DNA of 62,500 nucleotides, counting the filler, from Malassezia furfur (Eukaryota), in NCBI GenBank assembly GCA_052055015.1. It is 4 parts of 4 records of this genome, joined end to end, with 100 filler letters (N's around TTAATTAATTAA, not from the genome) between each part and the next. Parts side by side here need not be neighbours in the genome. Positions count along the whole stretch, not along the records: positions 1 to 15,574 come from JBQJIT010000267.1; 3 more parts are not named here. The stretch is one strand, 5' to 3'. The notes under the pieces were generated by a model. The model was not told the DNA's origin. It saw only the letters and a program-made list of their open reading frames with translations, and made no database searches. Position numbers and translations under genes: made by a program. Position 1 is the stretch's first letter; every line of letters starts with the position of its first letter. Of the stretch, positions 1-62,500 are shown one piece after another.

Positions 1-405
1 GCGGCGGCGCCGTCCGTTCCGCCGCCGCGTCGCGACTTTGACACGCTCGTTCGCGAGGAACTCGCACTGCAGGCCGCGGCCATCCCGCCCGCCGACGTGC
101 CCTCGTGCCTCACGCTCTTCGACAAGTGGCTTGCGTGCTATGCCATCGGCGTCCAGTTCAAAAATGCGTACCGCTACGGCGAGATCGCCAACTGCACATC
201 GCGCAAGGAGGACTTCAAGTTCTGCCTCACGCTCCGCAGCCTCGACCCGGAGGCGCGCAGGCACGCCTACCTGCTCCGCCGCGCCGAGCAAATGGCACAC
301 CGCCGCAGGGGCTTCCGCACGAGCGAGGCAGTCTGGGAGATGCGCCGCGAGCCGCTCCTGGACCCCGACTTTGTCGATCCAGCGTACCCCGTGCCGTCGA
401 CCTAG
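1..405 (+). CDS. EMI1: Emi1/DUF3128-like small Cys-motif protein (5'-truncated)
   Basis: Frame open from base 1 to TAG 403-405; motif SCxxxFDxWxxCYxIGxQFKNxYRYGExxxCxxxxEDFKFC...SExVWExR. Confidence 0.75.
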   Translation, partial: AAAPSVPPPRRDFDTLVREELALQAAAIPPADVPSCLTLFDKWLACYAIGVQFKNAYRYGEIANCTSRKEDFKFCLTLRSLDPEARRHAYLLRRAEQMAHRRRGFRTSEAVWEMRREPLLDPDFVDPAYPVPST

Positions 406-444
406 GTACGTCGCCCATCCACACACACGAGCGGCCAGCGGCGC

Positions 445-536
445 TGCGGAGGATTTGCCTTTTTTTACAGTTCTGCTTCCGAAGTGGAGGATCCCTTGCG
501 GACAACCTAATACCAAGCTTACCATTGAATGACGCA
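445..536 (+). ncRNA. snR61: Box C/D snoRNA, snR61-like (25S Am1133-equivalent guide), in 3'UTR intron 406-590
   Basis: Guide CAGTTCTGCTT (468-478) + D' CCGA is complementary to conserved LSU AAGCAGAACUG; C-like CGGAGGA 447-453; D-like ATGA 529-532; perfect 13-bp flanking stem 422-434/549-561; intron GTACGT...GCTAAC...CAG. Confidence 0.8.
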
Positions 537-617
537 CATCCGCCGCGCCCGCTCGTGTGTGCTCGCACTGAGCATTGGCTAACCACACAGATACCCACCC
601 AACAGGTACGCATCCTT

Positions 618-776
618 GCAGCCGCGTCCGGGATTAGAACAAGTACATCCATTCTTTGAGAAGGGCCGCGCGCCGACGCAAGGGCCCGTGGCGAGGTCAT
701 GCTCTGCTGCGCTTTGCGAACGCGCGTGGCGATCCTTCGACGATTCGTTAATCTTCTCGATGAACTTCGCGGCTGC
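618..776 (+). ncRNA. Box C/D snoRNA, mgU6-47/SNORD7/Z30-like (U6 snRNA 2'-O-methyl guide), in intron 606-804
   Basis: GTTAATCTTCTC (747-758) pairs with 12 nt of U6 GAGAAGAUUAGC, and the D-5 base faces the A47-equivalent; D ATGA 760-763 with C-like GGGATTA 630-636; 9-bp terminal stem 618-626/768-776. Confidence 0.7.
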
Positions 777-832
777 TCTGCGCAAGAACAGACTAACACG
801 GCAGTTTCTTCCTGTGAGTATTTCTCCCAATT

Positions 833-946
833 GGATCCTGGGATGATTCTATACCATAGAACAAGCATGGCGAGCTATGTGCTGTGAGCCGCGCTTACAA
901 CATGCATGTACGTCGACGCGCGCACTGACCCAGCACCAACTGATCC
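833..946 (+). ncRNA. snR55: Box C/D snoRNA, snR55-like (18S Um1269-equivalent guide), in intron 814-977, interrupted by nested intron 908-933
   Basis: C box GGGATGA 840-846, D box CTGA 940-943; removing 908-933 gives CATGCATCACCAA-CTGA, complementary to 18S UGGUGGUGCAUG. Confidence 0.75.
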
Positions 947-998
947 CTCCCTGCTCCCAAGGACATGCTAATCACAGATACCCTACGTCGTCCTATAG

Positions 999-1817
999 CT
1001 ACCGACGCTCAATCGACAAATTGTCCATACTTGCTTGCAGCGCATCGACCGCATCGTCCGAGCGGGAGGGCGAGACCGTCTGCGACGCATCGCCAGACGC
1101 CTTGACATCGTTCGTCGGTTTTGCATCGCCAGCTGCTTGGGTGTCGTCGGCCGTCTTGTTCCCTTTCGGCGACAATGCGGCTTTTTCGACAGGACGCTCG
1201 TGCGTAGGCACCGATGCAGCACTCTGCGTCCGTTTGGATGTAGCTGCACTGGCCTTGCTCGGCTGGGTATCCGGAACGAGCTTCGGCTCGGTCGTTATGG
1301 CCGGTTTCGTGGCCGGGCGCGCTGACACCCTGGGTTGCTCTGTTGGTTTTGGCGAGGCGCGCGCCGACGCAAGACGCTCGTTGCGCACACGCCCCTCGTT
1401 GGTCTCCTGCCCCGAACGGGACTCGGCTGGCACCACCTTCTTCCACGTCGACACTTGATCAGCACGCGCCATCGACCCTTTGGGCGCACGGACCTTGCGT
1501 CTTGCCTGCGACGGACTCCCACTACCTTGACTCTCGTTCATACGCACGAGGTCTGCCAGGCTCCGTCCCCCTGGGGAGCGAGGCGATCGTGCATCGCCGT
1601 CGCGCTGCGCGACATGGCGAGGCCGGAATCGCTGTATGTCTTCGGCCGGCGTGAATCCTGGGCGCACTTTCCGCTCCTTGCGCACACTTCATCAGCACAT
1701 CACATACGATCCATCAGCCCGTACACTTGCGGGAATGACGCGCGCGTCTTCGGCTCCGCCAACGATCCCTGACGGCGCGGCGCGCGACGTCCTCGGCGTC
1801 GCAGGCGGCGACGGCAT
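999..1817 (-). CDS. PYM1: PYM/WIBG (partner of Y14-Mago) protein; 21-nt intron 1687-1707
   Basis: Spliced IPASVRADGS|VRKERKVRPGFTPxED Mago-binding motif; unspliced frame hits TGA. Confidence 0.85.
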
Positions 1818-1909
1818 AAGCCTAGAGCAGGTAACCTCCACCGAGTCTGGAAAAACCGCCTAGATGACTACAACGCTAGGCTAGGAATTTTGTCGGTCGC
1901 AAAGTACAT

Positions 1910-2529
1910 CTACTTCTTGATCGTGGTCACCTCGCGGCGGCCGCGGGGCAGGCGCGGCTTGGGCACGCGCTGGCGGCCCTGCTGCGACTTGATGATGTGG
2001 GTAGCGCGGGCAACAGCGTCTGCAGGGTTAGTAAACTGAACGACAAGCACAGGTCCCGGCGCGCAGCACAAGCTGCACACCTCCATGGAGGCTTGTCTGA
2101 CATTGTTGTAGCACCACAAATACGCCCAACCCGTCATAGGACAGAGCCATCAGGGGGGTTCTAGCGTGGTGCGCCGGGACCTTTTAAATACGTACCCTTC
2201 CGGAGGTCGGGGCGGTAGCCGTGCTTGGCCGCGATGTTCGCGACGGCACCAGCCACGCGGCGCGAGCCGCCCTTGACCGTGGTGGTGGCGCGCGCGCCCT
2301 TGACGGCAAACGGCGACACCTTGGTCTTCTTGGTGGTGACATCCACACCCTTCTTCTCGTTGGGGACGATGCCGACCGACTTGTCGTTCACAAGACCAGA
2401 GTACTTGTAGCTGTGCAGCGAAGCCAGGTTACCGGGCTCGCGCGAGAACACGCGGCCGAGGCCCTTCTGCTTCACGAGGTAGCTGTTCGACTTGCGGACA
2501 AGGAGCCACTGGAGATCCTGCGTCGACAT
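1910..2529 (-). CDS. RPL28: 60S ribosomal protein eL28; intron 2020-2195
   Basis: MSTQDLQWLLVRKSNSYLVK...FSREPGNL...SYKYSGL...YRPDLRK|DAVARA. Confidence 0.92.
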
Positions 2530-2644
2530 CACGGTAGGTCGGTGGGTGCAAGTAGCGCGCGCCGCTCGGTTTGCAGAACTGCAATCCGCACGTGATGAGA
2601 TGTGCCACGTGGAGGTGCGGTGGATGGCCCATGCCCCTACCGTT

Positions 2645-3261
2645 ATGGCATCCGCGCCGAGTGTGGAGAGGAACGCGCGGGGCATCCCGACCGCGCCGTT
2701 CGTCGTACGTGTGCGCTGCTTACCCAGGACGATGTCGTCAAGTATCTCGGGAACGAAGATGAAGACGTGATGCCTACGCTCCAAAAGTTCCAGGAGGCCA
2801 TTAGCAAGTACAAATTCATGGAGATGAGCACTGCGCAGCGCCGCCAGGGCCTCGAGCAAAAGATCCCGGATATCACCAACACGCTCAAGATGGTTGAGTA
2901 CTTGAAAAAGCACAAGGTTTGTGGAATGCACTAACGCAGAACGACCCGGAACCGGTAGAGACGACGTTTGAGCTGAACGACACGCTGTACGCGCGCGCGA
3001 AACTCGACCCTATCGATCGCGTGCACCTCTGGCTGGGTGTACGTAATGGAACTCACACAGGCAAATGTCATGCTTTCCTACGATATTGACGAGGCTATTG
3101 ACCTTCTACGGGAAAAGCTGTCGAATGCCAAGGCCAACATGGCCGCAGCAAACGAGGACCTCGGCTTTTTGCGCGATCAAATTACTACGATGGAAGTGAA
3201 TACCGCCCGTGTGCATAACTGGGATGTCAAGCGGCGGCGCGATCGGTACGTGCATCCCTAA
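2645..3261 (+). CDS. PAC10: Prefoldin subunit 3 (Pac10/Gim2/VBP1); introns 2705-2727, 2917-2939, 3039-3060
   Basis: NARGIPTAPFV, FQEAISKYKFME, FELNDTLYARA, LWLG|ANVMLSY, TTMEVNTARVHNWDV. Confidence 0.92.
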
Positions 3262-3352
3262 CGCAGGCAAATCCAAAAGAACCAGGCTTCGTCGAGCGCT
3301 TAGACAGCATGTAGGATGTCCATGTGGAGGTTCGAAAAAGTTGGTTTCTTCC

Positions 3353-5736
3353 ATGTTTCGCGTCGTGGGTCGGCAGGGAGTGCGAGGCGTCGCGGCGCAC
3401 GCGCACGCCCTTACCCCACAATACCGCTCATTATTCCTTTCATCTCCGCTTCTCAAAGCGAAGGCCCCCCAGGGTGGCGGCGCGCAACGTGGTTCCCAGG
3501 CGTCGCGTAGTGCCAAGCCTGGCGCGCAAGGCCCGTCACAGCGCAATGCGTCACCACGTCAGGGCGCGCAGCAACAAAGAGACACTGGAAAACAAGGGCG
3601 GCGCGGCAATGTTCCCAGTCCAAAGAACTGGGCGCGGCCGGACCAGAACCGGCCGGGCAAGTCGACGCGCCCGAACGAAGCGGCGAGCCGCGCCCCGCAG
3701 CGCGACGCACAACGCGACACAGGAAACCAGCCACAACGGCAAACGCGGACTCGCGAGATCTCTCTACCGCCCATGATTAGCGTCGTCAACTTGGCGCGCG
3801 TACTGGGTGTGAATATGCGTACGTGCATAGCTGACCTTAAGGCATGCTCCAATTCCGTATGGAAAAAATTGGGCTCACGGACGTGCGTCCGGACCATTTA
3901 CTCAAGTATGAGGATGCGGAACTTCTCGCTGCCGAGTACAATGTGGTGACGAACGCGGACGAGGAGCGTGCCTTTGACATTTACCCTCGTCCGCCCATTG
4001 ACGAAGCCACCAAAAGCTCCCTACCTCTGCGCCCGCCCGTTGTAACCATTATGGGCCACGTCGACCACGGCAAGACGACACTGCTCGACAAGCTGCGCTC
4101 GGCCTCTGTTGCGCAAGGCGAGGCGGGCGGTATTACACAGCACATTGGTGCCTTTTCCGTGCCCGTGAAGCGATCGGGTGAAATTGGGACGGTGACGTTC
4201 CTCGACACGCCTGGGCATGCTGCGTTTTCGCTAATGCGCAGCCGCGGTGCATCAGTTACGGACATCATTGTGCTCGTGGTCGCTGCGGATGACGGCGTTA
4301 TGCCACAGACCAAAGAGGTTATTTCGCTCGTGCAAGGTGACGAAGGACTACGCATCCCCCTGGTGGTCGCCATCTCCAAGATTGACATGCCGAATGCCGA
4401 CCCCCAGCGTGTCAAATACGACCTCATGGGTGCGGGTGTCGAGATCGAAGAGCTGGGCGGCGAAGTGCCCTGCGTGGAAATCAGCGCCAAGAAGGGTCTC
4501 GGTTTGGATGCTCTGGAAGAGACGCTCGCTGTACTGGCTGAGATGAGCGAGTTGCGGGCAGAACATGACGGACCCGTGGAGGGTCGTATCCTTGAAAGCA
4601 AAGTCGACAAGGGCCGGGGCAACGTGGCCACGGTGCTTGTGCGCCGCGGAACGCTGCGTGCCGGTGACGCGCTGATCTGTGGCACGACGTGGGCGCGTGT
4701 GCGCCAGCTAATGAAGCCGGATGGCAGTGCGACCAAGGCCGTTCTGCCAGGGTTCCCCGTACAGGTCGCGGGCTGGAAAGAGCTGCCTGCGGCGGGTGAC
4801 GAGTTCCTGGGCGCGCCCGATGAGGCGGCGTGCAAGCGTGCGGTGGAGAACCGCAAGCGTGCCCAAGAGCAGGCGGCGCTTCTGCAGGATGCGGAGCAGA
4901 TTGACGAGCGGCGGCGGCTACTTGTTGAAGCCGAGGAGCAAAAGGAACGTGCAGCGTTTGAGGAGCGGCAGCGCCTGCGTGAGCTCCAGAAGAAGGAGTC
5001 AGAGGGCAAGTTGGATGAGGCGGCGCTTGCCGAGGCGTTGAAGGCGCAGCGCAAAGAGCAGCCGGGTGCGGAAAGCGAGGCGGCTGAATCCTCTCGCAAG
5101 GAGCTCCTGCTCATTCTCAAGGGCGACTTTTCCGGCACCGTCGAGGCCTTGTCTGGCGCCGTAAGCGGGATCGGCAACGCGCAGGCCGGCGTGCGGATCG
5201 TGTCGCAGAGCGTCGGCGACCCGACCGAGGGCGACGTGCAGACCGCGCACGCTGTCGGTGGTCAGATTCTTGGCTTCAACGTCAAGGCCGCCAAGGGCGT
5301 GCAGACGACCGCGGCGCGCCTCCAGCCGCGGGTCAAGGTGCACTGCGACAATGTAATCTACCGTCTGATGGAGTACGTCTCTACCGAAGTCGCAGCGCTG
5401 CTCCCCCCGCGTCAGGAGCTGCGTGTGCAGGGCGAGGCACAGGTTGCACAACTCTTCCAGATCAAGGGTTCGGGCAACAAGGCCGCGCGCAACATTGCGG
5501 GATGCCGTGTCACGAACGGAGTTGTGAACCGTGCATACGAGGTGCGCATTCTCCGCGGTGCCGACCGCACCGAGGTCTTCCGCGGCCGCCTCGACGCACT
5601 GCGCCAGGTGAAGAAGGACGTGCAGGAGATGCGCAAGGGCACCGAGTGCGGCATGTCGTTCGACAACTTTGACGACGTGCGCGTTGACGATGTGATTCAA
5701 TGCTTTACTACCGTAGATGTTCCCCAAACGCTGTAA
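3353..5736 (+). CDS. IFM1: Mitochondrial translation initiation factor IF-2; intron 3819-3841
   Basis: [40 protein letters not shown]; Arg-rich presequence. Confidence 0.93.
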
Positions 5737-7587
5737 TTATCGCAACACCCGTTCTTCTACACGCCCCTCGCGATCGTCCATGCGGTGCCAGGTGACGAGC
5801 GTCTGCCCGAACCCACGCGCCTGGTAAACGCGTGCGCGACGCGCAAAGCCCACCTTGCCGTACCCCGCATAGCTCACGCCGCCCCCGAAACAAATCCAAT
5901 GGCCTCGCACGCGGCGGCAGTCTTCGTTGTTGTGCATGTGGCCATGCACGTACAGCTGGACGCCGGGCGTGTCGTCGTTGCGCTCGCGCTCCAATGCGTC
6001 AAACAGCCCGCGACGGCCCTGCCCACCGAGCCGCGAGAAACGCTCCTCCCGTACGCCGAACCGCATCTCGTCGCCATTCTCGTCCACGTCGACGGCATCA
6101 AACGCCTCCTGGATAGGGATGTGCACAAACACGATCCCAGGCGGGCGCTGCACGTGCGTAATGTGCGGCATCACTAGATGCGGCGGCACCAGCGTGCTCG
6201 TGAACGGCGGTAGTCGCGGCTTATAGGGCCATGCGATGCGCATCTTCCGACGCAGCTGCTTGACCAGCCACTGGATCTGGTCGGTATGCACCCAGTCGTA
6301 CAAGTACGGATCCCAAGGGTGCAACAGCGAAAAGGGCGGATGTGCGCCCGAATCCAGGCACCACAGCGTGAGCAGCTCCTCGTTGCTCGGCGCCGGCGCA
6401 CGCACCGCGACGTCAAAATTTCCTGCGCCGTGGATGGACGTGGGGCCGACTTGTGCCAGCGAGTATGGGTATAGGGCCAGCAGTTCCATCTGCTCTCGGC
6501 GTGTGAGATAGCCGCTCTCGGTGTCGTGGTTGCCGAACAACGGGAGCCAGGGGATACCGCGGCGCACGACGGGGAGGAGCCAGCCGGGCATGACACTCTG
6601 TTCGTCCCAGCTGGTACCCTGGCCGTTGAGTTGGTCGCCGGTGAACACGACCAGATCCGGCTTCTCCTCGTCAATCCAGCGCTCAATCAGCGCGTTTGTG
6701 TCGTTCTGCGATGCGCATCGGTGCACGTCCTCGACGTCGCGGCACGCCAGTTCCTCGACCGAAAAGTGCAAGTCGGCGAGCTGCAAAATGGTAAACGTGC
6801 CGGACGCGTCGAAACGCAGTGGCGGTGCCCGCGGTGTTGGCTTAGGCGTGCGGCGTACGATGACCGACGTGCGCGCGGCATGCTTGCCGTGGCCTTGGAA
6901 TGCGGGGATGTTGCCGGCCACCACAAAGCCGGGCGGCGGTTGATTGGGGCCATACATCACATCGAGCTCGGTGATCGGGTCTGTAGCATTGTGTCTAGTG
7001 CGAACATGCAGCGCATACTTGGTGCGCTTGCGCGAGAACTTGGGCCGTGACACACTTAGTTGGCGCCAGCCGTCGCCGGCCGGCAGCGGTGTCGATGCCT
7101 CGACGAATTTCACGTCGGCAATGTGCCGGCCGTGCATCGTGCGCGCACGCCGGTAAAAGAAGTATGGTGTGCCAAACTTGCTGAGCGGCTTGCGCGCAAA
7201 CGAGCTGGCGTGCCGTCCGCGCCATTGGGCGACGGACGCATGTACCGGTCTGTCCACACGCACCCAGTCGCCTGCCTCCGAATTGTGGTCTTGTTTCGGG
7301 AGAGCACATCCAAACAGCGGGTAGCACATGCCCACAGCAATGTCGTACAGTGGAAGCAGGTTGGGCCGTATCGGCGCAAATGTATGCAAAGCGGCGAGGC
7401 TCTCGGCGAGATTCGATGCGAGAGGCTCCGACGCCGTATCTTGAGCGTCTTCGTCATGCGGCAAGCCAAGGTGCAGCGTATGTTTCGATGCACGGTGCAT
7501 CGTCATGTACAGAGCCAAGATCACGACCCATGCCGTGACGAGCAGCGCGCCGAGCGCGCCGAGACCCACGCGCCGCCGACCGAGCAT
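5737..7587 (-). CDS. DCR2: Dcr2-like calcineurin-like metallophosphoesterase with N-terminal anchor
   Basis: QLADLHF, DLVVFTGDQ, FGNHD, FVHIP, HGHMHNNEDC, GGGVSYAGYG. Confidence 0.8.
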   Translation of the reverse strand: MLGRRRVGLGALGALLVTAWVVILALYMTMHRASKHTLHLGLPHDEDAQDTASEPLASNLAESLAALHTFAPIRPNLLPLYDIAVGMCYPLFGCALPKQDHNSEAGDWVRVDRPVHASVAQWRGRHASSFARKPLSKFGTPYFFYRRARTMHGRHIADVKFVEASTPLPAGDGWRQLSVSRPKFSRKRTKYALHVRTRHNATDPITELDVMYGPNQPPPGFVVAGNIPAFQGHGKHAARTSVIVRRTPKPTPRAPPLRFDASGTFTILQLADLHFSVEELACRDVEDVHRCASQNDTNALIERWIDEEKPDLVVFTGDQLNGQGTSWDEQSVMPGWLLPVVRRGIPWLPLFGNHDTESGYLTRREQMELLALYPYSLAQVGPTSIHGAGNFDVAVRAPAPSNEELLTLWCLDSGAHPPFSLLHPWDPYLYDWVHTDQIQWLVKQLRRKMRIAWPYKPRLPPFTSTLVPPHLVMPHITHVQRPPGIVFVHIPIQEAFDAVDVDENGDEMRFGVREERFSRLGGQGRRGLFDALERERNDDTPGVQLYVHGHMHNNEDCRRVRGHWICFGGGVSYAGYGKVGFARRARVYQARGFGQTLVTWHRMDDREGRVEERVLR

Positions 7588-7678
7588 GCTAGTGCGATCC
7601 ACGTGCGGGGCACAGACCACATTGCCACGTGATACGCCGTGCGCGCCGGTGCCTTGACGTGACGCGTCGGTGGTGAGG

Positions 7679-8265
7679 ATGGCGACGACGGGCAATGCGC
7701 TGCTGTTGAAGCGCCAGCTCATGGAGCTGCGCAAGAACCCGGTGGACGGATTCAGTGCGGGGCTCAAGGACGAGAGCAACTTGTTTGAATGGGAGATTCT
7801 CATTATCGGCCCGATGGATACCCTGTACGAAGGCGGATTTCTCAAGGCCGAGCTCACGTTCCCCCCCGAGTACCCCCTGATGCCGCCCACGATGAAGTTT
7901 AAGACACCCATGTGGCACCCAAATAGTACGTTTGGGCATGCTGACGCAGTTTATGAGGACGGCACCCTGTGCATCTCGATTCTGGTACGCCACGATGGCT
8001 AATCACAGCATGCGCCGGGCAAGGACGAGTTTGGCTATGAGGACGCGAGCGAGCGATGGCTCCCAGTACACACGGTTGAGACGATCGTACGTGTTCCCGG
8101 CTCACGCAGCTTGTCTCGGTGATCAGCCTGCTTAGCTCCGATACGCCCAACACCGACTCGCCGGCGAACATTGACGCCGCCAAGCAGGTGCGTGAGGACC
8201 TGGCCGGCTACCGGAAAAAGGTGCGCCGTCTCGTTCGCCAGTCGGCAGAGGAGGCGTTTGATTAG
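7679..8265 (+). CDS. Ubiquitin-conjugating enzyme E2, UBE2G/Ubc7 class; introns 7926-7949, 7985-8008, 8087-8109
   Basis: [47 protein letters not shown]. Confidence 0.88.
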
Positions 8266-8318
8266 GCAGGGTAGTGATACATCTGTGCTATGTACGTGCG
8301 TTTGCCCGGTGGCAAGGG

Positions 8319-9296
8319 CTACGCCGCCTCGGTCGTTCGCCGCACGGCGCTCGGGTGCGGGTTGAGCGGCGACTGCAGCGGCGCGCTCCCACCCGGCGTA
8401 AGTGGCGTCGCGACCACCGCCTGAGCGTGCTGCGCACTCGGCGTGCTCACGGGGTGGGGCTGGTACACAATCTGGCCCGTCGGCAGCATCACGGCGCTCG
8501 TGGTGTTCGCGAAGCCGTACAGGCACCCCAGGTGCTTTTCGTCGTCAATCACGCCGTCAAAGAAACGGTCGCGCAGCTTAAAGAAGGTCGAAGCGGTCAG
8601 CAGGCTGTCGCTGCCCGCCTGGTGCTGTTGCCCGATGCGGTTCACCTGCAAGTCGTCCGCGACGTCCTGCAGACCGCCCTTGAGCGCCTTGCACGAGCGC
8701 ATCAGGTTCTTGATGTCGTAAATGCACGGGAACCACTGGTGTAGCAGCTCAAAGAACTCGGACTCGTGCGCCGGAAGCGGTGTGCACGTCACGAGCTTGA
8801 GCAGGTACCCAAAGTCGTAGCCCGAGTGGAACGAGATCCACCTCACATCTTCAAATAGCGCAAGGCCGGACGTGATAAGCATCTCGCCAAAGTGCTCGTG
8901 GTCGATGCCGTAGTGCAGCAGGCGATCAAAGTCGAGGCCCGCCTTGGTCAGGAGCTCGAGCGAGTCCGGCGCGCACATATCGTTGTTCACATCGAACCGG
9001 AAATTGAACTGCCACGTACACGTGTCCGGCGGCAAGTTTCCCTGCTCATCGCACACCGTGATCCCCAGCTGGATCAGGTGCAGCAGGTCGACGTTGCACC
9101 GCAGCGTCTGGTAGTGGTAGTCGGTCGACCCCCGAAAGTTGCCGATCGGGCGCGCAACAATGCCAGGAAACTCGGTGTCCTGCATAAGTCATGCACCTAC
9201 CATCGCGACATAGGGATACTTTTCGATGGCGGCGCGCAAGTGCGCCATCTCCTCTTCGAAATTGTCCGCCCACACCTCATGAATGCGACCCACCAT
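8319..9296 (-). CDS. POP2: CCR4-NOT deadenylase Caf1/Pop2; 21-nt intron 9180-9200
   Basis: VWADN, AM|DTEFPG, YQTLRCNVD, FHSGYDFGY, HQAGSDSLLT. Confidence 0.93.
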
Positions 9297-9374
9297 GGTG
9301 CGTGGCCGTGAGAGTCACGTGATGATCACGGCGCTTGCGCGGCGGCCCCAGCACCCGACACGCCCGCCGCCACG

Positions 9375-10427
9375 ATGCCGCTCGAAGCAACGATGCTGGT
9401 GATCGACAACTCGGAGTGGATGCGCAACGGCGACTACCCTCCGACGCGTTGGGACGCCCAGTCTGACGCGGTCAATATCCTGTTTGACGCAAAAACCAAC
9501 TCGCACCCGGAGAACATGGTCGGCATCCTGACCATGGCCGGCAAGAGCCCCGAGGTGCTCGCGACGCTCACGCAGGATATCGGCAAGATCTTTGCCGCGC
9601 TGCACGCGAGCAAGCTCTCGGGATCGCTCAACCTCGTGTCGGGGATCAACGTAGCGCAGCTCGCGCTCAAGCACCGCCAGAACAAGAACCAGCGCCAGCG
9701 CGTGATTGCGTTTGTGGGTTCGCCCGTCGCAGACACCGAAGAGGACCTGGTGCAGCTGGCCAAGAAGCTCAAAAAGAACAACGTCGCTGTTGACATCGTC
9801 AACTTTGGCGAGGAAGCGGAAAACAACGAGAAACTTGCCAAGTTTGTCGAAACGGTGAACAGCAACGACAACAGTCACCTTCTCTCCGTGCCGGCCGGCA
9901 CGCAGCTTCTCTCGGATACCCTGATTACTTCGCCCATTGTCTCAGAGGGCGGTGCAGATGGCGGCGCAGGGCCGAGCCACGCCGAATATGGCGGCGTCGA
10001 TCCTAACATGGACCCTGAGCTGGCTATGGCCCTGCGCATGTCTCTCGAAGAGGAGCAAGCGCGCCAACGGGCCTCGGCACAAACCACCGCCGAGGGTGCG
10101 GCAGGCTCCTTGGTGCCCAGGGATGCACCCCCAATCACCGGCACCGAGGGGATGCAGACCGATGCGAACGACGACGCCAAGAACGAGCAGGCGCTTTTGG
10201 AGCAGGCGCTGGCGCTCTCCCAGGGCGGAAATGCGAGCAGCAATGAACCAGCTGCATCGTCGAGTTCTAACATTCCGTCGGGAAACACGATCGAGACCTC
10301 GCGTGCGACCGTTGCTGGTTTGAACGAGGGCGACGAAGATGAAGAGATGACCGAAGAGGACGCCATTGCACGGGCCATTGAAATGAGCTTGATGGACTCG
10401 AAGGAGAACTCATCAGAGAAGCAGTAG
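9375..10427 (+). CDS. RPN10: 26S proteasome subunit Rpn10
   Basis: MPLEATMLVIDNSEWMRNGDY vWA domain; DPELAMALRMSLEEE UIM. Confidence 0.95.
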   Translation: MPLEATMLVIDNSEWMRNGDYPPTRWDAQSDAVNILFDAKTNSHPENMVGILTMAGKSPEVLATLTQDIGKIFAALHASKLSGSLNLVSGINVAQLALKHRQNKNQRQRVIAFVGSPVADTEEDLVQLAKKLKKNNVAVDIVNFGEEAENNEKLAKFVETVNSNDNSHLLSVPAGTQLLSDTLITSPIVSEGGADGGAGPSHAEYGGVDPNMDPELAMALRMSLEEEQARQRASAQTTAEGAAGSLVPRDAPPITGTEGMQTDANDDAKNEQALLEQALALSQGGNASSNEPAASSSSNIPSGNTIETSRATVAGLNEGDEDEEMTEEDAIARAIEMSLMDSKENSSEKQ

Positions 10428-10822
10428 TTGGTATAGCACATAACCTAACCAATAACAATAACTCATTTTAGTGTATACTCATGGACGAGTCGATGATTTG
10501 CTTAGTGGTTTTGACCTTTCTTAATGAATAATATCAACGCTCTTTACTAGGCTGCCGACTACTATCAAAACTTGTAACTTTCCCTTATTTCTAGTCGAAG
10601 GTTTTGATCACAATAACTTGTACTACAGGATTTTAAGCGAGTAAGTCACACTGGACACGACGATGTAAACAAAGAAGCAAGTTTTGCGCGCGCGATGTAA
10701 TAATTCAGTAACTGTCTTCTATCAAAAATTGAATGTTCCTGTGATTTGGAGCCTTAGTTTAGCTGCGAACCTCTTGGTACGCATCGTTTACGGCTCGAGT
10801 TCCTGTATTCTTGACAGGGAAT

Positions 10823-10975
10823 TTAGGCGATAACACAGTAGAAAACGCCGTTGGGGAGGCCAGTGCCATCATCATACTCCTGGTTCACAGGTACCTTGAT
10901 TTCAGTGTCCTTGGCATAGCTAGTAGGCACAACAGAGGTGGCCTGGGCGGTGAAGACTTCCTGAACAGTGTCCAT
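10823..10975 (-). CDS. mfa: Mating lipopeptide pheromone precursor, 50 aa (absent from ORF track)
   Basis: MDTVQEVFTAQATSVVPTSYAKDTEIKVPVNQEYDDGTGLPNGVFYCVIA*; C-terminal CAAX; divergent from an STE3 receptor; TATA-like element at ~11033-11040. Confidence 0.92.
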   Translation of the reverse strand: MDTVQEVFTAQATSVVPTSYAKDTEIKVPVNQEYDDGTGLPNGVFYCVIA

Positions 10976-11104
10976 GATTGATAAAGTTGGTTGAAGTTGT
11001 TGTTGAGAAATGCTAAGTGCAATCCGGTACCATTATATATGTTTCAACTTCGTATCATAATACTTCGTAGCAGCATTACAGCTGTCAAAGAATGATTTAG
11101 ACCT

Positions 11105-11388
11105 CTTTGTCTATCTGTTACCTTTGTGCATTTAGAATGGATATCAGAAGCGACTTTCAATATCCGTGCGCGAGTGGGACCTCCACATTGAACCATCAAC
11201 AAAGAAATTAAAAGCTTCTAATTCAAATTAGTACGGCCAACATGCTTTGATTTTTTTTGTGACAAAGACTTTGTGGTGTCCAAACAAAGGAGTGATCAAC
11301 GAACACAAAGCGAAATTGGAAAGTAACACTTTTAATGATAAATTCTTCTTTGTGTTGACCAATCTTATGCCTTCGATTAAGTCTTTGT
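11105..11388. promoter_or_regulatory. Cluster of HMG-box (Prf1/Ste11-type) pheromone-response-like elements
   Basis: Nine ACAAAG/CTTTGT hexamers at 11105, 11122, 11199, 11262, 11269, 11284, 11305, 11348, 11383 in the mfa-pra intergenic region. Confidence 0.7.
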
Positions 11389-11495
11389 TTCACAGAATCA
11401 ACCGACAATCCTGTCAGATCTAAGATCTGTTCAACTTCTGTACTAGTGATATACATGAATTGTTCACAGGATGCGAGAAAGTCAGACTGGCAAAA

Positions 11496-12707
11496 ATGTT
11501 GAGTTCTACATTAGCTTTCATATTCTTCGCATTCATATCCGTTCCAGCACTTCTGGTGTCACTTCCTTTTCATCTCAAAGCACAGAATGCTGGGACGACT
11601 CTGATCATATGCTGGACGAGCCTCGGAAACTTTGTCGAGGCAATTTCTGCAATTGTCATGTTGAATGCTAATGACGTGAAAGCGGTTGGATGGTGCGACT
11701 TTGCGGGCGCCATAAGGTATACATGGGGTACGGGCTGTTGTATGGGTGGCCTGTTGCTGCTCCGTCGATTGGCCATTATTGCTTCAAAGCAAACTGCATT
11801 CAAAGACGAGAGAGAGAAGAGAAGAGTATTTGCAATTGAAATTGCAATTGGCATTACCATCCCTTTACTTGAAATCTTGTTTCATTTTATTGTGCAAGGT
11901 CATCGCATGGATGAGTTTCAAGATTTTGGGTGCATGGCACCAATATACCCTTCGGTTGCGACCATTTTTCTGGTTATGCTTTATCCTATTGTCATCACGA
12001 TCATTTCAGCTTTATATGGAAGTGAGTACTTATCGGCTAAATTCTAGTTCTTGCCGTACGCTCTTTGACCGTGCGGAGAAAAGAGTTCTATCACATGCTC
12101 AGTTATGAGGATACGGGAATTTCCCGTTCTCATTATTTACGTTTGATGGCACTTGGACTTATTGACATTATCTTGTGGCTCCCGCTCTCACTAACCTTCC
12201 TCATCTTGGATCTTTCCAACATGAAAATTCAATCTTACCAGAGCTGGTCCCATGTCCACATTGATTTCAACCGCGTCGAATTCGTTCCTATTGACACATT
12301 TGTTCATGGAAACTACAGTGTGTATGTTGCCGCTGAGCTCGGTCGCTGGATTGGACCTACACTGGCTCTAAATTTCTTTATTTTCTTCGGGGTCAAATCA
12401 GAAGTTTGGGCTTCCTATTGGAGTCGTTTCATTAAGTTCAGAAACATTGTATGCCAATGGGGGAGAACGAAGATCCCAGCACAAAACGACTCAGATGCTG
12501 ATATATTTGACGATGTTGAAGACAAAACAACCCCGATGTATGTTATCTAAATCGATGGGATGGCTTACTGACTTTAGTGTGCAATCGCAATTTGGAACTG
12601 AACGAACATTTACGACTTCCAGGAATTCGCTTCCCAACTCGCTTGGTAACAGTCTCCCCGACATCGATATTGAGAAAGCAGAACACATGGATATCTACTC
12701 GACGTAG
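11496..12707 (+). CDS. pra: STE3-type pheromone receptor (7TM); introns 12022-12047, 12538-12577
   Basis: PFHLKAQN, WCD, IVQGHR, GC-P, YLRLMAL, SWSHVH, FFIFFG motifs. Confidence 0.93.
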
Positions 12708-13206
12708 CGTGGATAGATGTCTGATTATATCGATCTTAAAAATGGCACTTACTCAACTAGCTGAGTTTACAACATGTTACTATTTGCATTACCAAATGTA
12801 TGACGAATAAGCGTGTGAATGGAACGTCCTAACGAGTTCATTCACGATAAAATTGTCAATGCATTCGTATTGGCAAAACATATTGACCCTCAACATCCAT
12901 CTGCCTGCGATTCTAGCAAGCTAGAAGAGGCAGGATGAGAGAGCTTCGATAGTGCCGTGCTAACATGTCCTGACACATAGACGATGCAAGTGCATTACAC
13001 CATCCACGCAACCCTGTTCCTGACATAAACGCACATGTATCTCTGCTAGGTCAACAGATGATAATCCATTGCGAATACGAGCGTCAGTATCCGTCTACAT
13101 GGTAAGATGTCAAAAGCGAAGTGCGTGGGCGCGCGAAAATCGGACCTTCGATTTTAGTCAGCACAACCAGATTTTCGTGTCGCAGCCGCCGTGTGCATCC
13201 AGAAGC

Positions 13207-14118
13207 ATGGTAGGTTGAGCCCGGTTGACCCATTAGTCGCGCATCGACCTTCTCAGTTCCGGTGGCTATCGCATGGATGGCCGCCGTCCATTGGAGCTGC
13301 GGTCCATGGAGTTTAAAATCTCGCCTCACATGTCGAGCAGCGCGTCGCTAATTCCTGCGAGCGCAAGTGCCGCTGGTCGTCCGGACGGATCCGCGCAGGT
13401 GACGCAAGGACTCACCAGTGTCTGTGTGTATATTTATGGCCCTCGTGAGCCTGGGCGCGCGAGCCGTGCGCCGACCGTGCGGCAGGACCGTGCGGGCATT
13501 CATGTTGAAATGGCCGTCGCGCCGTGGGGCGGCATTGAGCGGCGGCATCGCGCACGCAACGACCGGTACGTTGGAGGGTGCTCATCGGAAGGAGACTCGT
13601 GGAGTGGGCAAGCGCCATTCGCAGCACGTTTGAGTCGGTGGTTCATACGCACATTTTCCCACGGTCGCGAATTGACATTGTGGTGCACGTCCTGCAGCAG
13701 GATGGCGGTACGTGCCCTTCAATACGCTCATACAGGCGTTCTTCCCACTGCAATCAATGCGTGCACGCTGGCGCTAATGGATGCGGGCATTCCTATGGCA
13801 GACTACGTGACGGCGCTCACGTGTGGCCTGTACGGCTCGACGCCCCTACTGGACCTTAACCTGACGGAGCAGTCCGATTTGCCCTTTGTGACATTGGCGG
13901 TGCAGCCGCGTTCTGGCAATGTGCCACTGATGCTCCTGGATACCCGTATTCACATTGAGCGATTTTCCGCGATGGTGGGCATCAGCGTGGAGGCGTCCAA
14001 GGTGATCCGGGATGAAATGGACGCTGCGATGCGGCACCGCACGGAGAAACTCGCGCATGCCATGCGCGGCGCGCGCCATGAGCTGCTCGGCGAAGAGCCC
14101 ATGGCACAGGATGCATAG
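13207..14118 (+). CDS. SKI6: Exosome subunit Rrp41/Ski6 (multi-intron; first intron 13210-13236 directly after ATG)
   Basis: M|SRIDLLSSGGYRMDGRRPLELR, GSA, YGPRE, LQQDG, INACTLALMDAGIPM. Confidence 0.88.
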
Positions 14119-14275
14119 AGGGCCGTGCGCATGTGCCACGTGCCTCCACGTGGGGAGGCCCGGCGAAGGTCATAGAAGCTCGTGAACGACCGGGCCAGGC
14201 CGTGCGGGCCGTGACGCCGATGCGTGTTCCGGTTGGACAGGGCGTACCCGGTGCGCGGGCCTCCGCCTTAAATAA

Positions 14276-15514
<1,239 letters not shown>

Positions 15515-15574
15515 TGAACGACCACTTGGGACAGAACATCACGTGGTGTATCCGGTGGGACGTGCGGGGTGCGG

Positions 15575-15674
15575 NNNNNNNNNNNNNNNNNNNNNNNNNN
15601 NNNNNNNNNNNNNNNNNNTTAATTAATTAANNNNNNNNNNNNNNNNNNNNNNNNNNNNNNNNNNNNNNNNNNNN
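15575..15674. other. Artificial contig linker
   Basis: N44-TTAATTAATTAA-N44, stops in all frames. Confidence 0.98.
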
Positions 15675-16081
15675 AGTCGACCAGTGCCGCGGCGGGCGCC
15701 GCCGCGCAGCGCGCCTCGGACGCGGGGCGCGACCGCGTACGGGCGCAGCTGCAGGCGCAAGAGGCCGAAGAGGCCGAGCGCCTCGTGCACAAGGACACGG
15801 TCGAGGCGAAGCTGGATGCGTGGATGAACGGCAAGCGCGGCAACGTGCGTGCGCTGCTGTGCTCGGTCGACGACCCGCAGTACGGCCTGCTGTGGCCGGC
15901 GCTGCAGTGGAAAAAGGTGCAGCTGCACGAGCTGGTGACCGACGCGCAGGTGAAGCGTGCGTTTACGCGCGCCATTGCGAAGCTGCACCCCGACAAGCTC
16001 AAGCCGAGCACGACGAGCGTGGAGCAGCGCATGATTGCTACGGGCGTGTTCCATGCGTTGAATGAGGCGTTCCATGGCTAG
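15675..16081 (+). CDS. SWA2: Auxilin-like Swa2 C-terminal J domain (5'-truncated)
   Basis: WMNGKRGNVRALL, WKKVQLHELV, AIAKLHPDKL, VFHALNEAF. Confidence 0.8.
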
Positions 16082-16085
16082 ATGT

Positions 16086-17287
16086 CTACAATGCCGTGCG
16101 CGACAGTTTCTGCAGCGAGTTGAGCAGCACGTCGCCCTCCTTGATGATCCGGCTGTACTGCGCGTTCTTCGCGTCCGGCCGCCGGTTCTCGATCACGCCG
16201 TCGACCTTGTCGATCACCGCGGCGAGGCGGCCCGCCGAGATGAAGCGCGACAGCTCGCGGTCGACGTAGTCGGCCGTGACGCCAAACGCCGCGGCCATGT
16301 TGTCCAGCGCCACACTCCGGTAGCTCTCGAGCAGCTGCGCAAAGGCAATGATGCGCATCTCGCGCACGTAGTATTGGGTGTGCGGCGCCAGCACGCGCGA
16401 CGGCAGCAGGTACGCCTGCTCCACCTCGGCGAGCGCACGGAAAAAGGCGGCGTACTCGCTGTTGTACAGCGACGAGGAGTAGGTGCCGAGGTGCGGCAGC
16501 TGCTCGATCGTCTGGAGCACCTCGGGCGACTCCATCATCTTCTTCAGGTCACGGCGCGAGAGCGTCACCATGCCCATGAGCACCGTGAGCTTGATAAAGT
16601 CCTCGTACTCCATCAGCTCGGTCGCGGTAAAGGTGCTGAGCGCCTCGAGGCACAGCTTCGACGACGTGGCAAAGTCGCGCACGGACGCCGCATACACCGC
16701 GCGGTACGCCGTCAGCCGGTTGCGGCGGTCCCAGTCGCCGCCCTTTTCAATGAGCTCCGAGGCCTGCGCGATGCTCTCCTGCGTCAGGTCCGTGTCGCCA
16801 AAGAACAGGCCCAGCCGGATCTTGAGCAGGCTCAGGTCGATCTTCGAGCCGAGGCCGGCCGCCTTGTCAAGCGCCACCTGGATCGCAGCCAGCGCCGCGT
16901 CCTTGTCGCCGATCTGCGCCAGGTACAGCGCGCGCTGCTTCAGCACCGTATGCAGCTCGACTTCGCCCTCGCTCGTCTCCGCCTGGCTCTCGGCGTTCTG
17001 CAGGCGCGCGAGCTCGGCGTCGTTTTTTTGCTTGAGCGACGCAATCAGCGCGTCCTTGCGCGGCACACGCCGCGCAATCGCCTCGTCGGCCAGCAAAAAC
17101 TCGTAGTAGGGCACCATTTCTGCACGGTCAGCCACGCGCCTCACCACGTACCGTCCTTCTCGATCTCGGCGAGCAGCACGCCGAGCGCCTTCTCGCGCGT
17201 CGCCTCGTCCGACTTCCCCCGCATCACCTCGAACAGGCTCTGCTGCACGCGGGGGTTGGGCACGGGCGCTACCGAATCGTCCTCCAT
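16086..17287 (-). CDS. RPN7: 26S proteasome lid subunit Rpn7; intron 17120-17151
   Basis: EMVPYY, GGDWDRRNRL, EALSTFT, QLLESYRS, IDKVDGVIENRRPD. Confidence 0.93.
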
Positions 17288-17384
17288 GCTCGTGTCTCGA
17301 AGCCACGCCAGCGTCGATCGGTGCGCGGGTGCTGACTAAAGTAGGTGGAGTGACGCGTCGCTTGCTTCCGGGACTCTGACGACG

Positions 17385-18676
17385 ATGGCGACCGCGACGC
17401 ACTCGGTGGCCGACGCGAGCGCGGCCATTGAGGCCGGGCGCCCGCAGGAGGGCAAGGCGATCCTCGAAAAGATCCTGCAGCAGCAGGCCGAGACGGACGA
17501 CGAGGAGCTGCTCGCCGAGCAGGAGGCGGCGCTCCTCCGGCTCGGCCAGCTGCACCGCGACCAGCACGACGCCCAGGGGCTCGCCGAGACAATGCGGGCC
17601 TCGCGCACTTTCATGTCGTCGATCGCCAAGGCGAAGACGGCGAAGCTCGTGCGGATTTTGATCGACTACTTCTCCGACATCCCCAACAGCGAGCGCATCC
17701 AAATCGACGTCACCAAGGAGAACGCCGAGTGGGCCAAGAGCGAGAAACGCATCTTCCTCAAGCAGAACCTCGAGACGAAGCTGATCGGCCTGTACTACGA
17801 GGCCAAGGCGTATCGCGAGGCGCTCCCGCTGATCAACTCGCTGCTCAAGGAGCTCAAGACGCTCGACGACAAAATGATCCTCACCGAGGTGCACCTGCTC
17901 GAGAGCAAGGTGAACCACGCCATCTCCAACTTCCCCAAGGCAAAGGCGGCGCTCACCTCGGCACGCACCGCCGCCAACTCGATCTACTGCCCGCCGGCCA
18001 TGCAGGCGCAGCTCGACATGCAGAGTGGGATTCTGCACGCCGAGGACAAGGACTACAACACCGCCGCGTCCTACTTCCTCGAGACGTTTGAGGCCTTCGC
18101 AGCTCTGGACGATGCGCGCACACTCCGCGCACTCAAGTATATGCTCCTGTGCAAGATCATGCTCAACCAGCCGCAGGAGGTGCATTCCATCCTCGAGGGC
18201 AAGACAGCGAGCAAATACACGGGTCGCGAGATCGATGTGATGAAGGCGGTCGCCCAGTCGCAGGCCGACCGATCGCTGCAGGCATTCGAGGCGACGCTCC
18301 GACAGTACAAGGACGAGCTGTCGAGCGACCCGATCGTGCGCAGCCACCTGTCGGCGCTGTACGACTCGCTGCTCGAGCAAAACCTGCTGCGCGTCATCGA
18401 GCCTTACTCGCGGATCGAGCTGGCGCACATTGCCGAGCTCGTGCACCAGCCCGTGCGCGAGGTGGAGCAGAAGCTGAGCCAGATGATCCTGGACAAGGTG
18501 TTCCAGGGCGTGCTCGACCAGGGCGCGGGGTGCCTGGTGGTCTTTGAGCCGTCCGAAGAAGATGTATGTTGCGCACCCTACTCACACAGGAAACCTACGA
18601 AACCGCGCTCGGCACGCTCAAGCAAATCTCCAACGTCGTCGACAGCCTATACCAAAAGGCCAGTGAGCTTACGTAG
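17385..18676 (+). CDS. RPN6: 26S proteasome lid subunit Rpn6; intron 18564-18589
   Basis: KAKTAKLVR, EVHLLESK, LTSARTAANSIYCPP, KLSQMILDK. Confidence 0.93.
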
Positions 18677-18759
18677 TCCAATCACGTGCTGTTCTCGAGA
18701 CTTCCATAGTCGCTGGTGTGTGCGCGTCCGGGGAAGGTGCGTCGCCGTCCCTAGCAACC

Positions 18760-19734
18760 ATGTCGACGTGGAACAAGCACTACCACTGGAAGACCAAGGG
18801 CTGTACGCCCTGGGCGAAGGAGTGGTTCACCGAGAAACTCGTTGGAAAATCCGCCTCTATTCCGGGCGAGAAGGACACCTCGGTGTCGGTCGAGCGTCTG
18901 TCCAAATTTGACGGCGACGTCGAGCTCGGCAACCGCAAGGGCAAGCTGATCACCATCTACGACTGCTCCGTCACGCTCAACTGGACGGGTGCGTCGCCGG
19001 ATGGCGACGAGGTGCGCGGCACCATCACCTTCCCGGAAGTCTCGCACGAAATCGAAGACAACGGCGAGAACTACCGCTTCGAGACCGAGCTCAGCACCGG
19101 GTCGTCGGACGCCGCGCGCACCATGTACCAGACGGTGCGCCAGACGCTCGCGCCCGAGCTCGAAAAGGTGCTTCACGACTTCCGCACCAACCTGATCGAG
19201 ACCCACGCCAAGGACCTGGGCCACGACGATACCTCTTCGTCGACGGCGGCCCCGTCGTCGGGCGCGGCCGGCGCCGCAGCGACGCCCGCTGCGTCCTCGG
19301 CCCCTTCCAAGCCCAAGGACGAAGCGGTGAGCACGAGCAGCGCGGCGCTGCGTGCCACCGCGCAGCTGGCCATCAGCCAGGCGGATCTGTGGGACCTGCT
19401 CACCAACCCGGCACGGATCCCCATGTGGTCCAAGGCGCCCGCGCAGCTCTGGCTGAACCCCGGTGCGAACTTCTCGCTGTTTGGCGGCAACATTACCGGC
19501 TCGGTGGTATCGGTGGATGCGCCCCGGAAACTTGTACAGTCGTGGCGTGTGCCGCAGTGGCCCACGAACCACTATGGGACGCTCACCACGGAGCTAACGC
19601 AGTCGGAGGACTCGACCAAGCTCGAGCTGGTGCTCACCGGCGTGCCGACCGGCCAGGAGGACACCACGCAGGCCGGCCTCGAAAACTACTACATCCGCGG
19701 CCTCAAGTCGATCGGGCTGGGGACCCTCTTGTAG
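18760..19734 (+). CDS. AHA1: Hsp90 ATPase activator Aha1
   Basis: N-terminal HWKTKGCTPWAK, GNRKGKLITIYD; C-terminal AHSA1 domain. Confidence 0.9.
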   Translation: MSTWNKHYHWKTKGCTPWAKEWFTEKLVGKSASIPGEKDTSVSVERLSKFDGDVELGNRKGKLITIYDCSVTLNWTGASPDGDEVRGTITFPEVSHEIEDNGENYRFETELSTGSSDAARTMYQTVRQTLAPELEKVLHDFRTNLIETHAKDLGHDDTSSSTAAPSSGAAGAAATPAASSAPSKPKDEAVSTSSAALRATAQLAISQADLWDLLTNPARIPMWSKAPAQLWLNPGANFSLFGGNITGSVVSVDAPRKLVQSWRVPQWPTNHYGTLTTELTQSEDSTKLELVLTGVPTGQEDTTQAGLENYYIRGLKSIGLGTLL

Positions 19735-19752
19735 TTCGTGCTATACAGATAC

Positions 19753-22700
19753 CTATAGCTCATCATGTACACCAAGCGACTCGGACTCGTCGGTCGCCGT
19801 CGCCGTCGGCGGCTCCATCTCGACGGTGGCCGTCGACGCAGACGAAGGCGTCGGCTCCGCCTCGGTGACCTCGGCGGTCGCCGCGGCTTCGGGCGTCTCC
19901 AGAACGGTGGCCGGGGGCACCGACGTCGTGGCGTCCTCGGCGGGCGCCGGCGACGCCTCGGCCTCGGCCGCACCAGGGTCCGCTGGCTCGCCCGTGAAGC
20001 CCTGCAGGAGCTGTGCCACGAGCGCCGCAGCGCCCTCGGCGGCCTCGGCAACATCGTCGCCCATCTCATAGTCCTCGTCGTCCGCCGGCGTGCCGGTCGC
20101 GGCGCTGGACGCCGCGTAGGTCGACGAAGCGCTCGACACGTACGTCGATGCATCCGGCGACGCGGGATCCGACGTCACGTAAGACGTCGAAAAGGCCGTC
20201 GAGCTCACCGACGGCGTCGCTGCCGACTCGGTGGCCGCGTCGGCGGTCGGCGCCGGCGTCGCGTCCGGCGCCGCGTCGTCCACCACGTCGTCATCGGCGG
20301 GAACGGGCGTTGCCTCGGGAGCGGCCGCCGACGGCTTCTCGGTCGGCACCGCACCGATGCTCGCCGCCTCGTACATCGCGTCCGTGTCGGCCACCGAGTC
20401 CGGGTCAAAGGTCGCCTCGGCAGACGACCATGCGCCCTCGGCGACGGTCTCGGTGGGCATGGCATACGCCTCGGTGCCCTCGATCGCCGGCTCGTCCCAC
20501 ACGGCGCGGAGGAGGCCCGACGCCGGCTCGCGCGGCAGGCCGAGCTTCTCGTTGACGTCACCGACGTACTTGCGCAGACGCAGCGCCGCCGTCTTGGCGC
20601 TCTCCAACGACAGCTCACTGAGCGCGCGGCGGCTCTCATAGATGTCGTACAGCAAATCGGCGACGCCTGCACGCTCGAGGAGCATCGCGGGGCGCTCCGC
20701 GACCTTGGCCGTGAGGTTCGCGACGGCCTTTTCAAACTCCCACATGACGACATTCACGCTGGAGATCGTCTGCTGCCGCTCCTCCTCGAGGTTCGGCAAA
20801 ATGAGCTGGCCCTCGACGACCGGCTCGCCGTGCGGCGTCAGGCCCTGCAGGAACTCGTGCATGTCGTTGCGGAAGTGGCGCGCGCGGCGCTTCATGCCGT
20901 TATCCCACCCCTGATTCTCGTAATAGGTCAGCTGGAACTCGGCGGCCTCCATCAGGTCGTAGAACGTGCGTAGCGCCTGGCGGATCTGCTGGCGGATCAC
21001 GGCGACGCTCTGCTGGATCAGCTCCTCGTCGACCGCAGTGCGGTTCGTCAGCGCGGCAAGCTTCGGCACGAGCGTCTCGCGCGCCGTCGTGTACTGCCAC
21101 ACGAGGTGGTCCGTGAGCTGGTCGGAGATCGCCGCAAACTCGGCGCGCCACGCCTCGCTCGGCGACTCGGGGTCGTCAAGCTTCTGCGCGTGGCGGCGGA
21201 AGGCATCGACGAGCATGTCAAACACCGACGGGAACACCTCCTTGTTCAGGTAGTCGTACGGCGCCGCCAGGTCGTCGGGCAGGTTCACAAACACACGCCG
21301 GCGCTGCGTTAGTCAGCCGGCCACGTACTGCCTCGACAAGCGCCTCCTTCAGCTTCGCACGCTCCTGCTCCACGACGCGCGTCACCATGCTCGCCTCGGC
21401 GTTGAGCTTCTCGTCGACGTTGGCGAGCTCGGCGTCCAGGCGCTTTTGGAGCTCCTTCTCCTCCTCCTCGTCCTCCCAGTCGTTCGGGATGGCCGACGCC
21501 GACTCGCTCGGCTCCGACGCCGACTCGCGCGGCTGGGACGCCGACATCTTCTCAGACGGGTCGGCGGCGGCGACCGCGCTCATAAGGTGTCCGACATTCT
21601 CACGGACGGTCTCGTCCTAAGTGCATGTATTAGTTTCCGTCTCAAAAAAAAAAAAAAAAAGGGTGTGATGGACACTACTCAGGCCGCACAGACGAGGCGC
21701 GGTGTACTATAACGCCGTCCTACCCCGTGCGTCCCGAGAGGCATGCGCCTGGTCCCTGCACACAAAGGGCAGTCACGAACTTACGGTTTGGCGGTAGGTC
21801 TCCTTCACGTTGTTCACCACCGAGTCCAACACGGAGCGGTGACGGATGCCGTACTTGACGAGCAGGTTGTCCACCCAGCGCTGCACGATTCGGTACAGCT
21901 TGGTGAGGTGGGGGTGGGCATGGGTGAAGTAGTGCTTGTGCGCCGCAGGGTACGCGGTGTGGCGCGTAAAGAGGTAGCCCTGGTACAGGTGCGCCTTCAG
22001 GCGGGGGTGCACCTCGTGCTCGTAATAGTGCGACGCGGCGTTGTGCGCCTCGTGCGCCTTCTGCAGCGCGAATTTCACGTGCGGCTCCACATCGCGGTGG
22101 TAGATGTCCTTGTACGGCTTGGCGGCCTTGTGGAACGCTAGGTGAGTCGTGCGCACACGTACCATCCACGTGGGGGTGCAGATGCTTTTTGTAGTGCTTG
22201 TGCAGCTTGCGCTGGTGCGGCAGCGACCAAGTGTGCGCCTGCTTCGCAAGCTCCTGCGCGCCAGGACGGACGTGCGTGGTGAAGAAGCTGTGCGCGTGCG
22301 CCGCCGTCTGCTTGAACGCCGGCTGCACGTACGCAAACGCGTCCTCGGCCTTGTTGATGTACGTCCCGACGTACGGGTCAAGCTGCTTGCGCGTCGACGC
22401 GGCAAACTCGGCGACCGCCGGCGTCACATGCTCCTGCACACTCGCCAGCTCGCGGCAGACGAGCAGCTCGTGGTCGCTGCTGTACTGGAACGAGAACGGC
22501 TGCGACGGGCAGCGCCAGAACACTGCAGCGAGCAGGTAGATGATCCCGACGCGCGTGAGCAGCGCCGACAGCAGGCCAAACGTCGAACGAGACTGCGTCA
22601 GCCAATGCGCGCACTTACCCGAGCCTTGGTCTTGGCGTTCACGGGAACCTGCTTGTCTTCCGGCTGCGTAAGTACATCGGCGGAGACACTACGCACAGCA

Positions 22701-22768
22701 AAGCGGATGGGGGGAGTGCCCTGCACCATGGTTGGCTGGGGACGTGCTTGACCGGCCTTGCGAGCCAT
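19753..22768 (-). CDS. Multi-exon putative ER protein with N-terminal TM segment and C-terminal HDEL (possibly She10/Osw7-like); start uncertain
   Basis: Coding-like exons joined by GT-AG introns; His/Tyr-rich helical region; acidic Ser/Ala-rich tail ending HDEL. Confidence 0.55.
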
Positions 22769-22995
22769 GGTGTGTGGTTCGGTGGAAAAGGCGACGGTCT
22801 ACCCCTAAAGGCCCGGTCACGTTTCTTATGTAACGCCGCCGATCACGGGGCCCCGATGCCCCATCGGGCGCTGGTCCGGGGTAGCCCCGCGGCGTCGCGC
22901 CGTGCGCGCCCGTCATGCGCGGCCGCACGAGCCCGGACACAGGGTTGCCGCCGCACATAGAATGGACAAAAGACTAGTGGGGAAACGAATACACA

Positions 22996-23509
22996 CTAAA
23001 GGAAGAGGGAGCCGGCGATGGCAAGCACCGTAGCGGCGGCCACCGTCAGCGACACGGGGGAAAGAATCGTAGGGGCCGTCAGCACGGCGCCGGCATTGTT
23101 GTTGTTCGAGTAGGTCGCGTCCGACACAGACGAGACGGCAGACGAGGCGCTGCTCTGCGCGCCTGCCACCGCGCTCGACGCGGGGTTGGACGTCACGCCG
23201 CTCGACACCTCCGAGCCGGCACTGTCGAGCGCGCTTGATGCCTGCGACTGCGCGGACGACGCGCCACCCGGGTTCGACGAGTTGGCCACGCCGCCAGCAC
23301 CACCCGACGCACTCGTCGGCGAGCCGCTGCCGCTCGACCGGGAGCGGTGGTGACTCGAGGAGCTGCGTGAGCACTTTGGCGACGTACGAAGAGTCGTGGG
23401 GGCGCGACATGACACCGCCAATGGACGTCGTGTCGCCCGATGACACAGGAATCCGGGCAAAGACGACGCTCACAAGAGCAAGCACCAACAAGAGCAAAGA
23501 GGTACGCAT
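22996..23509 (-). CDS. Small Ser/Ala-rich putative GPI-anchored cell-surface protein; intron 23363-23387
   Basis: Signal peptide MRTSLLLLVLALVSVVFA; Ser-rich body; NAG omega-like site followed by hydrophobic tail. Confidence 0.75.
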
Positions 23510-23624
23510 AGTTATGGGGAACGCGGCGCGACGCCGGCCAGCTTCTTAAGTGCTACGGCCCTGGGCGCAGCCCTGTCTCGGCCGAGACGGCGCCGCTGCA
23601 GGGGCGGTTATGTCAGGGCGCGCG

Positions 23625-24488
23625 TCATTTGCGCGTCTTCCGTGCGCGCTTATTGGGGGGTGTCGCGGTCTGTTCGCGCTCAAGGCGCTGGATCATGGCG
23701 TCAAAGGCCGACTCCCGTTTGCCCGCCTTGCTCTGCAGTGCTGCCCGGAGCGCATCCAGATCGTCGTCCTCAGCGCTGTCGGGGGCGTCCTTCTTGGGCT
23801 TGTCCTTCTGGTAGACCGTGTCGTAGACGCCAAGCTCTTTCGCGTACGCCTCGGCCTCGGCGGCCTCGCGCTTCGCGCGGGCCTTGAGCTGCTTGCGTGC
23901 CCGCTTGCCCTCGTCGCTCTGGAGCGCCGTCCATGCCTTAGTCTTGGGCAGCTCCTTGGCGTCGATGGCCTCCTGGACGATGCGCATGAAGCGCTTCTCG
24001 TCCTCGAGGATGTTGGAGCAGGGCACCGTCGCAAAGATGCGCTCGAGCCGCCCCTTGGAGTCGCGGTACGCCTGCAGGATGTCCTTGCGTTCTTCGTCCG
24101 AGCCCTGGTACTTTTTCCGGAACTCTTCGAGCGTCTCGGCATTCACTTCGCCGTCCCAGAGCGTCTGGAAGTACTCCTCCCAGTTGATGTTGCCGTCCTC
24201 GAAGACCGAGTCACTCGTGGAGCCTGTCGTATCGTAGCGTTTCCGCTTCTTCTCGTCGGACAGAATGCTGTAGGCAAAGCCGACCTGCTGGAAGGTGCGC
24301 GAGGCCTCCTCGGCCTCGGCCTTGCCCCGCAGTGCAGCCTTATCCGGGTGACACTGCAGCGCGCGCTTCCGGTAGGCCTTCTTGATGGTCTCCTGCGACG
24401 GCTTGTCGTCCGCCGAGAGGCCTAGCACTGCGTACAGGTCTACGTCCTCCCCCTCGGGGAAGAACAGACGCGCGGGGTCCTCGTCCAT
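23625..24488 (-). CDS. DnaJ protein, DNAJC9-like
   Basis: J domain with HPDK, YDTTG, YQGSDEERKDI. Confidence 0.85.
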   Translation of the reverse strand: MDEDPARLFFPEGEDVDLYAVLGLSADDKPSQETIKKAYRKRALQCHPDKAALRGKAEAEEASRTFQQVGFAYSILSDEKKRKRYDTTGSTSDSVFEDGNINWEEYFQTLWDGEVNAETLEEFRKKYQGSDEERKDILQAYRDSKGRLERIFATVPCSNILEDEKRFMRIVQEAIDAKELPKTKAWTALQSDEGKRARKQLKARAKREAAEAEAYAKELGVYDTVYQKDKPKKDAPDSAEDDDLDALRAALQSKAGKRESAFDAMIQRLEREQTATPPNKRARKTRK

Positions 24489-24558
24489 CGTGGCGCGTCG
24501 CGTCGCCCACGCGCGCGTCGGCCTCCACTTGGTTCTTCCGCCTGCCGAGCCCTGCGCC

Positions 24559-25797
24559 ATGTCGGGAAACGGGGCGTCGTCGGCGACGTCTGCGCCGCTG
24601 CCGCCGCTGCTGAATGCGGTTGCGCCCTCGGGCGTGCCCGCGTATGTGCCGAGTGAGCCCAGGAAGGCGGTCAAGGTGAGCACGGTGGTCAACACACGCT
24701 ACTTCACGCCGGGGCAGTTCGACAAGCTGCTGGCCAAGGCGCGCGCAAACAAGATGCCCATGGCCAAGTGGGAGCAGCACAGGATGACGGCGTGTGCGTT
24801 CATCTCGGCGGTCGGCGCCAAGCTCGGGATACCGCAGCGCACGATCGCTTACGCTCAGCTGCTGTACCAGCGCTTCCACCTCTTTTACCCCCCGGCCGAC
24901 TTTGCGGTGCACCAGGTGGCCCTCGCGAGCCTGTTCACCGCGTCGAAGCTGAACGATACCCAGAAGCGCATCCACGACCTGCTGATGGCCAGCTATGTGC
25001 TGCGCAACATGGAGCAGCTCGCGCCGCCCTCGGGCGCCCATGCCGGCGGCGGCGCCGACTGGATCGCACACGCACACGTCGCCGACGCGGACCTCGACCT
25101 GGGCGCGATGGCGCAGGAGCGTGTGCGTCTGCTCACGCTCGAGCGCATGATGCTGCAGTGCATCTGCTTCCAGTTTGAGATGCGCGCCCAAAAGGTGCTG
25201 CGCCTCGTCGTCAAGGCGGCACGGCGCTGGGACGTGCCGAAGCCACTCGGCGCGCTGGCGTGGCGCATCGCGTGCGACGCGCACCGCACGCCCGCGCCGC
25301 TGCAGTACCCGCCGCAGACGGTGGCGGTGGGCAGCGTGTACGCGGCGGTGGTGCTCGCCGAGGCGAACGGCGCCTTGGTCGCAGCGCACGCGCACTTTGC
25401 GCGCCCCGATGCGTGGCCGGCGGAGCTGCGCACGCACGTCGACGACGCGAAAGAGGTGGTGGTGCACATCCTCACGTCGTACACGCAGCACCTGCCGAGC
25501 CTCGAGCGCGGCAGCGGCGCGGTGCCGCTCTACGTCACGCACCCTCCGCCGCTCGGCCTGCAGGCATGGCGCGCCGCGCGGCGTGCGGAGCAGCTGCCCG
25601 TGACCGTGCCCGAGCTGGAGCAGGCGCTGACGCACGCCAAGATCCGCATACGGCAGGACGAGCAGGCGCGCAGCGAGCCCGAGGACGCGCGGCGGCGGCG
25701 TGCGGTGGCGCGCGCCAACGATGCGCTGCCCGCGACGCTGTACCGCCCCGATCCGCTGGAGCAGCAGATGGTCGCGACGCGGTACCTGCTCGAGTGA
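24559..25797 (+). CDS. Transcriptional cyclin (Ctk2/cyclin K-like)
   Basis: LGIPQRTIAYAQLLYQRFHL, LFTASKLNDT, LERMMLQCICF cyclin box. Confidence 0.78.
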   Translation: MSGNGASSATSAPLPPLLNAVAPSGVPAYVPSEPRKAVKVSTVVNTRYFTPGQFDKLLAKARANKMPMAKWEQHRMTACAFISAVGAKLGIPQRTIAYAQLLYQRFHLFYPPADFAVHQVALASLFTASKLNDTQKRIHDLLMASYVLRNMEQLAPPSGAHAGGGADWIAHAHVADADLDLGAMAQERVRLLTLERMMLQCICFQFEMRAQKVLRLVVKAARRWDVPKPLGALAWRIACDAHRTPAPLQYPPQTVAVGSVYAAVVLAEANGALVAAHAHFARPDAWPAELRTHVDDAKEVVVHILTSYTQHLPSLERGSGAVPLYVTHPPPLGLQAWRAARRAEQLPVTVPELEQALTHAKIRIRQDEQARSEPEDARRRRAVARANDALPATLYRPDPLEQQMVATRYLLE

Positions 25798-25804
25798 TTT
25801 ACAA

Positions 25805-27529
25805 CTATACATCCTCTGCTTCGCCCATGGCCATGCGGTGGTGCATGTGGTGCATCACCGCGTGCCAGTCGGTGCGGTGAACGTACCAGAGTGCGGCCGC
25901 GGCGCCGTACACCAGCGCGAGGGTCAGGCCCCACCAGAGCCCCGCGAGGCCGAGATGCGGCGGGCCGAAGGCGAGCAGCAGGCTGGTGGGGATGCCCACG
26001 ACGTAGTACGCGGTGAGGTTGATGCCCGCGCTGAGCGACTGCCGGCCGCAGCCGCGCAGGATGCCGGCGGCAATGCCGCAGATGCAGTCGGCGAGCTGGA
26101 AGAGCGCCAGGATCGGCAGCACACTCGCGACCATGCGCACCACGAGCGGGTCGCTGCTGAACAGATAGCCCCACTGGTGGCGCGCCACAAACACGAGCGA
26201 CGAGTTGAACAGGCCGATCGCGAGCGCGAGCAGCAGCGACGCATACGTCGCGCGGCGCGCCTCGGCGACGCTGCCCAGGCCGAGCATGTTGCCGACGCGC
26301 ACCGACGCCGCGACCGCCGCGCCGTACGGCAGCTGGTACGTCACCGACGAGGTGATCAGCAGCACGGACTGCGACGCGAGCGTCGTCGTCCCCAGCGCGG
26401 CGCTCACCAGCCCGACGATCTCCCACGCCCACCACTCGGTCGCGAGGCTCAGCAGGCCGGCCAGCCCGAGCGAGAAGCACACGCGCAGGCCGGACGCGTC
26501 AAACGCCTTGCGCGACCAGCCCGCCCAGGTGCGCGGCTCCGCCGCGACGCGGCACTGCAGCACACACAGCGCGGCCATGAGCCACATGGACAGCGCACTC
26601 GCGGCGGGCGCGCCGAGGAAGCCGAAGCGCACGCCGGGCGGGCCCCACACGAGCAGGTAGTTGGCGAGCGCGTTGAGCGGCGACACGATGAGCAGCACGA
26701 CCGTCGGCGCGTGCATCAGCCCCTGTGCTTGCAAGAAGCGGCGGCACAGCTCAAAGATCGCGTGGCCGGGTAGGCCGAGCGCGAGCACCGAGAGGAACTG
26801 GCGCGCCTTGTGCGCGATCTCGGGCTCCTGGCCGAGCAGCAGCAGCAGGCGGTCCGCGTAGAACCACACGGCCATCACGAACGGCATCACACTAAATACC
26901 ATCACCCCGACGCGCTGCGTCCAGAGGCCCATGAGCTGCGGCTGCCGCGTGTAGGACGAGGGCAGCAGCGTGTCGAGCGCGGTGATCAGACCGCTGATCA
27001 CACTGTACCCCGTGACGTTGGCCGTCATGCCCGCGAGCGACGCCGCGGCGAGCTCGACGGTGCCGAGGTGCCCAAGGCTGAACACGGACACCATCGACAG
27101 GCTCAGCTCGAGGATATGCGTGCCCCAGATCGGGATGGTATAGCGGCTGAGCAGACGCAGCTCGTCACGCAGCTTCTCCTGCTCGCTGCGCGGCGCCAGC
27201 GCCTCGGCGCCGCCGGGCGACGGCAGCGGCGAGCGGCGGAGCGTGCCGTAGTCGGGCGTGTCGCGCAGATCGACGGGCGTCGGCGCGATCGGGATGCGTG
27301 GGTCGTGCGGCGGCGCAAACGGCGCGTGCATGTCGGGCGCGAGGATCGGCACGGCGGCCTCGTCGCCCTCGCCCGGCGAGCGCACCATGCGCTGCGGCCC
27401 GAGGAACGACCCGACGAGGAAGTCGGAGAGGCCGGAGCGGTGCGATGCGCCGCTCACGGCGTCCTGTACGCTGTCTTCATCCTCGGCATAGCGGTGCTGC
27501 GGCACCGGGATCGGGCGGCCATGCGACAT
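25805..27529 (-). CDS. MATE-family efflux transporter (Erc1-like)
   Basis: LGHLGTVELAA, ALDTL, RFLQAQG, EWWAWE, RVGNMLG, GILRGCG. Confidence 0.9.
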   Translation of the reverse strand: MSHGRPIPVPQHRYAEDEDSVQDAVSGASHRSGLSDFLVGSFLGPQRMVRSPGEGDEAAVPILAPDMHAPFAPPHDPRIPIAPTPVDLRDTPDYGTLRRSPLPSPGGAEALAPRSEQEKLRDELRLLSRYTIPIWGTHILELSLSMVSVFSLGHLGTVELAAASLAGMTANVTGYSVISGLITALDTLLPSSYTRQPQLMGLWTQRVGVMVFSVMPFVMAVWFYADRLLLLLGQEPEIAHKARQFLSVLALGLPGHAIFELCRRFLQAQGLMHAPTVVLLIVSPLNALANYLLVWGPPGVRFGFLGAPAASALSMWLMAALCVLQCRVAAEPRTWAGWSRKAFDASGLRVCFSLGLAGLLSLATEWWAWEIVGLVSAALGTTTLASQSVLLITSSVTYQLPYGAAVAASVRVGNMLGLGSVAEARRATYASLLLALAIGLFNSSLVFVARHQWGYLFSSDPLVVRMVASVLPILALFQLADCICGIAAGILRGCGRQSLSAGINLTAYYVVGIPTSLLLAFGPPHLGLAGLWWGLTLALVYGAAAALWYVHRTDWHAVMHHMHHRMAMGEAEDV

Positions 27530-27677
27530 GGGCGGCGCAGCGGGTCGTGGACAACTTGGCTCGATCGCACACGGCGTGCGGCCGTCGCGCGAAGGCGGCC
27601 ACGTGACCTTTTTTCGCGCAAGAGCCCCCCGTGGGGGATTGCCGGACCGGAAGGTTTCGGTTTCGCACCGCAGCACC

Positions 27678-28571
27678 ATGAGTCCTCCTGTCTCGGGCAA
27701 GTACAAGGAATCGGCCACCGCGCGTTTGCTCGGCTCGGGCACGTCGGGTATCGCTGAGCTGATGGTGTTCCACCCCGTGGACACCCTCGCGAAGCGCCTG
27801 ATGAGCAACAAGGACCGCACGCGCTCGCTGAGGCAGGTCATCTTCAAGGATAAGGCGAGTGCCGGCATGGGCACGCGCTTCCTGAGCCTGTTCCCCGGCC
27901 TGGGCTATGCGGCGGGCTACAAGGTGCTCCAGCGCATCTACAAGTACGGTGGCCAGCCGTACTTCAACGACTATCTCACTGCGCACCACAAGAAGCAGTT
28001 TGAGAGCTGGTTCGGCGAGCGCACGGGCAAGAGCGTGATGGCCGCTACCGCCGGCTCGCTCACGGGTATCGGTGAGGTGGTGCTGCTCCCGCTCGACGTG
28101 CTCAAGATCAAGCGCCAGACGAACCCCGAGTCGTTCCGCTCGCGTGGCTTCCTGCGGATTCTCGCCGACGAGAACGTCAACCTGTACCGCGGTTGGGGCT
28201 GGACCATGGCGCGCAATGCGCCCGGCTCGTTCGCGCTGTTCGGCGGCAGCGCGTTCACGAAGGAGTACATCTTCGGCCTGAAGAACTACTCGGAAGCCAC
28301 CTGGACGCAAAACTTTGTCGCGTCGATCGGCGGCAGCATCGCGAGCATCACCGTCGCCGCGCCGCTCGACGTCGTCAAGACGCGCATCCAAAACGCCAAC
28401 TTCGAGTCGAAGGTCGGCGGCGTGACGATCATCAAGGACATGCTCAAGAACGAGGGCATCACGGCCTTCTTCAAGGGCCTCACGCCCAAGGTGCTCGTCG
28501 TCGGGCCCAAGCTCGTCTTTTCCTTCACGCTTGCCCAGTCGCTGATCCCGTGGTTCGGCAAGTATGTGTAG
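27678..28571 (+). CDS. GGC1: Mitochondrial GTP/GDP carrier
   Basis: FHPVDTLAKRLMSN, YKVLQRIYKYGGQP, RNAPGSFALFGG. Confidence 0.93.
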   Translation: MSPPVSGKYKESATARLLGSGTSGIAELMVFHPVDTLAKRLMSNKDRTRSLRQVIFKDKASAGMGTRFLSLFPGLGYAAGYKVLQRIYKYGGQPYFNDYLTAHHKKQFESWFGERTGKSVMAATAGSLTGIGEVVLLPLDVLKIKRQTNPESFRSRGFLRILADENVNLYRGWGWTMARNAPGSFALFGGSAFTKEYIFGLKNYSEATWTQNFVASIGGSIASITVAAPLDVVKTRIQNANFESKVGGVTIIKDMLKNEGITAFFKGLTPKVLVVGPKLVFSFTLAQSLIPWFGKYV

Positions 28572-28630
28572 ACTATGTACAGCCGCCGCATGGATCGGGT
28601 ATCTGGCGTGTGAGCGTGCTCGGGTGCACA

Positions 28631-28743
28631 GGGCCCCTCAGTAGAAATTGTTGCATCACGCTAGGCGCGCCAGGCCTGCAGGCGAGCAGGCCCTTGAGGC
28701 ACGTCCGCTCAGGCGCAAATTACAAGTACCATCCTTGGGGCCC
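28631..28743 (-). ncRNA. snR87: Box C/D snoRNA, snR87/U16-like (18S Am436-equivalent guide), in DBP4 3'UTR intron 28603-28757
   Basis: Minus strand: stem GGGCCCC/GGGGCCC, C-like AGGATGG, guide GTAATTTGCGC + D' CTGA (pairs 18S GCGCAAAUUAC), C' GTGATGC, D CTGA. Confidence 0.8.
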
Positions 28744-28757
28744 GAGGGGATACGTAC

Positions 28758-31106
28758 CTAGTCGCCCAGCAGCGCGAGCGCCTGCGCCTCCTGCTCCGCG
28801 AGCGTCGCGGTGCGCGCGCGCTTCGGCTGCGGCGCCGGCGCCTCGTCGTCGTCGCCGGACGCATCGCCCGGCAGCACCAGATCGGGCAGGTCGTCCACGT
28901 CGAGCTCGCCGCCGGCAAACTCGGCGGCAGGCGCGCGCGTGCCGTTCGCCTCGGCGAGCTGCCGCTCGATCTCCTTGGCACGGCGCTTCTTCTCCTGGCG
29001 CTTGCGCTTCGCGCGCTCCTTGTCCACGACGTCCGCCTCGGCCATGCGCGCGCGCTCTTCGGCCTCGTGCGCCGCGATCTGCGCCGCGACGTCGCCCTGC
29101 TGCCGGAAGGCCTCCTCATTCTGCAGCTCGTACAGCGAGCGCGCGTTGCCCTCGTCGTCAAACACAATCTTGTCCGCCTTGCCGCGCTTCCCGGCAGCCG
29201 CCATCGCCTTCTTGCTCTGGCCCTGCAGGATCTGGCGCTTCGACAGGTCGTGCGACGCAGGCTGCGTCGCCTCCTCGTCGAGCTCGTGGCCCGCGCGCTT
29301 CAGCGTGAGCAGCTCGCCGTCGTCGTCGTCCAGGTCAAAGCCCGCGTCGTCGCTGTCGACCATGTTGGCGTAGTGCGCACTGAGCACGGTGTTGTTCGTG
29401 CGGCCAAACAGGCGGTCGTGCTTGGTGCGCACCTTGGGCGCCTCGGCGCGCGCGGCCTGCGCCGCGGGGCGCGAGTCGGTCTCGGCGAGTGATGCGTCGC
29501 TCGACGCGTCGTCGCTGTCGTCGTCGTCGCTCGCGCCGTCGTCGCTCGACGCATCGCTGCTCGCCGCATCGCCGCCCGCCGCGTGCGCACGCGCCGCCTC
29601 GGCGCGCTGCGCCTTCTGCGCGTCCTTCACCAGCTTGATCTTGGGCGCGCCGGGCAGGCCGAGCGCCGCGGCAAACTCGGTGAGCGGCAGCTTGGCCACC
29701 GAGAACGTCTCCTTGTCCTTATGCAGGTGGATGGAGCGCACGTACGACACAAACGCCTTCTGCGCGAGGTGCTTCAGCGAGGCATCCTGGAACGCAAACG
29801 ACTGCAGCTGGTTCGCGATGCTCTGCACCTTGGCCTCCTTGGCCTTGATCTCGGTAATGGGCACGTCGACGCCGTGCAGCTGCGCCAGCACGCCGTGCTC
29901 CTCGCTCGGGAGCAGGAAGAGCAGACTCTTGCCCTGCGCCTGGTACCGCGCGGTGCGCCCGACGCGGTGGATGTAGGTCGCGGCCGAGTCCGGCGCATCC
30001 ACCTGCACCACCCAGTCGACCGCGGGAAAGTCGAGGCCGCGCGCGGCAATGTCGGTCGCAAACAGCGCCGCGTGCTTGCTGCGCGTGTAGTCCTGGAAAA
30101 TTTTGAGGCGGCGCGTCTGTTTCTGCTTGCCGTGCAGCGCCATCACCGGCAGGCCGGGGCGCAGCTTGCGGAACGCCTCGTCGACGTACTGCACCTGGCG
30201 GCACGAGCTCAAAAAGACAAGAATCTTGCTCTGCGTATGCGTGCGCAGGAAGGAGAAGAGCGTGTCGAGCTTGCGGTCCAACGGCACCACCATGTAGAAC
30301 TGCTCGAGCTGCGCCGGCGTGCTGTGCGCGTTCGCCTCGGCGTCGCGCACCGCGACGTACTCGGGGTCGTCCAAGCTCAAACGCGCCAAATCCTTCACGC
30401 GGCGCGTCTGCGTCGCGGAAAAGAGGAGCGTCTGCCGCGCAGTCGGCAGGTGCTCGAGGATGGCGTTCAGCGTGTTGGCAAAGCCCATGTCCAAAATGCG
30501 GTCCGCCTCGTCCAGCACAAGCACCTGCAGGTCCGAGCAGTCAAAGCCCACCGTCTGGTCCAAGTGCTGCAGCAGGCGCCCGGGCGTCGCGACCAGGATG
30601 TTCATCCGGCGCAGCCGGTCCTGCTCGTGCTTGAGGTCCTTGCCGCCGATCACCAGGCCCGCCGAGAAGGTGTGCATCACACCGATCTGGCGCAGCACCT
30701 CGAAGATCTGCATCGCGAGCTCGCGCGTGGGCGACACGATGAGCGCCCCGAGCCCGTCCGCGTTGGACCACCGCCGGCGGTACAAAATCTCGAGCACCGG
30801 GATGAGGAACGCGAGCGTCTTGCCGGAGCCAGTGCGCGCGGCGCCGAGCACGTCGCGCCCACGCAGCGCGTACGGCACGGCCTGCGCCTGGATGTCGGTC
30901 AGGTCGAGGAAGCCCGCGCGCTTCAACCCCTGGCGTGTTTTGCTGGACAGCGGCAGTTCGGCAAACGTCTTGGCGCCGCCCGGCTCCGCCGCCGCACTCG
31001 CGCGGTCCAGCTCGGCAATCTCCTGCGCATCGTTCTTGCGCTTAAGCGCACGCGACGCACGCGTGCGCGCATTGTGCGCCTTGCCGCCCCGCGCAGCGCC
31101 CGGCAT
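28758..31106 (-). CDS. DBP4: DEAD-box RNA helicase Dbp4/Hca4
   Basis: GAARTGSGKT, PTRELA, DEAD, SAT, HRVGRT; QKAFVSYVRS. Confidence 0.93.
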   Translation of the reverse strand: MPGAARGGKAHNARTRASRALKRKNDAQEIAELDRASAAAEPGGAKTFAELPLSSKTRQGLKRAGFLDLTDIQAQAVPYALRGRDVLGAARTGSGKTLAFLIPVLEILYRRRWSNADGLGALIVSPTRELAMQIFEVLRQIGVMHTFSAGLVIGGKDLKHEQDRLRRMNILVATPGRLLQHLDQTVGFDCSDLQVLVLDEADRILDMGFANTLNAILEHLPTARQTLLFSATQTRRVKDLARLSLDDPEYVAVRDAEANAHSTPAQLEQFYMVVPLDRKLDTLFSFLRTHTQSKILVFLSSCRQVQYVDEAFRKLRPGLPVMALHGKQKQTRRLKIFQDYTRSKHAALFATDIAARGLDFPAVDWVVQVDAPDSAATYIHRVGRTARYQAQGKSLLFLLPSEEHGVLAQLHGVDVPITEIKAKEAKVQSIANQLQSFAFQDASLKHLAQKAFVSYVRSIHLHKDKETFSVAKLPLTEFAAALGLPGAPKIKLVKDAQKAQRAEAARAHAAGGDAASSDASSDDGASDDDDSDDASSDASLAETDSRPAAQAARAEAPKVRTKHDRLFGRTNNTVLSAHYANMVDSDDAGFDLDDDDGELLTLKRAGHELDEEATQPASHDLSKRQILQGQSKKAMAAAGKRGKADKIVFDDEGNARSLYELQNEEAFRQQGDVAAQIAAHEAEERARMAEADVVDKERAKRKRQEKKRRAKEIERQLAEANGTRAPAAEFAGGELDVDDLPDLVLPGDASGDDDEAPAPQPKRARTATLAEQEAQALALLGD

Positions 31107-31239
31107 TCGAAGGCACCTGCCAACCCGTGCGGCGCCGCCGCCCTGAAAAAAAGTGCGCTCGGCCGACGTCTTCCTTCATGCTCGTGCGGCTGCCGCGGGC
31201 GCCATGGCGCGGCGGGCAGCGCAGCCGCGGCGCCGTGGG

Positions 31240-31339
31240 NNNNNNNNNNNNNNNNNNNNNNNNNNNNNNNNNNNNNNNNNNNNTTAATTAATTAANNNNN
31301 NNNNNNNNNNNNNNNNNNNNNNNNNNNNNNNNNNNNNNN
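31240..31339. other. Artificial contig linker
   Basis: N44-TTAATTAATTAA-N44. Confidence 0.98.
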
Positions 31340-31452
31340 CATGTCCACCTCCGTGCTCACGTCCGCCATCGTGCGTGGTCGGCCAGAAAAAAGTTGAAGA
31401 TCACGTGCCGCAACTCTAGCGTCCAACCTTGTTGCGAGAGCGCCGAGGCGCG

Positions 31453-33332
31453 ATGTCGGTGATGACGCGTGTAGTGCGCTTGGTACAAGGTGTCGGGCGG
31501 ATTTTGTCGTTGCTACAGCTGCTTTTTTTTCTGCCGCTCGCGCTGGAGCATAACCGGGAGACGTTCTTGGCGTTCTCTGCATCGCTTGCCGCGTTCTATT
31601 TCCTGCTCTCGACGCTGCGGTGGATCACGCAGGGATCCAAAATGGTGTACGTGGTGAAGGCCATCTCGATGACGCAAAACATTGTCATCCCGATGCTTCT
31701 CTTCTCGTGTGCGCGGATCTACTCGCCGCTACCCTCGCAGAATGCGCTTATCGAGGCGCTGCGCAAGAGCGGCAAGCATGCGTCGCCTTGGCTGCAGCAG
31801 CCCGCGTCGCTCGCCAAGGCGTTTGCCTCGAGCGAGGTGCACGCCTTTCTGTTATCCGTGCTGCCCTCCTCGTACGTGGACGGTGAAGAGGGTATCGTGT
31901 ACCCCACCTGGCTGGGGCAGTCGCTCGTCTTCATCGTCGGCGCTGGGCAGTACCTCTTGTCGCAGGTGCCCGAGTGGTGGTACTCTTTGCTGCTGTACCT
32001 GTCGCCGATGTTTTCGCTGCTCGAAGGACTCTCGAGTCTGCTTGTGATCCAGTCGTTTGCGCACCTCTCGCGCTGGCTCATCAACGATTCGGACCGCACC
32101 AAGCGCGGTAAGTGGCAGGGCAGTGCGTTTATGCGCAAGCTCCTCTCGTTCGGCCTTGAACCATCTGAAGTGTGGCAGCTGCTCTTTCTGCTGTGGTCAG
32201 CCGTGGTGTATGTGTTGTCGGCCGTGGCGCTCTACATGTGTTTTGACGGTGCAACCGACGGCCGCTCGATGGCCGCGGCGGCGATCGGCGCCAGTTTGGC
32301 GTCAACCGTATGGATTTCGGCGATTGCCTTTGCCATTCGCAAAGCGAACGTCGTCGAGACGAGCCTGATGGTACGTGGCACCACTGACCCCAGTTTGCCT
32401 ATGTCGTGTTTAATATTTATCAGCTCAGCACCTCGCTCAAACTCGGCACCGATCCCCTGCAGATGGTGCGCAACTTTAAGGCATCGCGCATCCCCAAGCA
32501 GGTCCCGCTGTTCATCGCACAGTCGACCAGCGCGGTGCTCGATCGGCTCGTGGACGCAGTGGAGCACAGTATGTACGTGCTGTCGGCGGCGAACGAGGTG
32601 CTTCCGACGACGATCATCGTCAGCCTGGTGTACCGCCTAATGGTGCTTTATTCGGCCATTCGTGTGCTGCCGCGTTTGAATGCGCACAGCGCCTACGATC
32701 CGCACACGGACATGCTGCGCCAGCAGCGGAACCAGGCGTGGAGCGAGCGCAAATTGAGCGAGGCCCAGGCGAGTGCCACACCGCAGACCGACGTTCGCAG
32801 CGCCGATGTGCACGCTGTGACCGGACGGTCCAACGACAAGTTGTCAACCGCAACATCGCCTTCCGCGCCGCAAAGCACCGATGCCCCGGCGCCCACATCG
32901 GCCAATGTTGAGACGTCGGACAAGCCGGCGGCCGACGCCAGTGCAGACACCAGCACGGGAAAGCTCGAGTCGTTGCTTATGAGCGCCAAGGAGCCCGGTA
33001 GTGAGACGGAGCAGGATGTCGCGGAGTACATGCAGCAGGCTAAGCCGACGCGTGTGGATGCCGTGGAGAAGGCCGTGGAGCACGCGCTGGAGCGTGCTGA
33101 GAAAGCTGTCCAGACGAAGCTCGAGGGAGAGCCGCGCGGCTCGGCGGTGCTCAAGGTGCTGGTGACCTACTCCCGGTTCCTTCTGATTGCGGTGTACAGC
33201 CACCTGCTGCTCCTCGACCAGAACCATCAGATTTACTGGCGCCTGATGACCGTCTTCTTCACGCTGGGTCTTTGGAGTGTTGAGCTGTTACTCAGCAACG
33301 AGGACTCGTATCTTGTATCGATGTACGAGTAG
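31453..33332 (+). CDS. ICE2: ER membrane protein Ice2; intron 32371-32393
   Basis: FLAFSASL, SPMFSLLEG-SSLLVIQ, VVETSLM|FAYVVFNIY, IAVYSHLL. Confidence 0.8.
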
Positions 33333-33420
33333 GCTGTATCATAGTCATACCATTCCCTCCACAGAGAGCGGGCGGACGAAGGGCTGTGGTGGCATTCGGG
33401 TATCTCGCTAGCGTGGACAA

Positions 33421-34208
33421 CTACGGCGCAGACGTTGAGGTAGCAAAGCGCATGGCATGGGTGTGGATGGTGTCAAAGAGGGTACGCATGCCGTCACTGG
33501 GTAAGTGCGCGGTGCCGACATACCTGGACGCGGCGCTGACGCCGACGACGTCCCAATCCGGCTTGAGTGTCGCAGCCGAAGTGTCCTCCTCGACGAACAG
33601 CGCCCAGCGCTTGAGGAGGGTGGTGTAGATGTGCTCCTGCACGCTTGCGCCCGAAACGTGTTCGATCCCGTCGGTACGCATGTTGGGTTCGAGCCGATCG
33701 AGCTGCGCTGCAACGACAAGAATCGGCAGGTTGCGCGCGGCCGCATCCTGCACAAGGTGGAAGAGGGCAGCACACACCGCGTCGCGATATGCACCCTCGG
33801 CATCGATGGGGTTTTGCGCCCAGCGCGGCGCGTCGATCACCCAAACGAGCGCGTGGGTGTCCGGGAGGTACTCGTCCCACAATGAGCGCATCGAGGGAGC
33901 GCCGCCCAGGTCCCAAAAGTGCACAATGCTGCGCTTGTATGGCACGTTGAGCACTGGGTGAGTGGTACTGGGCAGGGTACGCACCATTCTGCCCCACGGT
34001 CGGTGCGATGCGCGCAGATGGCCCTGGACCGTCGCAGTAGATTTCGCGAAACTATGTGAGCGAAATGTTGGCATACCTTTTCCAAGATCCACGTTTTTCC
34101 TGCGCCCTTCAGTCCGACAAGCAGTACATGGTATGTCGGCTTCTTGGTGATTTCCGCTGGGTGAGCCCGTGCGCACGCACCATACAGGCCGGCCAGCAGA
34201 TGGTACAT
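33421..34208 (-). CDS. Arl3/ARFRP1-like small GTPase (multi-intron, degenerate G3/G4)
   Basis: Spliced MYHLLAGLY, LLVGLKGAGKT, PTVGQN, FWDLGGA, SAA. Confidence 0.72.
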
Positions 34209-34345
34209 GGCACACGCGAACTTTTCTCACGTGATGCGATGCCAATATCTCCGCCGTGATTGGGCGGAAGAAAACGGGCGGGTGCAAAGCGCGTGCGGTG
34301 AGGCAAACGCCGGCCCTCTCAACCCACGAGTGTGGTGCTTTGGGA

Positions 34346-36649
34346 ATGACGATGCTCTGCTCTCTGCGGGCTTCCGCGACGATGCCGCGTGCGCGGCTGT
34401 CTTCTGGACGTGCTGCGGCTGCCCTGAAGGCCGCCTCGATCTCTACGACTGCTGCTCGTCGCCAGGCATCGCCTGCGCCCGAGCCGCCCAAGATGGTCAA
34501 GCTGTCGATCAACGGCCAGGAGGTCGAGGTCGAGCAAGGCACCGCCATCATCCAGGCGTGTGAGAAGGTCGGTGTGCAGATCCCCCGTTTCTGCTACCAC
34601 GAGCGTGTACGTTGCCTTCCCCCCACTAACCGCTAGCTCAACGTCGCCGGCAACTGCCGCATGTGCCTGGTGGAAAGCAAGGGCGCCCCCAAGCCGCTCG
34701 CGTCGTGTGCCTTCCCCGCAATGCCCGGCCAACAGATCTTCACTGATACGCCGCTTGTTGCTAAGGCGCGCGAGGGTGTGATGGAGTTCTTGCTGCAGAA
34801 CCACCCGCTTGACTGCCCTATCTGCGACTGGGGTGGCGAGTGCGATCTGCAGGACCAGTCGATGCGCTACGGCGCGGACCGCTCGCGCTTCCACGAGGTT
34901 GCCGGGAAGCGTGCGGTGGAAGACAAGTACTTTGGCCCGCTCGTTAAGACGGTCATGACGCGTTGCATCCAGTGCACGCGCTGCGTCCGCTACGCCAACG
35001 AAGTCGCCGGTGTGCAGGACCTCGGCACGACCGGCCGTGGCAACCAGTTGCAGATCGGCATGTACGTCGAAAAGATGCTCGACTCGGAGATGTCGGGCAA
35101 CATTGTCGACCTCTGCCCTGTCGGTGCGCTGACGTCGCGCCCCCAGGCGTTCCACGGCCGCCCGTGGGAGCTGCGCAAGTTTGAGTCGGTCGATGTGCTC
35201 GATGCGGTCGGCAGCAACATCCGCGTGGACTCGCGTGACCTGCAGGTGATGCGCGTGCTGCCGCGCACCGACGACGACGTGAACGAGGAGTGGATCAACG
35301 ACAAGACGCGCTACGCTGTCGACGGTCTCAAGTACCAGCGTCTCACCACCCCGCTCATTCGCCAGGGTGACCGCTTTGTGCCCGCTTCGTGGCCCGAGGC
35401 GATGCGCACCATTGCTGAGGGTCTCGCGCAGAGTGGCGCGCAGGGCGACGAGATCCAGGGTGTTGCCGGCGCGCTTGCTGATGCCGAGTCGCTTGTGGCG
35501 CTGAAGGACCTGGTCAACCGCCTCGGCTCGGACAACCTCGTGACCGACGAGCCGCTCGGCAATGAGGCGCCCGTGAACGGCGTCGACTTCCGTTCGAACT
35601 ACACGTTCAACTCGGAGATCCGTGGCCTGGACGAGGCTGACTACGTGATTCTGATCGGCACCAACCCCCGGCACGAGGCCACGATTATCAACGCGCGCAT
35701 CCGCAAGAACTACCTTCGCCGCTTCCAGGACATTGCCCTGATTGGCGAGCCCGTGGACCTCACGTACGAGTACGAGCACCTCGGCACCGACCTCAAGGCC
35801 GTCGAGGAGCTCGCGGCGGGCCGCGGCAAGGGCGCTGAGCGCCTCAAGTCGGCGCAGAAGCCGCTCGTGATTGTGGGCAGCGGCGTGGCAGACCACCCCG
35901 ACGGTGCGGCGGTGCTCAAGAACGTCGCGAAGCTGATCGAGTCGAACAAGGCCAAGTTCCTTACGCCGGAGTGGAACGGCTTCAACTTTTTGCAGCGTGC
36001 GGCGTCGCGCGTCGCGTCGCGCGACATGGGCTACACGGGCCGCACCGACATTACGGCCACGCCCAAGTTTGTCTACCTGCTGAATGCCGACGACATCACG
36101 GCGCAGCGCATTCCGCAGGACGCGTTTGTGGTGTACCAGGGCCACCACGGCGATGTTGGCGCGCAATTCGCCGACGTGTGTCTGCCTGGCTTGGCCTACA
36201 CGGAAAAGAGCACGACCTACGTCAACACCGAGGGCCGGGCGCAGCTCACGCGCGCGGCGGTGAGCGGCGCCGGTGCGGCACGGGAGGACTGGAAGATCCT
36301 GCGTGCGCTCTCCGAAGTGATGGGTGTCACGCTGCCGTACGACGACGTGACGGCGGTGCGCCACCGCCTGTTTGATATCTCGCCGACGCTTGTGCGCTAC
36401 GACACCGTGGAGCGCACCTCGGACGCGGTGGCGGCCATGGGCCTGGCGCAGCTCGCGTCGGCGCCCTCGGCGCCCTCGCTGAACACACCGCTGCTGCGGC
36501 CTATCGAGAACTTCTACCAGACCGACCCCATCTCGCGGGCGTCGCCGACGATGGCCAAGTGCGTGCAGGCGTTCGTGTACAAGATCCCCTCGCGCTACGA
36601 GCAGCTCGCCGATGCGATTGGTCCGGACGCCGTTGCGGCGCACCCGTAG
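34346..36649 (+). CDS. NDUFS1: Complex I 75-kDa Fe-S subunit (NDUFS1/nuo-78); intron 34607-34636
   Basis: [56 protein letters not shown]. Confidence 0.95.
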
Positions 36650-36781
36650 ACGCCCACGTGGCTTATGCAGGTATTTTTGATCTCCACCCGGTGCGTAGTC
36701 ACGGTAGCGTTTCGCCGCCGCCCACTCCCCCTAGAGTCGCTTGCCCTTGGCGCAAAGGGATGGGCAGCTGCGGTTATTGCA

Positions 36782-39457
36782 ATGGTCGGACACAGTACAA
36801 ATCCACCGCCTTCGGTGCGTATTCAGCGCTCGAGAGCAAATAGTGCGTCGAGCGTGCGCGCGCGCGCGCCGAGCTCCGGCGAAAAGGGCAAGCGTCCGGA
36901 GAGCTTCGGTCGGCCGCCGATCCGCGGCTCGGTATCGCAGCCCGACATGGGCCCTGTCAACTCGCCACTGCTCGCCAGCATGGATGATACGCTTGGCGAC
37001 GACGAGGTCGGCGGGAAACCGGCGCGCAGTCTGCGTGCGCGTCTCATGCCCTGGTCCAAGATGGCGCAGCCGGACGAAGAATACAACATGACGTCGCAGA
37101 CGCCGCGCTCTGAGGTGTATGTGCCGCTTTCCAAGGATGCACCCCGTGGAATCTTGTATCCGCCCGCGGCACCCTCTGCCGAACCCATGGCCGCTAGCGA
37201 GAGCCAGCAGTCGTCTGCCTCGGCGCCGGCCACGGCAGCACAACCCAAGCCGCACCTAACCATCGCTGAGCCCGTGTCGGTGCGTGCGCCGGCGCTGGGT
37301 GACGATGAAGACACATCAGGAGACGTGTCCGGCACACGTCCCCGCCTTGGGTCGCTGGCATCAGTGATGAATGCCGCGGCAGCGTCGATGAATCCCCTGC
37401 CGATGATGTCGTCGATGTGGTCCAGCACCAAGAACGACGACACGCGCTCGATGCATACCGCATCGGATGGGGGCGACGCCGAACACGATGGCGCACGGCG
37501 CAGTGATGAGACCAACACGGGTCGCCGGCGGTCAGCGACGGCACCATCGACGTGGTGGCGGTCGGGCGATCGCAGCGACGGCGAGGCATCTGACGCAGGC
37601 GACGGAGGACAGCCTGCGCAGCAGTTGCACTCGGACCAGATGGTCGACTATCTCGATGTGATCGACCCTGCAGTCGGTGTGTTCAACACGCTGCAGAACT
37701 TTGGCAACAGCACCATGTTGCCCAACATCCCATGGTTCTACAACCGGCGTCCAACGCTGCATATCAACCGTGTCGTCGGCAACGAGACGCAGCCGCCGAG
37801 CCCCACGTCGCCGAGCCCCACGTCGCCCACGCCGCTCTCGCCGACTTATATGGGTCTGGGCGACATTCGCCCGCCGTGGGAACGCGAGGAGCTCGTCGAG
37901 GAACAGCAGCTCGAGCGCGAAGCCGAGCGCCTTGGGCGTGCTGAGCTTGCGCACGAGGATCGCGATGCCGCGACGCCGCTGCCGCCCTTGGCGGCACGAC
38001 GGCACAGCCGCCCTCTGCCGCGGCCGCCCGTGGTGGTGGCAGAGCCGACGACCACCCTACCAACAGGCACGTCGCAACTGGCGCCCGAGGCTGGCTGGTC
38101 GTCGCCCGAGGACTCGCTGCGCCGGCCGAGCACGTCGCAGTCGCGCATTCCGCCATCGTACCCGGACATTGGCACATTGCCCATGCACGTCGCCAGCTCG
38201 GACGGCTCATCGCCGATGCAAAAGCCGCTCGTGGGCGACGACTCGCTGAATACCCTGCCGGATTTGGACGGCGCTGTACACACGGACAAGTGGTGGGAGA
38301 TGGACGAGGAAGAGCGCAAGGAGCTGGACAACCACATTCGACACCTGCTGACAAACAAGAGCAAGGCGAAGCGTGTCCTGCGCGGGTTCTGGAACTTTGT
38401 GCGCACGCCAATGGGCTTCATCCTAACGACCTATGGCCTGCTCATCACGGCGTGGGGCATGTTTATTGTGCTATTGGCCATTCCCTGGGTGCACGTCGGC
38501 GACGCGCACCGCCAGCGGTACTGGATCGAAATCTGCGACCAGGTGCTCTGTGCGCTGTTCGCTGCAGTCGGCCTGGGCTTTGCGCCCTTCCGTGCGGTGG
38601 ATACGTACCGCATGGGGTACATTGCGCATTATCACTTTCTCACGTACAAGCGCCGGCGCCTGCTCAACCTCCCCGAGCTCAAGAACAAGAACGAGCTGCC
38701 GCGCTACTCCAAGGGGCGTGTCGAGCGCCTGCTTAAGTCCAAGGACGGCACCGAAGCCGCGCCCGAAGAGTCCGGCGAGAATCCCAAAGAGCTTACCGAC
38801 CCTGCAATGAGCCTCGAGGCGATCGGCGTAAAACACGCACGCGGCGGACACGCCGAAGAGGTGTACGCAGTCGAGAAACTCTTTGGGCCTTTCCCGGGGC
38901 AGCCGGGCGCGCGGCACAAAAATCCGGACGAGCTGCAAAAACAACGGCTGAAACGCGTGCCTTCGATTGACTCAATGATCGATAAGGAGAGCCAGGAGGT
39001 ATCGGTACTCAGCCCGACGGAGCAAGCGACGTTGCAGCACCAGCAGCGCCTCTTCCATGCCTCCCACACGTTTTACCGCTATCGTGAAACGGCGACGCAC
39101 TGGCCCTTCCCGCTTCGGTTAATGATGGCTATTGTCATCCTACTCGACTGCCACTCGATCCTGCAAGGTACACTCGGCGGCGTGACGTGGGGTATCGAAT
39201 ACAAACACCGTCCCACCGCGCTCACTGCCACAATCATTTCCTTTTCGCTCTCGTGCAACGCTATGGCCGGTATTCTGATCTGGCAGGGCGGCAAGCGCAC
39301 TCGCAAAACAGAGGTCGTCGAGCGTCGCCTCAAGCTTGCCCTCGAGGAGCGCGCCATTGAACGCATGGAACGCAAGAAACGCAAGGCCGCCAAACTCGCC
39401 GGCGTCCAACAGGGCAAACAGGCGATGACCTTTCCTTCGCGGCACAGCAGTGTGTAA
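36782..39457 (+). CDS. DUF2985-like fungal integral membrane protein
   Basis: VDYLDVIDP, TPMGF...TYGLLITAWG, WIEICDQVLCALF, GLGFAPFR. Confidence 0.7.
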   Translation: MVGHSTNPPPSVRIQRSRANSASSVRARAPSSGEKGKRPESFGRPPIRGSVSQPDMGPVNSPLLASMDDTLGDDEVGGKPARSLRARLMPWSKMAQPDEEYNMTSQTPRSEVYVPLSKDAPRGILYPPAAPSAEPMAASESQQSSASAPATAAQPKPHLTIAEPVSVRAPALGDDEDTSGDVSGTRPRLGSLASVMNAAAASMNPLPMMSSMWSSTKNDDTRSMHTASDGGDAEHDGARRSDETNTGRRRSATAPSTWWRSGDRSDGEASDAGDGGQPAQQLHSDQMVDYLDVIDPAVGVFNTLQNFGNSTMLPNIPWFYNRRPTLHINRVVGNETQPPSPTSPSPTSPTPLSPTYMGLGDIRPPWEREELVEEQQLEREAERLGRAELAHEDRDAATPLPPLAARRHSRPLPRPPVVVAEPTTTLPTGTSQLAPEAGWSSPEDSLRRPSTSQSRIPPSYPDIGTLPMHVASSDGSSPMQKPLVGDDSLNTLPDLDGAVHTDKWWEMDEEERKELDNHIRHLLTNKSKAKRVLRGFWNFVRTPMGFILTTYGLLITAWGMFIVLLAIPWVHVGDAHRQRYWIEICDQVLCALFAAVGLGFAPFRAVDTYRMGYIAHYHFLTYKRRRLLNLPELKNKNELPRYSKGRVERLLKSKDGTEAAPEESGENPKELTDPAMSLEAIGVKHARGGHAEEVYAVEKLFGPFPGQPGARHKNPDELQKQRLKRVPSIDSMIDKESQEVSVLSPTEQATLQHQQRLFHASHTFYRYRETATHWPFPLRLMMAIVILLDCHSILQGTLGGVTWGIEYKHRPTALTATIISFSLSCNAMAGILIWQGGKRTRKTEVVERRLKLALEERAIERMERKKRKAAKLAGVQQGKQAMTFPSRHSSV

Positions 39458-39484
39458 CATAGTAGAAATAGGCCAGTTTCGCGG

Positions 39485-41388
39485 ATGGCCGCTGCCTCCA
39501 CCTTGCCGTGCATGTCGGACGACCAGGCGCACCGTGCGAGCGACTCCCGCGCGGGCACACCGGTCGAGCTCCTGCGGAGCGCAGCTGCGCTTATGGACGG
39601 CACAGATCCACGCACAGCTCGCGGCATCAACGCTGGGCATGCCATGCCTAGTACATCCCAGCCGCGCCGCTCGTTTAGCAAAACGTACGTGGACCGAGTC
39701 GGTTTGCTCACCCAGCACGGTGATGGCTGAGGCAGGGCGCCAGCCCTGGTACGACCAGGACGGACACCCGATCTCCCCTTACATTGTCGGTGTCGCGGGC
39801 GGCAGTGCAAGCGGCAAGACGTCTATCGCGAAAGAGATTTTGCGGCACCTGACCAACGTGCCCTGGGTCGCGATCGTGTCACAGGACGCCTTCTATCGCC
39901 CGCTGAACTCCACTGAGACCAAGCTCGCTTTTGAGCAAAACTTTGACTTTGATCACCCCAATGCCATTGACCAGGAACTGCTCGTGCAATGCATCCGCGA
40001 CCTGAAGGAGTCGCGTGCCGTTCACATCCCCGTGTACAGTTTCACCCAGCACCAGCGCACGGACGAGACGACCTATCTTTACGGACACGCGGTGATCGTC
40101 GTTGAGGGCCTCTTTGTGCTGCAGGACAAGGCACTTGTCGATCTGCTCGACCTTAAAATCTTTGTGCAGACCGACCCCGACGTGATGCTCGCACGGCGCA
40201 TCCGCCGTGACATAGTCGACCGCGGCCGCTCGATCGACGGCGTGCTCGACCAGTACTTCCGGTTTGTCAAGCCGTCGTTTGATACGTTTGGTACGTGCAC
40301 AGGCTGACCCAGTTGGGCCGACGGCACGCTACGCGGATATCATTGTGCCGGGCGCGAACAACGCGGTCGCGATCGACGTGATTGCACAGCATATTGCCAG
40401 GCAGCTCACGCGCAACTATGCCTGCCAAATGAACGAGTCCATACCCCGCGCTATGTCGGCGTCGCAGCCGCAAAACTTCCCTGCATCGCGCTTGGTCGTC
40501 GGGACCTCGGAGCAAGGCGCGCCGATGCACTCGATCGAGCGCGCCCCCTTTCACGATCCTATAACGCCTGCGCACATCGAGGCACCGATTGCGATGCGCG
40601 ACGCCGGGCACGTCGCGCCGTTACCGCCTAACGTGCTCGTGGTGCGCCAAACAGCGCAGCTGGTCGGCCTGCTTACGCTCCTGCACAACGCCGACACGCG
40701 CTCGGGCGAGTTTGCGTACGCGTGCAAGCGCATTGGCGCGCACGTCGTCGAGACTGCTATGTCACTTCTCCCGTACCGCTCGTGCGAGGTGCCATTGCAC
40801 ACCGGCGGCACCTACACGGGCGTGGAGTTGGACGCGCAGTACGTCTGCGGCGTATCCATCCTGCGCTCAGGCGCGATTCTCGAGGCGCCGCTCCGGCGCG
40901 CCCTGCCGGCGATCGCGCTTGGTTCTCTGCTTATCCAGAGCTCCGATACCAACTACCGCCCACTGCTCTATTCAGTGTCGCTGCCGTCGTTTGTGAAACA
41001 ACGGGACACGGCGCAGCATACCTACGTGTTCCTGACCGAGGCCCAGATCGGAACGGGCGCCGCCGCCTTTATGGCCGTGCGTGTGCTGCTCGACCACGGC
41101 GTTCCCGAACACCAAATCATTGTCCTGACGCTCCTGGCGTCGGCCAAGAGCGGCGTATGGGCACTGCAGCACGCCTTCCCCGGCGTGCGCATCGTCGCGG
41201 GCGGCGTGGATCCGGGCCTACAAAAGTTTGTGTGGTCCACGGCGCAGCGACGCGCGCACGCGCGCGCGCGCGCCGCAGTGTCGGCCGCGGACAGCGAGAG
41301 CGACACGGAGGAAACGGTTGCCAAGCGCGTCGTCTTTGCGATCACGCCGGGCTGCGGTCAAATGGGCGACCGATACTGGGGCACCTGA
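39485..41388 (+). CDS. URK1: Uridine kinase with C-terminal UPRT-like domain (start uncertain; introns 39685-39715 and ~40291-40312)
   Basis: GVAGGSASGKT, FDFDHPNAID, LARRIRRD, VSILRSG. Confidence 0.88.
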
Positions 41389-41623
41389 CCAATGGGCTTT
41401 CCCTGAGGTGCCAGTGTACGCCTCGTGATTGGCGCGTATCGGCCCACTGCCTGCGTGGGCCCAACGGGCGGAGTCGGCGTGCAGCGCCGCTCGCATCGAC
41501 CGTCGTCGACGGTGTGTGTGGGCAACTCGTTTGGTTGTCGATCGTAGAGAGCTGTTACGGTACGGCGCTGGTGTATAACGGGTGCACTTTTACCCACATC
41601 CGCACCACACAAGATCCGCCACC

Positions 41624-43089
41624 ATGTTTCGCTCATTCGGGAAGATGATGAGCGGCGTGTCGAAGCGGGGTAAAGGGCGCGGCAGCGACGAGCGGGGTGC
41701 TGAGGATGGTCTCGATGCGTCCAGCACGCGCTCGCGCGACTCCTTCTCCTCCGCACGGCAGACCGACACTTCGTCGGAAATGAACAATGCCGAGGTCATT
41801 CTTCCGCCGCCCAGTGGCTCGCCCAAACTGTCGCGCAGCGCCAGCAAAGGCCACGCACGCCCCGGTGGCCACACGACTGCCGATGCCAGTGACGTGCCGA
41901 GTCTCAAGCCCAGAGATGCACCGACTCGCAGTGAGGGTGCGCAACCCATGCTTGCCGTCCCGTCGGGATCGTCGAGCAAGGCGGCTGCGAACCACCCGGT
42001 ACGTTCGCCGGACCCCCGTGGCTCGGGCGGCGGCGGCAGCAGCGGCGGCGTCCCGGTCGGCAACGCATGGGGACCAACCTCGCCTCAGTCTAACTCGTAT
42101 ACGGGCGCGTCGCCCATGTCGACGAGCGTGCAGAGCGCCGATGGCGTCAAGACGTTTGACATTGACGACATGATCACCCGCCTGCTCGAGGCAGGCTACT
42201 CGAGCAAGATGCCCAAGCCCGCGCTCAAGATTCCAGAAATCATGGCCGTGTGCCAGGCGGCTCGCGAGGTCTTTTTAAGCCAGCCGACGCTGATCGAGTT
42301 GAGCCCACCCGTGAAGATTGTGGGCGACACGCACGGGCAGTACCAAGATGTGTTACGCCTGTTTGACATGTGTGGCTTTCCACCCGCCTCCAACTACCTG
42401 TTTCTGGGCGACTACGTGGATCGCGGCAAGCAGTCGCTCGAAACCATTTTGCTGTTGTTGTGCTACAAAATCAAGTACCCTGAAAACTTTTTCCTTCTGC
42501 GGGGCAACCACGAATGTGCCAATGTGACGCGCGTCTACGGCTTCTACGACGAATGTAAGCGGCGGCTCAATATCCGGATTTGGAAGACGTTCATTGACGT
42601 TTTCAACACACTGCCGATCGCGGCCATCGTCGCCTCCAAGATTTTCTGTGTACACGGCGGTTTGTCTCCGTCGCTATCCAACATGGATGATATCCGGCGG
42701 ATTGAGCGGCCTACGGGCGTGCCTGACTACGGGCTGCTCAACGACCTGCTCTGGAGTGACCCGAGCGACACCGCGCTCGACTGGGAGGATAACGAGCGTG
42801 GTGTAAGTTACTGCTTCGGCAAAGCCGTCATCCAGCAGTTCCTGGCCCAGTACGACTTTGACCTGATCTGCCGGGCCCATATGGTGGTGGAGGATGGGTA
42901 CGAGTTCTGGAACGAGCGGACACTGGTGACGGTGTTTAGTGCGCCCAACTACTGTGGCGAGTTTGACAATTTCGGCGCAGTGATGAGTGTGTCGGAAGAT
43001 TTGCTGTGTGCCTTCGAGCTACTCAAGCCGCTTGATGGCCCGGCGCTGAAAAAAGAGATGGCGAGGAACAAGCGCAAGAATCTGCAGCA

Positions 43090-43142
<53 letters not shown>

Positions 43143-43192
43143 TGACGCCTCAACAGCAGGTCCAGCAGTCACAGCAAACACCCCCGCCCTAG
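41624..43192 (+). CDS. PPZ1: PPZ-type Ser/Thr protein phosphatase
   Basis: [28 protein letters not shown]; long Ser-rich N-terminus; FELLKPLD. Confidence 0.85.
43085..43141 (+). repeat. (CAG)5(CAA)5(CAG)9 microsatellite encoding Q19
   Basis: Read directly from the sequence. Confidence 0.95.
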
Positions 43193-43332
43193 ATGTTGAC
43201 CAAAATGGGCCGAGTGTTCGGCGAAGATCGACGTTGTATAGATTCTTCCTAGCATACGAATTTACGACCGATGCGCACGACCGATACGGCGTCTTAGCTA
43301 AGCATCGAATGCACACGGACCAACCGTGCACC

Positions 43333-44271
43333 ATGGTCGATCCGGCTCCGACGCTGGCCGTGGATGTGCACGACCTAAGCTACCAGTTTGGGCCCCAAGC
43401 CGCGAATGCGCTCGAGGGATGCACGCTACGTCTGCAGCCTGGCGCACGGTGCTTGTTGATCGGTGCCAATGGCGCTGGGAAAAGCACTCTGCTACGTCTC
43501 TTAGCAGGAAAACGGCTCGCAGATGCCAACATCAAGGTATTCGGACAGGATGTATTCCGTTCCCCGCCGCGCGGCATCACTTACTTGGGAACGGAGTGGG
43601 CGATGAATCCGGTGGTGCGCAGCGACATCACGGTCGCCTACTTCTTGGACTCGGTCGGCGGCTTCCGTCATGCCGAGCGTCGCGACCGCTTGCTCGACTT
43701 GCTCGATGTGGATCTTTCATGGCGGATGCACGCAATCAGTGATGGAGAGCGCCGGCGTGTACAACTCTGCATGGGGCTGATGGAACCGTACCGTTTGTTG
43801 CTCCTCGATGAGGTCACCGTCGACCTCGACGTGCAGGTACGCTGTGACTTGCTCGACTTTTTGAAAGAAGAGAGCGAACAGCGCGGTGCGACCATTGTGT
43901 ACGCAACGCACATCTTCGATGGCATCCATCACTTTCCTACCGATATTGTACATATCCAATTGGGCCGTACGGTATCGGACATGCCTCTTCCCTGGCCTAT
44001 CCGCCTCTCGCCCGAGCTTCCCGAGACGGTGTATGCGGTTCTTCCGCGCATCCTGCGCGAGAGCATCGCTGCGGGCCATGTGCCGACGCAAGAGCTCTCA
44101 CTGCTGGACCTCGCTCTGGCGTGGCTGCGTGAAGACCGCGTTTTACGGGAACAACAAGAGCGTTCTCGTGGAATCAAGCGCGGTCGAGCGCTGCGTGGAC
44201 CGGACGAGGAAACCACTGACGCCAAAAAGTTCTTCCGGCAGTACGACTACTACACGAACTATACGCGGTAA
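43333..44271 (+). CDS. CAF16: Soluble ABC ATPase Caf16-like
   Basis: GANGAGKST, TYLGTEW, SDGERRRVQ, LLLDEVTVDLD, YATHIFDG. Confidence 0.88.
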   Translation: MVDPAPTLAVDVHDLSYQFGPQAANALEGCTLRLQPGARCLLIGANGAGKSTLLRLLAGKRLADANIKVFGQDVFRSPPRGITYLGTEWAMNPVVRSDITVAYFLDSVGGFRHAERRDRLLDLLDVDLSWRMHAISDGERRRVQLCMGLMEPYRLLLLDEVTVDLDVQVRCDLLDFLKEESEQRGATIVYATHIFDGIHHFPTDIVHIQLGRTVSDMPLPWPIRLSPELPETVYAVLPRILRESIAAGHVPTQELSLLDLALAWLREDRVLREQQERSRGIKRGRALRGPDEETTDAKKFFRQYDYYTNYTR

Positions 44272-44319
44272 TATGCGTAGAGTCATAGGTACACACCTCG
44301 AGACCATTGGCAACGACTT

Positions 44320-44423
44320 GGCTGAGTGGCGCAACGGTAGCGCGTCTGATTCCAGCATGTTGGAATACAATGTCCTGCAGGGGAGTCTCCAGAAGGTTAT
44401 CCGTTCGAATCGGGTCTCGGTCA
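44320..44423 (+). tRNA. tRNA-Trp(CCA) with intron ~44356-44387
   Basis: Acceptor GGCTGAG/CTCGGTC, D stem GCGC/GCGC, anticodon CCA 44352-44354, T arm ATCCG-TTCGAAT-CGGGT, T7 Pol III terminator. Confidence 0.88.
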
Positions 44424-44520
44424 ACTTTTTTTGGTGGACTTTGGCGGTCCATTTTTTTTGGGACCCTCCACTACCCACGTGGATAGGAGGAATTTTGTCG
44501 CAGCTCTTTGACGCACGACT

Positions 44521-46350
44521 ATGGCGGGCGGAAAAGACCGCCGCAAAGGCGGCAAGCATTCCGAAGAAGCACTCAAAGTGCAGTCGGATAGCATTGCCAA
44601 GTCCACGCGATTGCCAGTGTCGCTACAGCAATCGACGCCGGAGGATACGTTGGGCATGAAGCCGCCCAAATCGCTCTCCAACATCAAGGACAAGAAGCTG
44701 CGTTCGGATCTTTCGAAGCAATATATCTCGCGCAAACGTGCAGAGCGACATGCTGAGCTTGCGGACGAATATTTGCATGGTGCAATCCCCGGAGAGGAGG
44801 CTGGGATGATTGAGCCGGAGAACGAGATGGAGCGGACGGCGCGCGTGACCCAGGCTCAGATCCAGAGCGAAGTGGGCGTGGAGACGGCGCGCAAAGGCTT
44901 TGAGCTGCACCTGGGGGGTGGGCGTGGTGGCACACCGAGCCTGGGACCCTACCGTCTGGACTATACGCGCAACGGCCGGCATCTGCTGCTTGGTGGCCGC
45001 AAAGGCCACCTGGCAGCGTTTGACTGGCAGTCGGGCAAGCTCTCGTGCGAAATCCAGTTGCGGGAGACGGTGCGGGATGTGTGCTGGCTGCACGACCAGT
45101 CTTTCTTTGCCGCTGCACAGAAGAAGTACACGTACATCTACGACCAAAATGGCCTGGAGATCCACCGGCTCAAGGACCACATCGAAGTGAACCGCCTGCA
45201 GTTTTTGCCATACCACTTCTTGCTGGCGTCGATTGGTAAAGCCGGCTACTTGAAGTACCAGGACACGTCGACGGGCCAGCTGGTCGCGTCGCACCGCACG
45301 GGCCTAGGCTCGTGTGCGACCATGGCGCAAAATCCGCTCACAGCAGTGATCCACCTGGGCCACGCCAACGGCACCGTGACGCTCTGGACACCAAACCTGT
45401 CCACGCCCGCGATTAAGATGCTCGCACACCGCGGTCCCGTATCCGGCATTGCGATCAACGCGCACGAAGGTGGGCGCGAGATGGTCACGGGCGGCCTTGA
45501 CGGACACGTTAAGGTGTGGGACATGCGCATGCTTGGCAAAGGCCCGCGGCGTGAGTGGATTACGCGCCGCCCGCCGAGTGACGTGGCGTACGCGCAGCGT
45601 GGCCTGCTCGGCGTTGCGTGGGGCTCGCACGTAAGCGTGTACCATACCCAAGCGCCGCTCGGTGCGGCGCCACCAGGCCCGTACTTGACGCACAATTTTG
45701 CACAAGAGGTGCCATTGTCCCTGCGCTTTTGCCCGTACGAGGACGTGCTAGGCGTGGGTCGTGCTTCCGGCTTCAGCAGTGTGCTGGTGCCCGGTAGCGG
45801 TGAACCGACATTCGATTCCAGCGAGGCGGATCCGTTCGAGACCAAGGCACGCCGGCGCGAGCGTGAGGTGCGCAGTCTGCTGGACAAGATCCAGCCGGAG
45901 ATGATCACGGTGGACCCGACGCTGGTGGGCCAGCTGGACACGCGGGCGTCGCGTGCGGACCAGCCAGTCGTGGCGTCCGGGGGCGGTGCAGGCGTGCCGC
46001 GCGCGGCCGATGGCACGCCATATGCCCGCTTGACGCGGGCGCAGCGGCTGCAGCTCGACGCGGCGCTCGAGACCGAGGCGGATGCCGACCTGGGTGCGGA
46101 CGAGGCGCCTGCCGTGCCGCGCAAGGGCGTGCAGCGCGAAAAGAACAAGGCCCGCGGACGCAATGCGTCGATGAAGAAGTACCTGCGCAAGAAGCGCCAA
46201 AACGTTGTGGACGCCAACACCACGGCGCTCCGCGAAAAGTACCGGCGCGAGAAGGAGCGTGCACGGCACGCGCGGCACGGTACGACGCCTGCGCACCACG
46301 AGCCGTCGGCGCTCGACGTGTTTGCCAATGTGCGCGGCCCACGCAAGTAG
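44521..46350 (+). CDS. UTP7: SSU processome WD40 protein Utp7
   Basis: YTRNGRHLLLGGRKGH, FLPYHFLL, FCPYEDVLG, VPGSGEP (BING4CT). Confidence 0.93.
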   Translation: MAGGKDRRKGGKHSEEALKVQSDSIAKSTRLPVSLQQSTPEDTLGMKPPKSLSNIKDKKLRSDLSKQYISRKRAERHAELADEYLHGAIPGEEAGMIEPENEMERTARVTQAQIQSEVGVETARKGFELHLGGGRGGTPSLGPYRLDYTRNGRHLLLGGRKGHLAAFDWQSGKLSCEIQLRETVRDVCWLHDQSFFAAAQKKYTYIYDQNGLEIHRLKDHIEVNRLQFLPYHFLLASIGKAGYLKYQDTSTGQLVASHRTGLGSCATMAQNPLTAVIHLGHANGTVTLWTPNLSTPAIKMLAHRGPVSGIAINAHEGGREMVTGGLDGHVKVWDMRMLGKGPRREWITRRPPSDVAYAQRGLLGVAWGSHVSVYHTQAPLGAAPPGPYLTHNFAQEVPLSLRFCPYEDVLGVGRASGFSSVLVPGSGEPTFDSSEADPFETKARRREREVRSLLDKIQPEMITVDPTLVGQLDTRASRADQPVVASGGGAGVPRAADGTPYARLTRAQRLQLDAALETEADADLGADEAPAVPRKGVQREKNKARGRNASMKKYLRKKRQNVVDANTTALREKYRREKERARHARHGTTPAHHEPSALDVFANVRGPRK

Positions 46351-46379
46351 GAATGTGCAAATTCGTCTTGTCTACTAGA

Positions 46380-46879
46380 TTACAACCAGGTTACCCACAG
46401 CAACACAAACAGGGCGAGGTACAGCGCGACCAACGTCTTGACGATCGGCCCGGTGAGCGGGAGCGTGCGCCGCTGCACGTTGCGCAGTGCCTCGAGCTCG
46501 GCGTCGGTGAGGTTGGTGCGCCCGCGTTGCTCCACGACGCGTTCGTAGCCGCGCACGGGCGCGTCCATCGCATCCCACCAGGTCTTGTTCGACGCATACT
46601 GTTGTGCGCGCTGTCCCATGGTAGCCCGCAGCGTGCGGTCGCGGATCAGGCGCTCAAGGAGGATGCTGTACGCCTGCGCACATGGCTGGAAGGACGCGGC
46701 GCTCGGCGACATGGTCGCCGCAAACTCCTTCACGCTCGGGATCGGCGTCGGCAGGCCAGGCTTGAGCGAGCTGGAGGCAGCATGCGGCACGGCGGTCTGC
46801 GTCGTGTGCAGCGGCTGCGACGCATCGCGCACCGGCAGCGCTCCAAAGCCGCGGTCGCCACGCTGCGGCGCGCGCGTCG
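46380..46879 (-). CDS. Probable GT4-family glycosyltransferase, C-terminal part (5'-truncated)
   Basis: LIRDRTLRATMGQRA...TWWDAM...GYE followed by C-terminal TM segment. Confidence 0.5.
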
Positions 46880-46979
46880 NNNNNNNNNNNNNNNNNNNNN
46901 NNNNNNNNNNNNNNNNNNNNNNNTTAATTAATTAANNNNNNNNNNNNNNNNNNNNNNNNNNNNNNNNNNNNNNNNNNNN
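46880..46979. other. Artificial contig linker
   Basis: N44-TTAATTAATTAA-N44. Confidence 0.98.
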
Positions 46980-46981
46980 AG

Positions 46982-47338
46982 CGGCACCTGGAGGCGTACA
47001 CGAACCCCAACCTGACCATCTGGGGCTACACGCGCGAAGAGGGCGGCTACCCTGCGCAATGGCCCAAGAACAAGCTCTATTCGAAGGGCTGCGACACCAC
47101 TGCGGACCGCTCGCGCCCCGGCGACCCCGACCAGCCCGAGGTGCTGGCGCCGATCATTGCGTCGCGCTCGGTGACGCTCGGCGTGTACAGCTGGTCGGCG
47201 AGCCGCGGCGGCGGTGGCGAGCAGGTCATCACGAAGCAGACGCCCATCCCCGGCGAGCCCGGCGCACGGAGCACGTTGCATGCGACGCCAAATGCGAAGC
47301 GGTCCATGGTGCGTGCGGTGCCGACGCCGACGCCGTGA
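46982..47338 (+). CDS. Kre6/Skn1 (GH16) beta-glucan synthesis protein, C-terminal part (5'-truncated)
   Basis: HLEAYTNPNLTIW...WPKNKL..GC, typical Kre6 end. Confidence 0.7.
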   Translation, partial: RHLEAYTNPNLTIWGYTREEGGYPAQWPKNKLYSKGCDTTADRSRPGDPDQPEVLAPIIASRSVTLGVYSWSASRGGGGEQVITKQTPIPGEPGARSTLHATPNAKRSMVRAVPTPTP

Positions 47339-47614
47339 GCTTGTCCCATAGACTTCCCCACCCCCCCCGCGAGCCCCGAAGATACATCACGTGATTCTGC
47401 ACAAAAAAATTCGCGGCGGCGTCGTGAGTGGCGCTGTCCGGTTGGCCTTGCGGCGCGTGATTGTGTGTCGTGCTTTGCTGTCGACCGTGTGTGTGTGGAA
47501 CGAGGCACTTTGCGACGCGCACCGTGCACCTCACTTCATTGCCTATCTCGCCGCTCGCGACTGACGTACGCGCGTGAGCCCCTGCTGTGCCCGCGAGCAA
47601 GCAGACTTTGAACG

Positions 47615-49507
47615 ATGGCGCGGGAGGACGCGATGCCGGCCTCGCACCCGCCCCCTCCGGTGCAGAACATCGCGCCATGGCCTGCGCCCGTATCGAGTGC
47701 CGTTGGCACGTCCGTGCCGTCTGATGCATCGATTGCACCCGTACCCACCGCGCCGATCACGGCGCCCGACGCGGCGCCCGACCGGCCCGTCGCGCGCGAT
47801 TTATTTGCGCCGGTCCAGGACGCGTTCCTGGACGGGATGGTGCCGCCAGCTGCGCTGCCCGGCATGGACTATACGGACGCGCGCGTCCAAGACGCGAGCG
47901 CGAACCCCAGCATGAACCTGCTGCTATCACTTACGCTGCGGCTTGTGCCGAACGACAAGACCGGCGAGCTCGGCAATGCGTTCGACTTTGCGCATACACC
48001 CACCCTGCTGCCATCAGCGAGTGCGCCGGCCGGCCTGACAGCCGTGCCTGCGGCGCCTGGCGCGCCCAGCGTGCCGTCGGGCTCGGAGCTGCTTGGCGCA
48101 GGCCTGGGCGCACCGGCCCCGGCAGCGGTGCCTGCCGCGTCACTGGCGCCGGTCGGCGTTGCGCCCGGCCTCTCGACGGACGACATGGGGAATGTCGCGA
48201 CGGCGTCCGCGACACCGATGCCACTCGCGCCGTTTGCTGGTGCCACGGAGGCCGCGGCCACGTCGTGTCTGCCAACGGCGCTCCCCGCGCTCGACTCACT
48301 GGCTTCTGCTGCGAGCGAAACGGCCGCGAGTGAGTTTGCAGATGCGTCGCTGTACGCCAACGCGGGCACGTCGACGTCGGCGCCTGCGTTGCCGTCGTAC
48401 CTCGTCGCGTCACAGACGTCACCCGCGCACTACCTGTCGATGATGCGGCAGGCGTCGCTGGGGATGCAGGCACCGCGCACCGACTCGCCGCGTGCCGCAA
48501 GCGCGAGCCCTGTCGCAACATCAAGCGCGGCACTGCTGCCGACGCCCGTCGGCACGCCGCGGTCCATGCCGGTGACGCGCACCTCGTCGGTCGACGAGAC
48601 GATCGGCACGTTTGCCCTGCCGACTGCCGACAACGACACTGCGCGGCTCGGCGGCATCAAGACCGAGGGCCGCACGGCGCTGGCCGATGCCACAGTGCGC
48701 GACGATGACGCGCAGCGCCGTGCCATCGAAGAGGCGGTGCGCAATCTGAGCACGCATCACCGCCTTGCGCAGACGGCGGCGGTGCGGCACCACCAGTGCA
48801 CGCAGGGCCTCGTGGACGACAAAAAACGCGCGGCGCCTGCGCCTGAGGGCGACGCAAAGCGCGCACGGTCGCACACGCCGACCGCCGCCGAGCTCAAGGC
48901 ACAGCTGCTGAGCAAATCGGGCGCGGTGGAGCTGGAGCGCTCGGCATCCGCGTCGGAGCTGCCGACGCACAAGCGCTTCCAGTGCCCCAAGTGCTCGCGG
49001 GCGTTTGCGCGGGCGTACAACCTCAACACGCACCTATCGACGCACGACCCGGATCCGTCCCGCGCCAAGCCGTTTTCCTGCCCGTACACCTCGTGCAAGT
49101 CGGAGGGCGGCCGGTCGTTCTCACGCAAACACGATCTGCAGCGCCACGTCGCGAGCGTGCACGAGTGGGAGCCCGAGCCGGGCCTGAACGAGAGCACGGG
49201 CGAGGTGGTCGAGGGCCACGCGAGCGGCGGCCTCGCCTCGCTCGGCCTCGGTGCGCCCGGCAAAAAGTTTCGCTGCGAGAAGTGTGCACGCGCGTTTGTG
49301 CGCCGCGATGCACTGCGCCGCCACCACTGCGAACGCGACACGAGTGCACAGGCGTCGTCTGCGAGCCCGCGCCCCGCATTTGGGCGCGACGGCGACGCGC
49401 CGCATCCCATCGCCTTCCAGCTCATGACCGGCGCGGATGCCAAGGCACACGAAACACAGTCCGCGTCCGGGACGCCGCCGGTCTCGGCGATCCGCGTCGC
49501 GCGCTGA
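47615..49507 (+). CDS. C2H2 zinc-finger transcription factor
   Basis: Three fingers: FQCPKC..RAYNLNTH, FSCPYTSC..RKHDLQRH, FRCEKC..RRDALRRH. Confidence 0.85.
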   Translation: MAREDAMPASHPPPPVQNIAPWPAPVSSAVGTSVPSDASIAPVPTAPITAPDAAPDRPVARDLFAPVQDAFLDGMVPPAALPGMDYTDARVQDASANPSMNLLLSLTLRLVPNDKTGELGNAFDFAHTPTLLPSASAPAGLTAVPAAPGAPSVPSGSELLGAGLGAPAPAAVPAASLAPVGVAPGLSTDDMGNVATASATPMPLAPFAGATEAAATSCLPTALPALDSLASAASETAASEFADASLYANAGTSTSAPALPSYLVASQTSPAHYLSMMRQASLGMQAPRTDSPRAASASPVATSSAALLPTPVGTPRSMPVTRTSSVDETIGTFALPTADNDTARLGGIKTEGRTALADATVRDDDAQRRAIEEAVRNLSTHHRLAQTAAVRHHQCTQGLVDDKKRAAPAPEGDAKRARSHTPTAAELKAQLLSKSGAVELERSASASELPTHKRFQCPKCSRAFARAYNLNTHLSTHDPDPSRAKPFSCPYTSCKSEGGRSFSRKHDLQRHVASVHEWEPEPGLNESTGEVVEGHASGGLASLGLGAPGKKFRCEKCARAFVRRDALRRHHCERDTSAQASSASPRPAFGRDGDAPHPIAFQLMTGADAKAHETQSASGTPPVSAIRVAR

Positions 49508-49544
49508 ATACCCAGGTTTTTCGCTAGACCGTGTACTATAGAGT

Positions 49545-51270
49545 TTACGCTGTGCGCGCCTTTTTGCCCGCATCGGCACGCGGCGCACGCTCGGTCGCCT
49601 CGTGCGCCAAGGCGAGACGGAGGACGGCGGCATGCTCGGTCAAAATGGTCTCGTCGCCGGCCCGCACGACGAGCGCCATGCGCTGCGGTGCCGCACCGGG
49701 CAGCGTACACGTCCGCAGCGCCTCGGCCGTATGCGCCCAGTCGCTGGGGTAGGCCGCGAGCCGCTTCTCGACGACCGCCAGCAGCACCGAAGCGACGCGC
49801 AAGTGCACCGGTGCGTCGGCCGTGACGCGTGGGCCGGGCACATCCGGCGTCTCGACCGCATCGAGGCGCGCGTTGGGCAGCGCACTCCGTTTCTGTGCCT
49901 TGGCGTAGCCCGCCGCAGGCATGCACAGCAGCCGCGCAAAGCTCATGAGGTCCTCGGGGATGTGCGCCGCTGCACGGCTCAGCGCCTTCTTTTGTGGCGC
50001 CGCTGGCTGCGTCGGGTCGAGCGCGAGCGTCGAGCCGTACGGCGCCACGTCCTCGGGCTTGCTCAGGCGGGGCAGCAAAAAGGCCTCGTCCATGCCTAGC
50101 TCCGTGCACGCCCACTCAAAGCGCGCAGCAGCGAGCGACTCGACATCCGCCTGCGGCGCGCCCGTCGCCTCGACGATCTGCGCGACCGCCGCATCCACCA
50201 CGAGCTCAGCAGGCAGCTCGACAAGGTCGCCGCGGTTCGGCTCATCGACAAAACCGTAGCGCCGCAGCAGGTCGCTGTTTGGCGGGTTGCCGTACGTGTT
50301 GAGCATCTGCTCCCCAACCTCGACGGGCTTGGTGCACCGCATCTCGAGCACCTCACGTTTGTAAAAGAGGCGCGTGTTCTCCGAGCCAAAGCGCGCATTC
50401 AGCATATCGGCCATGGGCACCATGGAGATGTCACGCACGTCCTCGTCGTCTTCTTCCTCCTCTTCACCGTCCTCCTCCTCGTCGTCGTCCTCAGCCTCGA
50501 CACCCAGCGATTCATCCGCCTCCTCATCGCCTTCCACCTCACCAGGAATGTCGCGCTGAACACTCACCTCGGCGGGCATCGAATGGATATCGGCGTCGTC
50601 CGCTTCGGCGTGCTTCAGATCGCGCTTCACGTGGAAACTGCGGCTCAGGATCGAGGAGCCCATGCGGTGATACATCGGCAGACTGTAGAACTCGGCAATT
50701 TTCCCCGACGCCTCTTCCCCCGTCGTACCCACAAACACCTCGGGGTACTGCTGGACATAGGGCAGCACACATTCGTGGTAGTCACGCTCAGCGTCTTCGT
50801 GCCCAATTTTGTCCATGACGTCCGTGCCTGCCAGCTCCTCGACCTCTTGCGGCGTCCAGAACATGGGCGTGTCAAATTTGCTTGGCATCACGTCTGCGTT
50901 AGCCTAGCGACGTACCAAAGTAGGGTCCCCACGACGGCTCCGCGCCGTGCTTCGCACGCCAGTGCTCGTACAGCAACATGAGAATCAGCGGGCACCATCC
51001 ACGCTCCACCAGCTCGGACCATGCCAGACCTTTGGGCGGCTGCGTTGCCTCGGCAGCCTGGCAAGCCGACTCGAGCTTCGAAGTCCCCAGGTTCACAAGG
51101 ATACGGCGTGGAATGCTAAACACACGCTCGTTTTCCGTAAACGTGCGCGTCGCCACGAGGCCCCGGCCCATGCCAGGCACCTGCTGCAGCTCACACCCCG
51201 CATCGATCCATCCACCGTTCGCGGTAAACCACGCAACAAACGCCGTCGCCTCAGGGTCGTGTGCCGGCAT
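49545..51270 (-). CDS. RKM4: SET-domain lysine methyltransferase (Rkm4/SETD6-like); intron 50894-50915
   Basis: GRGLVA, SWGPYF, SILSRSF, MVPMADMLNA, NTYGNPPNSDLLRRYGF. Confidence 0.83.
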
Positions 51271-51378
51271 CCTCGATCACGCGTTCCAAGCTGCGAGAAA
51301 AAAATCCAGTACAACGATCTCCGGCGGCCTGTGCATTTCTGCGTCCCGATCGGGCACCTCCACTTCCCCGTTACCACC

Positions 51379-52357
51379 ATGCCTATTCAACTTACCGTGA
51401 ATAGCCGCGGCTACATCAAGGGCGCCAACTTCCCCTTGCAAGTCAACTTGCCGGATGATGCTACGCTGTCTATGCTGAAAAACGGCGTGGCTCATCTTGT
51501 GCCCCAGCTTACGCTGGAGCGCCAGCGTATCACCGATGCGGAGAAGAAGCCGCTCGTGGGCGACGACAAGCGCCTCACGGACTTGAACGTCAAGTCGGGT
51601 GATGCGCTCCAGGTGAAAGACCTGGGTCCGCAGATCTCGTGGCGCACCGTCTTCCTTGTGGAATACGTACGTTTATACACTCACACAGTTCGGGCCGCTG
51701 TTCATCCACCCGGTCGTCTACCTGCTGGCTCCCGAGGTGTGGGGCTACTTTGGCCGCCCCTTCCAGATGTCGAGCGTGCAAGAGTACGTGTCAAAGCGCT
51801 AACTCAGAATCACGCTCGTCCTTGTGCTGATTCACTTTATCAAGCGCGAGCTCGAGACGATCTTCGTGCACCGTTTCTCCAACGCAACCATGCCCATGTT
51901 CAACATCTTTAAGAACTCGGCTCACTACTGGTTGCTTTCGGGCGTGCTTTTGGCCGTCGGTGTCTACTCGCCGTACCATGGTGCCAAGGCTGTACGCCGC
52001 ACGTTCAGTGACGACCCCAAGTTCCTCACGTTCATGGTTGCGCTGTGGACGCTGGCGGAGCTTGGCAACCTGCATTCGCACCTGATTTTGCGCTGGCTCC
52101 GTCCTGCGGGTACGCGCGTGCGCAAGATCCCCTATGGCGGTCTCTTCGGCTTGGTCAGCTGCCCGAACTACTTCTTTGAGGTGCTCGCCTGGGCGGTGAT
52201 CACTGTCATGACTACGTCGTCTGCCGCGCTTCTCTTCACGATTGTTTCTGCGGCTCAGATGACTATCTGGGCGATCAAGAAGCACAAGGCGTACCGCCGC
52301 GAGTTCGGCAACCAGTACCCTAAGGGTCGCAAGATCATGTACCCCTTCATCTTTTAG
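51379..52357 (+). CDS. TSC13: Very-long-chain enoyl-CoA reductase; two short introns (51667-51688, ~51785-51808)
   Basis: VKDLGPQISWRTVFLVEY, ETIFVHRFS-ATMP, VSCPNYFFE. Confidence 0.92.
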
Positions 52358-52391
52358 GCACGTGACGTGTGTTATTGCGACGCGTTCCTCC

Positions 52392-53840
52392 ATGCACCCC
52401 GACGTGTGCATCTCGAGCGATGCCGAGCTCGAGGCGTTTGTCGCGCCACTGCGCCCCAAGCTCGCGCTAGCAGAGACAGAGGACTCGTGGGCAAAGATAG
52501 ATGCAGCATTGATCCAACTGCGTGTGATTACCAAGTCGGGTGGCACACGCGTTCCGTCGTATGTCGACGTCATACGTGACGTTGCGCCGTGCATCACGCA
52601 GTCGCTGTTGTCCGAACGCACCAAGCTTTCTGGAACCGCATCGGATGTGCTGAACTCGATGGCGCCACGACTAGGTGAGCAATTCGCGCCACTCCTGCCT
52701 GTGTTTATGCCACCGCTGCTCCAGCTTTGCTCACGCACCAACAAAGTGGCCCTGAAACGTGCCGAAAAGAGCATTCATCTAATTTGCCGGCACTGCCAAC
52801 TTGTCCAAACGGTGCCGTACCTCGTACATGCACTCCACGAGAAGGCGCCAGCGCTGCGTGTCGTGGCCCTCGGTGCGCTCGTCGAGTTGATCGATGCCAG
52901 CGGCACAGAACGACTCCAGAAACGCGTCGGCGATATTGAACAGGTCGTGCGGAAGTACGCACGCGATGCAAACAACGAAGTGCGCGCATTGTGCCGCACT
53001 TTATATGTGCAGTATTCGACGCATTGGCCCGAGCGGCAAGAGCTGTTTGCCGCACAGCTGTCGCCCATGTCGCAGCGCTACTTGGGCAGTCAGTCTTCTG
53101 CACGTACGCACATTCCCGGATCCACTACACTGCGCTCCGCCGGGGTTCCTGGACAAAGCCGTACGGCTTCGGTTCATGCAGCGCGGAGCGCCGGTCGGGA
53201 TCCTTATCTGGTTGTGCCCCGGTCGGCACCGAAACAAGCGGTGCACACGGTCACTCGCGTTCAGCGAGTTCCTTCGCAATCCAGCTCTGTGCAATCTACG
53301 CCATCTACGCGCTCCGAACCGGATGCCGGCGTGTTTACCTCCCCTGCGACTTCGACGTCTTCAACTCGCTCCGCGTCACCGCCTGTGGCCTCACCGCCTG
53401 TGGCCAACACGCTGCCACCGCCACCGCGCCGCTTTGCAGCACCAAGTGAGGGTGTTGCATATCGCCTTGCTTTGGCGAAGGAGCAGGCGCGTGCTCGTGC
53501 CGAAAACGGCGAGCCCCGCATGCGTTCGCGTGCGTTGCTCCCAAGCGCGACATGTGGAGGTGCCCGGCGCGTCCAAGTCGCGAAGCCTGACAGTGGCCCA
53601 ACGCACGGGGCAACCGCCAAAACGGCGCATGCCGATCCTGCTATTCTGCGAACTATGGCACCGTTTATGCATGGAAATCGACCGCCAGCTTCGCCTGCAG
53701 CTGTGGTTGAGGACGGAAGTAAGCCGTGTACACCTGCGGCGAGTCCAGAGCGTGCCCAGTTTACGCCCAAGCGCCGTCCGTTTGGTGTGGTGAACGATGC
53801 GCGCACCCAAAGTCCGCATGTGAACCATGTTGTACAATAG
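52392..53840 (+). CDS. CLASP N-terminal (TOG/HEAT) domain protein
   Basis: ETEDSW, SERTKLS, LLQLCSRTNKV, DANNEVR; low-complexity tail. Confidence 0.7.
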   Translation: MHPDVCISSDAELEAFVAPLRPKLALAETEDSWAKIDAALIQLRVITKSGGTRVPSYVDVIRDVAPCITQSLLSERTKLSGTASDVLNSMAPRLGEQFAPLLPVFMPPLLQLCSRTNKVALKRAEKSIHLICRHCQLVQTVPYLVHALHEKAPALRVVALGALVELIDASGTERLQKRVGDIEQVVRKYARDANNEVRALCRTLYVQYSTHWPERQELFAAQLSPMSQRYLGSQSSARTHIPGSTTLRSAGVPGQSRTASVHAARSAGRDPYLVVPRSAPKQAVHTVTRVQRVPSQSSSVQSTPSTRSEPDAGVFTSPATSTSSTRSASPPVASPPVANTLPPPPRRFAAPSEGVAYRLALAKEQARARAENGEPRMRSRALLPSATCGGARRVQVAKPDSGPTHGATAKTAHADPAILRTMAPFMHGNRPPASPAAVVEDGSKPCTPAASPERAQFTPKRRPFGVVNDARTQSPHVNHVVQ

Positions 53841-53844
53841 AACT

Positions 53845-54259
53845 CTATACTGTCTGTCAGCCATCGGGCATACCCTCCAAGAAGTCGGCGGCCATCAACC
53901 TGGGTCAGTGACGCACGTACAGTTCCAGTGCCAGCTCGGGCGGAATTTTCCGCTCAAAATCCTTGATGGAGAATTCGGAGCGGTGAATGTTGCGTGCATG
54001 CCACTGCAGATATTCGACCACCTTCTCGAGTACTTGACCACTGGATCAGCGCATCACCTACCGGATCTGGAGCCGACATACGCCGCTCTCGGCCTCCGAG
54101 AAACCTGTGTGAGTTTGCATACTTACCGCCAGCATCCATAGAGAGCATCGTCTTGATAGTGCCGCTCAGTTCGGCCCAGGACCGGTCAATCACGAAGCGG
54201 TAACCGTCCTGCATAAGCGACGCACGTACATCGCTCACTAGCGTCACCCACGCCGCCAT
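53845..54259 (-). CDS. ELC1: Elongin C; five introns (54209-54229, 54105-54126, 54041-54061, 53900-53920, 53850-53873)
   Basis: Spliced VTLVSD|DGYRFVI..SGTIKTML..FSEA..VLEKVVEYL..IPPELALELLMAADFLEV. Confidence 0.88.
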
Positions 54260-54426
54260 CGTGCACGCTTGAGCCAACACCAGAATTCGGCCGAGGCGAT
54301 GGAGTTGCGGCGACAGAGGAAACGTGCATGATCTACCAGACTCGCAAGATCGCCGGTGGGGTTTCCAGATGCGCGTTTTGTTCTCTTTCCTCTAGTGCTC
54401 CAAATAAGGACTAGAATTCCATACGC

Positions 54427-56954
54427 ATGGGTGACCATTCGTCTCCCCCATTTCTGCACGCTGCACAAGGCAGTTCCCATGAATCCTCGTCGTCGCCCCA
54501 GCCCCGTGCGCGAAATTTTACTTGTCAGCGCTGCGGAAAGTCGTTCTCACGCGAAGATTTGCTTCGTCGGCACCAAGCACGCGAGGCTAGGGCGCTTGCG
54601 AACCCGACCATTGATCGGCAGAAAAGTTGCTACGCGTGTGCTCGTTCCAAAGCTCGATGTGATCTAGGTGTTCCCTCGTGCGAGCGATGCAGGAAGCGCA
54701 ATATCCCTTGTGTAAGTCGCATGCGCTCACTCAGGTATATGCCCCTCACACGGGTAACCCAAATGTGCGCAAGGCGCGCGAACGCGCCTTGCATAACCAA
54801 CAAATAAATGCCGCGGCACCATCCATGCGCGTCACGCCGTTTGTGGAAGGGTCGTCGGCGCCTTTTCCCCGGCGCGAGCGTGGAAGCACGTACTGGAATG
54901 CATTCCTTCCGAATCTTCCCGGGGCTCAGCAGCCAGCTGCGGTGGAAACGGCGTTATCCTCGACAGATACGTCCGGCGACGAGCCGGATAGCGATGGGAA
55001 CACGATTGATTCGCTCGATTCTCACTTCCACGGTATGCGATGGGAGACATCGAGTGCGCCCCGTTCATTTGGATCCATTTCGTCCAGTGATGATAACGTG
55101 TATCTTTTTGGGATGCAGCAGCCAGCGCAAACAAGCGGCTGGCAAGCGCCCGAGGTCGCTACGACGTCGATGCCAATCCAGCAGGGGCCAACCGAAGTGT
55201 TCCCCTCCAACTATGCAGTGCCTAGCATGTTTTCCCAAGGAAACTCTTCCCAGATGACGATGAAGGCAGAAGACAGCCAGTTCGACCCGGGTACAAGCAT
55301 GGAACCTGCGCCGTCGGCGCCCCAACTCGATATGACACCGCTGGCGCCGTCACTAAGTCACGAAGAACCAGCATCTTCTCGACGTGGGTCCCTTCTGTCG
55401 CGTCTCAGTACCAAGGGCTTGCCCGCAAGCAACTTGAAATTGTCTATACCCCAGACCCCTAGTCGCTTTGGCAACTTCGCGGCCTTTTCACCGGCACATT
55501 CAGCGCTCATGCTGGGAAACATGGACCTTTCTTCCTGGCTGGATGACCCTGTGCTACCTTCTCCGTTGTACGAGCTTGGTGCATGCACGGGATGGAACGG
55601 TTTCATGCCGGGATTCGATGTCGGCAAAACCCCTACAGCCCACTCGTCCCGTGCTAATGATCGGTACTTACTGAAGGGACCAAGTCCCTCTAATACCCAT
55701 GCGATGCCGACGACGCACGAACTGGCGCCACAGAGCAAGAGTTCTTCAGGTTCTGACGGCAGTACGCCTATCTCGCCCGTTCTAATCAGCTCCGAAGACT
55801 GGTGGGCACGCGACAAGGACGCGCAATGGCGCTATCATCGCTATATGTACTCATCTCTCCCAGTTAAATCGCTCCTACATCCCAACTATCCCAAGACGAC
55901 GCTTGCTACGTCGGCCGTCTCACGATTCTTGACGTATTGCACCTTCTTGTGTCTGGTCGAGCCCAACGCACCGCAGCCACCCTTTCTACACCGCCAGCTA
56001 CTTGTAGCATGGCGCGATCATTTGCCAGAGTCGCTCGCGGTTGCACGGTGTGTTTTGGCAGCGTTGACACTGCGACTGCCCTCCAGCGAGGCCTACGCAT
56101 GGGGTCTAGCGGCACGCGAGCTCGATACCCAAATTCGGCATGCACACGAGACCGCTGCCAAGCTGAGCGTCTCTGCGCGACGTTCCGAGAAGGCCGCATC
56201 CACCTCCCCGCTCAACGCCGGGGAGACGATCGAGGTGATGGCGCTGTGCCAAACGCTCTGGTTTTACGTTGTGGTCGCTGCGTTTGGCGACAGCTTTGAT
56301 CGGCGCGACTCGCAAGGATTTACACTTATACACCGGTTCTGGGATCCCGCATTGCTTAGTCGTGCCGTGGATGCGCTGCAGTCACTCACAGCGCTCGTTG
56401 CACACATGCTGCCCGACGTCGAAAAAACACCGGCGTCGGAAGCCATGCGTGCGACATCGTTTGATGACGACACGCGCGAGTTCCTCTGGTGGAGTGTGGG
56501 CGAGTCGCTGCGACGTACGGTACTCGCTTCTCATGCGCTGCTGGTCTTGCTCCAGTACTGCCTACATTCTACGCAGGGGGCCCCTGCGCCTATGCTCGAG
56601 TCGGTCACGCCCGGCTCGCAGCCCTATCCGGCCGGCATTAGAGCACCGATGGTGTGGTCGATGAACGACTGGCAAAATATCATGGCCGTGGAGCTCCCTG
56701 CTGTGGCTGACACGTTCGAGGCCGACAGTGCCAGTACGTGGCGGTCCTACTGGGACAACCACCAGCCGATTCACAACGCACGTCCCACCTTGTCCCTCTT
56801 TCACTCACACCGCCCCGCTAAGGTGACGCAACCTCGGTCGGAAATGCAGTTTTGGCTTGAGTCGTACTTGCATCAGCACGACGAGTTCACCAATGTGTGT
56901 CTCTCCATCTTGTTTGGACTGACGAGCGATGGTGAGTCGCCGCCCTCTTCGTAG
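54427..56954 (+). CDS. Transcription factor with C2H2-like finger plus Zn(II)2Cys6 cluster; intron ~54712-54734
   Basis: FTCQRCGKSFSREDLLRRH; SCYACARSKARCDLGVPSCERCRKRNIPC. Confidence 0.82.
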
Positions 56955-57047
56955 CCATACCGTAATCCAACGAGCGAATCGTGCTGAGTCAGCACACGGG
57001 CCACCGGAGGTCGGCGCAGGACCACTTGCGTCGCGCGAACAGACAGG

Positions 57048-57788
57048 ATGGGTGCAGTGACGTATACCACGCTCGGCGCACTGGCGGCCGTCCTCGCGTA
57101 TGGAGCGGGATACCTCGTGCTCACAGGTGCGTATCGTGAGCTCACACAGGCTCCGGCAACCAGTTTGACGTGGGCGGCTTTTTGCAGAACACGTCGCCGT
57201 ACGTCTGGGCGAATCTCGGCATTGCGTGCTGTATCGGCATGAGCGTCATTGGCGCAGGATGGTACGTGGCCTCACGCGCTGACACCAGGGGCATCTTTAT
57301 CACGGGTGCATCCATTCTCGGCGCGGGCGTGCGTGCCGCGCGCATCACGACCAAGAACTTGATCAGTATCATTTTCTGTGAGGTCGTTGCGATCTACGGT
57401 GTGATTATGGCCATTGTGTTCTCGGCTAAGATCTCGGGCCGCCTCGAAGCAGGCCCAGATGGTCTGTGGTCGCCGCAAAACTACCTGACCGGTACGTGTG
57501 CGAGACTGACACGACAGGCTTTGCGCTGTTCTGGGCCGGCATTACGGTCGGGATGTGCAACCTGGTCTGCGGTGTATCGGTGGGCATTACCGGTGCCAAC
57601 GCGGCGGTCGCCGATGCGGCCGACCCGCAGCTCTTTGTCAAGATCCTCGTGGTCGAGGTGTTTAGCAGTATTCTCGGTCTGTTTGGCTTGATTGGTACGT
57701 CACCTACGTGGGCTAACGACAGTGGGCTTGATTATGGTATGTGGTGTGCGCGCTGACCCAGACCGGCTCCGCCGAGGAGTTCAAGTAG
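57048..57788 (+). CDS. VMA16: V-ATPase proteolipid subunit c'' (multi-intron)
   Basis: [40 protein letters not shown]. Confidence 0.9.
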
Positions 57789-57833
57789 ATCGGCGTGCCC
57801 GTGCGCCGGGCTCCGTAGGGATTGTACCTATAC

Positions 57834-58964
57834 TTACACGTGCGTCAGCTGGACCTGAGCCACCGCACCAAAGAAGTCGGTGATGCGCGCCTGGTCCGTG
57901 GGCCGCCCAAATAGCTCCGTCCGGATGTACGGATCGGAGTGGATCGACGCCACGTCGAAGCTGTCAAACTGGGTCAGTCGAACGACCTACCAAGTCTTGG
58001 AGCGTCTTGTTGCTCGTGCGGTCCACATTTTCCATGTACAGCAGCACCGCGCGCGTGAAGCGGTCAATCAACGGGACTCCAACGTCGCTGTCGATGTTGT
58101 ACTGCGTCAGACACGCAACGTACCGAATAGGAATTCTGGCCCACGACGCTGCTGCCGACCGCCAGCACATTCGGGCTGTAGATATGCTCGGTCATCGAGC
58201 TCGCCTGGCAGGTATCAATCATAAAAAAGAGTTCGTGGTAGCGGCGCTTTTCCCACATCTGCTCGATGGCGTCGGCTACGTCAGTTGCGCAACGTACCCA
58301 GGTCGTAGGCACTGATCTCCTCCGAGTCTTGGAACTTTAAGAAATCTTTACCGCCGTGTCCCGTCATGTACAGGAACACGTTGGAGTGCTCGTCGGACTC
58401 GAGCCGCTTTGACCGCGGCGTGTGCACTGGAACCCGGCCGGTGAGAAGGCGCAAAAAGTTGGGCACCGTCACCTCGTAGCCGCGGTAATCGACTTCGACA
58501 TCATCGCCGTACAGGTCCAAATCCTTGTTCAGCGACGGCCATACGGCGCCCGGGAAGGGGTTGCGTGCGTTGCATGCTGCGTCGTCTGCGAGCATGAGAA
58601 TAATGTGGCTGTCAGGCACACCCAGCCGCTTGACGGTGCGGTACATGCCCAATGTGTTCGCTATGTGCTGGGTCAGGATAGCACGTACGCGGTAGTTGAA
58701 CCAAAACTTGCTCGTGCACACAAGCACCGCCCAGTTGTTGGTGTGCGGCATGTCGGGGGATGCAATGCGCGATGTGTTGGGCGACGAAGACGGCGCCTGC
58801 CCGAAAAACTGCGCGACCGCGTCGCGCTGCTCGCGGGAGATGAACAGTTCAGGGGCGGCATAGGGCTGTGTGAGCGTGCTGCGTACCATCACGCCCAGAG
58901 CAATGGCGACGAGCGCCACCACAAGCGTCACGGCGCGCACGACGCGCCGCGTAGTGGAGGTCAT
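57834..58964 (-). CDS. GPI8: GPI transamidase catalytic subunit (C13 peptidase; multi-intron)
   Basis: [37 protein letters not shown]. Confidence 0.9.
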
Positions 58965-58985
58965 GGTGAAGTATGGAGGCGTGTA

Positions 58986-60154
58986 CTATGAACGCGCGTG
59001 GTGGGCCTTGGCAAACGTCGCGGCGACGATCAGCGGGAAAATGATCGTCGCGTCGCTGTACACCTTGACCGACTCGCCTCCGTTGGCCTGACTCTTGATC
59101 TTTCCCCAGCTCACAGCCTCGTCGGGGCGTGCGCCACTGTCAGACCCGTCGAACTCTTGCCCGGTGTTGATGTACACCGCATAGTCCGCACCGTTGCGGA
59201 ACAGCATGGCGTTGGCAATTTGGTGCTTGCACACGCCACCACCGAGGATAATGATGCCGGCTTTTTTGGCCTTGACGCTCATGTCATTGAGGCGCCGGAT
59301 GTCCCGCACTAGATCGACCGTCAGCCCCGGGTTTTTGTACGAGTGGAAATAGATCATGTCGCCGAGCGAGCCGTCCGTCAGAGCAGGGCAGAAAACGGGT
59401 ATATCGTTCTTGGCGGCCCAGTAGTACACACTGCGCTCATCGTTGATCTCGTGGCCGAGGCGTGCGATGATCCGGCTCGGCGTCCATGCGAATGCTTCGC
59501 CGTTTTCCTCTCGCGGCGCCGTGTCCTGTTCGCTGCGCATGGCATCGAGGATCGGCATGACCCAGTCCTCGAACTTGCAATAGTTGTCGTTCGGGACAAG
59601 CAGGTTGCCGATCCGGTTCAGACCCTGCTTTCGCAGGGTCGCGCCGTCCAGATGGAAGGCACCGAGGTAGGTCGACCCAAGGCATTTGATAAAGTCTTCC
59701 TCGACACCGCCGGCCGTCGTAACGATGGCCGAGACGTATTTGTGCTTCACGAGAAAGTGGATCACCTCGCGCAGCCCGGACGAAATCAGGTTGGACGTGT
59801 AGCCCAGGAAAATGGTGCATTTCGTGTTGCTTGGATGCTTGGGGTCCGACGCGGGGAGCGACGCATTCTCGTCGTCCTGAGGGTTGTACGACGGGTCCTC
59901 CGACAAACGCCATGTACGCTGCGTGAGTGTGTATGACGCACCATGCGCTCAATAATGCGAACGGCCTCGCTCACGGACGTGCCTTGGAACCCGATTGACG
60001 CCATGCTGTCCATGAGCGCCGAGAGGTTGTTTGGATCCATCGTATCAAAGTCCGGTCCATGAACCTGGCGCGTACCCTCTGGGAGTGGCTCGGAGCGCAT
60101 CAGCACCGCGGCCTGTGCCGCGGCCGGCGCCGTAGAGTTGGCGTGCGTCTCCAT
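58986..60154 (-). CDS. DYS1: Deoxyhypusine synthase; intron 59919-59941
   Basis: [40 protein letters not shown]. Confidence 0.95.
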
Positions 60155-60215
60155 CGCGCAGAGGAAGAAACCAAAAAAAAGTGCCCGATTCACCTAATGT
60201 GGAGACGTTGCGTAC

Positions 60216-61511
60216 CTATGTATACGCTATGGCCACAGCCAACACAAACGGCAGATGCGGGTCGGTGACGTTGAGCACGTCGCCGTCCTGGACACCGAGC
60301 TCTGGGAGTGTGCGGACGAGGTTTGCACTCGTCGCCTTCTCGAGTGCTTCTGGCTGACGGAAGTAGAGCGGCCCGCTCTCGGTTGCGACCGAGGGGCTCT
60401 TGCACTGAATATCGGGCATCTCTTCGAGCATCTCGAGCAGGCGCGCAAGCGGCGCCATCTTGTCGATTGTGATGGTGCGGCTCTCGCCACCACACACCGG
60501 GCAGTCTGGCCGCTTTTCGTAGTCAAACGTGTAGGTGTAAGCGCCCTCGTTTCCCGCATACATCATGTAATTGTTCAGGTATGCGGCCGTGGATGTGGCG
60601 ATCTTGAACGCCTCTTGTGTGCATGCTGCGGCGATTACGGCATTGGTGCTGGCAATGGCAGGGATGATGTTCTTGATGACGCCTTGTGTGAGCGACCAGG
60701 TGATGCCGGTAATGTGGAACTGCTCGGCGCGTTCGAGCGCGGTCTGCAGCACCCACTGGATGTCGTCCGGATTGTCCGTGTCGAGCTTTTTGTCTCCGTG
60801 CACGCGCGGCCACTCGAGCACGCTTGCCCACTCGATGCAGTGCTCTGGAAGGCGTGGCGTGTTGGCGATTGTGCAAATGGGAAACGTGGTGCGTTTCGGC
60901 AGCATATCTAGGCTGCATTCGTAGCAGCTCGTGATTGTCGGGAGGATGACGCGTGCCTGGCCCTTGAGTCCCTCGGTGCCGCCGTCAATGAGCGGTTTGA
61001 GCGACTCGGGATGCGACTCGTCGACCATGTTGACGAGCATTGCATTGATCCACCGCCGCGCTTCGACCGAGTCGAGCCCGCAGATGATCAGGTGGAACTT
61101 CATGTAATATGCGGCGTCCTTGTCCTGGATACGCCCGACGTACGGCGTAATGTGCACGCCTGGCACACGGCGCTCGACGAACCGCGCAGCGGTGGTCGCC
61201 TTGGGCTGCCCGACGTCAGCGTCGCGGAAGAGGAACTGCCGGTTGAGGTTCGACACATCGATTGTGTCCATGTCGATCACATCGAGGTGGCGGAAGCCCA
61301 TCAGTGCGAGGTTGGCCAGGATCTCGCACCCGAGCCCCCCCGCACCGATCACCAGCACGCGACATTCGTTGCTGAGGAATTGCTGTGCGCTGCGTGAGTG
61401 CGTCACGTACTGTGTGGCGCGGTCGCTTGGTTTCTCGCCGCCTTCGGGCTCGCGCAGGAGTGTCGCGAGCTGCGCATCGGCAGCCGCGCGTGTCACGTCC
61501 GCGGTGGGCAT
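60216..61511 (-). CDS. UBA3: NEDD8-activating enzyme catalytic subunit (start approximate)
   Basis: GAGGLGCE, SNLNRQFLF, CTIANTPRLPEHCIEWA, IIPAIASTNA. Confidence 0.92.
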   Translation of the reverse strand: MPTADVTRAAADAQLATLLREPEGGEKPSDRATQYVTHSRSAQQFLSNECRVLVIGAGGLGCEILANLALMGFRHLDVIDMDTIDVSNLNRQFLFRDADVGQPKATTAARFVERRVPGVHITPYVGRIQDKDAAYYMKFHLIICGLDSVEARRWINAMLVNMVDESHPESLKPLIDGGTEGLKGQARVILPTITSCYECSLDMLPKRTTFPICTIANTPRLPEHCIEWASVLEWPRVHGDKKLDTDNPDDIQWVLQTALERAEQFHITGITWSLTQGVIKNIIPAIASTNAVIAAACTQEAFKIATSTAAYLNNYMMYAGNEGAYTYTFDYEKRPDCPVCGGESRTITIDKMAPLARLLEMLEEMPDIQCKSPSVATESGPLYFRQPEALEKATSANLVRTLPELGVQDGDVLNVTDPHLPFVLAVAIAYT

Positions 61512-61674
61512 CGACGCAGTGGTGGAGTGAGGTGCCGCGCGGGCAGTGGAGGTCCGAGCGCGGCGCGCGCCACCAGGCGTCGTGGGCGGGCGGCGTGGGC
61601 GAGACCGGGATCGAGGACGCCGCCTCGAGGTTCGGCATGGGCCATCTATGTATCTGTGGGGATCGTAACCAAGC

Positions 61675-62500
61675 TTAGGGCGCGCGCACCGATGCGTCGC
61701 GCGGACTATCGAGGAGCCAATTGGCGTTGGGCGGCGGAGGCGCCACCGGCGCGCCGGCGCTGCGCATGCTGCGCGACGTGCCTGAGCTCGTGCGTGCGCG
61801 CGCCTCGTGCGCGGGCTGGGGCGCGCGGGCACCGCCGGACACGAAGCGTGTGGCGATCGGCTTCTTCCCGAGCTTCGACCAGAACGGCGCTCGCGACGCG
61901 TCCTCGTGCGGGTCGCCCCACGAGAGGTCCGGCGACCCGCCCGACTCGGCCGCCGAGGTGCGTGCCTTGCGCGCGCGCGTGCGCTCCTGCCCCGGCGAGG
62001 TCGACAGGGGCGGCGGCTTGCCCGTGACCATCTTGCGGAAGAAGCCCTTGAACGACTGGCGCTTGGGCTTGCCCGCCGAGCTCGTGTCGTGGTCCGACTC
62101 GGAGTCGAACGCGGCGCCCTGCGGCGCAGTGTCGGTCGTGTCCGCGGCACGCGCTGCGTCGGGCGTGTTGGGCGCGGCCTCGGTCGGGGCCGCCCGCACG
62201 CTCGACGTGTCGCCCACGTCGACGCCCGAGCGACTGCGCGTGGGGTCGAGACCCACGTGCATGTCGATCATCGACGTGCCGCCACTCGGCACGAGCGACG
62301 CCTGCGACCCGAACCCGGCCATGCTGCGCGCAGGCGACATGCCGCCGCCCTGCGTGCGCGCAAACGGACGCTCGGGCGGACGCAGGTCCTTGTGCACCTC
62401 GTACGCCGTCGGGCGCGGCGGCGTGCTCGCGAGCTGTGGCGTGGAGTGTTTCGGGAGCCCTGGCGCGCCGGGCACGAGCGGCATCGGCACGCCGGCCGCC
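61675..62500 (-). CDS. Hypothetical low-complexity protein (5'-truncated at window edge)
   Basis: Open GC3-biased frame; no recognisable domain. Confidence 0.5.
   Translation of the reverse strand, partial: AAGVPMPLVPGAPGLPKHSTPQLASTPPRPTAYEVHKDLRPPERPFARTQGGGMSPARSMAGFGSQASLVPSGGTSMIDMHVGLDPTRSRSGVDVGDTSSVRAAPTEAAPNTPDAARAADTTDTAPQGAAFDSESDHDTSSAGKPKRQSFKGFFRKMVTGKPPPLSTSPGQERTRARKARTSAAESGGSPDLSWGDPHEDASRAPFWSKLGKKPIATRFVSGGARAPQPAHEARARTSSGTSRSMRSAGAPVAPPPPNANWLLDSPRDASVRAP

Follow-up and report, generated by a model that had tools for sequence, protein, structure and literature searches.

Introduction

In Saccharomyces cerevisiae, the box C/D snoRNAs snR61, snR55 and snR57 belong to one polycistronic unit, which is non-intronic and processed by nucleases. 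In Neurospora crassa, the homologues of snR61 (CD38, for 26S-Am1114) and of snR55 (CD34, for 18S-Um1265) are intronic and lie on chromosome IV, and the hosts of snoRNA clusters I-V are described as UHG-like non-coding genes, in which the ORFs measure 159-267 bp (Liu et al., 2009, PMC2780460). In the same survey, the U3 snoRNA genes of yeast and N. crassa are reported to carry spliceosomal introns (PMC2780460). In the basidiomycete Cryptococcus neoformans, nested splicing and recursive splicing with zero-length exons have been described (Burke et al., bioRxiv 10.1101/224170).

The locus presented here lies in a window of 62,500 nucleotides (the whole stretch of DNA that was analysed, filler included) from Malassezia furfur, and all positions below count along this window. 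Malassezia is a common skin commensal for which public RNA-seq data are available. As in the yeast unit, snR61- and snR55-like RNAs are linked; unlike in that unit, the Malassezia members are intronic, the middle one is a predicted U6 guide and the host is protein-coding. The locus also resembles the intronic clusters of N. crassa, with one snoRNA per intron, consecutive introns and short exons. It differs from clusters I-V in that a conserved protein gene serves as host through its tail, the first intron lies at or in the stop codon, and the exons measure 3-15 nt. Intronic snoRNA clusters are well known, but a spliceosomal intron within the guide of an intron-encoded snoRNA, as predicted for the third RNA of this locus, appears to be unusual.

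Our main reading, to which we give a probability of about 0.75, is that an EMI1-like gene doubles as a snoRNA host, with three consecutive introns behind its stop codon, each carrying one box C/D snoRNA. We infer the splicing events, the accumulation of the snoRNAs and the methylations; the host-gene reading is based on sequence anatomy, on conservation in four lineages, and on guides that can pair with rDNA or with a U6 sequence taken from print.

A candidate snoRNA cassette behind the EMI1-like gene

The beginning of the window is occupied by the 3' part of a PANTS/EMI1-like coding sequence (1..405, plus strand), identified by translation and Pfam, which is open at the window start and ends with a TAG stop at 403-405. 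The ORF matches the PANTS-like family PF11326 with an E-value of 1.8e-23, and its Malassezia homologues, named 'Early meiotic induction protein 1' in the sources, are 58-94% identical. The window was compared with L001, L002 and L005, which are other Malassezia lineages obtained from metagenomes (n=4 with the window; L003 and L004 have the same sequence as L002). The snoRNA cassette is present in all four lineages, L001, L002 and L005 having it in the same order as the window. In the alignment of the four, 55-85% of the columns of the RNA cores are invariant, vs 6-16% of those of the spacers.

The three introns and two micro-exons that had been read directly behind the TAG hold at their coordinates, and the introns have fungal splice signals. 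Intron 1 (406..590, plus strand), the host of the snR61-like RNA, opens with GTACGT at 406, has a CTAAC at 579, and closes with the CAG ending at 590. It is followed by the 15-nt micro-exon 2 (591..605, plus strand), to which AATG or ATG corresponds in the other lineages. Intron 2 (606..804, plus strand), the host of the putative U6-guide RNA, has GTACGC at 606, CTAAC at 793 and a CAG ending at 804, and is separated by the 9-nt micro-exon 3 (805..813, plus strand) from the outer intron 3 (814..977, plus strand), which hosts the snR55-like RNA and has GTGAGT at 814, CTAAT at 968 and a CAG ending at 977. A 5' splice site, a branch site and a 3' splice site are found at all three units in each lineage; the 5' splice site of intron 2 is invariant across the four, and the branch site of this intron is CTCAC in L002. 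Splice-signal combinations spanning 100-250 nt are about as numerous in the real sequence as in shuffled ones; the cassette stands above chance because the splice signals and the three RNA cores are conserved in all four lineages.

The start of the last exon (978..1001, plus strand), which belongs to the 3' UTR, overlaps the end of a convergent ORF (999..1685, minus strand), found in the ORF list. This neighbour is PYM-like and its Mago-binding domain matches Pfam PF09282 with an E-value of 1e-4 and 22.6 bits, for a cut-off of 20.6. The distance between its stop codon and the final 3' splice site of the cassette is 22 nt.

Other identities for these sequences were tried and discarded. The cassette region is not retained as protein-coding, as five overlapping ORFs on both strands gave no Pfam family at E-values up to 0.1. 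Matches to the archaeal sR28 model, upstream of EMI1 in L001, L002 and L005, are considered as coding sequence and not as a snoRNA, because the alignment varies there at third codon positions. Beyond the cassette, a Rfam scan of the whole window at E-values up to 1 gave only one tRNA and a chance isrG match.

A putative split stop codon and the choice of the host

In the relatives, the micro-exons measure 3-4 nt, and the first junction falls inside the stop codon. The exon ends with T and the next micro-exon begins with AA in L001 and L005, whereas L002 has TG followed by A; in these three lineages, the EMI1 stop codon is therefore obtained only after removal of intron 1, and it then falls at the conserved end of the protein. 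As the EMI1 ORF needs this removal for its stop in three lineages, the cassette introns are tied to the EMI1 transcript, which bears out the host that had been proposed from the sequence. In the sister lineages, the host stop codon would thus be built by the first splicing event, across micro-exons of 3-4 nt. Such micro-exons, in which a 3' splice site nearly touches the next 5' splice site, may be sterically awkward. It seems to be unusual for snoRNA-bearing introns to start where a protein gene has its stop codon, or within that codon, and for internal exons to measure 3-15 nt.

The same features bear on a different arrangement, in which the snoRNAs would have their own non-coding, UHG-like host gene, starting inside or just after the EMI1 ORF, the EMI1 mRNA itself ending before them. 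Clusters I-V of N. crassa do have such hosts, with short ORFs only (PMC2780460), and the compact Malassezia genome has overlapping genes, the convergent stop lying as close to the cassette as indicated above. However, intron 1 opens immediately behind the stop codon in the window and within it in L001, L002 and L005, the unspliced EMI1 ORFs of these three lineages extend into non-conserved tails, and a mere 39 nt separate the EMI1 stop from the first snoRNA. Such a separate host gene is consequently considered improbable, and the EMI1-like transcript is retained as the host.

Introns located behind a stop codon raise the question of nonsense-mediated decay (NMD). Human snoRNA hosts have been described as NMD targets, under the rule of a 3' UTR intron placed more than 50 nt from the stop (Colombo et al., 2017, PMC5238794). 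The Malassezia locus resembles these hosts by its snoRNA introns downstream of the stop, but differs from them in its distances, the junctions being 0-24 nt past the stop in the window and 63 nt in L001. The last junction lies 24 nt past the stop in the window, 16 nt in L002, 5 nt in L005 and 63 nt in L001, and in this last lineage the idea, put forward in the sequence-only reading, that EJC-type NMD would be avoided by keeping all junctions within about 50 nt is not upheld. As for the origin of the locus, the same reading proposes that a snoRNA host gene may have become fused to an mRNA while the genome was compacted.

RNA 1, a candidate snR61 homologue

Canonical box C/D snoRNAs have a C box RUGAUGA and a D box CUGA, which form a K-turn with tandem G.A pairs, a U.U pair and a Watson-Crick pair joining position 6 of the C box to position 1 of the D box. 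They also have a guide of 9-10 nt or more, placed immediately upstream of D or D' and able to pair with rRNA or snRNA, and they accumulate as stable small RNAs in association with fibrillarin, Nop56/58 and Snu13. RNA 1 (445..536, plus strand) is closed by a stem (445-448 with 533-536) and contains a C box AGGAUUU (450-456), a D' box CCGA (479-482), a D box AUGA (529-532), a D' guide (468-478) and a conserved accessory element (510-523). The C and D boxes are non-canonical in RNA 1 and also in RNA 2, the C box of which is GGGAUUA in the window. In both RNAs and in all four lineages, this Watson-Crick pair of the K-turn would be U-A (AGGAUUx/AUGA), a G-to-U change in the C box being offset by a C-to-A change in the D box; in RNA 3, it would be G-C in the four lineages (GGGAUGA/CUGA). 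The three RNAs had been described as flanked by stems. RNA 1 and RNA 2 agree with this description, since in each of the four lineages their flanks form duplexes of -6 to -24 kcal/mol. RNA 3 hardly does so: its flank duplex is weak (-3 to -8.5 kcal/mol), with nearly no terminal stem.

The snR61-like identity proposed for RNA 1 is in agreement with its scores against Rfam RF00476 (snR61/Z1/Z11), which reach 29 bits in the window (E 0.19), 29.9 in L005, 26.6 in L002 and 26 in L001, all four being under the gathering threshold of 45 bits. In the alignments, its D' guide is the RF00476 consensus CAGUUCUGCUUC, and the downstream UACCAAA element is found as in the family. The guide forms 11 bp with AAGCAGAACTG of the LSU rDNA at 10 loci, the context TTTTTGGTAAGCAGAACTG being present in 10 loci, and TTTTTGGTA, just upstream of this site, matches the accessory element. 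The alignment of RNA 1 is invariant in 62% of its columns. RNA 1 would thus direct the 2'-O-methylation of an A of the LSU rRNA (AAGCA*GAACUG), its second conserved element pairing beside the site. A 12-bp match of window positions 518-529 to the 18S sequence, without conservation in the other lineages, is attributed to chance, as are matches to antisense strands and ITS.

RNA 2, a candidate U6 guide

The guide known as snoZ30 or mgU6-47 (in S. pombe; SNORD7 in human) directs methylation of U6 at Am47, which is A41 in S. pombe. In N. crassa, it is the snR53 homologue that carries the U6-Am47 guide, next to its D' box (PMC2780460). RNA 2 (618..776, plus strand) has about 159 nt and an outer stem pairing 618-626 with 768-776. 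Its boxes are the C box GGGAUUA (630-636), a D' box UUGA (656-659) and a D box AUGA (760-763), and an internal hairpin (about 662-737) has seven pairs changed on both sides. It has two guides, an orphan D' guide (642-655) and a D guide that spans 747-758, with its core at 750-758.

In the human U6 sequence printed in PMC12467241, this second guide finds its complement in GAGAAGAUUA. Nine of its nucleotides are kept in the four lineages, pairing with human U6 G44-U52, and in the window it reaches 12 nt, the pairing being extended to human U6 C55. In RNA 2, a single variable nucleotide separates AAUCUUCUC from AUGA, and counting five positions back from the D box leads to human U6 A47. RNA 2 thus seems to point at the A47 equivalent in the ACAGAGA region of U6, as does mgU6-47/snoZ30, and the earlier description of the middle RNA as a U6 guide fits the human sequence. 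The residue to be methylated would be the A that closes the ACAGAGA box of U6, numbered A47 in human and A41 in S. pombe, and RNA 2 would also bear a second, orphan guide.

By the fifth-position rule, RNA 2 and mgU6-47/snoZ30 share a predicted target. They differ in that RNA 2 has about 159 nt, a long internal hairpin, non-canonical boxes, an orphan guide and no Rfam match. No Rfam family was obtained for 606-804 or for its L005 counterpart at E-values up to 10, nor any sequence or structure homology to mgU6-47/snoZ30 by Rfam in this range. The slot also differs, being D in RNA 2 vs D' in the N. crassa RNA. Neither guide of RNA 2 has a rRNA target in 58 rDNA loci (76 kb), which contain the first 2.2 kb of the LSU only, and a scan of viral_contigs with an LSU primer for the 3' third of the LSU gave no match.

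RNA 3, a candidate snR55 homologue with a split guide

RNA 3 (836..946, plus strand) is in two pieces. It has a C box GGGAUGA (840-846) and a D box CUGA (940-943), and its guide (901-907 plus 934-938) is split by a predicted nested mini-intron of 26 nt (908..933, plus strand), with GTACGT, the branch site ACTGAC and CAG, located inside the outer intron 814-977. This mini-intron was absent from the sequence-only reading. The snR55-like identity given there to the third RNA is supported, and Rfam RF00472 (snR55/Z10) matches it in L005 only, which has no mini-intron and scores 26.6 bits; the gathering threshold of 50 bits is not reached, and no match is found in the window, L001 and L002, where the guide is interrupted. 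The L005 guide is the RF00472 consensus CAUGCAUCACCA adjoining CUGA, and the joined guide of the window is identical to this uninterrupted guide over the last 14 nt. Once joined, the guide forms 12 bp with TGGTGGTGCATG of the 18S rDNA at 7 loci, and a single nucleotide remains between this duplex and the D box. Without splicing, the D box is preceded by no more than 6 nt of guide, and the joined guide alone pairs with the 18S rRNA. RNA 3 would direct methylation of a U of the 18S rRNA (UGGU*GGUGCAUG).

The insertion point is shared by three lineages, with an insert of 26 nt in the window, of 23 nt in L002 and of 47 nt in L001, and the insert is exactly absent in L005. As L005 is sister to L001 on the EMI1 tree (support 97/96), its absence there looks like a loss. 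The signals GTACGT, CTRAC and CAG are found in the three insert-bearing lineages. A length of 26 nt is typical both for this genome, with 33 candidate introns of 19-32 nt in the window vs 8.5 in shuffles, and for M. sympodialis, in which the curated mean intron is 30 bp (PMC5389616). Within the outer intron, 88 nt separate the 5' splice site from the mini-intron, and another 34 nt lie between the mini-intron and the branch site. A CTGA at 925-928 was rejected as a D box: it lies in the branch site of the mini-intron, has no conserved rRNA complement upstream, and does not exist in L002.

The insert could instead be disabling and unspliced, RNA 3 being a decaying pseudogene in this lineage while another copy works. 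The failure of the Rfam snR55 model to match the window, L001 and L002 would fit such a decay, and a further intact snR55 copy may lie elsewhere in the genome. However, the three insert-bearing lineages have kept both the boxes and the two halves of the guide (8 and 10 nt) without change, despite inserts that differ in both length and sequence, and every insert opens with GTACGT and closes with CAG, preceded by a branch site. Invariance reaches 85% in the 3' piece of RNA 3, vs 12% for the insert and, in the read-through ORFs P0025 and P0026, the splice-signal codons are kept while the interior varies, as is best seen for P0026. Decay of RNA 3 is thus an unlikely explanation. In our opinion, there is a reasonable likelihood that the snR55-like guide is assembled by splicing, that the mini-intron has been retained since early Malassezia evolution, and that the locus could couple the spliceosome to modification.

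It is very improbable that the splice-like signals are unused and that the snoRNAs are cut, as in yeast clusters, by an endonuclease and exonucleases from a read-through or polycistronic transcript, since, even if shuffled sequences contain the signal combination over 100-250 nt about as often and the flanking helices of RNA 1 and RNA 2 could serve as cleavage sites, all splice signals recur at the three units of all four lineages amid poorly conserved spacers, splicing completes the stop codon in three lineages, and the RNA 3 guide is unobtainable without splicing.

An assembly of RNA 3 by splicing recalls U3, whose genes in yeast and N. crassa are also broken by a spliceosomal intron, so that splicing is required for the mature snoRNA. 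In contrast to U3, which has independent genes and is no modification guide, RNA 3 is a predicted methylation guide within an intron, and it is broken in its antisense element. As in the nested splicing of C. neoformans and in the stwintrons of filamentous fungi, a small intron would leave a larger one by consecutive reactions. The mini-intron has its own splice signals and lies wholly inside the outer intron in the window, L001 and L002, as a nested (twin) intron is defined. In a strict stwintron, the inner intron breaks a splice signal of the outer one, whereas the Malassezia mini-intron breaks the snoRNA guide instead. In the literature searched, whose coverage leaves out most subscription journals, no guide snoRNA split in this way came to light, and a search on Malassezia snoRNAs gave none either.

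Proposed mechanism and implications

In the host-gene reading, the three introns would be removed singly by splicing, their lariats would be debranched, and exonucleases would trim them to the cores protected by snoRNPs. For RNA 3, ordered nested splicing would be needed to obtain the guide, because the mini-intron sits in this guide inside a 3'-UTR intron: the inner 26-nt spliceosomal intron would be removed first, joining 907 to 934, and the outer intron would then yield the working snoRNA. An alternative pairing, listed among the candidates, associates the outer 5' splice site at 814 with the inner 3' splice site at 933; this pairing could occur, and splicing from 814 to 933 would destroy RNA 3.

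If confirmed, the locus would serve as an annotation warning, because in public protein sets the snoRNAs appear, in translated form, at the C-terminus of EMI1, the unspliced read-through ORFs running through the snoRNA (e.g., SFQFCFR). It would also be a natural case where the order of splicing determines the production of a functional RNA, as the inner intron breaks the functional RNA of the outer one, and it would provide a test bed for the choice of partners by spliceosomes that handle ultra-short introns. Finally, because the same transcript carries a predicted guide for the catalytic centre of U6, the performance of the spliceosome could possibly be coupled in Malassezia to the modification of rRNA and U6.

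Splice Signals and Conservation of the Three Introns

The window, of about 0.6 GC overall, begins inside an ORF that ends with a TAG at 403-405 and matches the PANTS-like family of Pfam (PF11326, E 1.8e-23). Its closest named homologues all belong to Malassezia (M. yamatoensis, 81%; M. psittaci, 76%; M. japonica, 74%), a further Malassezia homologue is 94% identical, and the source name of these homologues is Early meiotic induction protein 1. These matches assign the window to a Malassezia species. Directly behind the TAG, on the plus strand, comes intron 1 (GTACGT at 406, CTAAC at 579, CAG ending at 590), followed by micro-exon 2 (591-605, 15 nt), intron 2 (GTACGC at 606, CTAAC at 793, CAG ending at 804), micro-exon 3 (805-813, 9 nt) and the outer intron 3 (GTGAGT at 814, CTAAT at 968, CAG ending at 977). 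Splice signals are thus read at each of the positions where the sequence-only reading had placed three introns (406-590, 606-804 and 814-977).

In a signal scan, the window contains about as many candidate introns of 100-250 nt as its shuffled versions; the splice signals alone are not beyond chance, and the case rests on the comparison among lineages. Scanning metagenome contigs with an EMI1 alignment gives five loci, three of which (L002, L003 and L004) share one sequence, and hence three further lineages (L001, L002 and L005), with 67-70% EMI1 protein identity. All three carry three units behind EMI1, in the same order. In the four-way alignment with the window, invariant columns amount to 55-85% of the RNA cores vs. 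6-16% of the spacers, and, by motif search, no unit in any of the four lineages lacks its 5' splice site, branch site or 3' splice site, the branch site being weaker once (CTCAC, intron 2 of L002).

Two further observations concern these exons. A GTGTGT at 555 could define a 36-nt intron (555-590) that ends with the same branch site and 3' splice site as intron 1 and whose use would keep snoRNA 1 exonic; in L001, L002 and L005, no GTGTGT is aligned with it. The motif ATACCC opens both micro-exon 2 (591-596) and the last exon (978-983) in the window, and is found again a few bases inside the last exon of L002 (4866-4871) and L005 (4845-4850).

The EMI1 mRNA as Probable Host Transcript

The coding exon ends with T before GTACGT in L001 and L005, where the next exon starts with AATG, and with TG before GTACGT in L002, where it starts with ATG. 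In these three loci, removal of intron 1 produces a stop codon (TAA or TGA) precisely where the conserved protein ends (YPxPx), and the unspliced ORFs continue into unrelated tails. This completion of the stop codon is the strongest argument, short of RNA, that the introns would belong to the EMI1 mRNA, and it supports the earlier proposal of an mRNA tail as host. In the window's clade, the stop is complete immediately before the 5' splice site, so that all introns of the window would be 3'-UTR introns.

The same proposal held that all junctions lie within 50 nt of the stop, a spacing that would avoid NMD. They are found 0, 15 and 24 nt past the stop in the window, and for the last junction the distance is 5 nt (L005) or 16 nt (L002). 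Three lineages thus agree with the 50-nt limit, and L001, with an exon 3 of 61 nt and a last junction at 63 nt, departs from it. The 50-nt rule comes from human NMD (Colombo et al., 2017, PMC5238794); EJC-type NMD may or may not operate in Malassezia, although a PYM-like gene adjoins the cassette. An origin of the cassette by fusion of a non-coding host gene would be a further possibility, the loci compared here being all from Malassezia.

In public protein sets, the ORF calls P0009, P0011, P0014, P0015, P0016, P0025 and P0026 read through the snoRNA introns, either as false C-terminal EMI1 tails or as antisense ORFs across the neighboring PYM-like gene; in P0011 and P0014-P0016, the snR61-like guide is translated as (S/L)FQFCFR. 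For M. yamatoensis, M. psittaci and M. nana, the NCBI protein models likewise finish with short tails that differ from one another. These calls and tails are probably annotation artefacts. A Pfam search of the five ORFs overlapping the cassette region returns no family match.

The PYM-like gene that adjoins the cassette is convergent (999-1685, minus strand, stop at 999-1001). Its Mago-binding (PYM-type) domain (PF09282, 22.6 bits) stands at the very N-terminal start and is truncated where the ORF begins, which makes a further exon upstream likely. Its stop is only 22 nt away from the cassette's last 3' splice site, and the 3' UTRs of both genes must therefore overlap.

The snR61-Like RNA and the Putative U6 Guide

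The canonical boxes of C/D RNAs are RUGAUGA (C) and CUGA (D), and the K-turn pairs position 6 of C with position 1 of D. RNA 1 and RNA 2 have a C box AGGAUUx (GGGAUUA for RNA 2 in the window) and a D box AUGA, and RNA 3 has GGGAUGA and CUGA. The C6-D1 pair is U-A in the former two and G-C in the latter, in all four lineages, a matched double change that is expected of a real K-turn. None of the three cassette RNAs reaches the Rfam threshold for family membership.

RNA 1 (445-536, plus strand, intron 1) matches Rfam snR61/Z1/Z11 with 26-29.9 bits in the four lineages, in no case reaching the gathering score (45). At 468-478, ahead of a CCGA, lies its D' guide, which has exactly the sequence of the family consensus. 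Our rRNA sample consists of 58 eukaryotic rDNA contaminant loci (76 kb), obtained by scanning a collection of genome contigs with the ITS4 primer and covering 18S, 5.8S, ITS and the first 2.2 kb of the LSU, the last third of which is absent. The guide forms 11 bp with AAGCAGAACTG in 10 of these loci, 1073-1250 nt downstream of the LSU 5' motif (1073-1104 in nine of the ten). By the fifth-position rule, the predicted methylation target is the A before the last G of AAGCAG, in agreement with 26S-Am1114 given for the N. crassa snR61 homologue (PMC2780460). Just upstream, the rDNA reads TTTTTGGTA, complementary to a second conserved element (UACCAA; 510-523), which suggests an accessory pairing with the LSU.

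RNA 2 (618-776, plus strand, intron 2) has no match to any Rfam family. Its outer stem is of 9 bp in the window, the other lineages having flank helices that are different yet equivalent, and seven pairs of its long internal hairpin are altered on both sides. The D guide AAUCUUCUC, invariant in the four lineages, is complementary to GAGAAGAUU(AGC) of U6 (human sequence printed in PMC12467241), 12 nt pairing in the window. With AUGA as D box, its fifth position is A47 of human U6, described as the site guided by mgU6-47, with snoZ30 on A41 as the S. pombe equivalent. By our rough estimate, a given 9-mer matches within a 100-nt RNA by chance with a probability of about 3e-4, and a match at a site known to be methylated is less probable still. 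The 76 kb of rDNA contain no rRNA complement of this guide. The second, D' guide (642-655) with its UUGA box (642-659, 18 nt) is likewise invariant in the four lineages. No target for it is found in the 18S, 5.8S, ITS and first 2.2 kb of LSU of the 58 loci; it is an orphan guide, with a target that may lie in the remaining LSU or in another RNA.

A Predicted Mini-Intron Nested in the Guide of RNA 3

The Rfam snR55 model matches RNA 3 in L005 (26.6 bits, E 0.022, 481-nt scan), where the guide CAUGCAUCACCA adjoining CUGA is exactly the snR55 consensus. It does not match in the window, L001 or L002, since the guide is interrupted there. In the window, 26 nt (908-933) that open with GTACGT, include ACTGAC and close with CAG separate 907 from 934 within the guide; the insert at this point is of 23 nt in L002 (GTACGT, GCTAAC, CAG), of 47 nt in L001 (GTACGT, ACTAAC, CAG) and missing in L005. 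CTGA at 925-928 was rejected as D box, as it sits in the branch site of the mini-intron.

When the window guide is joined by coordinates (907 to 934), its last 14 nt are those of L005, and it pairs over 12 bp, one of them G.U, with TGGTGGTGCATG of the 18S rDNA in seven loci. The duplex stops 1 nt short of the D box and its fifth position is a U, in agreement with 18S-Um1265, given for the N. crassa snR55 homologue (PMC2780460). In unspliced RNA 3, just six guide nt adjoin the D box. The RNA identities of the sequence-only reading are supported: the first RNA is snR61-like by its consensus guide and LSU pairing, with a subthreshold Rfam score, the middle one is a putative U6 guide by its complementarity at A47 of the human sequence, and the third is snR55-like by its joined guide and 18S pairing, the Rfam match being confined to L005 and below threshold.

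A length of 26 nt is normal for this genome: the window contains 33 candidate introns of 19-32 nt (mode 21-22 nt) vs. 8.5 in shuffles, and curated introns of M. sympodialis average 30 bp, 99% of the introns being supported by RNA-seq (PMC5389616). In P0025 (94% identity) and P0026 (59%), relatives known from read-through ORFs only, the codons spanning both ends of the mini-intron (5' splice site; branch/3' site) are kept, and two interior codons differ in P0026. An EMI1 tree (156 columns of one small gene) places L005 as sister to L001 (support 97/96), with the clades of the window and of L002 outside this pair. As L005 is nested with L001, the absence of its mini-intron looks like the precise loss of an old intron.

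Pairing of 814 with 933, listed among the candidate introns of the signal scan, would destroy RNA 3, so that the splicing order matters. The inner intron would be transcribed and spliced first: no 5' splice site lies closer to the branch at 924-929 than its own, which is also at the preferred distance. In a second step, the 5' splice site of the outer intron (814) would join the outer branch (968) and 3' splice site (977), and the lariats would be debranched and trimmed down to snoRNP cores. This is the most likely course, as inferred from the sequence signals.

Other Features of the Window

An ORF for ribosomal protein L28e (2161-2931, minus strand; PF01778, E 9.7e-27) has its domain in the C-terminal half only, and this gene probably has short introns upstream of the ORF. 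Between 10500 and 13000, GC drops to 0.37-0.44 over about 2.5 kb, vs. 0.56-0.67 in the rest of the window. Centromeres in Malassezia are short and AT-rich, spanning a few kb, and this AT-rich trough could be one. Rfam finds a tRNA at 44320-44423 (plus strand, 44.8 bits, E 2.6e-6), whose span of 104 nt makes an intron probable; ARAGORN finds no tRNA in the whole window. Upstream of EMI1, weak matches to the archaeal sR28 C/D model (L001 2350-2401, L002 2677-2728, L005 2756-2807) were rejected as snoRNA, since the stretch varies at every third base, as coding sequence does.

Comparison with Known Systems

Introns in U3 snoRNA genes (PMC2780460) and nested introns in fungi are already known. In the basidiomycete C. 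neoformans, 13 cases of nested splicing have been described, and recursive splicing via a zero-length exon (bioRxiv 10.1101/224170). In a literature that includes few subscription journals, we found no report of a guide snoRNA, itself intron-encoded, with a spliceosomal intron inside its antisense element. As judged from their predicted guides, the cassette RNAs are functional counterparts of snR61, mgU6-47 and snR55, and the cassette would operate in the manner of the N. crassa clusters of intronic snoRNAs (PMC2780460).

Follow-up and report, generated by a model that had tools for sequence, protein, structure and literature searches.

The Host Gene and Its Three Predicted Intronic RNAs

The window, by which we mean the whole stretch of 62,500 nucleotides of Malassezia furfur DNA that was analysed, opens inside a protein-coding gene on the plus strand. 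The 3' part of its coding exon occupies positions 1 to 405, with the open reading frame running off the window start and ending at the stop codon TAG (403-405). The encoded protein is EMI1-like (PF11326); its best protein match is 94% identical, and the name given by the sources is "early meiotic induction protein 1". The named homologues all belong to Malassezia: M. yamatoensis (81% identity), M. psittaci (76%), M. japonica (74%), and M. nana (68%). Directly 3' of the stop codon lie three long introns (164-199 nt), and one box C/D RNA was found in each of them.

Host intron 1 (406-590, plus strand, 185 nt; GTACGT ... GCTAAC ... CAG) contains an snR61-like RNA at about 445-533, with a C-like box AGGATTT at 450-456, a D' box CCGA at 479-482, and a D box ATGA at 529-532. 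When this intron was compared with the Rfam family snosnR61 it scored 29 bits with an E value of 0.026, which is under the gathering score, and a related species described below gave the same match. The D' guide has a 10-bp match to AGCAGAACTG in the LSU, seen in 4 rDNA loci among those listed; the target of yeast snR61 is reported to be Am1133 of the 25S rRNA (PMC5199042). A perfect external stem of 13 bp (422-434 / 549-561) surrounds the snR61-like RNA in the window; the relative has in its place an 8-bp stem (GGGGTGCG/CGCACCCC) directly next to the boxes. External stems such as that of intron 1 would make these introns, which are unusually long, effectively shorter.

Host intron 2 (606-804, plus strand, 199 nt; GTACGC ... 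GACTAAC ... CAG) holds a box C/D-like RNA at about 618-776, delimited by a terminal stem (618-626/768-776) and carrying a C-like box GGGATTA at 630-636, the motif TGAG at 657-660, and a D box ATGA at 760-763. This RNA is kept in the relative (contig L002, 2719-2908), where the stem differs on both sides: it is formed by GCAGCCGCG/CGCGGCTGC in the window and by a different pair of strands, matching at 10 of 12 positions, in the other species. Two antisense-like stretches, GTACATCCATTCTT before TGAG and AATCTTCTC before ATGA, are conserved. Neither the RNA of the window nor that of the relative gave an Rfam match or a common rRNA target in the rDNA loci compared, and its identification as snR57 was discarded after no match was found to the 18S G1572 region or to any shared rRNA site. 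It may be an orphan or may have a target other than rRNA.

Host intron 3, the outer intron of what follows, is 164 nt long (814-977, plus strand), with the donor GTGAGT at 814-819, the branch GCTAAT at 967-972, and CACAG at 973-977, so that its 3' CAG is at 975-977. The internal exons between the three introns belong to the 3' UTR and are tiny: micro-exon 2 measures 15 nt (591-605, plus strand, between the CAG of 588-590 and the GTACGC that begins at 606) and micro-exon 3 measures 9 nt (805-813, plus strand). They are unconserved, being replaced in the relative by 3 nt (ATG; L002 2716-2718) and 14 unrelated nt (L002 2909-2922). In that species the stop codon TGA of the host is completed only by the splicing of exon 1 (...TG) onto the 3-nt exon.

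The C boxes of the three RNAs share a G rather than a U at position 2. Position 6 is T in the two RNAs with an ATGA D box (AGGATTT and GGGATTA) and G in the one with a CTGA D box (GGGATGA, in intron 3); this covariation looks like a compensating pair across the C/D kink-turn.

According to a survey of fungi, snR57, snR55, and snR61 form one cluster, which in basidiomycetes is intronic with one snoRNA per intron (PMC3596301). Considering this cluster and the snR61-like RNA in intron 1, an RNA of the snR55 type was to be expected in the third intron.

A further long intron, of 176 nt, was noted on the minus strand at about 2020-2195 in a ribosomal-protein-like gene (GTACGT ... TACTAAC ... CAG); an 11-bp inverted repeat (2052-2062 / 2171-2181) encloses a candidate small RNA in it, for which Rfam gave no match at E values up to 1. 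The only Rfam match at gathering score in the window is a tRNA on the plus strand at 44320-44423, which probably contains an intron, as it spans 104 nt against the 71 positions of the model. The window is broken by runs of N at about 15503-15684 and 46863-46999.

Anatomy of the Putative snoRNA in the Third Intron

The original prediction had described, inside the outer intron, a C box, a D box, and the two halves of a guide separated by 26 nt with splice signals of their own; a direct read-out of the window returned every letter and coordinate of these elements. Taken together they outline the precursor of an snR55-type box C/D snoRNA of 114 nt (833-946, plus strand), or of 88 nt if 908-933 is subtracted, bounded by its boxes and a terminal stem. 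The C box is GGGATGA (840-846), a C'-like box CTGTGAG lies at 882-888, and the D box is CTGA (940-943). The C box deviates from RUGAUGA at position 2, with G for U, and reads AGGATGA in the relative; the D box is identical in the two species, and the RNA thus has both of the boxes that define a methylation guide of the C/D class. The terminal stem has 3 bp only, GGA (833-835) with TCC (944-946), which become GGC and GCC in the relative, both sides being changed. In contrast to the RNAs of introns 1 and 2, this one has no long external stem.

Between the C and C'-like boxes lies CCATAGAA (854-861, plus strand), an accessory antisense element complementary to the 18S stretch TTCTATGG. Guide half 1, CATGCAT, occupies 901-907 on the plus strand and would pair with GCATG of the 18S rRNA and beyond once joined to guide half 2, CACCAA (934-939), which supplies guide positions 1-6 and is followed immediately by the D box. 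The two halves are separated by the putative inner intron GTACGTCGACGCGCGCACTGACCCAG (908-933, plus strand, 26 nt), which shows a donor GTACGT at 908-913, a branch CTGAC at 925-929, and CAG at 931-933.

With the Rfam models for snR55/SNORD33, neither the unspliced window nor the relative gave a match at E values up to 10, and none was obtained at gathering score. The snosnR55 covariance model therefore does not recognise the RNA, a result that bears on the interrupted sequence only.

The 26-nt Insert as a Probable Ultrashort Intron

Calling introns from open reading frames was abandoned as too noisy in a sequence of 62% GC, and a strict signal pattern was used instead. We searched both strands of the 62.5-kb window for GTACGT-N6-20-CTNAC-N1-4-YAG, and 26 matches were observed against 0.14 expected from 100 dinucleotide shuffles; the maximum in a shuffle was 2, and 0 of the 100 reached 26. 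Their lengths range from 21 to 37 nt with a median of 23.5 nt, and the earlier remark that the insert has the same size as the other introns of the genome proved correct. In 20 of the other 25 matches, the two reading frames brought together by removal each stay open over 37 codons or more, and in the remaining 5 one side is short. The 6 kb available from the relative contain 5 matches against 0.01 expected. For M. sympodialis, the curated annotation counts 5350 introns, whose mean length is 30 bp and of which 99% have RNA-seq support (PMC5389616). Judged by these counts, the formula marks real introns of this genome almost specifically, and the segment 908-933, one of the 26 matches, carries it.

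The segment has the features of an ultrashort U2-type Malassezia intron, namely the donor, a CTNAC branch placed 1-4 nt before YAG, and a length within about 21-37 nt, and its ending CTGACCCAG is shared with three other matches. With a looser pattern there were 48 candidates, two of which have a C-box motif at most 110 nt upstream together with CTGA at most 110 nt downstream. Only at 908-933 is this CTGA close to the 3' end of the insert (6 nt); in the other case, at 39079-39100, it is 66 nt away.

A second GT is found 4 nt into the insert (912-913), reading GTCGAC in the window and GTGCTC in the relative. Since CATG is repeated at this point (CATGCATGTAC), its use as donor would rebuild an equally long duplex with the 18S rRNA (12 bp, one G-U). 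Neither GTCGAC nor its counterpart in the relative fits the donor consensus, for which reason position 908 is favoured as the exact 5' junction of the predicted inner intron.

Predicted Pairing with 18S Helix 34

Pairing was computed against a set of at least 38 eukaryotic 18S loci from contaminated prokaryotic assemblies, which stand in for the 18S rRNA of Malassezia itself. At least 38 prokaryotic genome records (L004-L041) carry such fragments of eukaryotic 18S rDNA, that is, contamination, and one of them is labelled UNVERIFIED_CONTAM by its source. The flanks of 908-933 were joined in a script, and the last 20 nt before the D box were compared with the rDNA.

Removal of 908-933 puts CATGCAT directly before CACCAA and the D box. 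The joined guide can form a duplex of 12 bp with one G-U, over guide positions 2-13, and it pairs with TGGTGGTGCATG in 13 of the 13 listed loci longer than 3 kb. The 18S target motif given in the original prediction was confirmed across the set: it is present in 36 of the 38 listed 18S fragments, one of the other two being truncated and one having a different first base. The partner of the D+5 position is nucleotide 1265 of a complete 18S rRNA of 1795 nt (Rfam SSU at 1278-3072 of locus L016), a U of helix 34 that is followed by GG, with CCG nine nucleotides later. The series of modified residues described in yeast helix 34 comprises Um1269, guided by snR55, Gm1271, guided by snR40, and ac4C1280 (PMC5199042; PMC5464676). 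By its position in this series, the predicted target matches the equivalent of yeast Um1269, the snR55 site.

When the 20-mer was left uncut, only matches of 9-12 bp with up to 3 G-U pairs were obtained, scattered and not common to the loci. Only with 908-933 removed does the RNA have 10 nt or more of antisense sequence adjoining the D box and a D+5 nucleotide that falls on a methylated rRNA position. The CTGA at 925-928 was tried as an alternative D box and rejected, as it gave scattered matches of 9-12 bp and no shared rRNA target. Likewise, the region upstream of the putative D' showed no shared rRNA target among the listed loci. In silico, then, the RNA would address the Um of helix 34 through its D-box guide and would have an inactive C'/D' side, as defines the snR55 type; in yeast, snR55 is described as having a C'/D' motif that lacks an adjacent guide and complementarity to the regions flanking the methylation site (PMC3116282).

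We also made 286 virtual deletions of 15-40 nt that end 2-12 nt before the D box. Three of them gave 12 bp, and the helix-34 duplex was rebuilt by two only, the predicted one of 26 nt and one of 22 nt that starts from the GT at 912, both with the junction at 933/934. As a control, random 20-mers of the GC-rich window were compared with 10.6 kb of rDNA, and 77 of 1991 had a 12-bp match with at most one G-U somewhere in it; with the match anchored at the box, the figure was 41 of 5966. A 12-bp match alone is therefore not rare, and the weight of the argument lies on the known site, the D+5 geometry, and boundaries fixed beforehand: the splice signals had set the ends of the deletion, and the site was expected from the snR61 neighbour.

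The accessory element adds a second contact. In 19 of the 33 18S fragments with enough upstream sequence, its complement TTCTATGG ends 1 nt short of the guide target, on the upstream side, and such an 8-nt complement arose by chance in 16 of 20000 random 24-mers from the window. The core CCATAGA is kept in the relative. We propose provisionally, the partner having been read from 18S genes other than that of Malassezia, that this uninterrupted 8-nt element pairs beside the same 18S target, an arrangement that would fit the extra flanking pairing reported for snR55 (PMC3116282).

These controls bear on an alternative in which no snoRNA exists, 814-977 being an ordinary 3'-UTR intron with competing sites (814-933 or 908-977) and its C/D likeness a coincidence. 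On paper the splice sites could be used in either of these pairings, and the frequency of 12-bp rDNA matches (the 77 of 1991 random 20-mers) would suit such a reading. It would have to account, however, for the presence of both a C and a D box, for a D+5 nucleotide that falls on a known methylation site, for an 8-nt accessory match of the rarity just given (16/20000), for the snR61-like neighbour, and for the conservation of all these elements in a second species; we consider it extremely improbable.

Conservation in a Second Malassezia Species

The metagenome data were scanned with a pattern made of both guide halves, GT..GT, CTNAC, and AG, with which only interrupted guides are detectable. 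Three contigs were recovered, and all come from one species: their 551-nt host regions are identical, and over 6040 nt they show 2 and 6 differences. No match to the split-guide pattern was found in viral contigs.

The host gene of this relative is orthologous to that of the window: its EMI1-like open reading frame is identical at 84 of 124 positions (68%), and it is followed by three equivalent snoRNA-bearing introns, the third of which reads GTGAGT ... GACTAAC ... CAG. No open reading frame that crosses the snoRNA reaches 40 aa in this species. The named protein nearest to the EMI1-like protein of the relative is that of M. nana (84%), and the one nearest to that of the window is from M. yamatoensis. 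M. nana and M. yamatoensis are placed in separate main branches of Malassezia; if this placement is right, the inner intron would predate the split between them.

The original prediction had proposed an alignment across related species as a check, and the relative supplied it: at exactly the same junctions of the orthologous third intron there is an insert of 23 nt, GTACGTGCTCATGGCTAACGCAG. In a segment-by-segment comparison, guide half 1 is identical at 7 of 7 positions and guide half 2 with the D box at 10 of 10 (17/17 for the guide halves and D box together), the inner donor at 6 of 6, the branch at 4 of 5 (CTGAC versus CTAAC), the spacer at 0 of 1, and the CAG at 3 of 3. The body of the inner intron agrees at 2 of 11 positions only and differs by 3 nt in length, and the 3' flank of the outer intron agrees at 7 of 23. 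The position is thus kept and the body diverged. The splice signals agree at 13 of 14 positions, a figure from two species in which conservation is partly built in, because most of the signal letters were demanded by the search pattern. Functional ends that are kept around a drifting body are, in the alignment of these two genomes, the signature of a spliced intron.

If inner splicing did not take place, the 26 nt would stay in the RNA as a loop, and the two halves would act as a bipartite guide, or CATGCAT as an accessory element only. Accessory pairing outside the guide is documented in yeast C/D snoRNAs, snR55 included (PMC3116282), the core of the snoRNP could assemble on the C/D motifs regardless of the guide, and in each of the two species a guide half stands on either side of the insert. 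Such a loop would leave just 5 bp (guide positions 2-6) beside the D box, however, and the retention of the spliceosomal letters while the body (2/11) and the length (26 versus 23 nt) drift is the pattern of an intron and not that of a structured loop; besides, the short-intron formula almost never arises by chance. Taking into account both sides, we regard retention of the insert as unlikely.

The same comparison bears on the possibility that an intron-like insertion has killed the guide, leaving a disabled copy while another, uninterrupted gene serves helix 34. An imperfect C box and a short terminal stem would suit a copy of this kind. Nevertheless, the guide halves, the C, C'-like, and D boxes, and the accessory element are kept in two species between which most of the flanking intron cannot be aligned (7/23 for the outer 3' flank, as given above), and a dead copy would not keep such elements. 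No uninterrupted copy was found with up to 2 mismatches in the window or in the loci of the relative, which is a small scope. A disabled gene is in our opinion very unlikely.

Proposed Maturation and Its Consequences

The preferred reading is that the third 3'-UTR intron of the EMI1-like gene probably encodes a methylation guide of the snR55/SNORD33 type and that a genuine spliceosomal intron of 26 nt interrupts the antisense element of this guide, 6 nt before its D box. It stands on four independent computations, namely the intron statistics, the duplex with correct D+5 geometry, the orthologous intron of 23 nt, and the snR61-like neighbour. The central claim of the original prediction, a nested intron that splits an snR55-type guide, is supported by the signal statistics, by a 12-bp duplex that forms only after removal, by the relative, and by the neighbouring snR61-like RNA; its exact 5' junction is less firm, given the GT at 912. 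From these features we infer the splicing itself, the order of its two steps, the mature ends of the RNA, and the methylation.

The maturation could proceed as follows. The host pre-mRNA would be transcribed first, and the inner intron would be recognised by intron definition, like the other Malassezia introns of 21-37 nt. It would be removed early, most likely before the 3' site of the outer intron, 34-44 nt further on, is used. The outer intron, by then of 138 nt, would be spliced and debranched, and trimming as far as the snoRNP would leave an RNA of about 88 nt. This RNA would pair with 18S helix 34 through the joined guide (12 bp, one G-U) and the 8-nt accessory element, and fibrillarin would be placed on the uridine equivalent to yeast Um1269.

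An inner-first, cotranscriptional order would be natural, considering that transcription of the inner intron is finished 44 nt ahead of the outer acceptor and that this intron has the preferred size; the stronger statement of the original prediction, that the inner intron must be removed first, is a conjecture. Inner splicing from the excised and trimmed RNA would seem unlikely, because only 13 nt would be left downstream of the junction. The cross-pairings 814-933 or 908-977 would each delete one half of the snoRNA, as had been pointed out in the original prediction. In the window, the outer donor region 812-820 (CTGTGAGTA) and the acceptor region 969-977 (TAATCACAG) are complementary at 8 of 9 positions; this complementarity was considered as an ordering mechanism and dropped, as it is not conserved in the relative.

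That two ordered splicing steps gate the methylation of the 18S rRNA, as the original prediction had it, is likewise conjectural. With no more than 6 nt between the inner acceptor and the D box, snoRNP assembly and inner splicing may compete. A further step would be to see in the nested intron an obligatory and tunable checkpoint. The spliceosome would have to contend with core assembly at the C/D kink-turn, and the share of transcripts spliced inner-first would set the amount of guide and with it the helix-34 Um; the intron would have been inserted into an already intronic noncoding RNA before the Malassezia lineages split. We hold this extension to be rather doubtful; were it true, it would be the first spliceosomal intron gain inside the antisense element of a guide RNA.

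If the preferred reading, the interrupted snR55-type guide, is real, the antisense element of an intronic modification-guide RNA can accommodate a spliceosomal intron, and one small RNA would depend on two nested splicing reactions. The locus would then offer a natural substrate of about 160 nt for the study of splicing order and of the competition between snoRNP assembly and the spliceosome. Since the host sequence is noncoding and already destined for excision, the constraints that a protein frame puts on intron gain do not apply to it. There is also a consequence for annotation: because Rfam/Infernal missed the interrupted form, a survey would score Malassezia as lacking an snR55 guide, although the target site of the snR55 type is universal.

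Comparison with Known Systems

The human counterpart of yeast snR55, and the guide for the helix-34 site, is SNORD33 (U33). The Malassezia RNA resembles both in its predicted target nucleotide at D+5, in having a single guide at the D box, and in a D' side that has no target, and it resembles snR55 also in the extra pairing beside the target and in sharing its host with an RNA of the snR61 type. It is unlike them in that its guide is interrupted by an intron of 26 nt and that the unspliced form has no Rfam match. In the fungal cluster the order is snR57-snR55-snR61, whereas in Malassezia it is snR61-like RNA, orphan, and snR55-like RNA, and the host is the 3' UTR of a protein-coding gene and not a noncoding host. 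As in the fungal cluster II, there is one snoRNA per intron, the internal exons are short and poorly conserved, and the D box is CTGA or ATGA (PMC3596301).

Phrase searches of the open-access literature turned up no account of a methylation-guide snoRNA with an intron in it, which is not proof of absence. The available text of the fungal survey, in which Malassezia is not among the species, reports no intron inside a snoRNA (PMC3596301), and the main text of "The fungal snoRNAome" has no mention of snR55, snR61, Malassezia, or "interrupted" (PMC5824354). No such intron was found either in the accessible portions of the literature on Malassezia snoRNAs and introns, PMC8476143 included, or of a 2023 review of snoRNA maturation.

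A precedent for an interrupted snoRNA is yeast U3 (SNR17A/B), which also belongs to the box C/D class and is also interrupted by a spliceosomal intron. In the pathway described for it, and there called "unique", the intron is removed early, before the ends are trimmed, and core proteins are already present on the unspliced form (PMC5499572). U3 is nevertheless independently transcribed and capped, is not intronic, and is not a methylation guide; the interrupted RNA of Malassezia is itself intronic, and its predicted intron cuts the antisense element.

Nested splicing is on record for another basidiomycete yeast, C. neoformans, where spliceosome profiling identified 13 cases and it was proposed that the inner event could potentially shrink the larger intron (10.1101/224170). 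The excision of a small intron from inside a larger one would be common to both organisms; for the C. neoformans cases, the report, as far as its available text goes, describes no functional RNA that is rebuilt by the inner splice. In the stwintrons of filamentous fungi, as these have been described, two U2-type introns are removed consecutively, and the internal one interrupts a splice signal (donor, branch point, or acceptor) of the external one (PMC8469720, PMC9024468). At our locus the inner intron is separated by 88 nt from the outer donor and by 33 nt from the outer branch, and what it would interrupt is a guide RNA; because no outer splice signal is interrupted, the nested intron of Malassezia is not a stwintron. 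What the locus combines is three kinds of arrangement that are each known: the intronic snoRNA, the intron-containing snoRNA gene, and nested splicing.
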